Positions 1-64,000 of a DNA stretch of 64,000 bases are shown piece after piece. Made by a program: the position numbers and the translations under genes. Below the pieces are notes generated by a model, which made no database searches, was not told the DNA's origin, and saw nothing but the letters and a program-made list of their open reading frames with translations. Source of the stretch: Nitrospirota bacterium (GTDB lineage Bacteria > Nitrospirota > UBA9217); contig CAVUCU010000005.1 of assembly GCA_963740085.1 (NCBI GenBank), positions 64,001 through 128,000 on the forward strand. Reading direction: 5' to 3'. Within the stretch, counting starts at the first letter, position 1. Every line of letters starts with the position of its first letter.

Positions 1-598
1 AATACTGTCGGATTTCGTTATACTTAACTTACCTCACCTGTCAGATAACAGTTTGTCTCCTGCAGCTCTTCCTTTAGACTCATGTATCACAACTTTAGGA
101 ATATATCTGCAGGGTCATTTATCAGTAGTGTGACCTACACCTACTACTATGGATTTCGATTAGTCATAAAAATTAACGATTACGGGTCGAAATATGTATG
201 CCAGTAATGATTCGACTTGTTCCCATAATGCTCATTCTGGGAAAAGGTTGGCGACATCACGGGTGGGATAAATCTCCTCCTTCGGGGTCTTCAGTTCCCA
301 GAACACTCATTTTGGGATATTCTATTTCAAACTTGGACAATCAATATTGGCATTGTTAGTTTCTACATATGATAAGTAGGTTCCAAAAGGTGCAACCACC
401 GCATAAAAGGAAGAAAACTTGATGGTATGGTTACAACCGCGATTCGTCACTTCGATTGTGAATCTGTACCTCTATGGTGCACCTACTTCTGTGGATTGTT
501 CACTATTCGGAACTATTAACAAATTCCGATTGTAAGATGCATCTGAACTGTTGTCGGTATATACATCGCAATGTTTGTGCTCGACCAGCGTACCACCT

Positions 599-3442
599 TT
601 ATCTGTCCAGCATTTCCCTCACCTTCTTCAGGAGCGCCTGTGGCGACATCGGTTTAATTATCATGGCCGAGCCTGTTTCGATCAAGTCCTTCTCTCGAAG
701 CATATCCAGCGAATATCCGCTTACAAAGAGCACCGGGACCGCGGGCATCACCTTCCTGATCTCTTCATAAGCCTCTCTGCCGCTCTTCTTCGGCATCATA
801 ATGTCGAATAGAAGCAGCTGAATTCTGTCCTTGTTTTCCATGAATTTCGTCACTGCCTCTGCTCCGTCATTCGCCTGAATAACGGTATAGCCCATTTGCT
901 CAAGAACAACTACATTTAAATTCCGCATGTTCACATCATCCTCTGCCAAAAGGATTGTTCCCGTGCCGCCTTTTTGATATTCAACTTCCAGTGTCTTCCG
1001 CCTTTCCACTGCCGAGGCTTTGATCAGCGGGAGATAGATCCGGAAGGTCGTGCCTTTGCCCGGTTCACTGTATACGTTTATGAAACCCTCATTCTGTTTG
1101 AGAATGCCGTACACCATGGCCAACCCGAGCCCTGTTCCCTTGCCGACCTCCTTGGTCGTGAAAAAAGGCTCAAATATATTTTTCCTTGTTTCCTCGTTCA
1201 TCCCCACGCCAGTGTCGGTGGCAGAGATCATGGCATAGGTTCCCGGCTTCCCATACCCGTGGGCCGACACAAACCCGCTATCCATTTTCATAATCGATGT
1301 TTCGATCATGAATGAACCGCCATGCGGCATTGCATCCCGCGCATTCGTTGCAAGATTCATCATTACCTGCTCCAACTGGCCTGCGTCGGCCATGACGGTC
1401 AATTCACCCCCAGCAAGGGCCAAGCGGACCGCAACATCCTCACCGATAATCCGAATGAGAAATTTCTCTACTTTTTTGAGTATGCTATGCAGGTCAACAG
1501 GTTTACGGTCAATGATCTGCTTGCGGCTGAAGGTAAGAAGACTCTGGGTGAGTGAGGCAGCGCGGTCTGCTGACTCCAGCATGTGTTCTATATTCAGCCG
1601 TAAAGGATCGTCCTTCGGCATTTTCATGAGCGTAATGTGTCCGTAGCCGATGATGGCGGACAGGATATTATTGAAATCGTGGGCAATGCCTCCGGCAAGC
1701 GTACCAATGCTCTCCATCTTTTGAGCATGGCGAAGCTGGCTCTCCAAGGCTCTTTTTTCCGTTATGTCGTTGATGACCTCGATGACGGATTGTACTTCAC
1801 CGGATGGACTCTTCATCGCGTATGTCCTTACCTCCACCTGTCTCTGTTTGCCTTTATCATCCGTATGCGTGTGGACAGCAAGACCCGGCTCTCCTGTCTC
1901 GAATGTGCTTTTGCACGCGCAAACATGTCCGGGTTCATGGCATGGCTGTGTTGCATGATGCGATATCTCGTAACAATGTTTTCCAATAATATGCCCCAGC
2001 GATTCCCCTGCTTGCTCGCAGTACGCACGGTTGGCCGATAGTATGCGATAATCGCTATCAATCACCACAAATGCCTGATCAACGCTGGCAAGAATGTCCT
2101 CAATGAACTTTTCGGATTTTCGCAGCGTCTCTTCCGCCCGTTTGCGCTCGGTAATGTCACGGAAGATACCGACGAGGTACTGCTTTCCGCCCAACGTCAC
2201 CGAGGTGGCATTGATGTCCGCGTAAAAGACCGAGCCATCCTTTCTCAACATCGGGGCCTCAGATGCAAGCAAAATCTCGCCGCGCAGCTGTTTTTCAAAG
2301 AGCTCCCGGATGGCGGGCAGGTCCTCTTTCGGGTGAATATCATCAACACGCAGACCAACGATCTCATCGCGGGTATATCCAAGCATGATGCACATGGATT
2401 TATTTGCCTCAATATGCCTCTTGGTCTCCGCGTCGGCAATCATGATCCCGTCGATCGCATTTTCGAATATGGACCGGAACTTTTCCTCGCTTTCCCGCAG
2501 ACTCTCTTCACTTCGTTGACGTCCTTCGATGGAGCGGAGCAGTTCCCCGTTAATTCTGAGAATTGATTTATACCGCCAGAATGCCATGACGAAGAAGACG
2601 ATAATTAGGACAAGTCCGCTGACTGTAAGTATTCTATTGCGCGTCCAGTACGGTACCGGCACGCCGTACCATTTGCGATAAATCTGCTCATATTCGGCGC
2701 TTCCAGTAAAGCTATGCAGGGCATTGTTCAAGCGTCCAAGTAATTGCACGTTTCCCTTGCGTACCACCAAACATCTTTCCTGCTCCGCAAAGGGCTTTCC
2801 GATCTTCTTGATGCGGTCTTCCAGTCGGGCTTCCCGCACATTTTTTTGAATTTGGGTTTCCTCTCCGGCGAATATATCAATTTCCCCAGCGAGAAGGCTG
2901 AAAATTCCTTCCAGATAAGAACCATCAATAGAGAGATTCACGCCTGGCTTGTTTTTTAGTTGCTCGTAGGATAGACTGCCTTTGACAACGCCTACAGTGT
3001 GCCCTCGAGGTGCGGTATCGGGATTAATCTGGCTTTCAGAACGGACAAAATAGGAAAGGTAGGCTACATCTATCGGGGAACTGAATAGTAATATCTTTTC
3101 ACGTTCCGCGCTCTTGAGCAGAACGGTAATATCCGCCTCGCCGGTCTCTACCGAAGTTATCAACGCCGGCCAACCGGGTTCACAAATATATCTAAGCTCC
3201 AATCCCGCACGAGTGGCCACGCTATTGATAATATCCACCGCGAATCCGGAGGGCTTGTCGGTATTTTTGTCCCAAAAATTAACCGGCGAATAGGTACAAT
3301 GGATAACCACTGTCGCCTTTTCAGGCGCTATCTGCTTATTAGAAGATTCAGCCCATGATAAAGAGACGCAGGCTAAGACTATGGAAAAGATAATGATAAT
3401 AGGTACCAAAAACTTCCTAATTGGGCGCTTGGAATCAGGCAA
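599..3442 (-). CDS. Hybrid sensor histidine kinase/response regulator (periplasmic SBP family 3 domain, TM, 2 PAS, HisKA/HATPase, receiver)
   Basis: ORF 599..3457; H-box LAGGIAHDFNN, G-boxes DTGVGM/GTGLGL, C-terminal receiver (LLAEDD...DIMMP). TTG start at 3442 chosen because it follows an AAGGAGG RBS. Confidence 0.9.
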   Translation of the reverse strand: MPDSKRPIRKFLVPIIIIFSIVLACVSLSWAESSNKQIAPEKATVVIHCTYSPVNFWDKNTDKPSGFAVDIINSVATRAGLELRYICEPGWPALITSVETGEADITVLLKSAEREKILLFSSPIDVAYLSYFVRSESQINPDTAPRGHTVGVVKGSLSYEQLKNKPGVNLSIDGSYLEGIFSLLAGEIDIFAGEETQIQKNVREARLEDRIKKIGKPFAEQERCLVVRKGNVQLLGRLNNALHSFTGSAEYEQIYRKWYGVPVPYWTRNRILTVSGLVLIIVFFVMAFWRYKSILRINGELLRSIEGRQRSEESLRESEEKFRSIFENAIDGIMIADAETKRHIEANKSMCIMLGYTRDEIVGLRVDDIHPKEDLPAIRELFEKQLRGEILLASEAPMLRKDGSVFYADINATSVTLGGKQYLVGIFRDITERKRAEETLRKSEKFIEDILASVDQAFVVIDSDYRILSANRAYCEQAGESLGHIIGKHCYEISHHATQPCHEPGHVCACKSTFETGEPGLAVHTHTDDKGKQRQVEVRTYAMKSPSGEVQSVIEVINDITEKRALESQLRHAQKMESIGTLAGGIAHDFNNILSAIIGYGHITLMKMPKDDPLRLNIEHMLESADRAASLTQSLLTFSRKQIIDRKPVDLHSILKKVEKFLIRIIGEDVAVRLALAGGELTVMADAGQLEQVMMNLATNARDAMPHGGSFMIETSIMKMDSGFVSAHGYGKPGTYAMISATDTGVGMNEETRKNIFEPFFTTKEVGKGTGLGLAMVYGILKQNEGFINVYSEPGKGTTFRIYLPLIKASAVERRKTLEVEYQKGGTGTILLAEDDVNMRNLNVVVLEQMGYTVIQANDGAEAVTKFMENKDRIQLLLFDIMMPKKSGREAYEEIRKVMPAVPVLFVSGYSLDMLREKDLIETGSAMIIKPMSPQALLKKVREMLDR

Positions 3443-3830
3443 GCTAACCTCCTTCAAAACAAGAGCGTTGTTTGCTCTTGGAAATGACTATTTTATACTT
3501 TGTAAGTTGTGGGACAACGACCCCATTGACACATGACGTTATGTTAAGGAGAAGCAGGAACATTAAGGGTTAGACGGAACATTTCAATCTCCCTCACGGA
3601 GTGATTATAACATAATGGCGCAACGTGCAATGCTTATTCGAGTTGGATCGTAGTCGGATGATAAAGAGATTCAGACATGGGTTCAATAATACCCGAACAT
3701 TACATCCGGACATCTGGTAGATTCGGCGTTTTAGAAGCATCCTCTATAGGGTATTGTACTGGTATTCCAGCAAATACGGAATGTAACTTGATATGTTTCA
3801 ACAAAATGCAACTACAACGAGTACAGTCAA

Positions 3831-5027
3831 CTATGTGCAGCTCACCGATGATGCCAGATATCTCTGTTTGTGTGACAACATGGCAAAAAGCATTCGAGTA
3901 AGTTTATGCATTGTTGCCATGACTGCTTTCTTATAAGGCAATCCAGCTTGTTTCTTTTTCTGGTAATACGCTCGGAATTTATCGTTATTGAGGATCACAT
4001 TTACCGTCATGAGCCAAAGAACACGTCGAAGGTGCCTATTTCCTCTCTTTGAGATTCTGCTCTTTCCCTCGTACTTGCCGGATTGATACACTGTTGGATC
4101 AATCCCTGCGTAGGCAATCAAATGTTTGTGCGTCTCGTAGCTCTCGATTCGTCCTAGCTCAGCCAAAAAAGTGGTACCGGTTCCGTTACCGATGCCTACC
4201 ACGGATGTTACAATCTCCAGGTCTTCGACCATCAGAGAGTTGCAGTAGTCCGTGAGCATGACCGTCAACTCATCTCGACGATCCTCCAGATGGATTAGTG
4301 TCGAGATTTTCCCCCGGAGGATAGTCTCTTTGGCTGGACTGACCGTCCCAACCGAGTTCTTGGCCAGTTTGATGATATCCTCCGCCGTAAAGGTTGATAT
4401 TCTGCTCCCTGAACCTCGTGGCTCCATAGCTTTAGCTATTGCCCGGGGTTTGGCAAGCACAATCAAACGAGCCGAGGGAAACTTCTTCAGAAATTCAAGC
4501 ATGATGCCCGAATAGACGCCGCAGAGCCGCTCAAGCTCAGGAAAGGTCGTCTGCAAGACCCGCTTGATCTCGGTCTTGGTCGCGGAAATCAAATGGCTCA
4601 GCGACTCTCTCTCCCGGGCGAGATCTCGCATATCCTGCATATCCTGGCTGACGGACATCTGAGAAATCTTATCCGTGTGAGCCAGCAGGAACTGGGCGAT
4701 CGTCAGTGCGTCTTTCTTATCGGTCTTGGTCTTCCGGAGCGTAAGTTTGGCAAAGTTCGAAATCAACAGCGGGTTAATGACTACGGCTCGGATGCCCTGA
4801 GACGTGAGATAAGAGAATAGATTGATGTGATAGCAGCCCGTGGACTCCATGCCGACGATGACCGTAGAAACATATGGTTGCTGTGCCATTATCATCTTCA
4901 GCAACTTCGAGAACCCATCACTGTCCATGGTACAATCTTGGGCGAAACAGCGTGTCCCTTTGCCGTCAAGGCCAGCGGCAGAAAAGGACTCTTTGGAAAC
5001 ATCGACGCCAACGGTCAAACTTTCCAT
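3831..5027 (-). CDS. IS110-family DEDD recombinase/transposase (398 aa)
   Basis: RuvC-like motifs GVDVSK, GMESTG, KTDKKD; C-terminal AGIDP..YQSGK with conserved Ser; GGAGGAGG RBS before ATG at 5027. Confidence 0.95.
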   Translation of the reverse strand: MESLTVGVDVSKESFSAAGLDGKGTRCFAQDCTMDSDGFSKLLKMIMAQQPYVSTVIVGMESTGCYHINLFSYLTSQGIRAVVINPLLISNFAKLTLRKTKTDKKDALTIAQFLLAHTDKISQMSVSQDMQDMRDLARERESLSHLISATKTEIKRVLQTTFPELERLCGVYSGIMLEFLKKFPSARLIVLAKPRAIAKAMEPRGSGSRISTFTAEDIIKLAKNSVGTVSPAKETILRGKISTLIHLEDRRDELTVMLTDYCNSLMVEDLEIVTSVVGIGNGTGTTFLAELGRIESYETHKHLIAYAGIDPTVYQSGKYEGKSRISKRGNRHLRRVLWLMTVNVILNNDKFRAYYQKKKQAGLPYKKAVMATMHKLTRMLFAMLSHKQRYLASSVSCT

Positions 5028-5059
5028 TGATCCCTCCTCCATGCAAGATTTAGACAGGC

Positions 5060-5201
5060 AGGAAACGCCTCCCGACCAATCCTCCATCGTTACCAGGGCT
5101 CTTTGGCCCAATCAACCTATCATGGCTATGGGAGGCAGGGAACAAACTGTACTGAGGGTTCAAGGACCCAGGAAGTAAACTAAGTTCTCCTGCCCTTCTA
5201 T
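5060..5201 (-). ncRNA. Putative IS110 bridge RNA (target-binding and donor-binding loops); ends approximate
   Basis: UACUUCCU (5177-5170) and AGUACAG (5153-5147) match the left and right flanks around the CT core; GGUUGAUU (5117-5110) and GGAG (5085-5082) match the IS ends; each guide pair encloses a hairpin and is closed by a stem. Confidence 0.8.
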
Positions 5202-5207
5202 GACATC

Positions 5208-5232
5208 TATATAGCACAACTAATCGTAGGAG
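5208..5232 (-). promoter_or_regulatory. -10 half (TG-n-TATATA) of the IS110 circle-junction promoter; the -35 half TTGACT is at 3830-3825
   Basis: Exactly 17 nt (5230-5214) lie between the core and TATATA (5213-5208). Confidence 0.75.
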
Positions 5233-5667
5233 GAAGTACTTCTTGCCGTTCGAATATAGCATAGAATGAATATTTCAAGAAGCAATTTACGATTCTAAGA
5301 GCAGCGTATCGATTGGGCTGAGCATAGTGAGCCAACATCTTCTTCAAATTGCGGAAAGCAGCCTCCAACCTCCCGGCTCTCACCGCGTACCTGAATGAAC
5401 TCGTAATAACGACGGCGGCTCGCACTCGATGACCATCGCGCGCCCGGTGCCGGGATGACGAAAGCTCAGAATTGCGGCATGAAGATGGTAGCCCGGGTCG
5501 CCGGGCAAGGCATGTGTATCCGGCAGGGGCAAACCGCCTGCGCCGTACAGAGGATCGCCAACCAGAGGGTGTCCCGAGGATGCCAGGTGAATGCGGATCT
5601 GGTGTGGACGGCCTGTCTCAATTCGGACATCACAGAGGAAGGAATCTTCGCGGCGTTCGATGACGGT
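5233..5667. repeat. Near-identical direct duplicate of 12165..12606 (3' part of rluA plus downstream DNA)
   Basis: Read by eye: identical except about 2 substitutions and one 7-nt unit (CAGCCTC) difference. Confidence 0.92.
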
Positions 5668-5695
5668 ATGGGGTCAGACTTAAAGATTGAGTTAC

Positions 5696-6366
5696 TTATT
5701 CCTTCTTTAAAGCTGCGGCCACAACTTCTATTTCTTTCCAAACATCCTTGCTACTCCGGAGATACACAGTCACAGCCGCGGGGTCTTTCCGCAAATACGC
5801 CGCGATCTCTCGCCCTGTATAACCATATTCCTTCGCTAGAATACTGAAGAGTGGTCGAGCAGTCAAGATATTTGTGGTTCTCTCCATGATCGCAGATCCT
5901 CAAGCGAAACGGCGCACTGCCGAGCAATCTCTCCTGCTAGCCGGGGCAAGACGTCTTCCTGCTTGATTGTTGCTCCGTCGTTCATGAACATCGAGTACTG
6001 TTTTCGTGCTCTGCCTTTGTTCTCGGAAAACATTCTGAGAACAAGGTCGGTGTCAAGCAATTCTGACAGCTCCGTTTTTGTGCCCACGGTCTTGTACCTT
6101 CGGTTATAGTACATGGTATACCTCTGGTTAACGCCCTGAAGGATTTTGGAGAGCGGAATGGCCCTGGTTTCAATCAGAAGGTGCACATGGTTGGACATGA
6201 GTATGTATGCATAGAGATGAAAATGATAGCGTTGTTTGTAGCCGATAAGTATTTCAAGAAATTTACGATAATCGAGGGGATCTTTAAATATCTTCTGCTT
6301 CTGGTTTCCTCTGGTGATTACATGATAAAAGGCGCCTTCGTATTCAATTCGGGGTTTTCTAGCCAT
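5696..6366 (-). pseudogene. REP-associated tyrosine transposase (RAYT)-like gene with C-terminal HTH; internal deletion plus frameshift
   Basis: MARKPR...YHVITRGN...MSNHVHLL (HUH motif); the GHLFQGRY...RYIHLNP catalytic-Tyr segment is missing after YKTVG; HTH (YTGREIAAYLRKD) in a second frame, 5696..5887. Confidence 0.85.
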
Positions 6367-6371
6367 GGCAG

Positions 6372-6400
6372 AGGATAGAAAATATCCCGACGGGCGTCAA
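6372..6400 (-). promoter_or_regulatory. Sigma70-type promoter for the RAYT gene, probably giving a leaderless mRNA
   Basis: TTGACG-17bp-TATCCT, then 5 nt to the ATG at 6366; no SD. Confidence 0.55.
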
Positions 6401-6486
6401 TAACTCAATCTTTAAGTCTGACCCCGTACGCCTCCGAGGGGCCAGCCACGTTCCAATGATTCGGCAGCGCAAACTTATTTTAATCT

Positions 6487-7532
6487 TTAATCCGACAGAA
6501 ATTCCCCGAGCGATTGAAGCGGTTCGATATGATCACAAAATATTTTAAAGATCGTAAGCATCGGCACGGCGATCAGTGCGCCGACGATTCCCCATAGCCA
6601 TCCCCAGAAGATGAGCCAGACAAAGATGACGACCGGGTTCATTGAAAACCGCGCGCCGAGGACCATTGGAGTTACCAGTTGGGACTGAAGAAGCTCGATG
6701 GAAAGATAAATAATCGGAGCAAGAACTGCTTTTTGCATGTCATCTATAGTCCCCAAGGCGACGATGGTAACGAGCGTAATGCCGACCAGCGGTCCGAGAT
6801 AGGGGATATATATGAGCAAAGCGGCCATTATTCCCCAAAGTACGGGGTCGGCATCCCGACGAGATGCAGTCCCACTACGAGCACGATACCCTCACCGGCG
6901 TTGATCATGGTCACCGTCAACAGGTATCGCGAAATCGTTTTCTCTATCTCATTCACAAACTCCTGCACTTTTTCCTTTTTTTGATTCTGCCGAAAAAGAT
7001 GCATCAGCTTTACGACAAAATGGTCGCCGGAGGCAAGAAGAAAAAAAAGAAGGATGAGAACAAGACCGGTCTTGGTCAAAAAAGCTTTGGCCTCTGAAAG
7101 AAATGTCAAGGTCAGGTTCGGAATTGGGTCTGGAGGTACAGCTTCGGTTTTTTTCTTCTCGCCGGCCCCTGCGGTTTCTTTTAATTCGTCGGCAGTTTTC
7201 ATTGCCTTTTTTATGGGCTTCATGAACCTTTTGGACTTTTGCACTACCTGATGGAACGTCTGAGGCGCCTTCTCGATCCATTCCTGGACAGGATCAGCAA
7301 GCCTCGCCATACCAAACCCGACGATCGCCAGAAACGAGATCAGGACCAGAGCTGAACTTGCCGCCTCGGGAACCTTAATCGTCTTTAACATCCTGACGAT
7401 CGGCCTCAGGAGAAAAGTAAAAAAAAGGGCCAGGATTATAGGAAGGAGTACGGCACGGGCAAAATATGCAGTATAGAAAAGGGCGAGGAGAAACATGCCG
7501 GTAAGGGAAAAGGATAGTAATTTCTGTTTCAC
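6487..7532 (-). CDS. AI-2E (PerM/YhhT) family transporter, split by one frameshift near 6830
   Basis: ORFs 6828..7532 and 6487..6828; motifs YIPYLGP and FWGWLWGIVGALIAVP. Confidence 0.85.
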
Positions 7533-7699
7533 AAGTCACCTCGAAAAAGTGACGAATCCAAGGAGTATTACACATATTACAATCTTAATCATAGAGTGCC
7601 ATGCTACTCACAATTTATTATATCACTTGGTTATAAGGATTTCAGAAAAGCGGATATTTTTAGAGGTGGCCGCGGTCGCAAGAGGGAATCTTCCATAAA

Positions 7700-7888
7700 C
7701 TACTTTAACTTTTTTGGAACTGGCGGCACCTTGGCTCCCTTTGCCCGCGCTTCCGAAAGTCCGATAGCGACCGCTTGTTTTTTGTTTTTTACTTTTACCC
7801 CACTTTTGCCGCTTTTCAGTTCACCTTTCTTAAACCTTTTCATTGCTTCCTCAACCGTTTCCTGTGCCTTCTTACCGTATCTTGCCAT
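7700..7888 (-). CDS. Small basic protein, DUF6496-like
   Basis: MARYGKKAQETVEEAMKRFKKGELKSGKSG...KQAVAIGLSEAR; AGGAGGAG RBS. Confidence 0.75.
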   Translation of the reverse strand: MARYGKKAQETVEEAMKRFKKGELKSGKSGVKVKNKKQAVAIGLSEARAKGAKVPPVPKKLK

Positions 7889-7977
7889 TTCATCTCCTCC
7901 TTGGTTCTTCATAAGAGTTTTTCTTGTGCAGATTCGGGACATTCTTCTTATTATCGCAAATTATTTCGCTGTCAGGA

Positions 7978-8070
7978 TTACAGAATATGAATGTATCCAC
8001 CGATCGTATATCCGCTTACTAATCCCAGAAGCCACATAATCATAAGAATTACAAAGATCGTCCAAAGCAT
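7978..8070 (-). CDS. lmo0937-family small membrane protein, C-terminally truncated
   Basis: MLWTIFVILMIMWLLGLVSGYTIGGYIHIL; AAGGAG RBS. Confidence 0.7.
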   Translation of the reverse strand: MLWTIFVILMIMWLLGLVSGYTIGGYIHIL

Positions 8071-8197
8071 AGTATGCTCCTTTTTGAATGAGTGAATTTG
8101 TTCATTCCAAAACAGCCAATTATGAATAAGCGGTGGCTTCTTCAAAAAACAAGGTGGAAAACAGTCGTTTTCCACCTTTGCTTAAATAGAGTCCTTT

Positions 8198-8486
8198 TTA
8201 GTAGCCCGGTTTTCCAGATTTCTCGGCCGCTCCAGGTTCGTCGGTTGGATTCTTAATAACGCCGTCTTCGATCTTGACCTTGTCTCCGACCTTGGTGTCT
8301 TTTACGTCTTGTACATCAACGGTCGTCTCCTTGCCCATATCGTCCTGTATGGTCACCACTTCCTTCGATCCTGGTAACGGAACTGTTAACTCCCATTTTA
8401 TCAGCTCAGGCTGCGAGGCTGAGGCCTGCTAAACTCAGGAGAAATGCCGCGGTCACCAGGACGGTAATAATAGATTTCATCTTCAT
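8198..8486 (-). pseudogene. Small secreted protein, interrupted (signal peptide plus acidic beta-rich domain)
   Basis: AGGAGGTG RBS; MKMKSIITVLVTAAFLLSLAGLSLAA* followed by out-of-frame VVTIQDDMGKETTVDVQDVKDTKVGDKVKIEDG. Confidence 0.5.
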
Positions 8487-8532
8487 GTCGGTTCACCTCC
8501 TTTTTTTATCATAAAAAGTTATCAGAGGATGA

Positions 8533-9153
8533 TCAGTACCTGAAGCCGAGATCAATTGTTGCGGTAAATCCGTTCAACTTGACGGGCTGACCTCCGAATT
8601 CCGGCTTGGCCCGGATGTATCTTCCCTCAGCCCCGAGGAAAAAGGTGTCCGAAAAGTTGATGTTCAATCCGACCCCTGCATGGACTCCGTAGGTAACTTT
8701 CGATGAACCGCTGAAGCTTCCGAGATTGCCGCTTACTTCAAGTTTCGTGAAGTAAGCGCCGATCCGACTCGCCGTAGGGCTGGATCGGCCCGAGCGGGAG
8801 AAAGACCTTGGCGCTCGCAAGCACCGGGATGACCTTCAGTTTCGTACTTCCCGGCTCTGCCGCCGGTGAACCCTTGCTCTCAAAGTATCCGGCTCCTAGT
8901 TCAATGCCGAATATGGGTAAGAAGTAATGACCGAACGCGAGCTCTCCATTGAAACCGGTCTTGGTGTCCAAACGACTTGTGCTGCCATTGTTGAAATTGT
9001 CAAGATCGTACGAGTCGCTGGGTGAATAGATCCCTCCCTTGATCACCGTGTAGTTGGAATTTTTTTCCGACGCCGTCTCAGCCCGGGAGGCGGAGGGTGC
9101 AAGAGCGATCAGAACTGCGGACAGAACCAGAGATAGAGCAAAGTGTATTTCAT
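8533..9153 (-). CDS. Outer-membrane beta-barrel protein (OmpW/porin-like), frameshifted
   Basis: ORFs 8738..9046 and 8533..8820; alternating beta-strands, C-terminal DLGFRY; GGAGGAG RBS near 9160. Confidence 0.75.
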
Positions 9154-10249
9154 GATTACTCCTCCTTTTTTACTTGGAACCCTGTTCCCAAGTATAACCA
9201 CGTTGCAAGGGGCAGGTCACTTAATTTTCAACTATCAACCATTCTGGCTGAGGCCCCGAGGCGCTGCATTAGGCTTTCTTGATATACAAGGCACAGTAGC
9301 CCTCTGGGCTGATCGACCCTCCACGAGCTGACAGGTACCGTCGGCCGTTGGCGTCTTGCCTTGGATGAAGAAGTTGCATTGCTGCATTTCTTATCGCCAT
9401 TCGGCGTGTCTTGGTACTTCGCTACGGCTTTGGTCGATTTTACTGTTGCTGCAAATGCCTTGCCGCGAAGCGGGCGAGGCGACGCCGCGCGCGCAGCGTG
9501 TGCGACGGGACTGTCGTCTCGCGTGTCCCGTATGGGGCGCCATCTCCGTGTCCGCTCGCGTGGCCGGTCCTCACGCGACGCCCCGGGCGTTCGGTGCGGC
9601 CGCGCCGCTGGGCTCGCGCAGGTGACGATCGCCCGCCCGGTGAGCGCCCGCTGCGATGGCAGAGCGGTCCCCGCTGAGCCGCCGACGCCGGCGGGGTGAC
9701 CCGACCCGCGTGCCGCTCCCGGGCGACTGCCGTCCGAGCTGATTGGGCCGAGACCCGCAGGCGACGACGCCGCTAGACCTTATTCCGCGGCGAGCGGGCG
9801 ACTGTGCGCCCCCCACGCGCCAGCCGCCCCGCCACACCCGCTGGAGACGTTGCGTGACGGCCGCCCACATACCGACCGCCGCGGCCCGCAGGCGGGACGG
9901 TGCGGTGGCGCCGGAGCGGGCCCGGCCGGGCGCGGACGGGCGTGCCGGCCGGGCCCGGACACACCGGAGCGATGAAGAGCAGAGCCGCCGCTTAGTAGCC
10001 GGATATCCGTTGCCATGTTCCGCGCGCGCGGCCCTCCGAGGCGATCCCCGCGCGACGGCGAGCGGCGGCCGGCGCTTGTTGGTCTGAACGGTTCGCGCCC
10101 GCAGAGTGTGCAAGGGGTCCTGCGATGTGCATCCCCCCGATGCCCGGGATGTGCCCCGGCCGGTGCGTTCTACCGATAGAAGCCCTGGCGCGGCCCCGAA
10201 ACAATAGTTCTACCTTAGCCGACACGTGCCAGCCACGTAGGAGCCGACG

Positions 10250-11920
10250 ATAGGCGGCGGCCCAAATAGCAGACACCGGGGAGACGAGGTTCGAATAGCC
10301 GGCATGGAGGGAGAGGGCGGCGGTCCCGGGGCGCCGGGCCGCCGAAGAAAGCGTGGCGCTGAGACGCGGGTGGCATAGGAGACCCCCGGCCCCGGCGCGG
10401 GCCCAGAGCAGACGCAGACCCGCCCGGCCCGTCACACCCGCCGGCCCCCCAGGAGCGGCCGGGGCCCCGGCCGACCCGCCGCCCCGCGCCCCCGGCCGCG
10501 GCGATACCGGGCAGCGCCCGCCGGCCGAGCGGCCTGCCCGGGGAGAACACCGGCGGCCGGCCGCGAGCCGGCAGCGGGCCCGCACCGGCGACCAGGCGGC
10601 CCGGCGGCGGGGCGGCCGAGCGGGACGAGCGCGAGAAGCCGGCCGCGGGCGACGGGGGCGCGGGGCCGGCGACCCGGGCCGAAGACCCCCGGCCCGACGC
10701 GGCCCCCGCGGCCGACGCCGGCCCCGGAGCCCGCCGACGCGGTAGAGAGCCGGTGCCGCCCGGCGGAGAGCCCGCGCCCCCCCCGCCGCGCCGCCGGCGG
10801 CAGGGCAGCGCGCAGAGACGCGCGCCCGGAATAGCGGCGGGCCGGCCCGCCAGAGACCGACCGCCGGCCGCCGGCCCCGGAAGAGCGGCCGCGGCTGACG
10901 TGCCGATGTGGCCGACGCGCCCGGCGAGAGCGCCACCCCCGGGCCGGCGCCGCCGCCGCCCGCGATATACGGTGGCGCGATGCCCGACCGATTGACGGAC
11001 GGGCGGTTGGCCCCCACGGACCCGACGGCGCCGACGATGTCGGCCGAGGAGGCGCGGGCCGAGATGAACCGCCGCCGCCGCACCCTGCCGCCCCCGCGCT
11101 CCGCCGGTCAGTGATACCGAGGCGGTGACCCGCCGGCCGCCCTGGCGAGGCGCCGCGGTCTGACCCGCGCTGCTCCTCAATAGGTGGCGCCTCCGACCTG
11201 GCCGCGGCTCTTCGATCCCCCAGCGGCCGATGGGGAGCTAAACTGCCGGATCCGCGCTGAGCACCGATGGCGCGGGAAGTCAGTACCTGCGCCGGTGCTG
11301 AGGGCGGGCAAAGAGATGCCACGGCCGGTAGCGAGGGTCCCTGAGCCGCCACCCTGGCCGGCCTGGCCGCCACCGATATAATCGATCGGGATGAACCGCC
11401 GCCCCAGGTGGGACCGTCGAACGGATGCCGAGTGGATCGTGACGAGTGCCGATGGTGAGCCGGGAAGTGAGGGGCCAGGGCGCAGGTGAGCCGATATCCC
11501 CGTCGCCAAGAAGATGGCGGGACTCGCCGAAGGCCAGCCCGATAATGGTGCACCGGCCCGAGGGAGATGTACGTCCCGTGAGGCGGATGCCGAGCCCTCT
11601 CCCGAACGCCCACGGCAGACGAGCCGATATCGGGAATGGACGCGGCGCGCTCCCGCCGGGACGGTCAGTGCAAGCACGGAACCCCCCCCCGGGCAGCCGT
11701 GGCAGATAGTGCCTGTTCTCTGTGCCAAGTGCGCGCAGTCGGCCGGGCCAGGGAGTGGGACCACACGGTCACTGCGCCGGTAGCGCGGCTGGATATCTCT
11801 GACCCTGCGATGGGCCATGGCCGAGACTGCAGCCCGCCATACCCTTGGGATGACGCCGAAAGCCTTGTCCGATGATCCAGACCTCCGGCGGCAGGTCGTG
11901 ACTCTTACAGATCCCAGTCG
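10250..11920 (-). other. Garbled A/T-dropout copy of the fadE gene (corresponds to about 54190..56138); probable low-quality-read artefact
   Basis: Collinear matching words, e.g. CCTGCGCCGGTGCTGAGGGCGGGCA and GGATCGTGACGAGTGCCGATGGTGA; translation fragment LATGRGISLPALSTGAG is shared. Confidence 0.85.
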
Positions 11921-12164
<244 letters not shown>

Positions 12165-12606
12165 GAAGTACTTCTTGCCGTTCGAATATAGCATAAAATG
12201 AATATTTCAAGAAGCAATTTACGATTCTAAGAGCAGCGTATCGATTGGGCTGAGCATAGTGAGCCAACATCTTCTTCAAATTGCGGAAAGCAGCCTCCAG
12301 CCTCCAACCTCCCGGCTCTCACCGCGTACCTGGATGAACTCGTAATAACGACGGCGGCTCGCACTCGATGACCATCGCGCGCCCGGTGCCGGGATGACGA
12401 AAGCTCAGAATTGCGGCATGAAGATGGTAGCCCGGGTCGCCGGGCAAGGCATGTGTATCCGGCAGGGGCAAACCGCCTGCGCCGTACAGAGGATCGCCAA
12501 CCAGAGGGTGTCCCGAGGATGCCAGGTGAATGCGGATCTGGTGTGGACGGCCTGTCTCAATTCGGACATCACAGAGGAAGGAATCTTCGCGGCGTTCGAT
12601 GACGGT
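12165..12606. repeat. Second copy of the 5233..5667 duplication
   Basis: Direct sequence comparison. Confidence 0.92.
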
Positions 12607-13263
12607 CACGTCAGACAAAGCGGATTTGCCTTCTTGGGACGCGGCATGCACCGAGCCGAGCAAGGCGTGCGGCACCGAGCCGATAGGCGTCGAGATCGTC
12701 GTCTCATCCCAATCGGGACGCCCGCTCGCAAGCGCGCGGTAGCGTTTGCCGACCTGCCTTGCCGACCATTGCCGCATCAATTCCGTCCGCGCATGGTCGT
12801 TCCGCGCGCACAATACTATACCGGATGTCCATCGACCCAATCGATGGAGGGGAGCGGCGTCAGGCGCTTGGACCCGCACGAGGTGCAGCAGGGTTGACTG
12901 AAGGAAATTAGCACCGGGAAGCGTTGGCAGTCCCGCCGGCTTGTTCACTGCTATCACGTCATCATCTTCATATAAAATGGGAAATGACCTTGGGGCATCG
13001 GGTTCGATCCACGGCGGCCGCTGCCACGCCAGTGCGCTTCCCGCGCGCAGTACCCTGTCAGCTTGCGCAGGCAGGTCATCGATAAGCACCTGACCGGAGG
13101 CGATGCGGGTTGCCCACTCCGTTGATGATGAGTGACGATAGCGCTTGCTCAGATAAGCCAGCAGCGTCAGGGAATCAGCAGAAGGGCCGAGTCGTTCACG
13201 GTATTCACAGCCTTCGTTAAGGTGAGTATTTGTGGCGGGATGAAGTATCGATTTAGATGTCAT
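12319..13263 (-). CDS. RluA/RluD-family pseudouridine synthase
   Basis: VNKPAGL, HRLGRWTSG (the catalytic HRLD position reads G), TGRPHQIRIH, HPLVGDPLY. Confidence 0.88.
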   Translation of the reverse strand: MTSKSILHPATNTHLNEGCEYRERLGPSADSLTLLAYLSKRYRHSSSTEWATRIASGQVLIDDLPAQADRVLRAGSALAWQRPPWIEPDAPRSFPILYEDDDVIAVNKPAGLPTLPGANFLQSTLLHLVRVQAPDAAPLHRLGRWTSGIVLCARNDHARTELMRQWSARQVGKRYRALASGRPDWDETTISTPIGSVPHALLGSVHAASQEGKSALSDVTVIERREDSFLCDVRIETGRPHQIRIHLASSGHPLVGDPLYGAGGLPLPDTHALPGDPGYHLHAAILSFRHPGTGRAMVIECEPPSLLRVHPGTR

Positions 13264-13429
13264 AACATATCAGGCTTGATTGGCGTTAGTTTGCTATATG
13301 CTTGCCCTTATTATTTGTAATTGCCCTGTTAAACCTTATTTGCTAATGATTGGCCTTGCCAGGAGCTGATGGTTATGCTCAGCATGGATCGATGAGTGGT
13401 ATCGGCAGCGTAGCGGCTTTGCGAAAGGT

Positions 13430-13965
13430 AATATTGCAGGTCTCGTGATTTGAGTATTTAGAGAAGAGTGATAATGTGATGTTGAAGAGATGTTTATGTG
13501 AGATAAGTGTAGAGAAATTATTTTAAGTTTTGAGTGTTGTTTGTTAATTTAATTGATTGATTGAAATTTTTGTTTTTTGTGTTTGTGATATAGAGAGATT
13601 TAATAAGTGGTGAGAAGATATTATAGAATAATGTATTTTTTGTGGAAAGATAAGTTGTTTTTTATGATGTGTTGTAATGATTTTTATAGTTGTGTGTGTT
13701 TGTTTTTATGATGTGAGTGTTGTTATGATATTTTGTTTTTGGTGGAAGAGGATGTTGTTTTGTGAGTATTGATGATTCTTGTTATGCTTTATATGCTATT
13801 AAAAAGAAAGTATGTTTTTTTAAGTTTTTTATGTAGATGTTTTGATGTTTTTTAATGATAGAATGAAAGATTTTGTTTTTTTATTTTTTTGTTGTTTGTG
13901 TGTTGATATGATAAGTATTGTAGGAATTGTTTTTTTAGATGTGTTGATGTGATGTTTTGTACTGA
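13430..13965. other. C-depleted low-complexity segment, probable read artefact replacing the 3' part of a PAS/kinase gene
   Basis: Almost no C over about 530 bp; grades into readable coding sequence at about 13970. Confidence 0.7.
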
Positions 13966-13969
13966 ACAT

Positions 13970-14429
13970 ACAAGGGAGGCTTGTCTTTTCCTTTCAGCCT
14001 GCTTCGCAGGACTGACGCGTCTGTTTGAGGAACGCATCGTCGCAGTGGGCGCGAAATATCTGCTGATCGGACATATCCAGGAGAAAGGAGGTGAACGATT
14101 TATTGAGCAACAGGCGTTTGCTGAGTTCAAGAGTCGCTCGCTCTGATTTATTTCGCATATCATACCTGCTCATCAATCGTAAAATAACTGACTGGCGCAA
14201 AATGATACAGGTCGGCATACTGGTCGCGGGAGGCTCGAGCTCTCTTTCGGCTCTGCGCAGCTCCTCGTTCTGCATTTCCAGCTCGATCTGGTGCGTGCTC
14301 AGTTCGGTGATGAGCTGTTTGTATCCTGCTGGGAAAGCTCTTGCAGCTCTCCGTCTGTTCTTTGAGCTTCTTCTGCGCTTTACGGCGAAGAGCGGCGAGA
14401 TCGGAAGTTTCTGAATTTGCTTTTTTCAT
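13970..14429 (-). pseudogene. PAS-domain signalling protein N-terminus, multiply frameshifted
   Basis: Fragments MKKANSETSDLAALRRKA, QIELEMQNEELRRA, YADLYHFAPVSYFTID. Confidence 0.65.
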
Positions 14430-17415
14430 GGTGTTAGTCTCTATCCTCTTCTCGTCACTCTCCATCGTGACGAGTATCATTTGCGTCCGACTCGTTCTGA
14501 TTTATCCGCTGGGCGTTCAGCAGCATCTTCCTTCTGCCTATGCTGGACTATGGTCTACGACGAAGTCTCGGAACTGCGCGCTTTTCGTAAGGATCTCCTC
14601 CAGGAGGGTTCTGAGCTCGGGGATGTTCCACTGCTCGCTGCTGAGTTCGTACACCAGCTTCTTCTCGGTCTCTTCCCGAATAGCTGAAGATCTCGTAGAA
14701 CGACTGTCCTACATCACCGGAGGTCCGCATCGAGGACTAGGAGCGGTTCGCGAACGGTGTCACGATCCCCTCGGCATAGGTGAGGGCATCCTGGAGTGCT
14801 GGGCTCGCTTCTGCTCGGTGATATCGATGAAGGTGATGACGATGCTGTTGATGACATTTTCAACCGTGCGGTAGGGCAGGACTCGCGCCAGGAACCAGCG
14901 GCCGTCCACATGCCGGACGCTTTTTTCCTTTGTCTCGAGGGTCCTGACTGTCTCCTCCGCGTCCGCCACGAGATCGGCATAGTCCAGCTTCACGGAGATG
15001 TCGCCCAGGGGCCGTCCGACGTCGGTCTGGATGATGTTTATGAGGTCCGCGAGCGTGGGGGTAAAGCGCTTGATGCGCAGCTTGCTGTCCAGGAATATCG
15101 TTGCGATCAGGGTTTCTCGAGCAGGTTGACGATATCATTGTTTGCATCGGAAAGCTCCTCGATCTTGTTCTGAAGTTCGGTGTTTACCGTGACCAGTTCT
15201 TCGTTCACGGACTGGAGTTCCTCGCGCGAGGTTTCCAGCTCCTCGTTGGTGCTCTGGAGCTCTTCGTTCGAGGATTGCAGCTCTTCGTTCAGCGATTTGA
15301 GCTCCTCGTTCGAGGTCTCCAGTTCTTCAACCGTGGTCTGTAGACGCTCTCTCGTGGACTTAAGCTCGTACTCCATTGCTGAGACGCGTTCGTCCGCTCT
15401 GACCTTTGCGTGTCCCGCCGCCTTTGTCGTAGCCTTTACCGCTTGCTTGTGCCTTTGGGGGACGGCCTGCTCGTTAAATACGACGAGGAGCAGTCCCTGC
15501 AGATGCTCCGGCTGTTTTACGTAACGAACTTCCAGGTTGACGCTCCTGTGGCCTCCGTTCGATCTGATCTGCAGGCCTTCCACGACCACGTCCTTTTTCT
15601 TGTCCAGGGCCTTGCGGATCGCAGTTCTGAGCTCGATACGCAGGCCCTCGCGAGCCATCTCGAGGATGTTGAGCGCGGCCTTGCCCGAGGCCGGCTCCAG
15701 GAACCTGCCGGTGCGGCCGTGGAAAAAGAGGATATCGCCCTTATCGTTCACCATACAGCTGGGAGGCGCGTACTGCTCGATCAGGAGCTTCTCCATGACG
15801 TTGCTGACCGCGACGTTCACCGGCCCCATGCCTTCAGGAACGACATCCTTTCTTGCCCGGCCTGCCGGGGAAACGGGGTAGCGGAGGTCGACCACGGCGG
15901 CCCGGTTGGCATCGATCTTCTTGGCTGAGAAGACCTTCCAGCGTTTATCGAGGACGGAAAAGAAGTCAACAGAGTCTCCCACGGTCTCCGAAGATCCAAG
16001 GAACAGGATGCCTTCAGGATTCAGTGAGTAATGGAACAGGGGCAGCACCTTTTTCTGCAGCGCACTCCCGAGATAGATAAGGAGGTTCCTACAGCTGATC
16101 ATATCCATCTTCGAGAACGGCGGGTCTTTGATGAGGTTCTGTGCGGCGAAGACCACCATTTCCCTGAGATCATCCCTGATCTGATATTGCTGACCCTTCC
16201 TGATGAAGAAACGCGCCAGGCGCACGGGAGACACGTCGACGGTGATGCTCTCGGGGTACAGGCCAGCCCGTGCGATCTCGATGGCCCTGCTGTCGATGTC
16301 GGTGGCGAAGACTTGGATCTTATAATTGACGTTGTGCTCGTGCATTGTTTCCTGCGCGACCATGGCAAGCGAATAGGCCTCTTCTCCGGTGGAACATCCG
16401 GGGACCCAGATGCGCAGGTTGCTGCCGGAGACCTTGTCTTTGAACATACGGGGGAAGGCTTTCGGTTTAGATGCGAACGCCCGGTATCTGAAAAAGCTGT
16501 TACCCTGATCAGCAGGATGGGATCGCATCGGCTCGTATTCATTGTTCCGAAGGTATGAGACATAGTTGTCCAAGGTATCTATCTGGTGGAGCACCATGCG
16601 CTTCTCGATCCTGCGGACGATCGTGTTCAGCTTGTACTGGGAAAAGTCGTGCCCCATCCGGACCTGATCATCGCGAAGATCTTCTGCAGGGCCGGTGGCC
16701 GTGGACCTGAGGCTAATGAGCGGGTGAAGGTGCTCTTCGTGTAGCGCAGCAGGAGTTCGGGCATTTTTTCCGGCGGGAGAATATAATCGACGAGTCCCGT
16801 GGCTATGGCGGAGGCCGGCATGCCGTCATATTTTGCCGTCTTGACCTCCTGGGCCAGCACAAGCCCTCCTTCGCCCTTGATCGCCTGCAGTCCAAGCGTG
16901 CCCTCCGTGCCCGTCCCGGAGAAGATGATGCATATGGCACGCTCTCCCTGGTCCTTTGCAAGGGACCGGAAAAAGAAGTCGATGGGATGGCGGATGCCGT
17001 GGTATGCTGTGGGTTCGAGCAAATTGAGCGTATTGCCCTCGATGTTCATGTCCTGGTTAGGGGGGATGATGTACACGCTGTTCGGCAGGACCCGCATCCC
17101 CTCTTCAGCCTGCGCGACGTTCATGGAGGTATGCCGTTGAAGAAGTTCCGCCATGATGCTCTTGCGGTCCGGCGAAAGGTGGGGGATCAGGACAAAGGAC
17201 ATGCCGCTGTCCGGGGGCATGTGGCTGAAGAACAGTTCCAGCGCCTCGAGTCCGCCTGCGGACGCCCCGATGCCGACAACATAGGGACCGGCCTTCAGCT
17301 GTTGCATTTCTTCATGGGAAGGGAGGGACGGCTTTACCGCGACCCTGGGTCCTTTGGAGGTTTTCTGACCTTGGGAAGAACGACTGGGAGGCGCTTTTTT
17401 CTTTTTTCGTTCCAT
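14430..17415 (-). CDS. CheB/CheR fusion (methylesterase, methyltransferase, coiled coil, PAS), several frameshifts
   Basis: [46 protein letters not shown] heptads, RVLPYRT; ORFs 16627..17415, 15107..16657, 14760..14993. Confidence 0.85.
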
Positions 17416-17495
17416 GTGTCCACTCCTGATGTAGAGAGTCTCGGGCCCGGAGTTTCAACTTGATTTCTCGTATCTACTCAGGTCAAAATCTAATA

Positions 17496-17586
17496 GCCGC
17501 GAAAGAACGCAAGGAACGCAGAATAAATTTAAACCGAAATTATGATTTTTGGCTTTTTCTTTGAGTTCTTTGTGTTCTTTTGCGGC
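17496..17586. repeat. Intergenic inverted repeat of 9-nt periodic units (GCAAAGAAC-like)
   Basis: GCCGCGAAAGAACGCAAGGAACGCAG ... CTTTGAGTTCTTTGTGTTCTTTTGCGGC. Confidence 0.75.
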
Positions 17587-17619
17587 AAGCCTGAGCAGTT
17601 ACGACTTCTCATCCAAAAA

Positions 17620-18030
17620 CTATCCCATCGGGCCGCTGGATGCATTCATCCACTTCTCCAGCGCTTTCCGTATTTCTACGGCGAAGCGGTCCATATCGAC
17701 TGACTTGTGAAGAAAACCGCTGGCACCGGCATCAAAGCACGCTTCCCTGTCCGATTCCAGGTCTGAATGTGTCACCATGATCACCGGGATGCCGCGGAGA
17801 AGGTCGTCGCTTCGTATCGCCCGCAGGACGTCGAGACCGTCCCGTCCGTGCATTTTCAGGTCGAGAAGCACCAGTGACGGCAGCGGCGCCCCGCCCTTGA
17901 GAATCGCGAAACCCAGTTCGCCGCTGAGCGCGGATTCCGTCCTGATCTCCAACCCGAGCTTTGCAAGGACCATTTGCGTCAGAAGGATATCGTCTTCACA
18001 GTCATCGATGACAAGAAGCTTGTGTTCCAT
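17620..18030 (-). CDS. Single-domain response regulator (Rcp1-like)
   Basis: LLVIDD, LLDLKM, FLHKS receiver motifs. Confidence 0.9.
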   Translation of the reverse strand: MEHKLLVIDDCEDDILLTQMVLAKLGLEIRTESALSGELGFAILKGGAPLPSLVLLDLKMHGRDGLDVLRAIRSDDLLRGIPVIMVTHSDLESDREACFDAGASGFLHKSVDMDRFAVEIRKALEKWMNASSGPMG

Positions 18031-18118
18031 GGGTCTCCTGAGGGATAGGACTGATCAGCCCTGTTTCTCTCCAATCCTGATTCTCAGTCCTCCGTCCGTC
18101 TCTGCTCGGTCCTCTTCT

Positions 18119-20701
18119 TTACCCAAGCGTGAAGAAAAACACCGCCCCCTTTGCCACTGCCCCCTCCGCCCAGATGCGGCCGCCGTGGCGGTTGACGATG
18201 CGCTGCACCGTGGCCAGGCCGATGCCCAGGCCCGGAAATTCATCTGTCGTATGGAGCCGTTGGAAGGCGCTGAAGAGCTTGCCGGCATAGGTCATGTCAA
18301 AACCCGCGCCATTGTCCTTGATATAGAAAGTAGTCGTCGCGATCTCCGATTCAATTCCGCGTTCGGCGATCCCAAACTCGATCAAGGCTCCTTCGCGCTT
18401 GCCGGTAAACTTCCATGCATTGGAAAAAAGGTTCTCGATCACCACACGCAGCATGACCGGATCACCCTCGGTGATCACGCTTTCCGCGATGACGAACTGC
18501 GTGTCACGGCCGGGTTCGGACTTCTGAAGCTCATTGGCCGCGCTTCTCGCCAACGAACTCAGGTCCACCGGCGCGCGGTTGAGCCCGCCGCGTGTAAGGC
18601 GGGACAGGCTCAGCAATGCATCGATGAGCTGCGTCATGCGCCCGCTGGCGGCGCGCACACGCCGAAAATAATCTTTGCCGACGTCATCCAGCATTCCGAC
18701 ATGCTCTTCTGCGATCGCCCGGCTGAAGCCTTCGATGGTCCGAAGCGGCGCCCTCAGGTCGTGGGACACGGAGTAGGCGAAGGCCTCCAGCTCCTTGTTG
18801 GCCGCGCCGAGCTGGGCTGTGCGCTCGAGTACGCGCTGTTCGAGCTCTCTGTTCAGCTTTTTTATCTCTTCCTCCGCCCGCAGCCGGTTCTTCTCATTGG
18901 CCATGGAATCCAGTGCAAACGACACGTTGTCCGCCAGAGAGGAGAGGAGGCTTGTCTCCTCGTCGGTAAAGAACTGCGGCTTGTCCGAATAGAGGGTAAA
19001 GACGCCTATCACCTCTGACCCGGCGCGGAGGGGAAACGCGGCAGAAGAACGGAACCCATGCCGCATGGCCTTGTCGCGCCAGGGAAGCATGCGCGGATCA
19101 TGCTCTATATCGCTGCAGATGGAAAAGCGCCCTTCGGAAGCCGCCATGCCTGTGGGCCCTCTGCCTTCGGAGACGTCGTTGGAATATATTTTTATTTTTG
19201 CGAGGTAGCCATCTGCATCTCCGTAGCTGGCAACCGGTTTTACCATTTTTGTATCAGGGTCGGTATTGCCGATCCAGGCCATTTTAAATGAACCATCTTC
19301 AACGGCAATGCGACAAACCTGTTCATACAGTTTTTGAGGGTCATGGATGCGGACTATGGCTTCGTTCACCTTGCTGAGAATGGAATACAAACGGTTCAAC
19401 CTGAAGATCCTGTCCTCAGCCTTCAGGCGCTCGGAAACCTCAGCCTGCAACGTATTCACGGTCTTGGCCAGCTCCGCGGTCCTTTCACGGACCCGCACCT
19501 CAAGTTCGTCATGCACCTTTTGGAGCGCATCTTCCGCCTGCTTGCGCTCGGTGATGTCCTCAAAGACCGTCACGAAATACGGCTTCATCGGACTGTATGC
19601 CGAGACAAAAAACCACTTCTTGAGCGCCTCAGAGTACTGCTCGAATCGGATCTCCTTTCCTTCGAGCGCAACCCGTCCGTAGGTGCCTATCCAGTCGGCG
19701 GGGTCATTCTCGATCCCGGGCAATACTTCCCTCACCCCTTTGCCGGTGATATCTTCCCTCTTCAGCCCGGTATGCCTTTCAAAAGAGTTGTTCACTTCAA
19801 GAAAAATATAATCAACGGGCTTTCCCGTCTCGTCCACGACGATTTTGTGGATCGAGAACCCGTCGATCATGTTCTCGAACAGGGATCGGTACCGGGCCTC
19901 GCTCTCCCGAAGCGCCGATTCGCTCTGCTTCAGATTCCTGAACAGAAGGATCGAAGGTTCGACCACACCGGTAACGATGATGGCGCGATAAAGCAGATAA
20001 TAGGAGAGGAGCTCGAAGAAATGCCCCAGCTTATTTGCGAATCCATAAATGCTCACGTAGTGTGTGAATGAAAGCTCCGAAGCCACTGAGCTCAGAAGGG
20101 AGAGGGTCACCAGTCTCAATACACCGTGGTCAAAGAGATTGCGCTTTTGAAGCAAAAGGCTGAGCGATGCCAGGAAGATGAGACAGATGATGTATTCGCT
20201 GGCTATCTTGAACAACGTCAAACCTGCGCCTTCAACATAGCAGACAGGAAACCAGCGTAAAAAGACCGAAACGAGAATAAGAGCGGTAACGAAGAGGTAA
20301 GTCGAAAACATCCCGGTAGTATTCAGTTTTCTTTTAATGAAAAAAGGGGCAAAAAGAAAAGAAAGACTGAACAGATAACGGAACACGATCCAGAGCTGCG
20401 TCGCCAGATTTGCCCCGTACCCGGGGAACACACCGAGACCTTCATAGGCGAGCAAATGGGCCAGGTCGAGGGCGCCGGCGAACAGAGAGGCAATGCCGAT
20501 AAAAAGCAGATAGTGGTTGTCCAGAACTTGACGGGTATTCCAGGCAAGGACGAAGATAACGAAGGCCACGAGGACGCTGAATATCTCGACGAGACTGTGG
20601 AAGAGAAGATAACTGTACAGGCTGCTCGCGTACGTGACGAGCAGGACGCCGGCGCCGATAAAAATCGGAAGCAACTTTATGGAAGACCCGGAATTTTTCA
20701 C
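18119..20701 (-). CDS. Sensor histidine kinase (MASE3-like membrane domain, PAS, GAF, HisKA/HATPase)
   Basis: LLFHSLVEIFS membrane region; [14 protein letters not shown]; NAWKFT; DNGAGF; GLGIGL. Confidence 0.9.
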   Translation of the reverse strand: MKNSGSSIKLLPIFIGAGVLLVTYASSLYSYLLFHSLVEIFSVLVAFVIFVLAWNTRQVLDNHYLLFIGIASLFAGALDLAHLLAYEGLGVFPGYGANLATQLWIVFRYLFSLSFLFAPFFIKRKLNTTGMFSTYLFVTALILVSVFLRWFPVCYVEGAGLTLFKIASEYIICLIFLASLSLLLQKRNLFDHGVLRLVTLSLLSSVASELSFTHYVSIYGFANKLGHFFELLSYYLLYRAIIVTGVVEPSILLFRNLKQSESALRESEARYRSLFENMIDGFSIHKIVVDETGKPVDYIFLEVNNSFERHTGLKREDITGKGVREVLPGIENDPADWIGTYGRVALEGKEIRFEQYSEALKKWFFVSAYSPMKPYFVTVFEDITERKQAEDALQKVHDELEVRVRERTAELAKTVNTLQAEVSERLKAEDRIFRLNRLYSILSKVNEAIVRIHDPQKLYEQVCRIAVEDGSFKMAWIGNTDPDTKMVKPVASYGDADGYLAKIKIYSNDVSEGRGPTGMAASEGRFSICSDIEHDPRMLPWRDKAMRHGFRSSAAFPLRAGSEVIGVFTLYSDKPQFFTDEETSLLSSLADNVSFALDSMANEKNRLRAEEEIKKLNRELEQRVLERTAQLGAANKELEAFAYSVSHDLRAPLRTIEGFSRAIAEEHVGMLDDVGKDYFRRVRAASGRMTQLIDALLSLSRLTRGGLNRAPVDLSSLARSAANELQKSEPGRDTQFVIAESVITEGDPVMLRVVIENLFSNAWKFTGKREGALIEFGIAERGIESEIATTTFYIKDNGAGFDMTYAGKLFSAFQRLHTTDEFPGLGIGLATVQRIVNRHGGRIWAEGAVAKGAVFFFTLG

Positions 20702-20912
20702 TGTCGTCTCATCGGATGCCGCTCAATTCGGGGGCGAAAAACCCGGTAAGCGATCTCAACCTGCCGTCACTCTGCCAAGTGCAAGTATAATGAATTCCGG
20801 GATGGTCTGCAATGACTTTAAGCGAAAATCGTCTTCCCCCGCGCAGATTTCAAAAAGCAATCTATCCGTTTCGGTACTGTCCCCAATGGCAGATCGATCA
20901 TCCGAGAAACTG

Positions 20913-37450: not shown

Positions 37451-37717
37451 TTATTCGTAATGTGTCCATAATCTCAGGACCTTGACGATCCGTTCTTTTT
37501 TTAGGACTTGGTAGACGATCCGATGCTGGATATTGATTCGGCGGGAGTAAGCACCCGCCAAATCGCCCCCAAGCTTTTCAAATGGCGGAAAAGGCTCAAA
37601 AGGATTTTTTTCAAGAATATCAAGAATGCCCTGCGCCTTCTCTTTGAGACCTGATTGCGCTAATTTCCTGGCGTCCTTCTGTGCCTGTGGCGTGTACACC
37701 AGCTTCCACTTCACCAT
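37451..37717 (-). CDS. yoeB: Txe/YoeB-family type II toxin
   Basis: PPFEKLGGDLAGAYSRRINIQHRIVY...LWTHYE. Confidence 0.92.
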   Translation of the reverse strand: MVKWKLVYTPQAQKDARKLAQSGLKEKAQGILDILEKNPFEPFPPFEKLGGDLAGAYSRRINIQHRIVYQVLKKERIVKVLRLWTHYE

Positions 37718-37953
37718 TTGAGTTTCTCAGCGCACTTGTCCACCGGCGTCTCCATGCCCTTCCGTATGGATTCGCGCATGCCGGGGATCGAGAGCAGGTA
37801 CAGCGTTTCCTCGATGGCGCGCCAGTCCTCTTCACCGACAAGAATGGCATTGTTCCGTTTCCCGGTGATCTTGATCGGAGCGTGCGACTCCGCGGCCTCA
37901 TCCACCAGGGAATACCACGACGCCCGGGCCTTCGTAGCGGCAACTGTCTTCAT
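37711..37953 (-). CDS. yefM: Phd/YefM-family antitoxin
   Basis: ATKARAS...ITGKRNNAILVGEEDWRAIEETLYLLSIPGMRES; AGGAGG RBS. Confidence 0.92.
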   Translation of the reverse strand: MKTVAATKARASWYSLVDEAAESHAPIKITGKRNNAILVGEEDWRAIEETLYLLSIPGMRESIRKGMETPVDKCAEKLKW

Positions 37954-37971
37954 AAGAACCTCCTGACCTCT

Positions 37972-38000
37972 ATAGTACGCAATTGCGTACGTTTTGTCAA
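37972..38000 (-). promoter_or_regulatory. TA operon promoter with an overlapping palindromic operator
   Basis: TTGACA-17-TACTAT; perfect palindrome GTACGCAATTGCGTAC at 37975-37990. Confidence 0.85.
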
Positions 38001-38159
38001 TGCGGAAATCGAAACTAATGTCAATCAAAGAAGAAGGCGGGCCGAAGATGCCGCCACAAGAAAACGACTACAAGAATCCTACGGGCTTCATGCCCGTTCA
38101 GTCGGACCGCAAAACTCAAATCATCAAACCCCAAATGACCCAATAACCAAATCACCAAC

Positions 38160-38632
38160 TCACTGCCCTCAGCGGACACAGCGGACATAGTTCGTGCCCG
38201 TCTTACCGATGCCGCTCACGTCGCCGTCGCCGAAGTTCACGTACCACGCGAGGGTCGTACCGAGCGCGTAAGTAGTGGACGACCAGTAGGAAGATGATAT
38301 TGTGGCCGGGAAGTAGGTGTTATTGATCGCAGGGGTATATGTCCCGTAATGCACGATAGACATCAGCTCGAAGTTTGTGGGCAGGTGCCAGCCGGTCCCG
38401 GCAAGAGAAAGATTTCCGCAGGCAGTGCCTGCATCAGCCCAGGTATTCAACGCCGCTTTGGCCCATGGAGCACTTCTGCCACGTGATCCCTGTGACAGTG
38501 TCGAATCGTGCCGGCCCCGTTGTTTGTATATGACGCTGGGTCGATGGTATAATCGCTGTCTTCCCCGAACGTAGCGGGGTAGTCCCCTGTCTGGCCCGTA
38601 TCGGGGCAAGGATTCCGTGCGGTAATTGTCAC
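38160..38632 (-). pseudogene. DUF1566 (Lcl C-terminal, C-type-lectin-fold) protein remnant with a DGR-like variable region
   Basis: PDTGQT..GEDSDY, WHLPTNFELMSIV, YWSSTT..AWYVNF.DG......K....YVRCVR; frameshifted, no clear 5' end. Confidence 0.8.
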
Positions 38633-38817
38633 GGCATCCGCCGTACTGTCAACCTGGCCATCATCGACAATCAGAAGCAGGTGCTATAATATCCCCCCTA
38701 CCCACAGCGATCAAAACTAAAGGGGTATAGCAAAACCCAACTCCTTTCGTCAACAAAATAAAATGGGGATTTGTTCAGGGTATTCAAAAAAGAAACAGGG
38801 GGATAAGGATGATGGGG

Positions 38818-40035
38818 CTATTTCTTCGGCACCACCTTCACGAACCGCTTCTTCCCCACACGGAGAATGAACGGCGCAGACGACGGGAACTCCGCGTCCA
38901 CGTCTTTCACCGGTTGCTGGTCCACTTCCACTGCGTTCTGTTGGATGAGCCGCCGCGCCTCGGAATTGCTCTTTGCGGCCCCGGCCAGCGCGATAATCTT
39001 CGCAAGCTTCATCCGCTCCCCTTCCCATGCAACCTCGACAGCGGGGATCTCGTCAGGCATGTCTTTCTTGCTGAATACCTTCTCAAACTCTATGCAGGCT
39101 TTTGAGCCCTCTCCTGCACCGCAGAATCGGTCCGCAAGCTCAGCAGCTATCTGCTTCTTTGCCTCCATAGGATGGAGCGCACCGGATTTAATATCACCTT
39201 TTATCTTCGCGAGTTCATCGAGAGACACGGCACTTACCAGCTCATAATACCTGAGCATCAGGTCGTCGCTCGCGGACATCACCTTGCCGAAGATCTCCCG
39301 GGCAGGCTCATTGATGCCGATATAGTTCCCGAGGCTCTTGCTCATTTTATTCACGCCGTCCAGACCCTCGAGCAGCGGCATCATCACAATGCACTGCGGC
39401 TCCTGGCCATACTCCTTCTGGAGTTCGCGACCCACGAGCAGATTGAACTTTTGATCCGTACCGCCCAGTTCTACATCCGCTTTCATCATGACGGAATCGT
39501 ATCCCTGGATAAGCGGATACAGAAATTCGTGGATACTGATGGGCAGCTCGGACTGGTAGCGCTTCTTGAAATCCTCGCGCTCCAGCATCCTGGCGACGGT
39601 ATGTCTTGCCGCAAGCTGGATCATCCCCTCGGCGGTCATTTTCGACATCCACTCGCTATTGAAGGCAATCTTCGTCCGATCCTTATCAAGGACCTTGAAT
39701 ATCTGCTGCTGGTAGGTCTTGGCGTTCTCGGCCACCTCTTCCTTGGTGAGATGCTTCCGCGTTTCAGACTTGCCAGTGGGATCGCCGATCATGCCTGTGA
39801 AGTCGCCGATGAGGAAGGTCACCTCGTGCCCCAATTCCTGGAACTGTCGCATTTTGTTCAGGAGCACGGTATGGCCAATGTGGATATCCGGCGCCGTGGG
39901 ATCAAAACCCGCCTTGACGCGGAGGGGTTTGCCGGTCGAGACCGACCTCTCAAGTTTTTTCAACAGGTCAGCCTCGACAATGACTTCGACAGCACCCCGT
40001 TTTATAATATCAAATTGTTCTTTCGCCGACAGCAT
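38818..40035 (-). CDS. tyrS: Tyrosine--tRNA ligase
   Basis: [19 protein letters not shown]-terminal S4 domain. Confidence 0.97.
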
Positions 40036-40089
40036 TGACTCTCTCCGTGAGACGATGGACTGCAGGGTTTACGCTTGACCCTGACGACT

Positions 40090-40455
40090 CTATCTCGATT
40101 TTCTGATCAGATCCGCTACGATCTGTTCCATGAGGGAATGAGCGCCGACATAGTCAGTCACCCTGATATCCAACGTTGGATGCTTTTGCTTTGCTTTTTC
40201 AATAAGGGCGGGAATGTCCTTTGTCACATGCACGCCCGCCTGCATGAAGTATGGAACAATCACGATTTTTTTAGCCCCTTGCTGAACACATCGTTCCACC
40301 GCTTCTTCAGGGGTCGGCTGAACATATTGTAAATAAGCGTATTCAACAATATCGCTGCTCGCACTTTCCCTGATAGCCGCGACAATGCGCTTCACTTGCG
40401 CATCGTTCCCATAGCCTCTGCTCCCATGCCCCAGTATGATGACTGCCGTTTTCAT
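40090..40455 (-). CDS. CbiX/SirB N-terminal-domain chelatase-like protein
   Basis: ILGHGSR, VPYFMQAGVHVTKDIP. Confidence 0.88.
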   Translation of the reverse strand: MKTAVIILGHGSRGYGNDAQVKRIVAAIRESASSDIVEYAYLQYVQPTPEEAVERCVQQGAKKIVIVPYFMQAGVHVTKDIPALIEKAKQKHPTLDIRVTDYVGAHSLMEQIVADLIRKSR

Positions 40456-40580
40456 GCTAACTCCTTAGAGCTTCTCAGGAGCACGTTAAATGATACTGAA
40501 ACGCGTTTGAGAACTGGCATAATCGTTCAACCTACAAATATGCGGCGGGTAATTTGTACCCGCCTGACACAGAGCTTGTC

Positions 40581-40646
40581 TTATTTCTTTTTTGTTGCTT
40601 TCTTTTTGACTGCCTTCTTTGTCCCGCATTTCTTGCCACAAGCCAT
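40581..40646 (-). CDS. Putative 21-aa Lys-rich peptide MACGKKCGTKKAVKKKATKKK
   Basis: Strong SD AAGGGGGTGA just upstream of the ATG; co-oriented between ribF and the cbiX-like gene. Confidence 0.55.
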   Translation of the reverse strand: MACGKKCGTKKAVKKKATKKK

Positions 40647-40763
40647 GATTTATCACCCCCTTGCGAATATGAATATCGCCAGATTCGATAAGGATCACAT
40701 GCCAATCAAGTCTTTCCCCAAAAGTGACAAAAACAACTCCATGCGACCGTACTATTCGACCCC

Positions 40764-41690
40764 TCAGAGCCGTTCCAAGGCGGTTTGAGCATCCCGCACG
40801 TCCTTTCGGATCTGTTCGACAAGTGCGTCTGCGTTGGGAAACTTTTTTTCTCCCCGCAAACGCTTTACAAAAGAGACCTCAATTTCCTTGCCGTAGAGTC
40901 CCTCATGGAACTCAAAAAGGTATACCTCTATTGAAACGGGTCCCGCATCGAAGGTGGGCCTGATCCCGATTGACGCCACCCCCTTGAAAGTTTTGTTTTC
41001 TACCAAAGCGAGTACGGCGTAAACACCGTAAGCAGGTATCAGCTCATTGACTATTTTAAGGTTAGCGGTGGGAAAACCAAGCGTTTGACCCCGGTGCGAG
41101 CCATGCACCACCTCACCCTCAATGGCATACCTCCTGCCAAGAAGTTCATTGGCCGCTTCCATGTTACCGCTTGAGATGAGGTCGCGGATGACTGAGCTAC
41201 TGACCACGAGATTGTTCACCTGTACGGCGTCAACAACGCCCACTCCAAATCCGAAGGTTCGGCCCATTTCTTTCAAAGATTCAATGCTTCCTTCGCGGCC
41301 CTTGCCGAAGGCATAGTCATAGCCGACGTAAACCTCACTGACGCCGATCTGTGTGTGCAAAACATCGCGGGCGAAATCTTCGGGATGCTGCTCGGCAAAG
41401 GTCCGTGTGAAATTGGCGCAAATCACTATATCGATACCGGCCTCGGCAAAAAGCTTCATCTTGCCATGAAAGGTGTTCAACATCCTTGGCGAGCGCTCCG
41501 GGGCAAGCACTTTAAGCGGATGGGGCTCAAAGGTAAAAACAACGCTTGTCCCCTTGATCTCCCGGGCTCGTTCGATCACCTTCTTGAATATCGCCTGATG
41601 CCCCAGATGCACTCCGTCAAAGTTCCCCAGCGTAAGCACGGGGTTCGGAAGCCGCTCGCTAAAGTTTTTAAGCCCGCGTACAATTCTCAT
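40764..41690 (-). CDS. ribF: Bifunctional riboflavin kinase/FAD synthetase
   Basis: GNFDGVHLGH, TFEPHP, LGFPTAN. Confidence 0.96.
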   Translation of the reverse strand: MRIVRGLKNFSERLPNPVLTLGNFDGVHLGHQAIFKKVIERAREIKGTSVVFTFEPHPLKVLAPERSPRMLNTFHGKMKLFAEAGIDIVICANFTRTFAEQHPEDFARDVLHTQIGVSEVYVGYDYAFGKGREGSIESLKEMGRTFGFGVGVVDAVQVNNLVVSSSVIRDLISSGNMEAANELLGRRYAIEGEVVHGSHRGQTLGFPTANLKIVNELIPAYGVYAVLALVENKTFKGVASIGIRPTFDAGPVSIEVYLFEFHEGLYGKEIEVSFVKRLRGEKKFPNADALVEQIRKDVRDAQTALERL

Positions 41691-41943
41691 AGCGCAAGGA
41701 TAATCGCACAACAGAACAAAATTGTCAATGTCCCGTTGCTCAAACTTCTTACTATACGGATGATACCAGTAAATATGAATCACTTCGCGCATCAACTTCT
41801 GGTTGTATCTAGTTTTTCAGTATGGTATAATAACAATGCTTTTTTTGCTGTTTCGATAAAAAGAGCGGGATAATAAAGGTCATATTCTATTTTTCTGGTC
41901 TGCGTTGTTAACCCGCAGAGGGGGCGAATTGACATCTCATTCA

Positions 41944-43035
41944 ATGCTGAAGCCGCTCATAATCAAGGGCAAAAAAATAAGAGTTCCCATTATTCAGGGC
42001 GGTATGGGCGTCGGGGTATCGCTACATCCGCTTGCGAAGGCAGTCGCTCAGGAAGGTGGCCTCGGCATCGTATCCAGTGCCTGTGTAGACCGGCTTGTCT
42101 CGAAAAGAACCGGTAAAAAAAGGAACATCTATGAAGCAGTGTACGAGGAGATCTCTCTCTCCAAAATCAAAGGTGGATTCACCGGGATTAATATTATGGC
42201 TGCCCTTGGCAGAGATTACAATGCCTCGGTAAAGGGCGCCCTCGATGCCGGCGCCGATGCCATCATCTCGGGCGCCGGCCTGCCTCTCAATCTGCCGGCG
42301 ATCCAAGCACCGAAAGACACGGCCCTGATCCCGATCGTCTCATCCGCGCGTGCGCTTGATATCATCTGTAAAAAATGGGAAAAGCTGGGATATCGACCCG
42401 ATGCCGTAGTACTCGAAGGTCCCCTTGCCGGCGGACATCTTGGATTCCGAATCGATCAGGTGGACCTTGACTGCAACAAACTCGAAAACATGCTGCCGTC
42501 AGTCAAGGACATGGCGAAAAAATTCGGAGATATCCCCGTGATAGTAGCCGGTGGGATCTATACCCATGACGACATCGTGAGATTCATGGACATGGGGGCC
42601 GACGGGGTCCAAATGGGCACCCGTTTTCTTGCCACCAACGAAAGCAGCGCCTCTGACGCTTATAAACAGGCGGTGGTGCGGGCAAAGGAAGAGGATATCA
42701 TTGTTGCGCACCGTCCCGGATCACCGTGCGGATTGCCATTCCGGGTGATCAAACAATCCCCTATGTATGTATCGTCACTTCAGAGGAAGCGGATCCCAAA
42801 GTGTGACAAGGGCTATGTGCTGATGAAAGATGCCGAGGGCCAATATACCGTCTGCCCGGCGAAAGAGGACAACGAGAACTATTTCTGCATCTGTAACGGA
42901 CTGTTGAGTTCGGCCGGATATAATCCGGACAAGGAAGAATCGCTCTATACGGTAGGCACCAATGCTTCAAGGGTTGAGAAAATCGTATCCGTCAAAACGC
43001 TGATGGACGAGTTGACGGGTACGGGAGGGCAATAA
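41944..43035 (+). CDS. Nitronate monooxygenase / FabK-like flavin oxidoreductase
   Basis: PIIQGGMGVG, EGPLAGGHLG, GADGVQMGTRF. Confidence 0.9.
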   Translation: MLKPLIIKGKKIRVPIIQGGMGVGVSLHPLAKAVAQEGGLGIVSSACVDRLVSKRTGKKRNIYEAVYEEISLSKIKGGFTGINIMAALGRDYNASVKGALDAGADAIISGAGLPLNLPAIQAPKDTALIPIVSSARALDIICKKWEKLGYRPDAVVLEGPLAGGHLGFRIDQVDLDCNKLENMLPSVKDMAKKFGDIPVIVAGGIYTHDDIVRFMDMGADGVQMGTRFLATNESSASDAYKQAVVRAKEEDIIVAHRPGSPCGLPFRVIKQSPMYVSSLQRKRIPKCDKGYVLMKDAEGQYTVCPAKEDNENYFCICNGLLSSAGYNPDKEESLYTVGTNASRVEKIVSVKTLMDELTGTGGQ

Positions 43036-43050
43036 GGAACACGATCGAGA

Positions 43051-43536
43051 TCATCCTTCAACAATACCACGTTCTTCCCACATGAACCAGTTCCCGGAAT
43101 CAGAGAGAAATTGGTAGGTATTCGCAAAAATGTCATAGTGCTGTTGTTCTTCCTTAATGAGCAGTTCGAGCAGGGCCCGTTCCTGCTCCTTCTTTGATCC
43201 AGCCAGCGTTTTTTTATAGAATTCCAATCCCTCTTTTTCCATTCTCATGGCGATCTTGAACGCCTCAAGCTCGTCCGACGTCGCCTCGACCTTCATCATC
43301 ATCTCATTTTTCATGGTCTCGAATATCGTTTTCACATTTTTCATCGGGCTCATGTTCTTGTGCGTTAAATTCAACCCTTTGATGAGCTGTGACACCATTT
43401 CCAAGTGACGCTTTTCGTCCTCGGTTATGGTTTGAAACATTTTTTTCCCGACGGGATATTTTGTCTTCCGTGCCGCCTCGGTGTAAAAAGCTATCGCGTC
43501 CTTCTCCATATTCATTGCCAATTCAAGTGCGTCCAT
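43051..43536 (-). CDS. Rubrerythrin/ferritin-like di-iron protein
   Basis: Repeated E-x6-FY ... ExxH motifs (DEKRH, EEQQH). Confidence 0.88.
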   Translation of the reverse strand: MDALELAMNMEKDAIAFYTEAARKTKYPVGKKMFQTITEDEKRHLEMVSQLIKGLNLTHKNMSPMKNVKTIFETMKNEMMMKVEATSDELEAFKIAMRMEKEGLEFYKKTLAGSKKEQERALLELLIKEEQQHYDIFANTYQFLSDSGNWFMWEERGIVEG

Positions 43537-43777
43537 ATTGCCTCCTCTGTCATTCGGAAGTTTTTTAGATTATCAGGATGATCAGCAACCCATGCGGATT
43601 TTGAAAATCCACTAAAGATCGGCCATGCGGTAATTATAGCATAACTCCTGCGAGATGGAAACATTCCCTCATTTCTCGACATCAGCAACACGGCGCAAAC
43701 GACACCACGTTTCCGGAACAAGCGCAGTGCCGGCCGTCATTGCCGGCGCTGAGAGCGGGATGCGAGTGACCGGCTTG

Positions 43778-44893
43778 TCACTTCTTCGCCTTATCCCCGA
43801 ATACTTCCTTTACCTTGTCAAAAAATCCTTTCGTGATCGGCGTCGCGTTCTCCCCGTTCAGGCGGTCGAACTCCTGGAGCAGTTCTTTCTGCTTTGCCGC
43901 AAGCGTAGTCGGCACCTCGACAATAATCCGGCAAAGCTGGTCGCCGCTTCCGGATCCCCGAAGATGCGGAAATCCCTTGCCGCGCAGTCTAAATACGTGG
44001 CCTGGCTGGGTACCGGCGGAAATCTTGAGTTTAGCGCTTCCCGTGAGCGTCGGCACTTCAATCTCCGTTCCGAGCGCCGCCTGGACAATGCTGATTGGCA
44101 CATCGCATATGATGTCCTGGCCTTCGCGCTTGAAAAGCTTATGCTCTTCCACCATAAGATATACGTACAGATCGCCTGGTGGCCCTCCAAAGGAACCGAG
44201 TTCACCTTCACCGGTCAAACGGATGCTGTTGCCTGTCTCCACACCGCCTGGTATTTTGACAGACAATGTACGGTCCCGTTCAACGCGTTTTCTGCCTTTG
44301 CACCCCGGACAGGGATCGGTGATTGTTTTGCCCTCACCTCCGCAACGGGAACAGGTACGACTGACGCTGAAAAACCCCTGCTGCATGCGAATCTGGCCTG
44401 CGCCCCGGCATGCCGTACAGGTCACAATGCCGTCCTTGGATTTCGCGCCGAGTCCATCGCAGTCAGGACAGCGTTCCCAGCGCGGGACGCGGATCTTGGT
44501 CGATGTGCCGAATGCTGCGTCTTCAAAACTTATTTTAAGATTGTAACGAAGGTCATCGCCGGCCGTGGCCCGAGACCTGCCTCGGCCGCCGCCGAAGAAC
44601 TCCTCAAAAATATCTCCGAAAATATCACCCATGCCGGCGCCGGCGCCAAAACCGCCCGGGGCTGATCCCTGTGCTCCCGGTGCTGTGCCGTACTGATCAT
44701 AGTACGCCCGCTTCTGGGCATCTGATAAGACCGAATACGCCTCGCTGATCTCCTTGAACTTTTCTTCAGAGGCCTTGTCCCCGGGGTTTTTGTCTGGGTG
44801 ATGCTCGTGGGCAAGCCTGCGGTAAGCGCGCTTGAGATCGGCCTCTGTCGCGTTCCTGTGGACCCCAAGCAGTTCGTAATAATCCTTGGCCAT
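43778..44893 (-). CDS. dnaJ: Chaperone DnaJ
   Basis: HPD motif, G/F region, four CxxCxGxG-type repeats. Confidence 0.98.
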
Positions 44894-44945
44894 ATCATCC
44901 TTCGTCTATGAAATAACTAGATGCGGCAAAATAACTTCAGTGCAT

Positions 44946-44991
44946 AAAAAAGAGGATAGCGGAGATTTGTTTCTTCCCCCGCTATCCTCTT
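44946..44991 (-). terminator. Hairpin/terminator between dnaK and dnaJ
   Basis: AAGAGGATAGCGG...CCGCTATCCTCTT with a T-run on the minus strand. Confidence 0.65.
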
Positions 44992-45005
44992 AAGACACCT
45001 ATTTG

Positions 45006-46927
45006 CTATTTTTTGTCCTTGTCGACTTCCTCAAACTCCGCGTCAACGACCTTCTCTTCCGGTTTCTTCCCGTCGCCGCCCGGAGCTCCGGAGGCAGCGT
45101 CCGCGCCCGCCTGTTCCTTGCCCATCTTGGAGTAGACCTCCTCGGCAAGCTTGTGCGATGCCTTGGCGAGCTCCGCCACGGCCTTCTTGATCGCCTCGAC
45201 ATCGGCGCCGTCCTTCACGCTCTTGGCCTGCTCAAGCGCCTTCTGGATGTCCGCGCGTTCCGCATCGGATGAGCTTTGAGCCATAGTCGGCCACGGATTT
45301 TTCAACAGAATAAATGAGCGTATCCGCCTCGTTTTTTGCCTCGGCTACTTCCTTCTTTTTCTTATCCTCAGCAGCGTGAGACTCCGCCTCCTTCACCGCC
45401 TTCTCAATTTCGTCCTTGCTCAGGCCGCTCGTTGCCGTGATCTTGATCGACTGCTCCCTGCCCGTACCGAGGTCCTTGGCCATGACGTGTACAATGCCAT
45501 TTGCGTCGATATCGAAGGAAACCTCGATCTGCGGGATACCGCGCGGCGCAGGCGGGATCCCGACGAGTTCGAAGCGGCCCATGGTCTTGTTGTCCGCCGC
45601 CATTTCGCGTTCACCCTGGACCACGTGGATGGATACCGCGGTCTGGTTGTCCGATGCGGTGGAAAATATCTGGCTCTTCTTGGTCGGGATCGTAGTGTTC
45701 CGTTCGATAAGCTTGGTCGTTACGTTGCCCAGGGTCTCGATGCCCAGGGACAGCGGCGTCACGTCGAGGAGCAGGACGTCCTTCACCTGACCGGTGAGGA
45801 CCGCTCCCTGGATGGCCGCGCCGATCGCAACCACCTCGTCCGGGTTCACCCCGCGGTGCGGTTCCTTCTTGAAGAACTCCTTTACCGCGGCGATCACCTT
45901 GGGGGTGCGCGTCTGGCCGCCGACCATGACCGCTTCATTGATCTGTTCCACGGTCTTGCCCGCATCGGTTAAGCGCCTTCTTGCACGGTTCAATGCTCCT
46001 CTTGATGAGGTCGTCGACGAGCTGTTCGAATTTTGCTCGTGATAACTTTAAGAGCAGATGCTTGGGTCCGGTCGCGTCCGCTGTGACAAACGGGAGGTTG
46101 ATCTCCGTTTCCATGACCGTGGACAGTTCGCACTTGGCCTTTTCCGCGGCCTCCTTGAGCCGCTGGAGCGCCATCTTGTCCTTGCTGAGATCGATTCCCT
46201 GGTCCTTTTTGAATTCGTCGGCCAGCCACCTGATAATGCGGTCATCGAAGTCGTCTCCGCCCAGGAACGTGTCGCCGTTCGTGGACTTCACCTCGAATAC
46301 TCCCTCGCCGAGCTCGAGGATGGATATATCGAAGGTACCGCCGCCCAGGTCATACACCGCAATGGTCTCGTCCTTCTTCTTATCGAGGCCATAGGCGAGT
46401 GAAGCGGCCGTAGGCTCGTTGATGATCCGGAGCACATTCAGCCCTGCGATCAGTCCCGCATCCTTGGTGGCCTGCCGCTGGCTGTCATTAAAATATGCCG
46501 GTACCGTGATGACCGCATCGGTCACTTTCTCGCCCAGGTAATCTTCGGCGGTCTGCCTCATCTTCTGCAGGATCATGGCTGAAACCTCTGCCGGGCTGTA
46601 GACCTTGCCGCGGATCTCCACATGCGCATCTCCGTTGTCCGCCTTCACGATCTTGTAGGGCAGGTGTTTCTTCGCCTCGCTGACCTCCGTCGTATCGTAT
46701 TTTCTGCCGATAAGACGCTTGATCGAAAATATCGTATTATCGGGATTCGTGATCGATTGCCGTTTTGCGATCTGGCCCACGAGCCGCTCGCCGCTCTCGG
46801 TAATTGCCACGACGGACGGTGTGGTCCGGCTCCCTTCAGAGTTCGGGATCACAACCGGCTCCCCGCCTTCCAAGATCGCAACGCATGAGTTCGTAGTACC
46901 CAGGTCAATTCCTATAACTTTTGCCAT
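45006..46927 (-). CDS. dnaK: Chaperone DnaK (two apparent frameshifts, probably sequencing errors)
   Basis: [31 protein letters not shown] across ORFs 45935..46927, 45232..45993, 45006..45305. Confidence 0.95.
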
Positions 46928-47006
46928 AATAGCCTCCTTGAATTTTCAATTAAAAAAACGCTAAAACGAGACGGTTCCCTTGTTTCTACTGCCCCGATTA
47001 CTGCGG

Positions 47007-47621
47007 TCACTCTTTCATTTCTACCTTTGTATGTTTCTCGCGCTTCTCACCATCAGGTTTCTTCGACACACTCACTTTCGCATGGCGAAGCACTTTCTCG
47101 TGATACAGATATCCGTCCTGCATCACCTGCACTACCGTGTTATCCGGGACGTCGGCAGTGATCACTTGCATCATTGCGTCATGCCGGGCCGGATCAAAAG
47201 GCTCTCCCTCGGCAGCAAACCGTTTGACCCCGAACTTTTCAAGCACATCGCTGAACTGTTTATAAACGATCTCCACGCCCTGCTGCAATCCCTGCACTGT
47301 CTCTCCCGACTCGCCCGCATGCTTAAGCGCCAGCCCCAGATGATCAATGACGGTCAGAAGCTCAAGCGCAAACTGCTCATTGGCATATTTGCGGAAATCG
47401 GCGAGATCCCGTTGCATTCGTTTGCGATAATTTTCAAAATCGGCATAGGTCCGGAGATACTTTTCATTCGCTGCCGCGGCCTCCCTGGTCTTTTGATCAA
47501 GTTCCCGGGTAAGCTCCTCGATCAAAGGTCCGGATGTCTCCTGCTGTTTTGTCCGCTCGTCGGCATCCGGGGGTATCACCTCTAAGTCCTCTTCCCGTAT
47601 ATCATCAAATTCACTCGTCAT
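47007..47621 (-). CDS. grpE: Nucleotide exchange factor GrpE
   Basis: ADFENYRKR, FDPARHDA, GYLYHEKVLRHAKV. Confidence 0.96.
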   Translation of the reverse strand: MTSEFDDIREEDLEVIPPDADERTKQQETSGPLIEELTRELDQKTREAAAANEKYLRTYADFENYRKRMQRDLADFRKYANEQFALELLTVIDHLGLALKHAGESGETVQGLQQGVEIVYKQFSDVLEKFGVKRFAAEGEPFDPARHDAMMQVITADVPDNTVVQVMQDGYLYHEKVLRHAKVSVSKKPDGEKREKHTKVEMKE

Positions 47622-48664
47622 CGTTCAAGACCCCTCTGAAACCGCTCTTCCAAAAGCTTCGATAACATCTTTGAAGTATAATCGACCACCTGAATAACCT
47701 GTTTGTACTGCATCCTCGTGGGGCCAATCACTCCAAGGGTGCCCACGACGTTCGGACTGGCCTTGTAGCTGCTCACCACCATACTGCAACCTTGCATCTC
47801 GAAAAACGTGTTCTCGGAACCGATAAAAACCTTGATGCCCTCAGCCGCAACGCTTCGGTCAAGCAGCCTGAGCAACTTATATTTGTCCTCGAAGGCCTTG
47901 AACAGGGACCTCATCTTGTCAACAGTCGCAAACTCGGGGTTCTCGAGCATCTTGGATGCCCCGCCGATATACACCATTTCGTTTTCTCGATCATGGACCT
48001 CCTGGCTGGCCCTGCAGGTCTCGTCCATCAATTGAGCAAAGACGAGCTTCTCTTCCCGCATCTTCTCAATCAGCCGCTGTCTGATCTCGGTCAGCGACCA
48101 GCGCTCAAGCTCTTCAACCAGATAGGCGCTGAACTGGTTCAAATCCTGCTGCCGAATGCTTTCATCCAGTTCGATCAACTTGTTCTGAACGATCCCCGTG
48201 GCAGTCACGAAAATAATGAGCACCCGACTTCCGTGCAATCGTACAAACTCGATATGCTTATACTTTGCCTCTGGCTCGGATGGTGCGACCACCACCCCGG
48301 CACATTGTGAGAGGGACGCAAGGAAACGGCTCGCCTCCTCCATAAGCTCGTGGAGATCATCGCCATGCAACGGAGGCGCCTGCCGAAGCTGGTCGCCGAA
48401 GTCATCTGCATCCTTCTCGATACTGATCAGGCTGTCGATATAATACCGGTAGCCCAAGTCCGTGGGTATCCTGCCGGCAGAGGTGTGTGGATGGGTCAGA
48501 TACCCCAATTCCTCAAGCTCTGCCATGATATTCCTGAGTGTAGCAGAACTCACCCCGAAATCATACTTCTTGACCAGCACTGTTGAACCCACCGGCGCGC
48601 CGCTCGCAATATAGCTGTCAATGACAGCTTGCAATACCCTCTTGTTTCTTTCCTGGAACTCCAT
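47618..48664 (-). CDS. hrcA: Heat-inducible transcription repressor HrcA
   Basis: SSATLRNIMAELE, PHTSAGRIPT, GVIGPTRM. Confidence 0.97.
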   Translation of the reverse strand: MEFQERNKRVLQAVIDSYIASGAPVGSTVLVKKYDFGVSSATLRNIMAELEELGYLTHPHTSAGRIPTDLGYRYYIDSLISIEKDADDFGDQLRQAPPLHGDDLHELMEEASRFLASLSQCAGVVVAPSEPEAKYKHIEFVRLHGSRVLIIFVTATGIVQNKLIELDESIRQQDLNQFSAYLVEELERWSLTEIRQRLIEKMREEKLVFAQLMDETCRASQEVHDRENEMVYIGGASKMLENPEFATVDKMRSLFKAFEDKYKLLRLLDRSVAAEGIKVFIGSENTFFEMQGCSMVVSSYKASPNVVGTLGVIGPTRMQYKQVIQVVDYTSKMLSKLLEERFQRGLER

Positions 48665-48703
48665 ACAGCATATACCTTCTTATAATATCAATCCAAAAAT
48701 ACA

Positions 48704-48730
48704 TTAGCACTCGCCATAATAGAGTGCTAA
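48704..48730. promoter_or_regulatory. CIRCE operator upstream of hrcA
   Basis: Perfect TTAGCACTC-N9-GAGTGCTAA; promoter TTGACA-17-TAAATT at 48760-48732. Confidence 0.97.
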
Positions 48731-48818
48731 TAATTTAACATATGACCTCTTTTGTGTCAAGCGGTTATTTTTTCCTTTCATTTTATGACTGTATTTTATG
48801 CGTACCTTCAAACGCCCT

Positions 48819-48848
48819 AAAAAAAATCCCGCATAATTTGCGGGATTT
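48819..48848 (-). terminator. Terminator after hsp20
   Basis: AAATCCCGCA-TAATT-TGCGGGATTT with a T-run on the minus strand. Confidence 0.75.
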
Positions 48849-48895
48849 AATGGCCCTCTTCATGAACGGGGCAGGTAAAAGACACAGTACCCCTC

Positions 48896-49405
48896 TTATG
48901 CAGCTTTCTTTGCTTCAGTCTCTATGGCCTTTTTCTCTTCCTTCGGTGCTTCAATCTCGATCTTCCGTGCCCTGGTGATTACCGGAGCAGGCATCGTGAT
49001 CTCGAGAATACCATTCGCGAATTTCGCCTTCAACTCATCGGTTTTCACGCCCTCGGGCAGCACGAAACGTCGCTCGAAAGAACCATAAAGAATCTCCCGG
49101 TATGCATAGTTCTCTTCCTTTGCATCTTTTTCTGACTTCCGTTCACCCTTGATGACAAGATCTCTCTCGGTGATGCTGACATCAAGGTCTTTCGGATCAA
49201 CACCGGGAAGCTCAGCCTTAACTACTAATTTCCCGTCCTTCGTGTAACTCTCAATCGAAGGCATCCAGACCGATGTACGTTCGCCTGGCACCTCTCCGAG
49301 AAATCGATCAAAGAGCCTGTCCATGTCAAACTGCATTGAACGTAAATCTGTAAATGGATCCCACTGTTTCATCCGGAAAGGATCCCACCTTATCAAGCTT
49401 TTCAT
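48896..49405 (-). CDS. Hsp20/alpha-crystallin small heat-shock protein
   Basis: AELPGV, YGSFERRFVLP, AKFANGILEI; start MKSLIRWDPF after GGAGG. Confidence 0.93.
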   Translation of the reverse strand: MKSLIRWDPFRMKQWDPFTDLRSMQFDMDRLFDRFLGEVPGERTSVWMPSIESYTKDGKLVVKAELPGVDPKDLDVSITERDLVIKGERKSEKDAKEENYAYREILYGSFERRFVLPEGVKTDELKAKFANGILEITMPAPVITRARKIEIEAPKEEKKAIETEAKKAA

Positions 49406-49614
49406 AGTAATTCCTCCTCTCCTGAAATATTCACAATCTCCATTTTCGGTATCCTCTCTCAGCCGATGTCTCCACAAACCATGGCCAAAGGCTGGTGAAG
49501 CCCCTGATACCCCAAACAGATTGCTTTGAAGATTGCTGAATAAGAACAACGACTCCCTAAAGTTTATAGCACCTATGTCACCTCCTCGTATTACTTTTTT
49601 CTTTTTGCATGTAA

Positions 49615-49655
49615 AATATACCACCTCTCTGGCACTCTGTCAAGTAGAGTGCCAG
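49615..49655 (-). promoter_or_regulatory. CIRCE-like operator overlapping the hsp20 promoter
   Basis: CTGGCACTC-N9-GAGTGCCAG (49629-49655) with TTGACA in the spacer, 17 bp to TATATT. Confidence 0.88.
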
Positions 49656-49710
49656 AACACATAACATTATGTTTTTAAATACAAATTAAACTGCTTTCTT
49701 TTTAAAACAG

Positions 49711-49741
49711 AAAAGGAGGTAAGAATTTCTTACCTCCTTTT
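49711..49741. terminator. Bidirectional terminator-like hairpin
   Basis: AAAAGGAGGTAAGAA-T-TTCTTACCTCCTTTT. Confidence 0.7.
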
Positions 49742-50189
49742 TGTTTAATTAATTCAGCTGGTTATGTTTATTCTTTAAAATTCTTTTACCGTTTGAATAT
49801 TATCCTCTGTTAGCGAACGCAAATTTGCTGGGCGGCGGATATATAACAGTTTGTCCAATCCTGCGATAATACAGGCATATTTTTTCGAAATATTACGACA
49901 TACCCCAGATAGCTACCCCCGAAATGCTGGATGCCAGAAGACCTCATCAGGCTAATCTGGTCATCATAGTACACAAAATATATCTACTGCCATTTTTATG
50001 GTCTTCACCTACAATTCTGCAGTGCCAATATTGTGACAAGGGCAACAAATAGTGGATGGAGTTTACCCCATTCGGAAAAAACTCTACCAGAAAAGTTTGG
50101 GAAGTGAAAAACTGAAATTATGCTCTTTTCTTAAAATTCTTTGAAATCGCACATCACATAATGTAAGGCATTATTTTTTGTCTTATCAC

Positions 50190-53100
50190 TCAGTGTCCTG
50201 TTTCATTGTCCAAGCGTGAAATAAAACGTCGCCCCTTTGCCGACTTCCCCCTCAGCCCAGACCGTCCCGCCGTGACGGCGAATGATCCGGTCTACGACTG
50301 GCTAGACCGATTCCCGTGCCCTCGAACTCCTTTTCGGAATGGAGGCGATGGAAGGGAAGAAACATCTTCCCGGCATAGGTAGGATTGAACCCTGCTCCAT
50401 TGTCTTTGACGAAATAAACGGTCTTCCCGTCTTTTGGGGTGGCACCGAACTCGATGCGCGCATTCTCAGTATGTGAAGTAAATTTCCATGCGTTATCAAG
50501 CAGGTTTGTAAGCACAACCTTCATTAGGTTGGGATCTACAACGGCTCTCAGTCCTTCAGCGATAACCACCTCAATGTTTCTCGCAGAAAAGGCATCACGT
50601 AAGCCGCTCACGACGACGGACGCCAGATAGCTCAGATCATAATCTATACGATCGAGATCGTGCAACGAAATACGCGACAACCGCAGGAGATCTACGATGA
50701 GTTGGTTCATCTTATCCGAGCCACGATTAATGCGGGAAAGATAGTCTCTGCCTTGCGCATCGAGCTTGTCTGAATAATCCTCATATAGGCTTTTGGAGAA
50801 TCCCGATATTGTTCGAAGTGGCGCCCGCAAGTCATGCGAGACGGTATAGGTGAAGGCTTGAAGCTCTTTGTTGAGAGAATTCAGTTCAGCGACTTGGTGA
50901 TTCAATTGCTCGTTAAGCGCTAATATCTGTTGCTCGGCTTTATTGCGCCCGGTGATGTCGCGTTCCGTCGTAGCAAAAGCCTCCATAATCTTCCCGGCTG
51001 CGTTCAAAACTGGCGTGGCGGTCAGCCAGATATCCAATATACGGCCGTCCTTCGCAATGCGCTGAGTCTCGAAAGAAGAAACAGTTTCCCCGGCAGCCAG
51101 CCTTCGGAACAGGTCGGTGGTTTCGGCAATTTTGTCGGGAGGCGTCATGTCGCGGATGTTCATCTGCAATGCCTCGGCCTCGCTCCACCCGTACATATCC
51201 CTCGCGCCCCGGTTCCACGTCAGGATTTTGCCTTTCAGATCGAACAGAAGGACCGCATCATTGGAATCCATCAAAACCGTGGCTAACCTGCGGGTCTGCT
51301 TCTCTGCCCGCATCACTCGGGTTATGTCGCTGAAGGTAACAATCACGCCGTCTATCTCACCCCTCTGCGTGCGATACGGCAAGACGCGCACCAGGTAGTG
51401 CGATCCGTCGGCATGCCGCACTTCCCGTTCGATAACGTCTCCCCCCGCCGCGACGGCGCGGGCATCCGACGGCAGGTCGAAGTCGGTGAAATTCAGCGAC
51501 AGGTCGTTGATCGGCCGGCCCGTGTCCGAGGGGATCAGCTTCAAGACCCGTGTGGTCGCGGGAGTGAAGAGCTTGATTCGCAGCTCGCCGTCCAGAAATA
51601 GCGTGGCGATCTCCGTGGATTTCAGGAAATTGGCCATGTCACTGTTGGCCGCGTCCAATTTCTCGACCTTCTCCTGGAGCTGACTGTTTACAATGCTCAA
51701 TTCCTCATTGACCGACTGCAATTCCTCTTTGGAGGTCTCCAGCTCTTCAACCGTGGACTGCAGTTCCTCGTTGGTGGAGACCACTTCCTCGTTGGAGACG
51801 CGAAGTTCTTCATTGGACGCCTGGAATTCCCCGATAGTTGCCTGGAGTTCCTGCCGTGTGGCCCGGAGTTCATCTTCGAGTTGTTTCACCGCTGTTTCGC
51901 TTCTCGCCGCTTTGGATCTGTTCGGCCGTCGGGATCGAGGGGCGGGGAATATCCTCGAAGATCACGGCAAGCAGCGGTGCTTCAGCACTCCGCTGCGGCA
52001 CGGGCGCGATGGTGACGCGAACGAACGTGCTGCCTTCATCACGCGTGATCGGAACGCTGTCCAGCATGACTGTCTTGCCATCCTGGATCGCCTTGTGCAA
52101 TGCAGACCGCAGTCTTGTGGAAAGCCCTTCCTTGGCCATGCCCAGCAGGTTCAGGCTGGGCTCGGCCGTGGGCATATTGAGATACTTGCCGGTGTGACCG
52201 TGGAACTGGAGGATCTGTCCCTTACGGTCAACCAATACGACGGCGGCCGCAAAATGATTCAGGATTGTCTGACGGATTATGTCCGCAAACGCGGCCACCG
52301 GAGGTTTGATTGCTGCTGATACTGCGGGTGGCAGCACTCTCTTCTTTCCGGGCACAATCGGTGAATCCAGGATGATAGGGCGGGCCGGGATAAGACGGCG
52401 AAAAAGCCTCGCCTTCTTCGAGACAACATCGAACAGGTCGTTCTGGCCGCCGATCCCCTCCGACTTGCCCAGGAACAGATATCCGCCGGAATTGAGCGCG
52501 AAGTTGAAAAGCGGAATGAGTTTAGTCTGCGTTTCGGCATCCAGATAGATGAGGAGATTGCGGCAGCTGATGATGTCCATTTTTGAAAAGGGAGGGTCGG
52601 TAATCAGGTTTTGGACGGCGAAGACCACAGACTTGCGGACTGGCTCGGTAACTTGATAGCCCCGGTCATTTCTGATAAAGAACTTCGACAGGCGTTCGGG
52701 CGCCACGTCTACAGCAATGCTCTCGGGGTAGATGCCCTGTCGGGCGAATTCCAGTGCCTCCTCATCAATGTCAGTCGCAAACACCTGCACGGGGCAGTTT
52801 TTGCGGGCCGCAGTGACTTCCTCCATCAGTAATATAGCCAGGGAATACGCTTCCTCGCCGGACGCACAGCCTGCAACCCAGACTCGGAGTGGCTCGTCGG
52901 ACTGTTTGGCCCGAACCAGCGGAGCAATGACCGCCTGACGGAGTTCCTCGAACACTTCCGCATCCCGGAAGAATGAAGTGACGTTGATGAGCAAATCCTT
53001 GAATAACTCGTTTACCTCACCAGTGTCCTGCCGAAGCCGGTCATAATACCGGGCCAGGTCCGGTATTCGGTGAAGGCCCATGCGGCGTTCGATGCGTCTG

Positions 53101-53906
53101 ACGATGGTGCTCTTCTTGTAGCATCTGAAATCACTGCCCTTTTGAGCAAGCACCAGGGATAGAATGTCCTGAAGACCTCCGGGTTTTCCCTCGGCCTCAA
53201 GGACAGCTGCCGGCACTCCACCCCTGACATAAGGATGCTGAAGGTAATTGAGGAGAGCCTCGGGCATTCGGTCCGGCGGAAGGACAAAATCCACCATCCC
53301 TGTAGCGACCGCGTTGCGAGGCATATCGTTGAATTGGGCAGTCTGCGGGTCCTGCGCGATGGCCAGACCTCCGGCGCCGCGGATTGCCCGGACCCCCAGG
53401 GTCCCGTCCGAACCGGCTCCGGAGAAGAGAATGCAGATCGCCCGTTCCTGTTGGTCCTCCGCCAATGAGCGAAAGAAAAAGTCGATGGGCATCCGAATGC
53501 TGTCATGGGTGACAGGCTCGGTCAGATACAAGACTCCCTCGCGGCTCTGAAGGTATTTATTAGGCGGAATGACGTAGACGTAGTTGGGCTCAACCGGCAA
53601 TGTATCGCGGGCCTGAACGACCCTCATGCGCGTGTACTGGGCCAGGATTTCTGCTAGCAGGCTCTCGTGCATCGGAGCCAGATGCTGAATAACGACGAAG
53701 GCGGCCCCACTGTCGGCGGGCATGGTCGTGAAGAAAGTTTTAAAGGCTTCCAGAGAGCCCGCAGATCCGCCCATCCCGATCACCGGGATTGCCGAAGGGT
53801 TGTCGGCTGCTCCAGTATCTTCCTGATCAGGTTCGGTCGTCTTGTGAGATCCATCTCCATCCAGGGGTGCGGCCGACTGTTCCCGCTGTTTAATTTTTTT
53901 TGTCAT
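50190..53906 (-). CDS. CheB/CheR-PAS-histidine kinase fusion (frameshifts near 51880 and 50300)
   Basis: [30 protein letters not shown] heptads, [23 protein letters not shown]; ORFs 51870..53906 and 50252..51889. Confidence 0.88.
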
Positions 53907-54157
53907 ATATTATTCGTTGATGCGGACGATAAAATCGTGATGATCTAAAAACAGAATGACTCTTCAACATATCAAAAAAAAGAGCGATATAATACATCTG
54001 TTCGAGACCGCATCGTCGGCTATTGCGAGCTACACTCCAAGCGGACTTCAGCAGGAAGAAGTCTATTCTTTTCTAAATTCATTGTCAATGGAAGAGAATA
54101 GGATGTTGAATGGGTATTCTTAGACATAGACGCTAACGAATTCAGAAGAAAGTTTTT

Positions 54158-56566
54158 TTACAACTTTGGGAAATCATCCACCCGGATCACCTCAGCGCGG
54201 GCAGCCAAAGCTAGACGCAAAATTTCCGCCTCGGCCACTGTCACTACCCCTGCCCTGGCCCCCTCATCAAGCAGCAGGGCATCGGGTTGCTCCTTCAATT
54301 TGCCGGTCCGCACCGCATCCCGCAGTTTTTTCTCCACCGGCTCAGCGGCGATGACTTTGGGCAGCGCGTCTTCCAGCCGGCCCAGCGGCTCTGTCAAACT
54401 CTTGGGGAGAAACAGCCCGGCTGTCAAACGGTCCCTTACTTGGGACGGTTCAAGCAGGATGCCTGCAACCCGGTGACCAAGACGGTCACTCGGTCCGGAA
54501 TAGGGCCGGCCGAGCGGGAAAACGAGCAGTCTGAGAAGCCAGGCCGCAGGGCGATTCGGGAAGTTGCGCAGGAGGCCGGCGAAACTCTCCTGGATGGAAA
54601 CAAGGATCTCTTCGCAGGCCCATTTGACCAGCGGCCATTCATCCTGCGGCCGGTGCCGGTCCTCATATAGCTTGAGCACGGCCGACAACAGGTAGAGATT
54701 GCTGAGGATGTCCGCCAAACGGCCGGAGAGCTTTTCCTTGCGCTTCAAATTCCCGCCTAAAAGCATCAGTGCCGCATCGGCGGTCAGGGCAAAAGCTGCG
54801 CTCAGACGGGTGGCCTTCTGGAAATACCGGCGGGCCGGCCCGCCAGGGACTCTGGCCAGCCGTCCGCCGGTCAGTCCCAGGAAAAGAGTCCGCGCCGCGT
54901 TGCTGATGAAGAAGCCGATGTGGCCAAACAGTGCCCGGTCGAAAAGCGTCAACCCCTTCCGTTGGTCCGGGTCAGCCGCCGCCCGCATCTCTTGCTGAAT
55001 ATACGGATGGCAGCGAATGGCACCTTGGCCGAATATGATCATGGAACGGGTCAAGATATTGGCCCCTTCTACCGTGATCCCGATCGGCGCCGACTGATAG
55101 ATCCGGCCGAGAAAGTTGCGCGGGCCAAGGATGATACCGCCACCACCCTGCACATCCATGCCGTCATTGACTACTCTGCGCATCCGTTCGGTCAGATGAT
55201 ATTTGACGATGGCGGTGATCACCGCCGGTTTCCTGCCTTGGTCGATGGCGCCGCAGGTCATGATCCGCGCTGCATCCATCAGGTAGGTGGTGCCTCCGAT
55301 CCTGGCCAGTGGCTCTTCGATCCCCTCAAAGCGGCCGATGGGAAGTTTGAACTGCTTTCGGATCCGTGCATGAGCACCGATGGCGCGGGAAGTCAGTTTA
55401 CCTGCGCCGGTGCTGAGGGCGGGCAGTGAGATGCCACGGCCGGTAGCGAGGGTCTCCATGAGCATCCGCCATCCCTTTCCGGCCATAGTATCGCCACCGA
55501 TTATAAAATCGATCGGGATGAACACATCCTTGCCCCAGGTGGGACCATTCTGAAACGGAATGCCGAGAGGATCGTGACGAGTGCCGATGGTGATGCCGGA
55601 AAGTTTTGCGGGGACCAGGGCGCAGGTGATGCCGATATCCTCCTTGTCGCCAAGGAGATGGTCGGGATCATGCAGCCTGAAGGCCAACCCGATAATGGTC
55701 GCAACCGGCCCGAGGGTGATGTATCGTTTTCCCCAGTTGAGCCGGATCCCGAGCGTCTCTTTCCCCTCGAACGCCCCATGGCAGACGATGCCAATATCGG
55801 GAACGGACGCGGCGTCGCTTCCCGCCTCGGGCCCGGTCAGGGCAAAGCAAGGGACTTCTTCCCCCTTGGCAAGCCGCGGCAGATAGAGATTTTTTTGTTG
55901 TTGCGTGCCGTAATGCAGCAGCAGTTCGGCGGGGCCAAGGGAGTTGGGGACCATCACGGTCACTGCGGCAGTGATGCTGCGGCTGGAGATCTTCATGATC
56001 ACCTGCGAATGAGCCAAGGCCGAGAACTGCAGCCCGCCGTACTCCTTCGGTATGATCATGCCGAAAAAGCCCCTGTCCTTGATGAATTTCCAGACCTCCA
56101 GCGGCAGGTCGTGCAGTTCGTTACAGATCTTCCAGTCATCGAGCATCAGGCAAAGCTCTTCCACCGGTCCATCGAGGAATGCCTGCTCTTCCAGCGTCAG
56201 TGCAGGCGCGGGTTCGGCCAGAAGTTTTTGCCAATTCGGCCGGCCACTGAAGAGTTCTCCGTCCCACCATACGGTGCCGGCTTCAAGTGCTTCCCGTTCT
56301 GTCTGGGACATGGGGGGGAGCAATTTTCGGAACAGGCCAAGCAGCGGTCTGCTCAGGAGCATACGGCGGAGCGGCATAACATTCAAGATCGCCGCAGCCA
56401 GCATGAAGATCAACCAGACAAGCATGTTTCCCCGGCCTGCAACGGCTAAATACCCCAGGAATGCCGCAACCACAGTGGTCCAGACCCAGAGCTTAACACG
56501 GAAATATGCCAATAACCAGACCAGCGAAAGCAACAGAACAACCGCCATAACGCCCTCTTTTGTCAT
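54158..56566 (-). CDS. fadE: Acyl-CoA dehydrogenase, long FadE type
   Basis: VMVPNSLGPAELL, CFALTGPEAGSDA, ITVEGANILTR. Confidence 0.92.
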   Translation of the reverse strand: MTKEGVMAVVLLLSLVWLLAYFRVKLWVWTTVVAAFLGYLAVAGRGNMLVWLIFMLAAAILNVMPLRRMLLSRPLLGLFRKLLPPMSQTEREALEAGTVWWDGELFSGRPNWQKLLAEPAPALTLEEQAFLDGPVEELCLMLDDWKICNELHDLPLEVWKFIKDRGFFGMIIPKEYGGLQFSALAHSQVIMKISSRSITAAVTVMVPNSLGPAELLLHYGTQQQKNLYLPRLAKGEEVPCFALTGPEAGSDAASVPDIGIVCHGAFEGKETLGIRLNWGKRYITLGPVATIIGLAFRLHDPDHLLGDKEDIGITCALVPAKLSGITIGTRHDPLGIPFQNGPTWGKDVFIPIDFIIGGDTMAGKGWRMLMETLATGRGISLPALSTGAGKLTSRAIGAHARIRKQFKLPIGRFEGIEEPLARIGGTTYLMDAARIMTCGAIDQGRKPAVITAIVKYHLTERMRRVVNDGMDVQGGGGIILGPRNFLGRIYQSAPIGITVEGANILTRSMIIFGQGAIRCHPYIQQEMRAAADPDQRKGLTLFDRALFGHIGFFISNAARTLFLGLTGGRLARVPGGPARRYFQKATRLSAAFALTADAALMLLGGNLKRKEKLSGRLADILSNLYLLSAVLKLYEDRHRPQDEWPLVKWACEEILVSIQESFAGLLRNFPNRPAAWLLRLLVFPLGRPYSGPSDRLGHRVAGILLEPSQVRDRLTAGLFLPKSLTEPLGRLEDALPKVIAAEPVEKKLRDAVRTGKLKEQPDALLLDEGARAGVVTVAEAEILRLALAARAEVIRVDDFPKL

Positions 56567-56844
56567 GCTAGAATACGATTCTTTGACATTATCTTAAAAT
56601 AAAAGTCAATCCATTCGGAAGAGATGAAGATATTGATTACTGCGCAAAGTATGCAATTTTCATAAAACGTAACTGTTGCGGAGTTCAGGAAGTACATTGC
56701 GAATGAGCTTTCGTTTCGAATTTATTCTTCTTCAGCATTCAGCCGCTTTGAAGAGGCCCCTCCATGGTCCATCGTAATCACTCCATTGTCAAATGGAACT
56801 CGGAGGTCGATTCTTCTGGACCGCAGAAAGGAGCTGCCGGTAAA

Positions 56845-57666
56845 TCATCCTTTCCCCTCGACAAGGCTCTGCCAGGTATGACGACTAAGAAATGAGCCCT
56901 CGATATTACCTTCCATCTCGTCAAACATGGCGAGCGGAACGGCAAAGGTCATCAGGTTCGGGGCGAGCTGCCTGTTTATGTGTACGCGCGCTGAAAGATC
57001 GGTAAGTCCCACGACCGCACGCTGTTTGCTGTTCTTCGCCTCACGGTAAGGGAAGATACCAAGCGTCTGACACCCGGCTGCATACGGTATGATGACGCTG
57101 TCACTCTCTTCCCGTCCGTAATTGGCGAGAATGACCAGGGCCGAGAGCTGATCGGGGTCCGCAAAGAAAATGATCGTCTCGGGGGATTCCTTTGCCCGGT
57201 CAACTTCGGAAAGCGGCTTGAAGACAACATACTTCGCAGCGATATCGACAATCGGCAGATTGGCGACGAACTTCCGAACGAGGTCGGGACTCTTCAGGTA
57301 GCGTTCACCATGGACAAAGTTATCGTATGCTTCCTTCCGCAGGAACGGCTTCACTTGTTCTGCGGTCTGTCTGCCTGTTTCCCACGCATCGTTTCCCGAA
57401 GAGAGAAAATAACAGAAGCCCTCTTCTCCGCCCGCAAAATTCTGATATTCGTTCCCGAAGCCGACGCCGACGCCTCCGCCCGGACAGCCAAACGTCTTTC
57501 GGTCGCATACTGCGGTCCTGCCCTTTGCCGCCGACGCGACGAGCCACATCACGCATCCCCATTTGCCCTCGATGAACTGCATCGCGTCCTCTGGCCTTTC
57601 GTCCGACCACAGAAGCGCTACCGGCCGAAACTTCAATTTCAAGGCTTTTGCTATTGCGCTGTCCAT
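56845..57666 (-). CDS. DUF169 family protein
   Basis: WGCVM, FGCPGG, DPDQLSALVILANY, AAGCQ. Confidence 0.8.
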   Translation of the reverse strand: MDSAIAKALKLKFRPVALLWSDERPEDAMQFIEGKWGCVMWLVASAAKGRTAVCDRKTFGCPGGGVGVGFGNEYQNFAGGEEGFCYFLSSGNDAWETGRQTAEQVKPFLRKEAYDNFVHGERYLKSPDLVRKFVANLPIVDIAAKYVVFKPLSEVDRAKESPETIIFFADPDQLSALVILANYGREESDSVIIPYAAGCQTLGIFPYREAKNSKQRAVVGLTDLSARVHINRQLAPNLMTFAVPLAMFDEMEGNIEGSFLSRHTWQSLVEGKG

Positions 57667-58190
57667 TATTTTTTTACAGATTTCGGTCGAGCCTCGATCG
57701 GAATCCTGTTGGGAATCTTGGTTTTTCTCACTTTTCTGCCGATGCTCTTGTTCCTTCGCTTCTTATGGGCACGGCGCAACAAGTTGATCATCTCCAACCG
57801 GCTAGGGTTCTGGGGATGATAGATGTACTGATAGATAGCCTCATGGTTGACCGAGTAGCCTGGGTGATCTATCCGAATCCGTCCGGAGATCTGTTCCGGC
57901 GACCAGCCCTGTTCGAGGCCGTCCATTACGTACTGCCGGATGAAGTCGTTCTTTAATCGCTCGTGGGTATTGGCCGTGATCTTTCGTTCACAGGCCCGAG
58001 CGTGTGCTCGGCAGGGCGTATAACGCCGGTATTCAGGTGCTGAGTTCCGAGCAAGTTCTCGGGAGATTGTGCCTTTGTTTCTACCCAGTGTTTTTGCGAT
58101 ATCTCCGAGACTGTAACCTTCTGAGAGCAGACCCGCAATTTGTTCTCTCTCGGGCTGGGTCAACTGCTTATAGGATTTCGCCTCCCATTT
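57666..58190 (-). pseudogene. IS30-family transposase N-terminal fragment (HTH only, no DDE domain)
   Basis: YKQLTQPERE..IAKTLGRNKGTISRELARN, WSPEQISGR, HEAIYQYIY; ends at IEARP. Confidence 0.85.
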
Positions 58191-58395
58191 TCTGACAAAG
58201 ACACAACAATGAACCTGATTCACCTCTTGATTCAATCGGCACACAAAATAGCTGAAATATGCGGGAACCTTTAGCTCATACACGGATATTATTCCTGATC
58301 CCGGGGTCTGTCAACAGACTATTTCGGCTGTACAGAGCGATTCGAGTTTACTTTTCTCTTTTTATTCGTTCTGGCTTTACGATAAAATCAGCGCC

Positions 58396-59025
58396 ATGAA
58401 TTTCGAGTCTATTATTATTGCCATGAACGAACTTCTGGCAAAGAAACAACCTCAGACATTTAATCGTTCATGGGTACGTGAAAATGCCCCTTGCGTCTAT
58501 CGTTACATTCAAAAGGAAATCAGAAATGAACATGGCGGCATAGACTGGGATCGAATTACCCGTGCCTTAAACCCAAAGTTTCAAAAGCGGTGGATCGGTT
58601 CACTTCGCAAGAAGGCAAAGCCGTATCGAAATAAGACCGAGGTCGATATTATTCTTCAACAATACAGCACTAAGATTTATACCTTCATTTCTTCGGAAAA
58701 CAAGAATGACGAATATATACGGGACATCATCAGCATTGCGCTTGTGAGAATTGCTCAAAAGGGGAATATTTCAGCCAAGCAGGAGCTTATCAAGCTGCTT
58801 AGCTTCACGATTGATGACTGGATCGTAAGATATCCGAATTTATGCAGATGGAGGGGATATGAGCACTTGCTTCAAAAGCGGCTTGAGTGCTGCATACGTT
58901 GTTATCGATATTCCGGGTCGTTCATGCGTTACGTCTTCAAAACACTTGAATATGCTGCCCGAGGTTTAAAGCCGCTGATTGCTTATTCTCTGGACGACGC
59001 CAGATATTCAGGAAAGTGGCGCTGA
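58396..59025 (+). CDS. Hypothetical protein (209 aa), C-terminal half weakly sigma70-like
   Basis: Clean AT-rich ORF; similarity judged by eye only. Confidence 0.7.
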   Translation: MNFESIIIAMNELLAKKQPQTFNRSWVRENAPCVYRYIQKEIRNEHGGIDWDRITRALNPKFQKRWIGSLRKKAKPYRNKTEVDIILQQYSTKIYTFISSENKNDEYIRDIISIALVRIAQKGNISAKQELIKLLSFTIDDWIVRYPNLCRWRGYEHLLQKRLECCIRCYRYSGSFMRYVFKTLEYAARGLKPLIAYSLDDARYSGKWR

Positions 59026-59407
59026 GTGAAGAGGCCCATAGTTCACACAATTTTTAGATGTAGCCCTATGTCAAGTTCTTTAGACCTGAGCACGAGAATG
59101 TTCTTCGCATTGTTCCCCTCTGCGGTTTTTGTAAAAATTGATGCAGCGTTGTGACCTCGACTTGGTCAACAACCTTGTAGCATTCAATTCCGCTTTGAGC
59201 CATATAATAGTTTGTCCAGTCGTTTGAATTACTGTCGGTTCTTACAGCGAGATTACATTTCAAAATACCCCAAAAACTACCCCAACTTATGAATGCTGGA
59301 AAACAAAAAAAGAGCTAAATCCTTTAAGGACTTAGCTCTGGTCTCGCACCTGAGTTCGATGGAGAATTTTGGGGAAATAAAAATATAACTGCAAAATCAA
59401 TTAGTTA

Positions 59408-59761
59408 TGGTGGAGGCGGCGGGAATTGAACCCGCGTCCGAAAACCGTCAGCCGGAAGCTCATACATGCTTATCCCCTCGTTTAAAGCTCTCGCCTCATC
59501 CGGCGCCTTGGGGAAAGCTTCGGAATCAGCCAGCCCGGTTTTTCTTATCTTCCCGCCCCGGACGGAATCGGGAAGACCAGCCTGGTTTTTGACGTTTCTG
59601 CGGCTGTTCAGGCTCCGGTCGCGAAACGCGCTACCTAATTAGGCAGCGAGTGCCAGTTCTTGATTATTGGCAGTTGATCTTTACCATGTGTTTAACGAGC
59701 CCCATGGTACCTCGGCATGCAACTCCTGACCTCTGAATCCCCGTCGAAGCCTGTCGCCCCC
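59408..59761 (-). ncRNA. ssrA: tmRNA, tag peptide ANNQELALAA* (59671-59639)
   Basis: 5' GGGGGCGACAGGCTTCGACGGGG; 3' GGTTCAATTCCCGCCGCCTCCACCA; tag ends LAA-TAA. Confidence 0.96.
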
Positions 59762-59774
59762 CTTTGTTGGAATA

Positions 59775-59839
59775 ATTTCTAAATTCGAAATCCGAAGCGC
59801 TATGTGGTTTAGGATTTAGAAATTAGGATTTCGTGCTTG
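59775..59839. repeat. 7-nt periodic inverted repeat in the ssrA leader
   Basis: TTCTAAATTCGAAATCCGAAGC ... GTTTAGGATTTAGAAATTAGGATTTCGTGCTTG. Confidence 0.75.
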
Positions 59840-59852
59840 CAGTTATAGTACC

Positions 59853-60167
59853 TTATTCGTCCCCGCGATTCAACACCCTTCTCACTTCCGCATGGTCAAT
59901 ACCGCTGATTCGAACAACCTTTTCCCTGGACGTGTGGCCGGAAACGATCTCAACATGGGATTTGGGGATGGACAGGGTATCGGCGAGGAACTTCACTAAC
60001 GCCTCATTTGCAGCGCCGTCGACCGGCGGAGCGGTGAGTCTGATCTTGAGCCCGCCGTTCGCCATCGCGACGAACTCGTTCTTCGATGCTCGGGGCTGAA
60101 TTCGTATTGAGAGAGTGACCGGCACCGCCGGTGTTTTATTCCTGGGTGGGCTTTTCTTCGGCGACAC
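59853..60167 (-). CDS. yggU: DUF167 (YggU/UPF0235) protein
   Basis: IQPRAS, LTAPPVDGAAN, GHTSREK. Confidence 0.9.
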   Translation of the reverse strand: MSPKKSPPRNKTPAVPVTLSIRIQPRASKNEFVAMANGGLKIRLTAPPVDGAANEALVKFLADTLSIPKSHVEIVSGHTSREKVVRISGIDHAEVRRVLNRGDE

Positions 60168-60627
60168 CGCCGGCCTCCTCGAAGGTGACCATCTCCTGGT
60201 GCATCTCGATGACCTTTTTGACGTCCTGCAGGAAGTGATGCTTCCGGCGCTTCAGTTCCTGGATATCCATATCAAGCTTCGCCTTTTCATCCTGGGCATT
60301 GTTAAGGAGCTGCAGTCTGCGCGCCTCTGCCTCCTTGATAATGGCATCCGCCGCCCTGTTTGCGCTGTCCTTCTGGTCTTCCATAAGCTTCTGGGTCATC
60401 AGCAATGCGTTCTTGACGGTCTCTTCGCGTTCATTCAGTTCACGCAGTCGCTGATCATAGGACTGGCGGAAATCCCGCAGATCCGCTACTTCCCGTACAA
60501 GCGTTTCCATCTCATCCCGCACCAGGTCGAGAAACATCTCGACCTCGGTCCGCTCGTAGCCGCGAAAAACCAGATGGAACCGTTTCTGCTGGATATCGAT
60601 AGGTGTTACCCTGATGTCGCTACTCAT
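60136..60627 (-). CDS. divIVA: DivIVA-domain protein
   Basis: TPIDIQQKRF..FRGYERTEVEMFL plus coiled coil. Confidence 0.9.
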   Translation of the reverse strand: MSSDIRVTPIDIQQKRFHLVFRGYERTEVEMFLDLVRDEMETLVREVADLRDFRQSYDQRLRELNEREETVKNALLMTQKLMEDQKDSANRAADAIIKEAEARRLQLLNNAQDEKAKLDMDIQELKRRKHHFLQDVKKVIEMHQEMVTFEEAGGVAEEKPTQE

Positions 60628-60667
60628 TCCCGTGCCTCCTCAGGCGAGATACCGCATTGCCAAAACT

Positions 60668-60810
60668 TTTCACCGCAGGATGCGGAGAACACAGAGAACT
60701 TTCCGGATTACAAAACAGGAATCTTCTTCTCTGCCTTTTCCCCTTTGACCTCTACAATCATACTTGTCTTCATTCAAGAATTTAAAGTTCTCAGCATCTC
60801 AGCGGCGAAA
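60668..60810. repeat. 9-nt periodic inverted repeat (yggT-divIVA gap)
   Basis: TTTCACCGCAGGATGCGGAGAACACAGAGAAC ... GTTCTCAGCATCTCAGCGGCGAAA. Confidence 0.7.
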
Positions 60811-60866
60811 TCGCATTTCCTTTTTCATAAGACTATTGATACTTCCTGAAAAACATCTCTTCTCAT

Positions 60867-61157
60867 TTATCCCATCGAATATCCAAGGCTCTTGAGGTTG
60901 TTGACCACCGCGTATTGCAGAAAGATAATTACCAGCACCGCGATCAGGGGTGAAAAATCGATTCCCACCTTGTACGGGGGGACCAGCTTGCGGATCGGTC
61001 GCAGCACGGGTTCGGTCATCTTTGTCAGGATCTGGACGATGGGATTGTACGGGTCAGGGCTCACCCACGAAATGAGCGCTCGTATGATGATGACCCACAT
61101 ATAAATATTTAACACGATGTCAAGCACCTTTGCAATACCCAGTATGATATTTCCCAT
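60867..61157 (-). CDS. yggT: YggT family membrane protein
   Basis: SWVSPDPYNPIV..TEPVLRPIR..IDFSP. Confidence 0.93.
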   Translation of the reverse strand: MGNIILGIAKVLDIVLNIYMWVIIIRALISWVSPDPYNPIVQILTKMTEPVLRPIRKLVPPYKVGIDFSPLIAVLVIIFLQYAVVNNLKSLGYSMG

Positions 61158-61177
61158 TACGCCTCCTGAAATTCTTT

Positions 61178-61252
61178 TTGACACTGATTAACACCGATTC
61201 CCAATGATTTAATCCGCTTCTTCATAAGAAAATCCGTGCGCATCCAAGTCAA
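61178..61252. repeat. 10-nt periodic inverted repeat (proC-yggT gap)
   Basis: TTGACACTGATTAACACCGATTCCCAATGATT ... AATCCGCTT..AATCCGTGCGCATCCAAGTCAA. Confidence 0.6.
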
Positions 61253-61256
61253 TTTA

Positions 61257-62066
61257 TTACTTTCCCAGTTCCCTGCTCCTCGCCGTCGCTGCCTCAACAG
61301 CGTTCATAAGCGTCGCGCGGAGCTTTCCCTTTTCAAGGGCGTGAAGACCTTCAATAGTCGTCCCGCCGGGGGACGTGACCATGTCCCTCAGCTTGCCCGG
61401 ATGTTCCTTTGTCTCAAGCACCATCTTGGCCGCGCCGTACACGGTCTGAGCTGCAAGCTCGAGCGCAAGCTGTCGGGGAAGACCCGCTTTTACTCCTGCG
61501 TCGGACAAAGCGTCGATGATCATGAACACATAAGCCGGCCCGCTGCCCGAGAGCCCGGTCACGGCATCCATGAGTTTTTCCTCTACGATCACCGCTCTAC
61601 CCACTGAGTTGAAAATACTCTGCGCCAGAGCAAGATCATCACTCGTCGCGTTCTTCCCGCCCGCAATCGCTGCCGCGCCCGCAAGCACCAGCGCAGGCGT
61701 GTTCGGCATTACGCGCACCACATGAGAACTCCCCTTCAATGCTTTTTCAATCTTGGCGAGTACGATGCCCGCGGCGATGGAGATAACGAGCTTCCTGTCG
61801 TCTACAACAGAGGTTATCTCTACGAGAACCCGTTCGATCACCTGCGGTTTCACGCTCAGAATAATGATATCAGCCTCACGCGCGGCCTCAATGTTGCCCT
61901 TCGGTAGAATACCATAGGTCTTAAGGAGATGCGCAAGCCTGTCGGCAGATACGTCGGCGACCAGGATGTGATCCGGTTTTGACGCACCTCCCGCGATCAA
62001 ACCCTTGATGAGCGCCTCGGCCATGTTCCCGCCGCCAAGAAATGCGATCTTTTTATCTGTCAACAT
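61257..62066 (-). CDS. proC: Pyrroline-5-carboxylate reductase
   Basis: GGGNMA, RVMPNTP, SGSGPAY, SPGGTT. Confidence 0.97.
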   Translation of the reverse strand: MLTDKKIAFLGGGNMAEALIKGLIAGGASKPDHILVADVSADRLAHLLKTYGILPKGNIEAAREADIIILSVKPQVIERVLVEITSVVDDRKLVISIAAGIVLAKIEKALKGSSHVVRVMPNTPALVLAGAAAIAGGKNATSDDLALAQSIFNSVGRAVIVEEKLMDAVTGLSGSGPAYVFMIIDALSDAGVKAGLPRQLALELAAQTVYGAAKMVLETKEHPGKLRDMVTSPGGTTIEGLHALEKGKLRATLMNAVEAATARSRELGK

Positions 62067-62094
62067 GAGACCTCCAATAGCCAGAACCACATAT

Positions 62095-62195
62095 GCCACG
62101 AAGACTCAAAGGCACGAAGAAATTCATACAGAGGTTTGTGCTTTACCAAATACTTAATTCTTCATGTTTTCTTTGAGTCTTGGAGCCTTCGTGGC
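62095..62195. repeat. 8-nt periodic inverted repeat (yggS-proC gap)
   Basis: GCCACGAAGACTCAAAGGCACGAAGA ... TCTTTGAGTCTTGGAGCCTTCGTGGC. Confidence 0.78.
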
Positions 62196-62248
62196 TGAAT
62201 TTGGTTTCCCGTTCGATTTATAACTGTCTGACTCCGAACTCAATTCGT

Positions 62249-62935
62249 TTAAATTCTCTCCCCGAATATCGCCGTACCCACGCGAACCATGGTAGCGCCT
62301 TCTTCGATTGCAACCTCAAAATCGCCGCTCATGCCCATGGACAATTCCTTCATAAATGCGTTCGGGATATTCTCCCTTGCCAGACTCTCAGCCAGTTCTC
62401 GCAGAACGCAAAAATAAGGCCGCGAATCTTCACGCTTCTCCGAGAATGGCGGAACGGTCATCAGGCCTTGAACGGTTATACTGCGAAGTTTCGCTATCTC
62501 CCTCACCAGTGCCGGGGCGTTTTTTACCGCCATGCCGGCCTTACTCGCCTCTCCTGCGATGTTCACTTCGACCAGAACGTTCTGTACCTTTCCGATCTTC
62601 GCGGCCTGCTTATCGATCTCCATGGCGAGTTCCAGCTTGTCCACGGAATGGATCAGGTCAAAAAGCTTCACCGCGTGCCTGGCCTTGTTCGACTGGAGGT
62701 GGCCGATCAAATGCCAGCTTGCGATTGCGCCGAGATTTTTGATCTTCTCCTTCGCTTCCTGTACACGATTCTCGCCGAGGATCGTTGCCCCCGCATCGAC
62801 AGCCTCTTTGATCCGCTCACTATCAATGGTTTTAGTCACAACAACAAGTCTGACGGACGCCGGATCGCGAGCTGCACGCTTCGCAGCGAATGCGATCCTG
62901 TCCATCACCGTCCTGATGTTTTCCGCAATTGACAT
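62249..62935 (-). CDS. yggS: PLP homeostasis protein, YggS family
   Basis: GENRVQE, WHLIGHLQSNK, LSMGMSGD, VRVGTAIFG. Confidence 0.96.
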   Translation of the reverse strand: MSIAENIRTVMDRIAFAAKRAARDPASVRLVVVTKTIDSERIKEAVDAGATILGENRVQEAKEKIKNLGAIASWHLIGHLQSNKARHAVKLFDLIHSVDKLELAMEIDKQAAKIGKVQNVLVEVNIAGEASKAGMAVKNAPALVREIAKLRSITVQGLMTVPPFSEKREDSRPYFCVLRELAESLARENIPNAFMKELSMGMSGDFEVAIEEGATMVRVGTAIFGERI

Positions 62936-62970
62936 AAACTCGTACACCACTAAGACACAGGCATGATGAA

Positions 62971-63072
62971 GGCAAAATGGAAAGTGCAAAATGCAAAAGT
63001 CAAAGTTAATGGATAAAAATCATCGCCCTGGACCATACAGCAATTTTACACTTTGCATTTTGCAATTTGCCT
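62971..63072. repeat. 7-nt periodic inverted repeat (pgeF-yggS gap)
   Basis: GGCAAAATGGAAAGTGCAAAATGCAAAAGTCAAA ... TTTTACACTTTGCATTTTGCAATTTGCC. Confidence 0.8.
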
Positions 63073-63110
63073 TGCTCATTGCCTTTGCCGCGTCTTTATG
63101 GCGGAAAGCC

Positions 63111-63899
63111 TCAGGGTTTTATCATGATTACCGACAGCATCCTGCCGGTCCTGCCCTCGGCGCGGAAGGAATAGAACAGGTCACGCCTGCATGACGTGCA
63201 AAGTCCGAGCGCATGCACATTCTGTTCAGCCAGGCCGATCTGCAGCAGCTCCAGTTTGTTTGCCTTTACCAGGTCGAGACTCCAGCGGTCATTCCCGCGC
63301 GGAAGGGCGACCTCGTTCCAGAACGAAAAGGCATCTCTCACCCGTCCTATCACGGGTTCGTCCACCTCGTAGCATTCGGGCCCAATGGCCGGTCCGATCG
63401 CCGCGATCAACCGCGAAGGTTCTGATCCAAATTCCTCGTGCATCCGGTGTACGGCCTTCTGAACGATCTTTTTTACGGTACTCTTCCAGCCTGCATGCAC
63501 AGCGGCCACCGCGGGCTTCATTGGATCGAACAGCAGGACCGGCACGCAGTCAGCGGTCTCGACCGCGATGGCAATCCCCGGCACATCGGTTATCAGGGCG
63601 TCGGCATGAACATTCCGGACACCCCGGACGTTCAGGTCATTCACCGTGACAATATTTTCACCGTGCACCTGGTCCACGGTCACTACCCGCTCAATACAGA
63701 TCCCGAACGCGCTTGCTACCGCTTTCCAGTCATCCGGATGCCTGATGCCGGTGTTCCTTGCTCCCAGCCCGCCCTGTCGTGTGGTAAAGGCATGGATTAT
63801 CCCGGTTGCCTTGTCGAGCGCGGGGATCGAAACGAATTCATTATCCCTGACCTTGCCGGGAAGGGCGCATTTTTTATGTTGTCGTTTGGCGGTAGTCAT
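63111..63899 (-). CDS. pgeF: Peptidoglycan editing factor PgeF / YfiH (laccase-like domain)
   Basis: QVHG, TADCVPV, HAGWK, GPAIGPECYEV, YSFR. Confidence 0.93.
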   Translation of the reverse strand: MTTAKRQHKKCALPGKVRDNEFVSIPALDKATGIIHAFTTRQGGLGARNTGIRHPDDWKAVASAFGICIERVVTVDQVHGENIVTVNDLNVRGVRNVHADALITDVPGIAIAVETADCVPVLLFDPMKPAVAAVHAGWKSTVKKIVQKAVHRMHEEFGSEPSRLIAAIGPAIGPECYEVDEPVIGRVRDAFSFWNEVALPRGNDRWSLDLVKANKLELLQIGLAEQNVHALGLCTSCRRDLFYSFRAEGRTGRMLSVIMIKP

Positions 63900-64000
63900 T
63901 GATGATCGATACAAAATCGTATTATGTACATACTCCACAGGTCTTGCACGAGCCCACCTTGCACGGCGGCGTAAATTTTTCCTCGAGCGCCCGCTGATGC

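Follow-up and report, generated by a model that had tools for sequence, protein, structure and literature searches.

An IS110-group insertion sequence with a probable leader-encoded bridge RNA in a Nitrospirota bacterium

Does the short insertion sequence near the start of the window (the whole stretch of DNA analysed, 64,000 nucleotides) carry its own targeting instructions, as a bridge RNA encoded in the leader of its recombinase gene? We put at about 90% the probability that it is a functional-looking insertion sequence of the IS110 group whose recombinase uses such an RNA, on the evidence of its anatomy and family, the correspondence of its guides with its flanks and ends, covariation in relatives, an empty site and a polymorphic insertion. 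Comparisons with IS1111 elements and with IS621 of Escherichia coli, the reference bridge-RNA recombinase, draw on Hiraizumi et al. 2024 (PMC11208158) and Durrant et al. 2024 (PMC11208160).

Boundaries and family of the element

The element and its immediate surroundings comprise the following features.

3827–5230, minus strand: IS110-group element, bounded by reference to an empty-site contig; three copies in the assembly
5231–5241, minus strand: left target AAGTACTTC with the left CT core (5232–5231), from sequence and the empty-site contig
3825–3834, minus strand: right end ATAGTTGA (3834–3827) with the right CT core (3826–3825)
3818–3824, minus strand: right target GTACTCG, of which the right target guide matches the first five bases
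3831–5027, minus strand: recombinase gene, 398 aa, with D9, E61, D103, D106 and S316, from profiles, motifs and structure alignment
5033–5040, minus strand: ribosome-binding site GGAGGAGG, kept in the family alignment

Read directly from the minus strand, the element runs from 5230 to 3827 (1404 bp without the core), opens with CCTACG, and consists of a 203-nt non-coding left end (5230–5028), the recombinase gene and a right end of only 4 nt past the stop codon (3830–3827), the TAG itself (3833–3831) falling inside the right-end motif. A preliminary description had claimed an IS110 element with CT-bounded flanks at 3820–5240, and the junctions agree with it, the core being identical on both sides. 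The boundaries are fixed by a contig from a public metagenome (run X1) in which 3825 is joined to 5233: the junction leaves out 1407 nt and has one base in their place, so that 1406 nt (1404 + 2) are lost overall. The strain with this empty allele has diverged (8 differences over 324 aligned nt), and its core reads TT, not CT. In runs X2, X3 and X5, parts of the stretch without contig cover were given no weight.

The assignment to the DEDD recombinases of the IS110 family was upheld by the tests applied to the protein. It matched PF01548, the N-terminal DEDD RuvC-like domain (2.6e-37, residues 6–163), PF02371, the C-terminal Tnp domain (9.5e-25, residues 271–356), and NF033542, ‘IS110 family RNA-guided transposase’ (236 bits, cut-off 140), with the motifs VGVD9, GME61, KTD103KKD106 and YQS316G all in place. 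The DEDD residues were located both by motif and by alignment to ISCro4, with whose YESG the catalytic-loop YQS316G aligned; the catalytic roles of the DEDD residues and Ser in IS110 recombinases are as given in PMC11208158. The open reading frame, these motifs and signs of recent movement suggest that the element is intact.

Among solved structures ISCro4 (9t56) was the best match (E = 1.3e-16, at low identity), in an alignment spanning the RuvC-like and Tnp domains with catalytic motifs in register, the comparison being by protein alone. The IS621 protein is distant (E = 7.6e-14, with the alignment confined to the Tnp domain; solved chain of 328 aa against 398 aa here). The two have in common a DEDD RuvC-like domain and a Tnp domain with a catalytic Ser, and the elements a long RNA-encoding left end, a very short right end and a CT core on both sides. 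In IS1111 elements, with which the recombinase family and RNA-guided logic are shared, the RNA lies in a long right end and there are subterminal inverted repeats of 7–17 bp (PMC11208160); membership of that group was ruled out by the 4-nt right end and the position of the RNA in the left end. No inverted repeats of at least 40 nt were reported in the window.

Guides and their covariation with flanks and ends

Four guides and two candidate handshake guides could be placed in the leader.

5170–5177, minus strand: left target guide (LTG) UACUUCCU, including core CU; sequence and covariation
5147–5153, minus strand: right target guide (RTG) AGUACAG, whose AG pairs with the core; sequence and covariation
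5145–5146, minus strand: candidate handshake guide UU after the RTG; U there in 65/66 elements, role from PMC11208158
5110–5117, minus strand: left donor guide (LDG) GGUUGAUU; sequence and family comparison
5082–5089, minus strand: right donor guide (RDG) CGAUGGAG, in which GGAG (5085–5082) pairs with CTCC and the middle AU is mismatched
5080–5081, minus strand: candidate handshake guide GA, complementary to the terminal TC of the left target

The LTG is identical to left target plus core at 8/8 positions, and the RTG is the reverse complement of CT+GTACT at 7/7. Pairing in the donor loop is imperfect, at 6/8 on each side: the LDG departs from the right end AGTTGACT at two positions, where G.T and U.G pairs would form with the bottom strand, and the RDG departs from the complement of CTCCTACG by an AU/TA mismatch that is conserved across the family, without compensation. 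All four guides lie where the preliminary description had put them, its GGAG being extendable to the full RDG, and its strand logic agrees with the published rule that LTG and LDG have the sense of the top strand while RTG and RDG are complementary to it (PMC11208160). When the 191-nt leader was shuffled 200,000 times by mononucleotide, the LTG 8-mer arose in 595 cases, the RTG 7-mer in 1,824 and the two jointly in 7; the joint target matches are not explained by chance.

As in IS621, the hairpin of each loop is flanked by a left guide of the same sense and a right guide that is a reverse complement, pairing of the RDG is interrupted by a central unpaired dinucleotide, and handshake positions follow the RTG and RDG (PMC11208158). 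There are also differences: the RTG here is the core plus about 5 nt, against 4 nt in wild-type IS621, and in the LDG, unlike that of IS621, the base facing the first core base is a conserved U. Of the candidate handshake bases, the first U after the RTG is complementary to the A preceding the donor core, and the first base after the RDG is Watson–Crick to position −1 of the left target in 58/66 elements; at the second position complementarity was only 0.59, and no claim is made for it.

The earlier phrase ‘poorly sampled lineage’ is only partly apt, since 277 relatives were confirmed among species-representative genomes; the 80 of them that are listed all come from metagenome-assembled genomes, for the most part under the labels Nitrospirota, Thermodesulfovibrionales or Deltaproteobacteria. 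From 81 sources, six with less than 260 nt upstream were never aligned, leaving 75 aligned elements. Target covariation was measured in 66 of these, omitting five whose right-end motif was not found by pattern (L006, L022, L039, L054, L073), two with leaders that could not be aligned (L014, L031), one with masked N (L037) and one whose right flank was cut at a contig end (L061). Alignment A1 leaves out L034, which has an internal deletion, and nine exact duplicates.

Flanks tracked guides across these 66 elements, which was the covariation that the preliminary description had proposed looking for. The left target matched its guide at 5.00/7 positions on average (permuted 3.40 ± 0.14, maximum 3.97) and the right target at 3.95/5 (permuted 2.30 ± 0.13, maximum 2.86), values attained in 0/10,000 permutations, a count that overstates independence because related elements share guides and target types. 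When the flank was slid by 1–3 nt, matches fell to 1.4–2.7 (left) and 1.1–1.8 (right), and a stricter filter leaving 59 elements (without L007, L008, L018, L041 and three others) gave 4.95 versus 3.44 and 4.00 versus 2.31. The 3.4/7 matches that survive permutation reflect conservation of a widely shared CTTCCT.

That CTTCCT also makes up much of the target match itself. Individual relatives varied: fits were poor in L053 (left target 0/7), L011 and L021 (1/7 each) and L008 (right target 0/5), and differing guides were mirrored position by position elsewhere, as in L009 (ATATCAC in both guide and flank), L049 (AATTCT in both) and L060, L063 and L074, three elements of one genome with differing guides and flanks to match.

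Ends and donor guides are conserved together, the right end being AGTTGACT in 64/75 elements, and they have changed jointly in L061 (AGTTAACT with GGUUAAUU) and L039 (AGATGACT with GGAUGAUU). A sister clade (L007, L008, L018) has a CA core at both junctions; there the RTG (..UG) and RDG (GGUG) follow the core, and the LTG and LDG keep CU and UU.

Fold of the RNA

The modelled RNA and its helices are as follows.

5053–5199, minus strand: bridge RNA as modelled, 147 nt with predicted ends; covariance model R1 (158.5 bits) and pair covariation
5188–5194, minus strand: 5′ strand GGCAGGA of a proposed closing helix, with 5063–5057 or the internal CCUGCC (5139–5134) as partner
5184–5187, minus strand: target-loop stem GAAC, pairing with GUUC (5143–5140)
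5156–5169, minus strand: target-loop hairpin GGGUCCUUGAACCC (GGGU..ACCC); RNAfold, alignment and covariation
5130–5136, minus strand: donor-loop stem GCCUCCC, pairing with GGGAGGC (5073–5067)
5096–5109, minus strand: donor-loop hairpin GGGCCAAAGAGCCC (GGGC..GCCC); RNAfold and covariation
5057–5063, minus strand: 3′ strand UCCUGCC of the proposed closing helix; folding and covariation

Both hairpins recognised in the preliminary description are present in the RNAfold minimum-energy structure, and the bispecific layout of target loop and donor loop stood up in independent tests of family, layout and guide logic. Changes on both sides were found in 10/22 pairs, compared with 5.3 ± 1.0 in shuffles (0/500 reached the observed number) and 1–4 with slid partners. 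The second pair of the target-loop stem, for example, is GC in 31 sequences and AU in 25, and pairs of the donor-loop hairpin alternate between GC (45) and AU (15) and between UA (41) and CG (21). Model R1 matched 79/81 sources, directly upstream of the recombinase gene in all 76 in which both could be placed, and in its own genome only the three element copies; a search of positions 3600–5500, both strands, with 4227 Rfam models at E up to 10 gave no match. The whole leader folds at −58.2 kcal/mol (z = −0.75), no more stably than shuffles, as is expected of an RNA built around large open loops.

The two closing stems proposed earlier fared less well as a pair. Both sequences are present, but GUUC-CCUGCC and GCCUCCC share the bases GCC (5136–5134), so they cannot both form fully. 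A helix between the 5′ and 3′ strands, giving a three-way junction, appears to fit better: in partition-function folding the 3′ partner was preferred in 60/63 sequences, with a mean pairing probability of 0.88 against 0.05. RNAalifold, run on a MAFFT alignment, paired the 5′ strand partially in yet another way, which was not adopted.

The published IS621 RNA is laid out in tandem, as 5′ stem-loop, target loop, linker and donor loop (PMC11208158), and differs in this from the 5′–3′ closing helix predicted here. A tandem fold of the IS621 kind, in which the 5′ GGCAGG would pair with the internal CCUGCC (5139–5134), the donor stem would shrink to UCCC/GGGA and the 3′ CCUGCC would serve another role, is a serious contender that we judge somewhat improbable. 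It has that precedent; on the MAFFT alignment it is 96.7% paired with 10/22 pairs changing on both sides, and its helix shows a compensatory A-U to G-C change in L071 and L083. Against this, the internal CCUGCC is broken in about 10–12 sequences (9 and 11, or 10 and 12, unpaired cells at two positions), compared with 0 and 0 for the 3′ copy, though in an alignment fitted to the closing-helix structure; the folding preference just given points the same way, and the full GCCUCCC/GGGAGGC donor stem requires bases that the tandem fold spends. Among the papers listed by a literature search on bridge RNA and three-way junctions, none dealt with bridge-RNA architecture by title and abstract, though the layout may still be published.

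Movement, expression and significance

The assembly holds three copies at 100% identity. The copy on C7 is a second, independent insertion, at AAAAGTACTTC-CT-GTAGTCTGC, a site matching the guides; that on C6 was rejected as an independent insertion, C6:10024–15695 being a 99.4% variant of C5:67823–73485. In another contig from run X1 the left end is joined to C5:197359–197382, where the site reads GATTCCTTC-CT-GTACTTAAC and the assembly has no insertion. The earlier proposal to check whether further copies sit in guide-matching sites gave a positive answer twice, for the C7 copy and for the polymorphic one. At C1:954358 a site with a perfect 13-nt match to the guides carries no copy. A search of eight genomes of the same genus did not find the element, a result that points to recent arrival rather than old decay, and on the identical copies, the empty site and the polymorphic insertion the element appears to have been recently mobile.

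The termini also fit a promoter that would be assembled on excision.

5208–5216, minus strand: extended −10 box, TG (5216–5215), c, TATATA (5213–5208); sequence and family leaders
3830–3825, minus strand: TTGACT, candidate −35 box of a circle-junction promoter; right end plus core

The −10 box lies 17 nt past the first base of the element and would be paired with TTGACT of the right end in the excised circle alone; judged by sequence alone, TTGACT, 17 nt and TGcTATATA would make a circle-junction promoter. The arrangement is conserved: a −10-like hexamer (at least 4/6) lies 16–19 nt from the left end in 68/72 family leaders, the best −10 matches fall at 17–18 nt in 70/72, and TG is present in 41/72. 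This promoter was read from the two ends separately; a promoter scan, which covered the integrated locus, called none in the left end on the minus strand.

That the copy has the right anatomy and is nonetheless a silent relic, no longer moving, seems very unlikely. Such a reading would suit the lack of a called promoter in the integrated state, the perfect site left unoccupied, and truncated relics among relatives (L086, and L087, an RNA without a gene); it sits badly with an open reading frame holding all five catalytic motifs, with three identical copies, with an insertion in run X1 that the assembly lacks, and with the absence from the eight same-genus genomes searched.

In the mechanism we favour, the 203-nt left end would be transcribed into a bridge RNA that the 398-aa DEDD/Ser recombinase would bind and use. 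The target loop, with LTG and RTG, would recognise the bottom strand to the left of the core and the top strand to its right, for a specificity of roughly (T)ACTTC-CT-GTACT, and the donor loop, with LDG and RDG, would read the joined ends of the circle, AGTTGA-CT-CCTACG. Once the circle had formed, TTGACT from the right end would lie 17 nt upstream of TGcTATATA from the left end, creating a sigma-70-type promoter for RNA and recombinase, and recombination chemistry at the CT core would then insert the circle; the specificity may be programmable. That the recombinase alone picks the target, the leader matches being a by-product of subterminal repeats or lineage-specific sequence with no working guide RNA, has next to no probability: the widely shared CTTCCT does supply matches even after permutation, but a protein-only code would not yield sequence identity with the leader, and flanks outside the element equal leader bases position by position where guides differ, the sense rule holds on both sides, and the CA core change is mirrored in RTG and RDG.

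Bridge RNAs have already been predicted for 85.7% of IS110-group elements (PMC11208160), and this element is a well-supported further example of the kind described in 2024, not another kind, adding little to general biology beyond those predictions. It does show that reading a bridge-RNA element correctly from raw sequence is possible, and provides a well-documented natural example in which guides, donor ends, empty site and fresh insertion agree. It comes from anaerobic lineages of soil and sediment that are distant from E. coli, and its protein is distant from those of IS621 and ISCro4; the 79 related RNAs aligned, with naturally varied guides, provide data for covariation as well as candidate orthologues for bridge editing. 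More tentatively, a subfamily associated with Nitrospirota and Desulfobacterota may tie target and donor arms together by a closing helix, and its CA clade may reprogram the core via the top-strand guides alone. If so, the second core base, described as an almost invariant T around IS621, would be naturally re-programmable through those guides, and the subfamily would offer a structurally distinct scaffold for tool building.

The element, its recombinase and its insertion sites

Read on the minus strand, the element is bounded by two CT core dinucleotides, with a left junction of ...GGCAAGAAGTACTTC-CT|CCTACGATTAG... (5241-5231|5230) and a right junction of ...CACATAGTTGA-CT|GTACTCGTTG... (right core 3826-3825); 1404 bp lie between the cores, and the right end extends only 4 nt past the stop codon.

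Features of the element
5230-5028, minus strand: non-coding left end, 203 nt
5040-5033, minus strand: ribosome-binding site, GGAGGAGG
5027-3831, minus strand: recombinase reading frame, 398 aa

The recombinase contains domains PF01548 (2.6e-37) and PF02371 (9.5e-25) and passes the NCBI model NF033542, ‘IS110 family RNA-guided transposase’ (236 bits, cut-off 140). Its only matches among solved structures were ISCro4 (1.3e-16) and IS621 (7.6e-14), both distant. D9, E61, D103, D106 and S316-G317 are present, in motifs aligning with IS621 catalytic residues whose roles are described in excerpts of PMC11208158. Judged from sequence, the element is a well-supported new member of the bridge-RNA IS110 group.

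The preliminary description had proposed a bridge RNA in the leader, with guides matching the insertion site and the element's own ends, and direct reading recovered every guide, hairpin and stem string where it had been placed. The proposed sense rule agrees with Durrant et al. 2024 (PMC11208160, in excerpt): left guides have the sense of the top strand, since the bottom strand is their pairing partner, and right guides are reverse complements of the top strand, with which they pair. The core is included in all four guides, namely the left and right target guides (LTG, RTG) and donor guides (LDG, RDG). Shuffling the 191-nt leader 200,000 times produced the target-guide 8-mer in 595 cases, the 7-mer in 1,824 and the two jointly in 7.

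Three copies, 100% identical to one another, are present in the source assembly of 7 contigs and 3.46 Mb. Contig C6 (15,695 bp) is collinear with C5:67823-81658 at 94–99%, the part holding the element being a 99.4% variant of the window region; the C6 copy is therefore not independent, and C6, which looks like a strain-variant contig rather than a separate locus, inflates the apparent copy number. The copy on C7 does count as independent; its site, AAAAGTACTTC-CT|...|CT-GTAGTCTGC, shares the left target and core and 4/5 of the right target.

Contigs of four public metagenome runs were aligned to the insertion locus. In one run, X1, a 325-nt contig passes from 3825 to 5233 across one intervening base, a net loss of 1406 (1404 plus CT) that bears out the element boundaries as first placed. 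This empty site reads TACTTC-TT-GTACT (minus sense), with T rather than C as first core base. With 8 mismatches to the window over 324 aligned bases, this contig must come from a diverged strain. As the first core base is described as the less conserved of the two, and TT cores as having supported IS621 recombination (PMC11208158, in excerpt), the TT core was not counted against the empty allele predicted in the preliminary description. In a second X1 contig the element's left end runs into sequence identical to C5:197359-197382, unoccupied in the source assembly, where it reads GATTCCTTC-CT-GTACTTAAC; this is an insertion polymorphism (LTG 7/8, right target 5/5), seen at its left junction alone. 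On C6 there is a further empty site, paralogous or allelic, with the sequence AAGTGCTTTCCGTACTCC. An unoccupied perfect 13-nt match to both target guides lies at C1:954358 (plus strand), TACTTCCTGTACT.

The insertion site lies at the end of a ~430-nt repeat (window 5233-5658 and 12165-12597; 99–100% identical, 7-nt indel), of which C6 has further copies: one matches at 100%, and another, at 94.5%, carries a non-cognate site with nothing inserted. Plus-strand homopolymers at 11921-12164 (C x168, 11921-12088; A x56, 12101-12156; plus shorter runs) directly adjoin the second left-flank repeat copy, which ends at ...AAGTACTTC; they look like an assembly artefact, and another element copy has perhaps been collapsed there. 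Just upstream of the target-site repeat is an IS200-like Y1 transposase (167 aa, 5863-6366, minus strand; PF01797, 6.8e-13) with a weak, below-cut-off match to REP-associated tyrosine transposase. Two short direct-repeat pairs (56 nt, 96%; 42 nt, 90%) link 11284-11466 with 55399-55601, ~44 kb apart.

Covariation of guides and flanks among relatives

Relatives were confirmed in species-representative genomes (277), and the best 80 of these (47–83% identity) were taken further; all 80 come from metagenome-assembled genomes, labelled mostly Nitrospirota, Thermodesulfovibrionales and Deltaproteobacteria. Of 81 sources (the best 80 of 277 plus the window), 75 offered 260 nt or more of upstream sequence and entered the alignment, and 66 elements with both flanks were scored for covariation.

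Across these 66 elements the target guides differ and the flanks differ in step. Left-target bases -7 to -1 matched the LTG at 5.00/7 positions (re-paired at random, 3.40 ± 0.14, maximum 3.97), and right-target bases +1 to +5 matched the RTG reverse complement at 3.95/5 (re-paired, 2.30 ± 0.13, maximum 2.86). Neither score was attained in 10,000 permutations, counts that are not probabilities, since the elements are related and hence non-independent. Sliding the flank by 1–3 nt lowered the scores to 1.4–2.7 (left) and 1.1–1.8 (right). The signal was confined to left positions -1 to -5 and right positions +1 to +5, with -6 and -7 at expectation, which makes the natural target ~5 + 2 + 5 nt. Some relatives are misfits. 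The correspondence holds for the diverged copies L060, L063 and L074 within one genome, and sequence identity in the correct sense, in such copies also, carries the argument for the proposed guide–flank link. Flanks likewise match the LTG of two relics in related genomes:

L086, 1712-1856, minus strand: left end, RNA and ~190 nt of the gene kept, 90% identity
L087, 1505-1649, minus strand: full-scoring RNA (149 bits), no recombinase frame behind

Among aligned elements (from the best 80 of 277 plus the window) the right end was AGTTGACT in 64/75 and the left end began CCTAC in 68/73. Donor guides were conserved in keeping with these ends, whose conservation makes donor-side covariation rare; end and guide changed together in L061 (AGTTAACT with GGUUAAUU) and L039 (AGATGACT with GGAUGAUU). 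One clade (L007, L008, L018) has CA instead of CT at both junctions: its RDG is GGUG in all three and its RTG ends UG in L007 and L018, while LTG and LDG are unchanged, keeping CU and UU. In 58 of the 66 scored elements, the base after the RDG GGAG is the Watson-Crick partner of the final base of the left target (permuted mean 0.70 ± 0.02; 0/10,000 as high), and in 65 the RTG is followed by U, the complement of the invariant A preceding the donor core. Both positions agree with the handshake guides of IS621 as described in PMC11208158 (in excerpt).

Structure of the leader RNA

Both closing stems of the preliminary description (GUUC-CCUGCC and GCCUCCC/GGGAGGC) are present, but share three bases and so cannot both form in full; that overlap excepted, its bridge-RNA IS110 reading was right, on the evidence of guides, copies and covariation among relatives. 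With 63 distinct leaders aligned in MAFFT, the layout first described was 96.7% paired, with both-side changes in 10/22 pairs (shuffles 5.3 ± 1.0, 0/500 as high; slid partners 1–4), most clearly in the GAAC/GUUC stem (GC 31, AU 25) and the two hairpins. An alternative layout removes the overlap: a helix of 5′ GGCAGGA with 3′ UCCUGCC closes a three-way junction, and GCCUCCC/GGGAGGC forms in full as the donor stem. The alternative scored about equally on the MAFFT alignment and left fewer unpaired cells on an alignment fitted to it, and hence biased its way; partition-function folding preferred it in 60/63 sequences. We favour the three-way junction as a model, without regarding the matter as settled.

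The leader alignment was turned into a covariance model, which matched 79/81 sources (the best 80 of 277 plus the window), just upstream of the gene in all 76 with gene and RNA both placed. In its own genome it matched the three element copies only. There was no match at a fourth, different IS110-family gene (C1:1497367-1497807, plus strand; PF01548, 56.6 bits; open frame 402 aa), which presumably relies on a guide RNA of a different kind.

Predicted junction promoter and distribution

Promoter-like motifs lie at both ends of the element:

3830-3825, minus strand: putative -35, TTGACT (right end plus core)
5213-5208, minus strand: putative -10 hexamer in left-end TGcTATATA, 17 nt from the first base

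These would meet only in the excised circle, forming a predicted junction promoter in agreement with that published for IS621 (PMC11208160 and PMC11208158, both in excerpt). In the integrated state CTTCCT occupies the -35 position, and a promoter scan of the integrated locus called none; weak expression is described for integrated IS621 copies (PMC13626964, in excerpt). Among relatives (from the best 80 of 277 plus the window), a -10-like hexamer lay 16–19 nt from the left end in 68/72, the best match fell at 17–18 nt in 70/72, and TG preceded it in 41/72.

The gene downstream of the insertion encodes a 952-aa hybrid sensor kinase (599-3457, minus strand) with solute-binding, PAS, HisKA, HATPase and receiver domains; with the element ~370 nt before the start of this gene, an effect on its expression is possible. 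No copy of the element turned up in the eight same-genus genomes searched, and fragments only were found in 2/24 same-family genomes, a distribution that fits a recently acquired mobile element.
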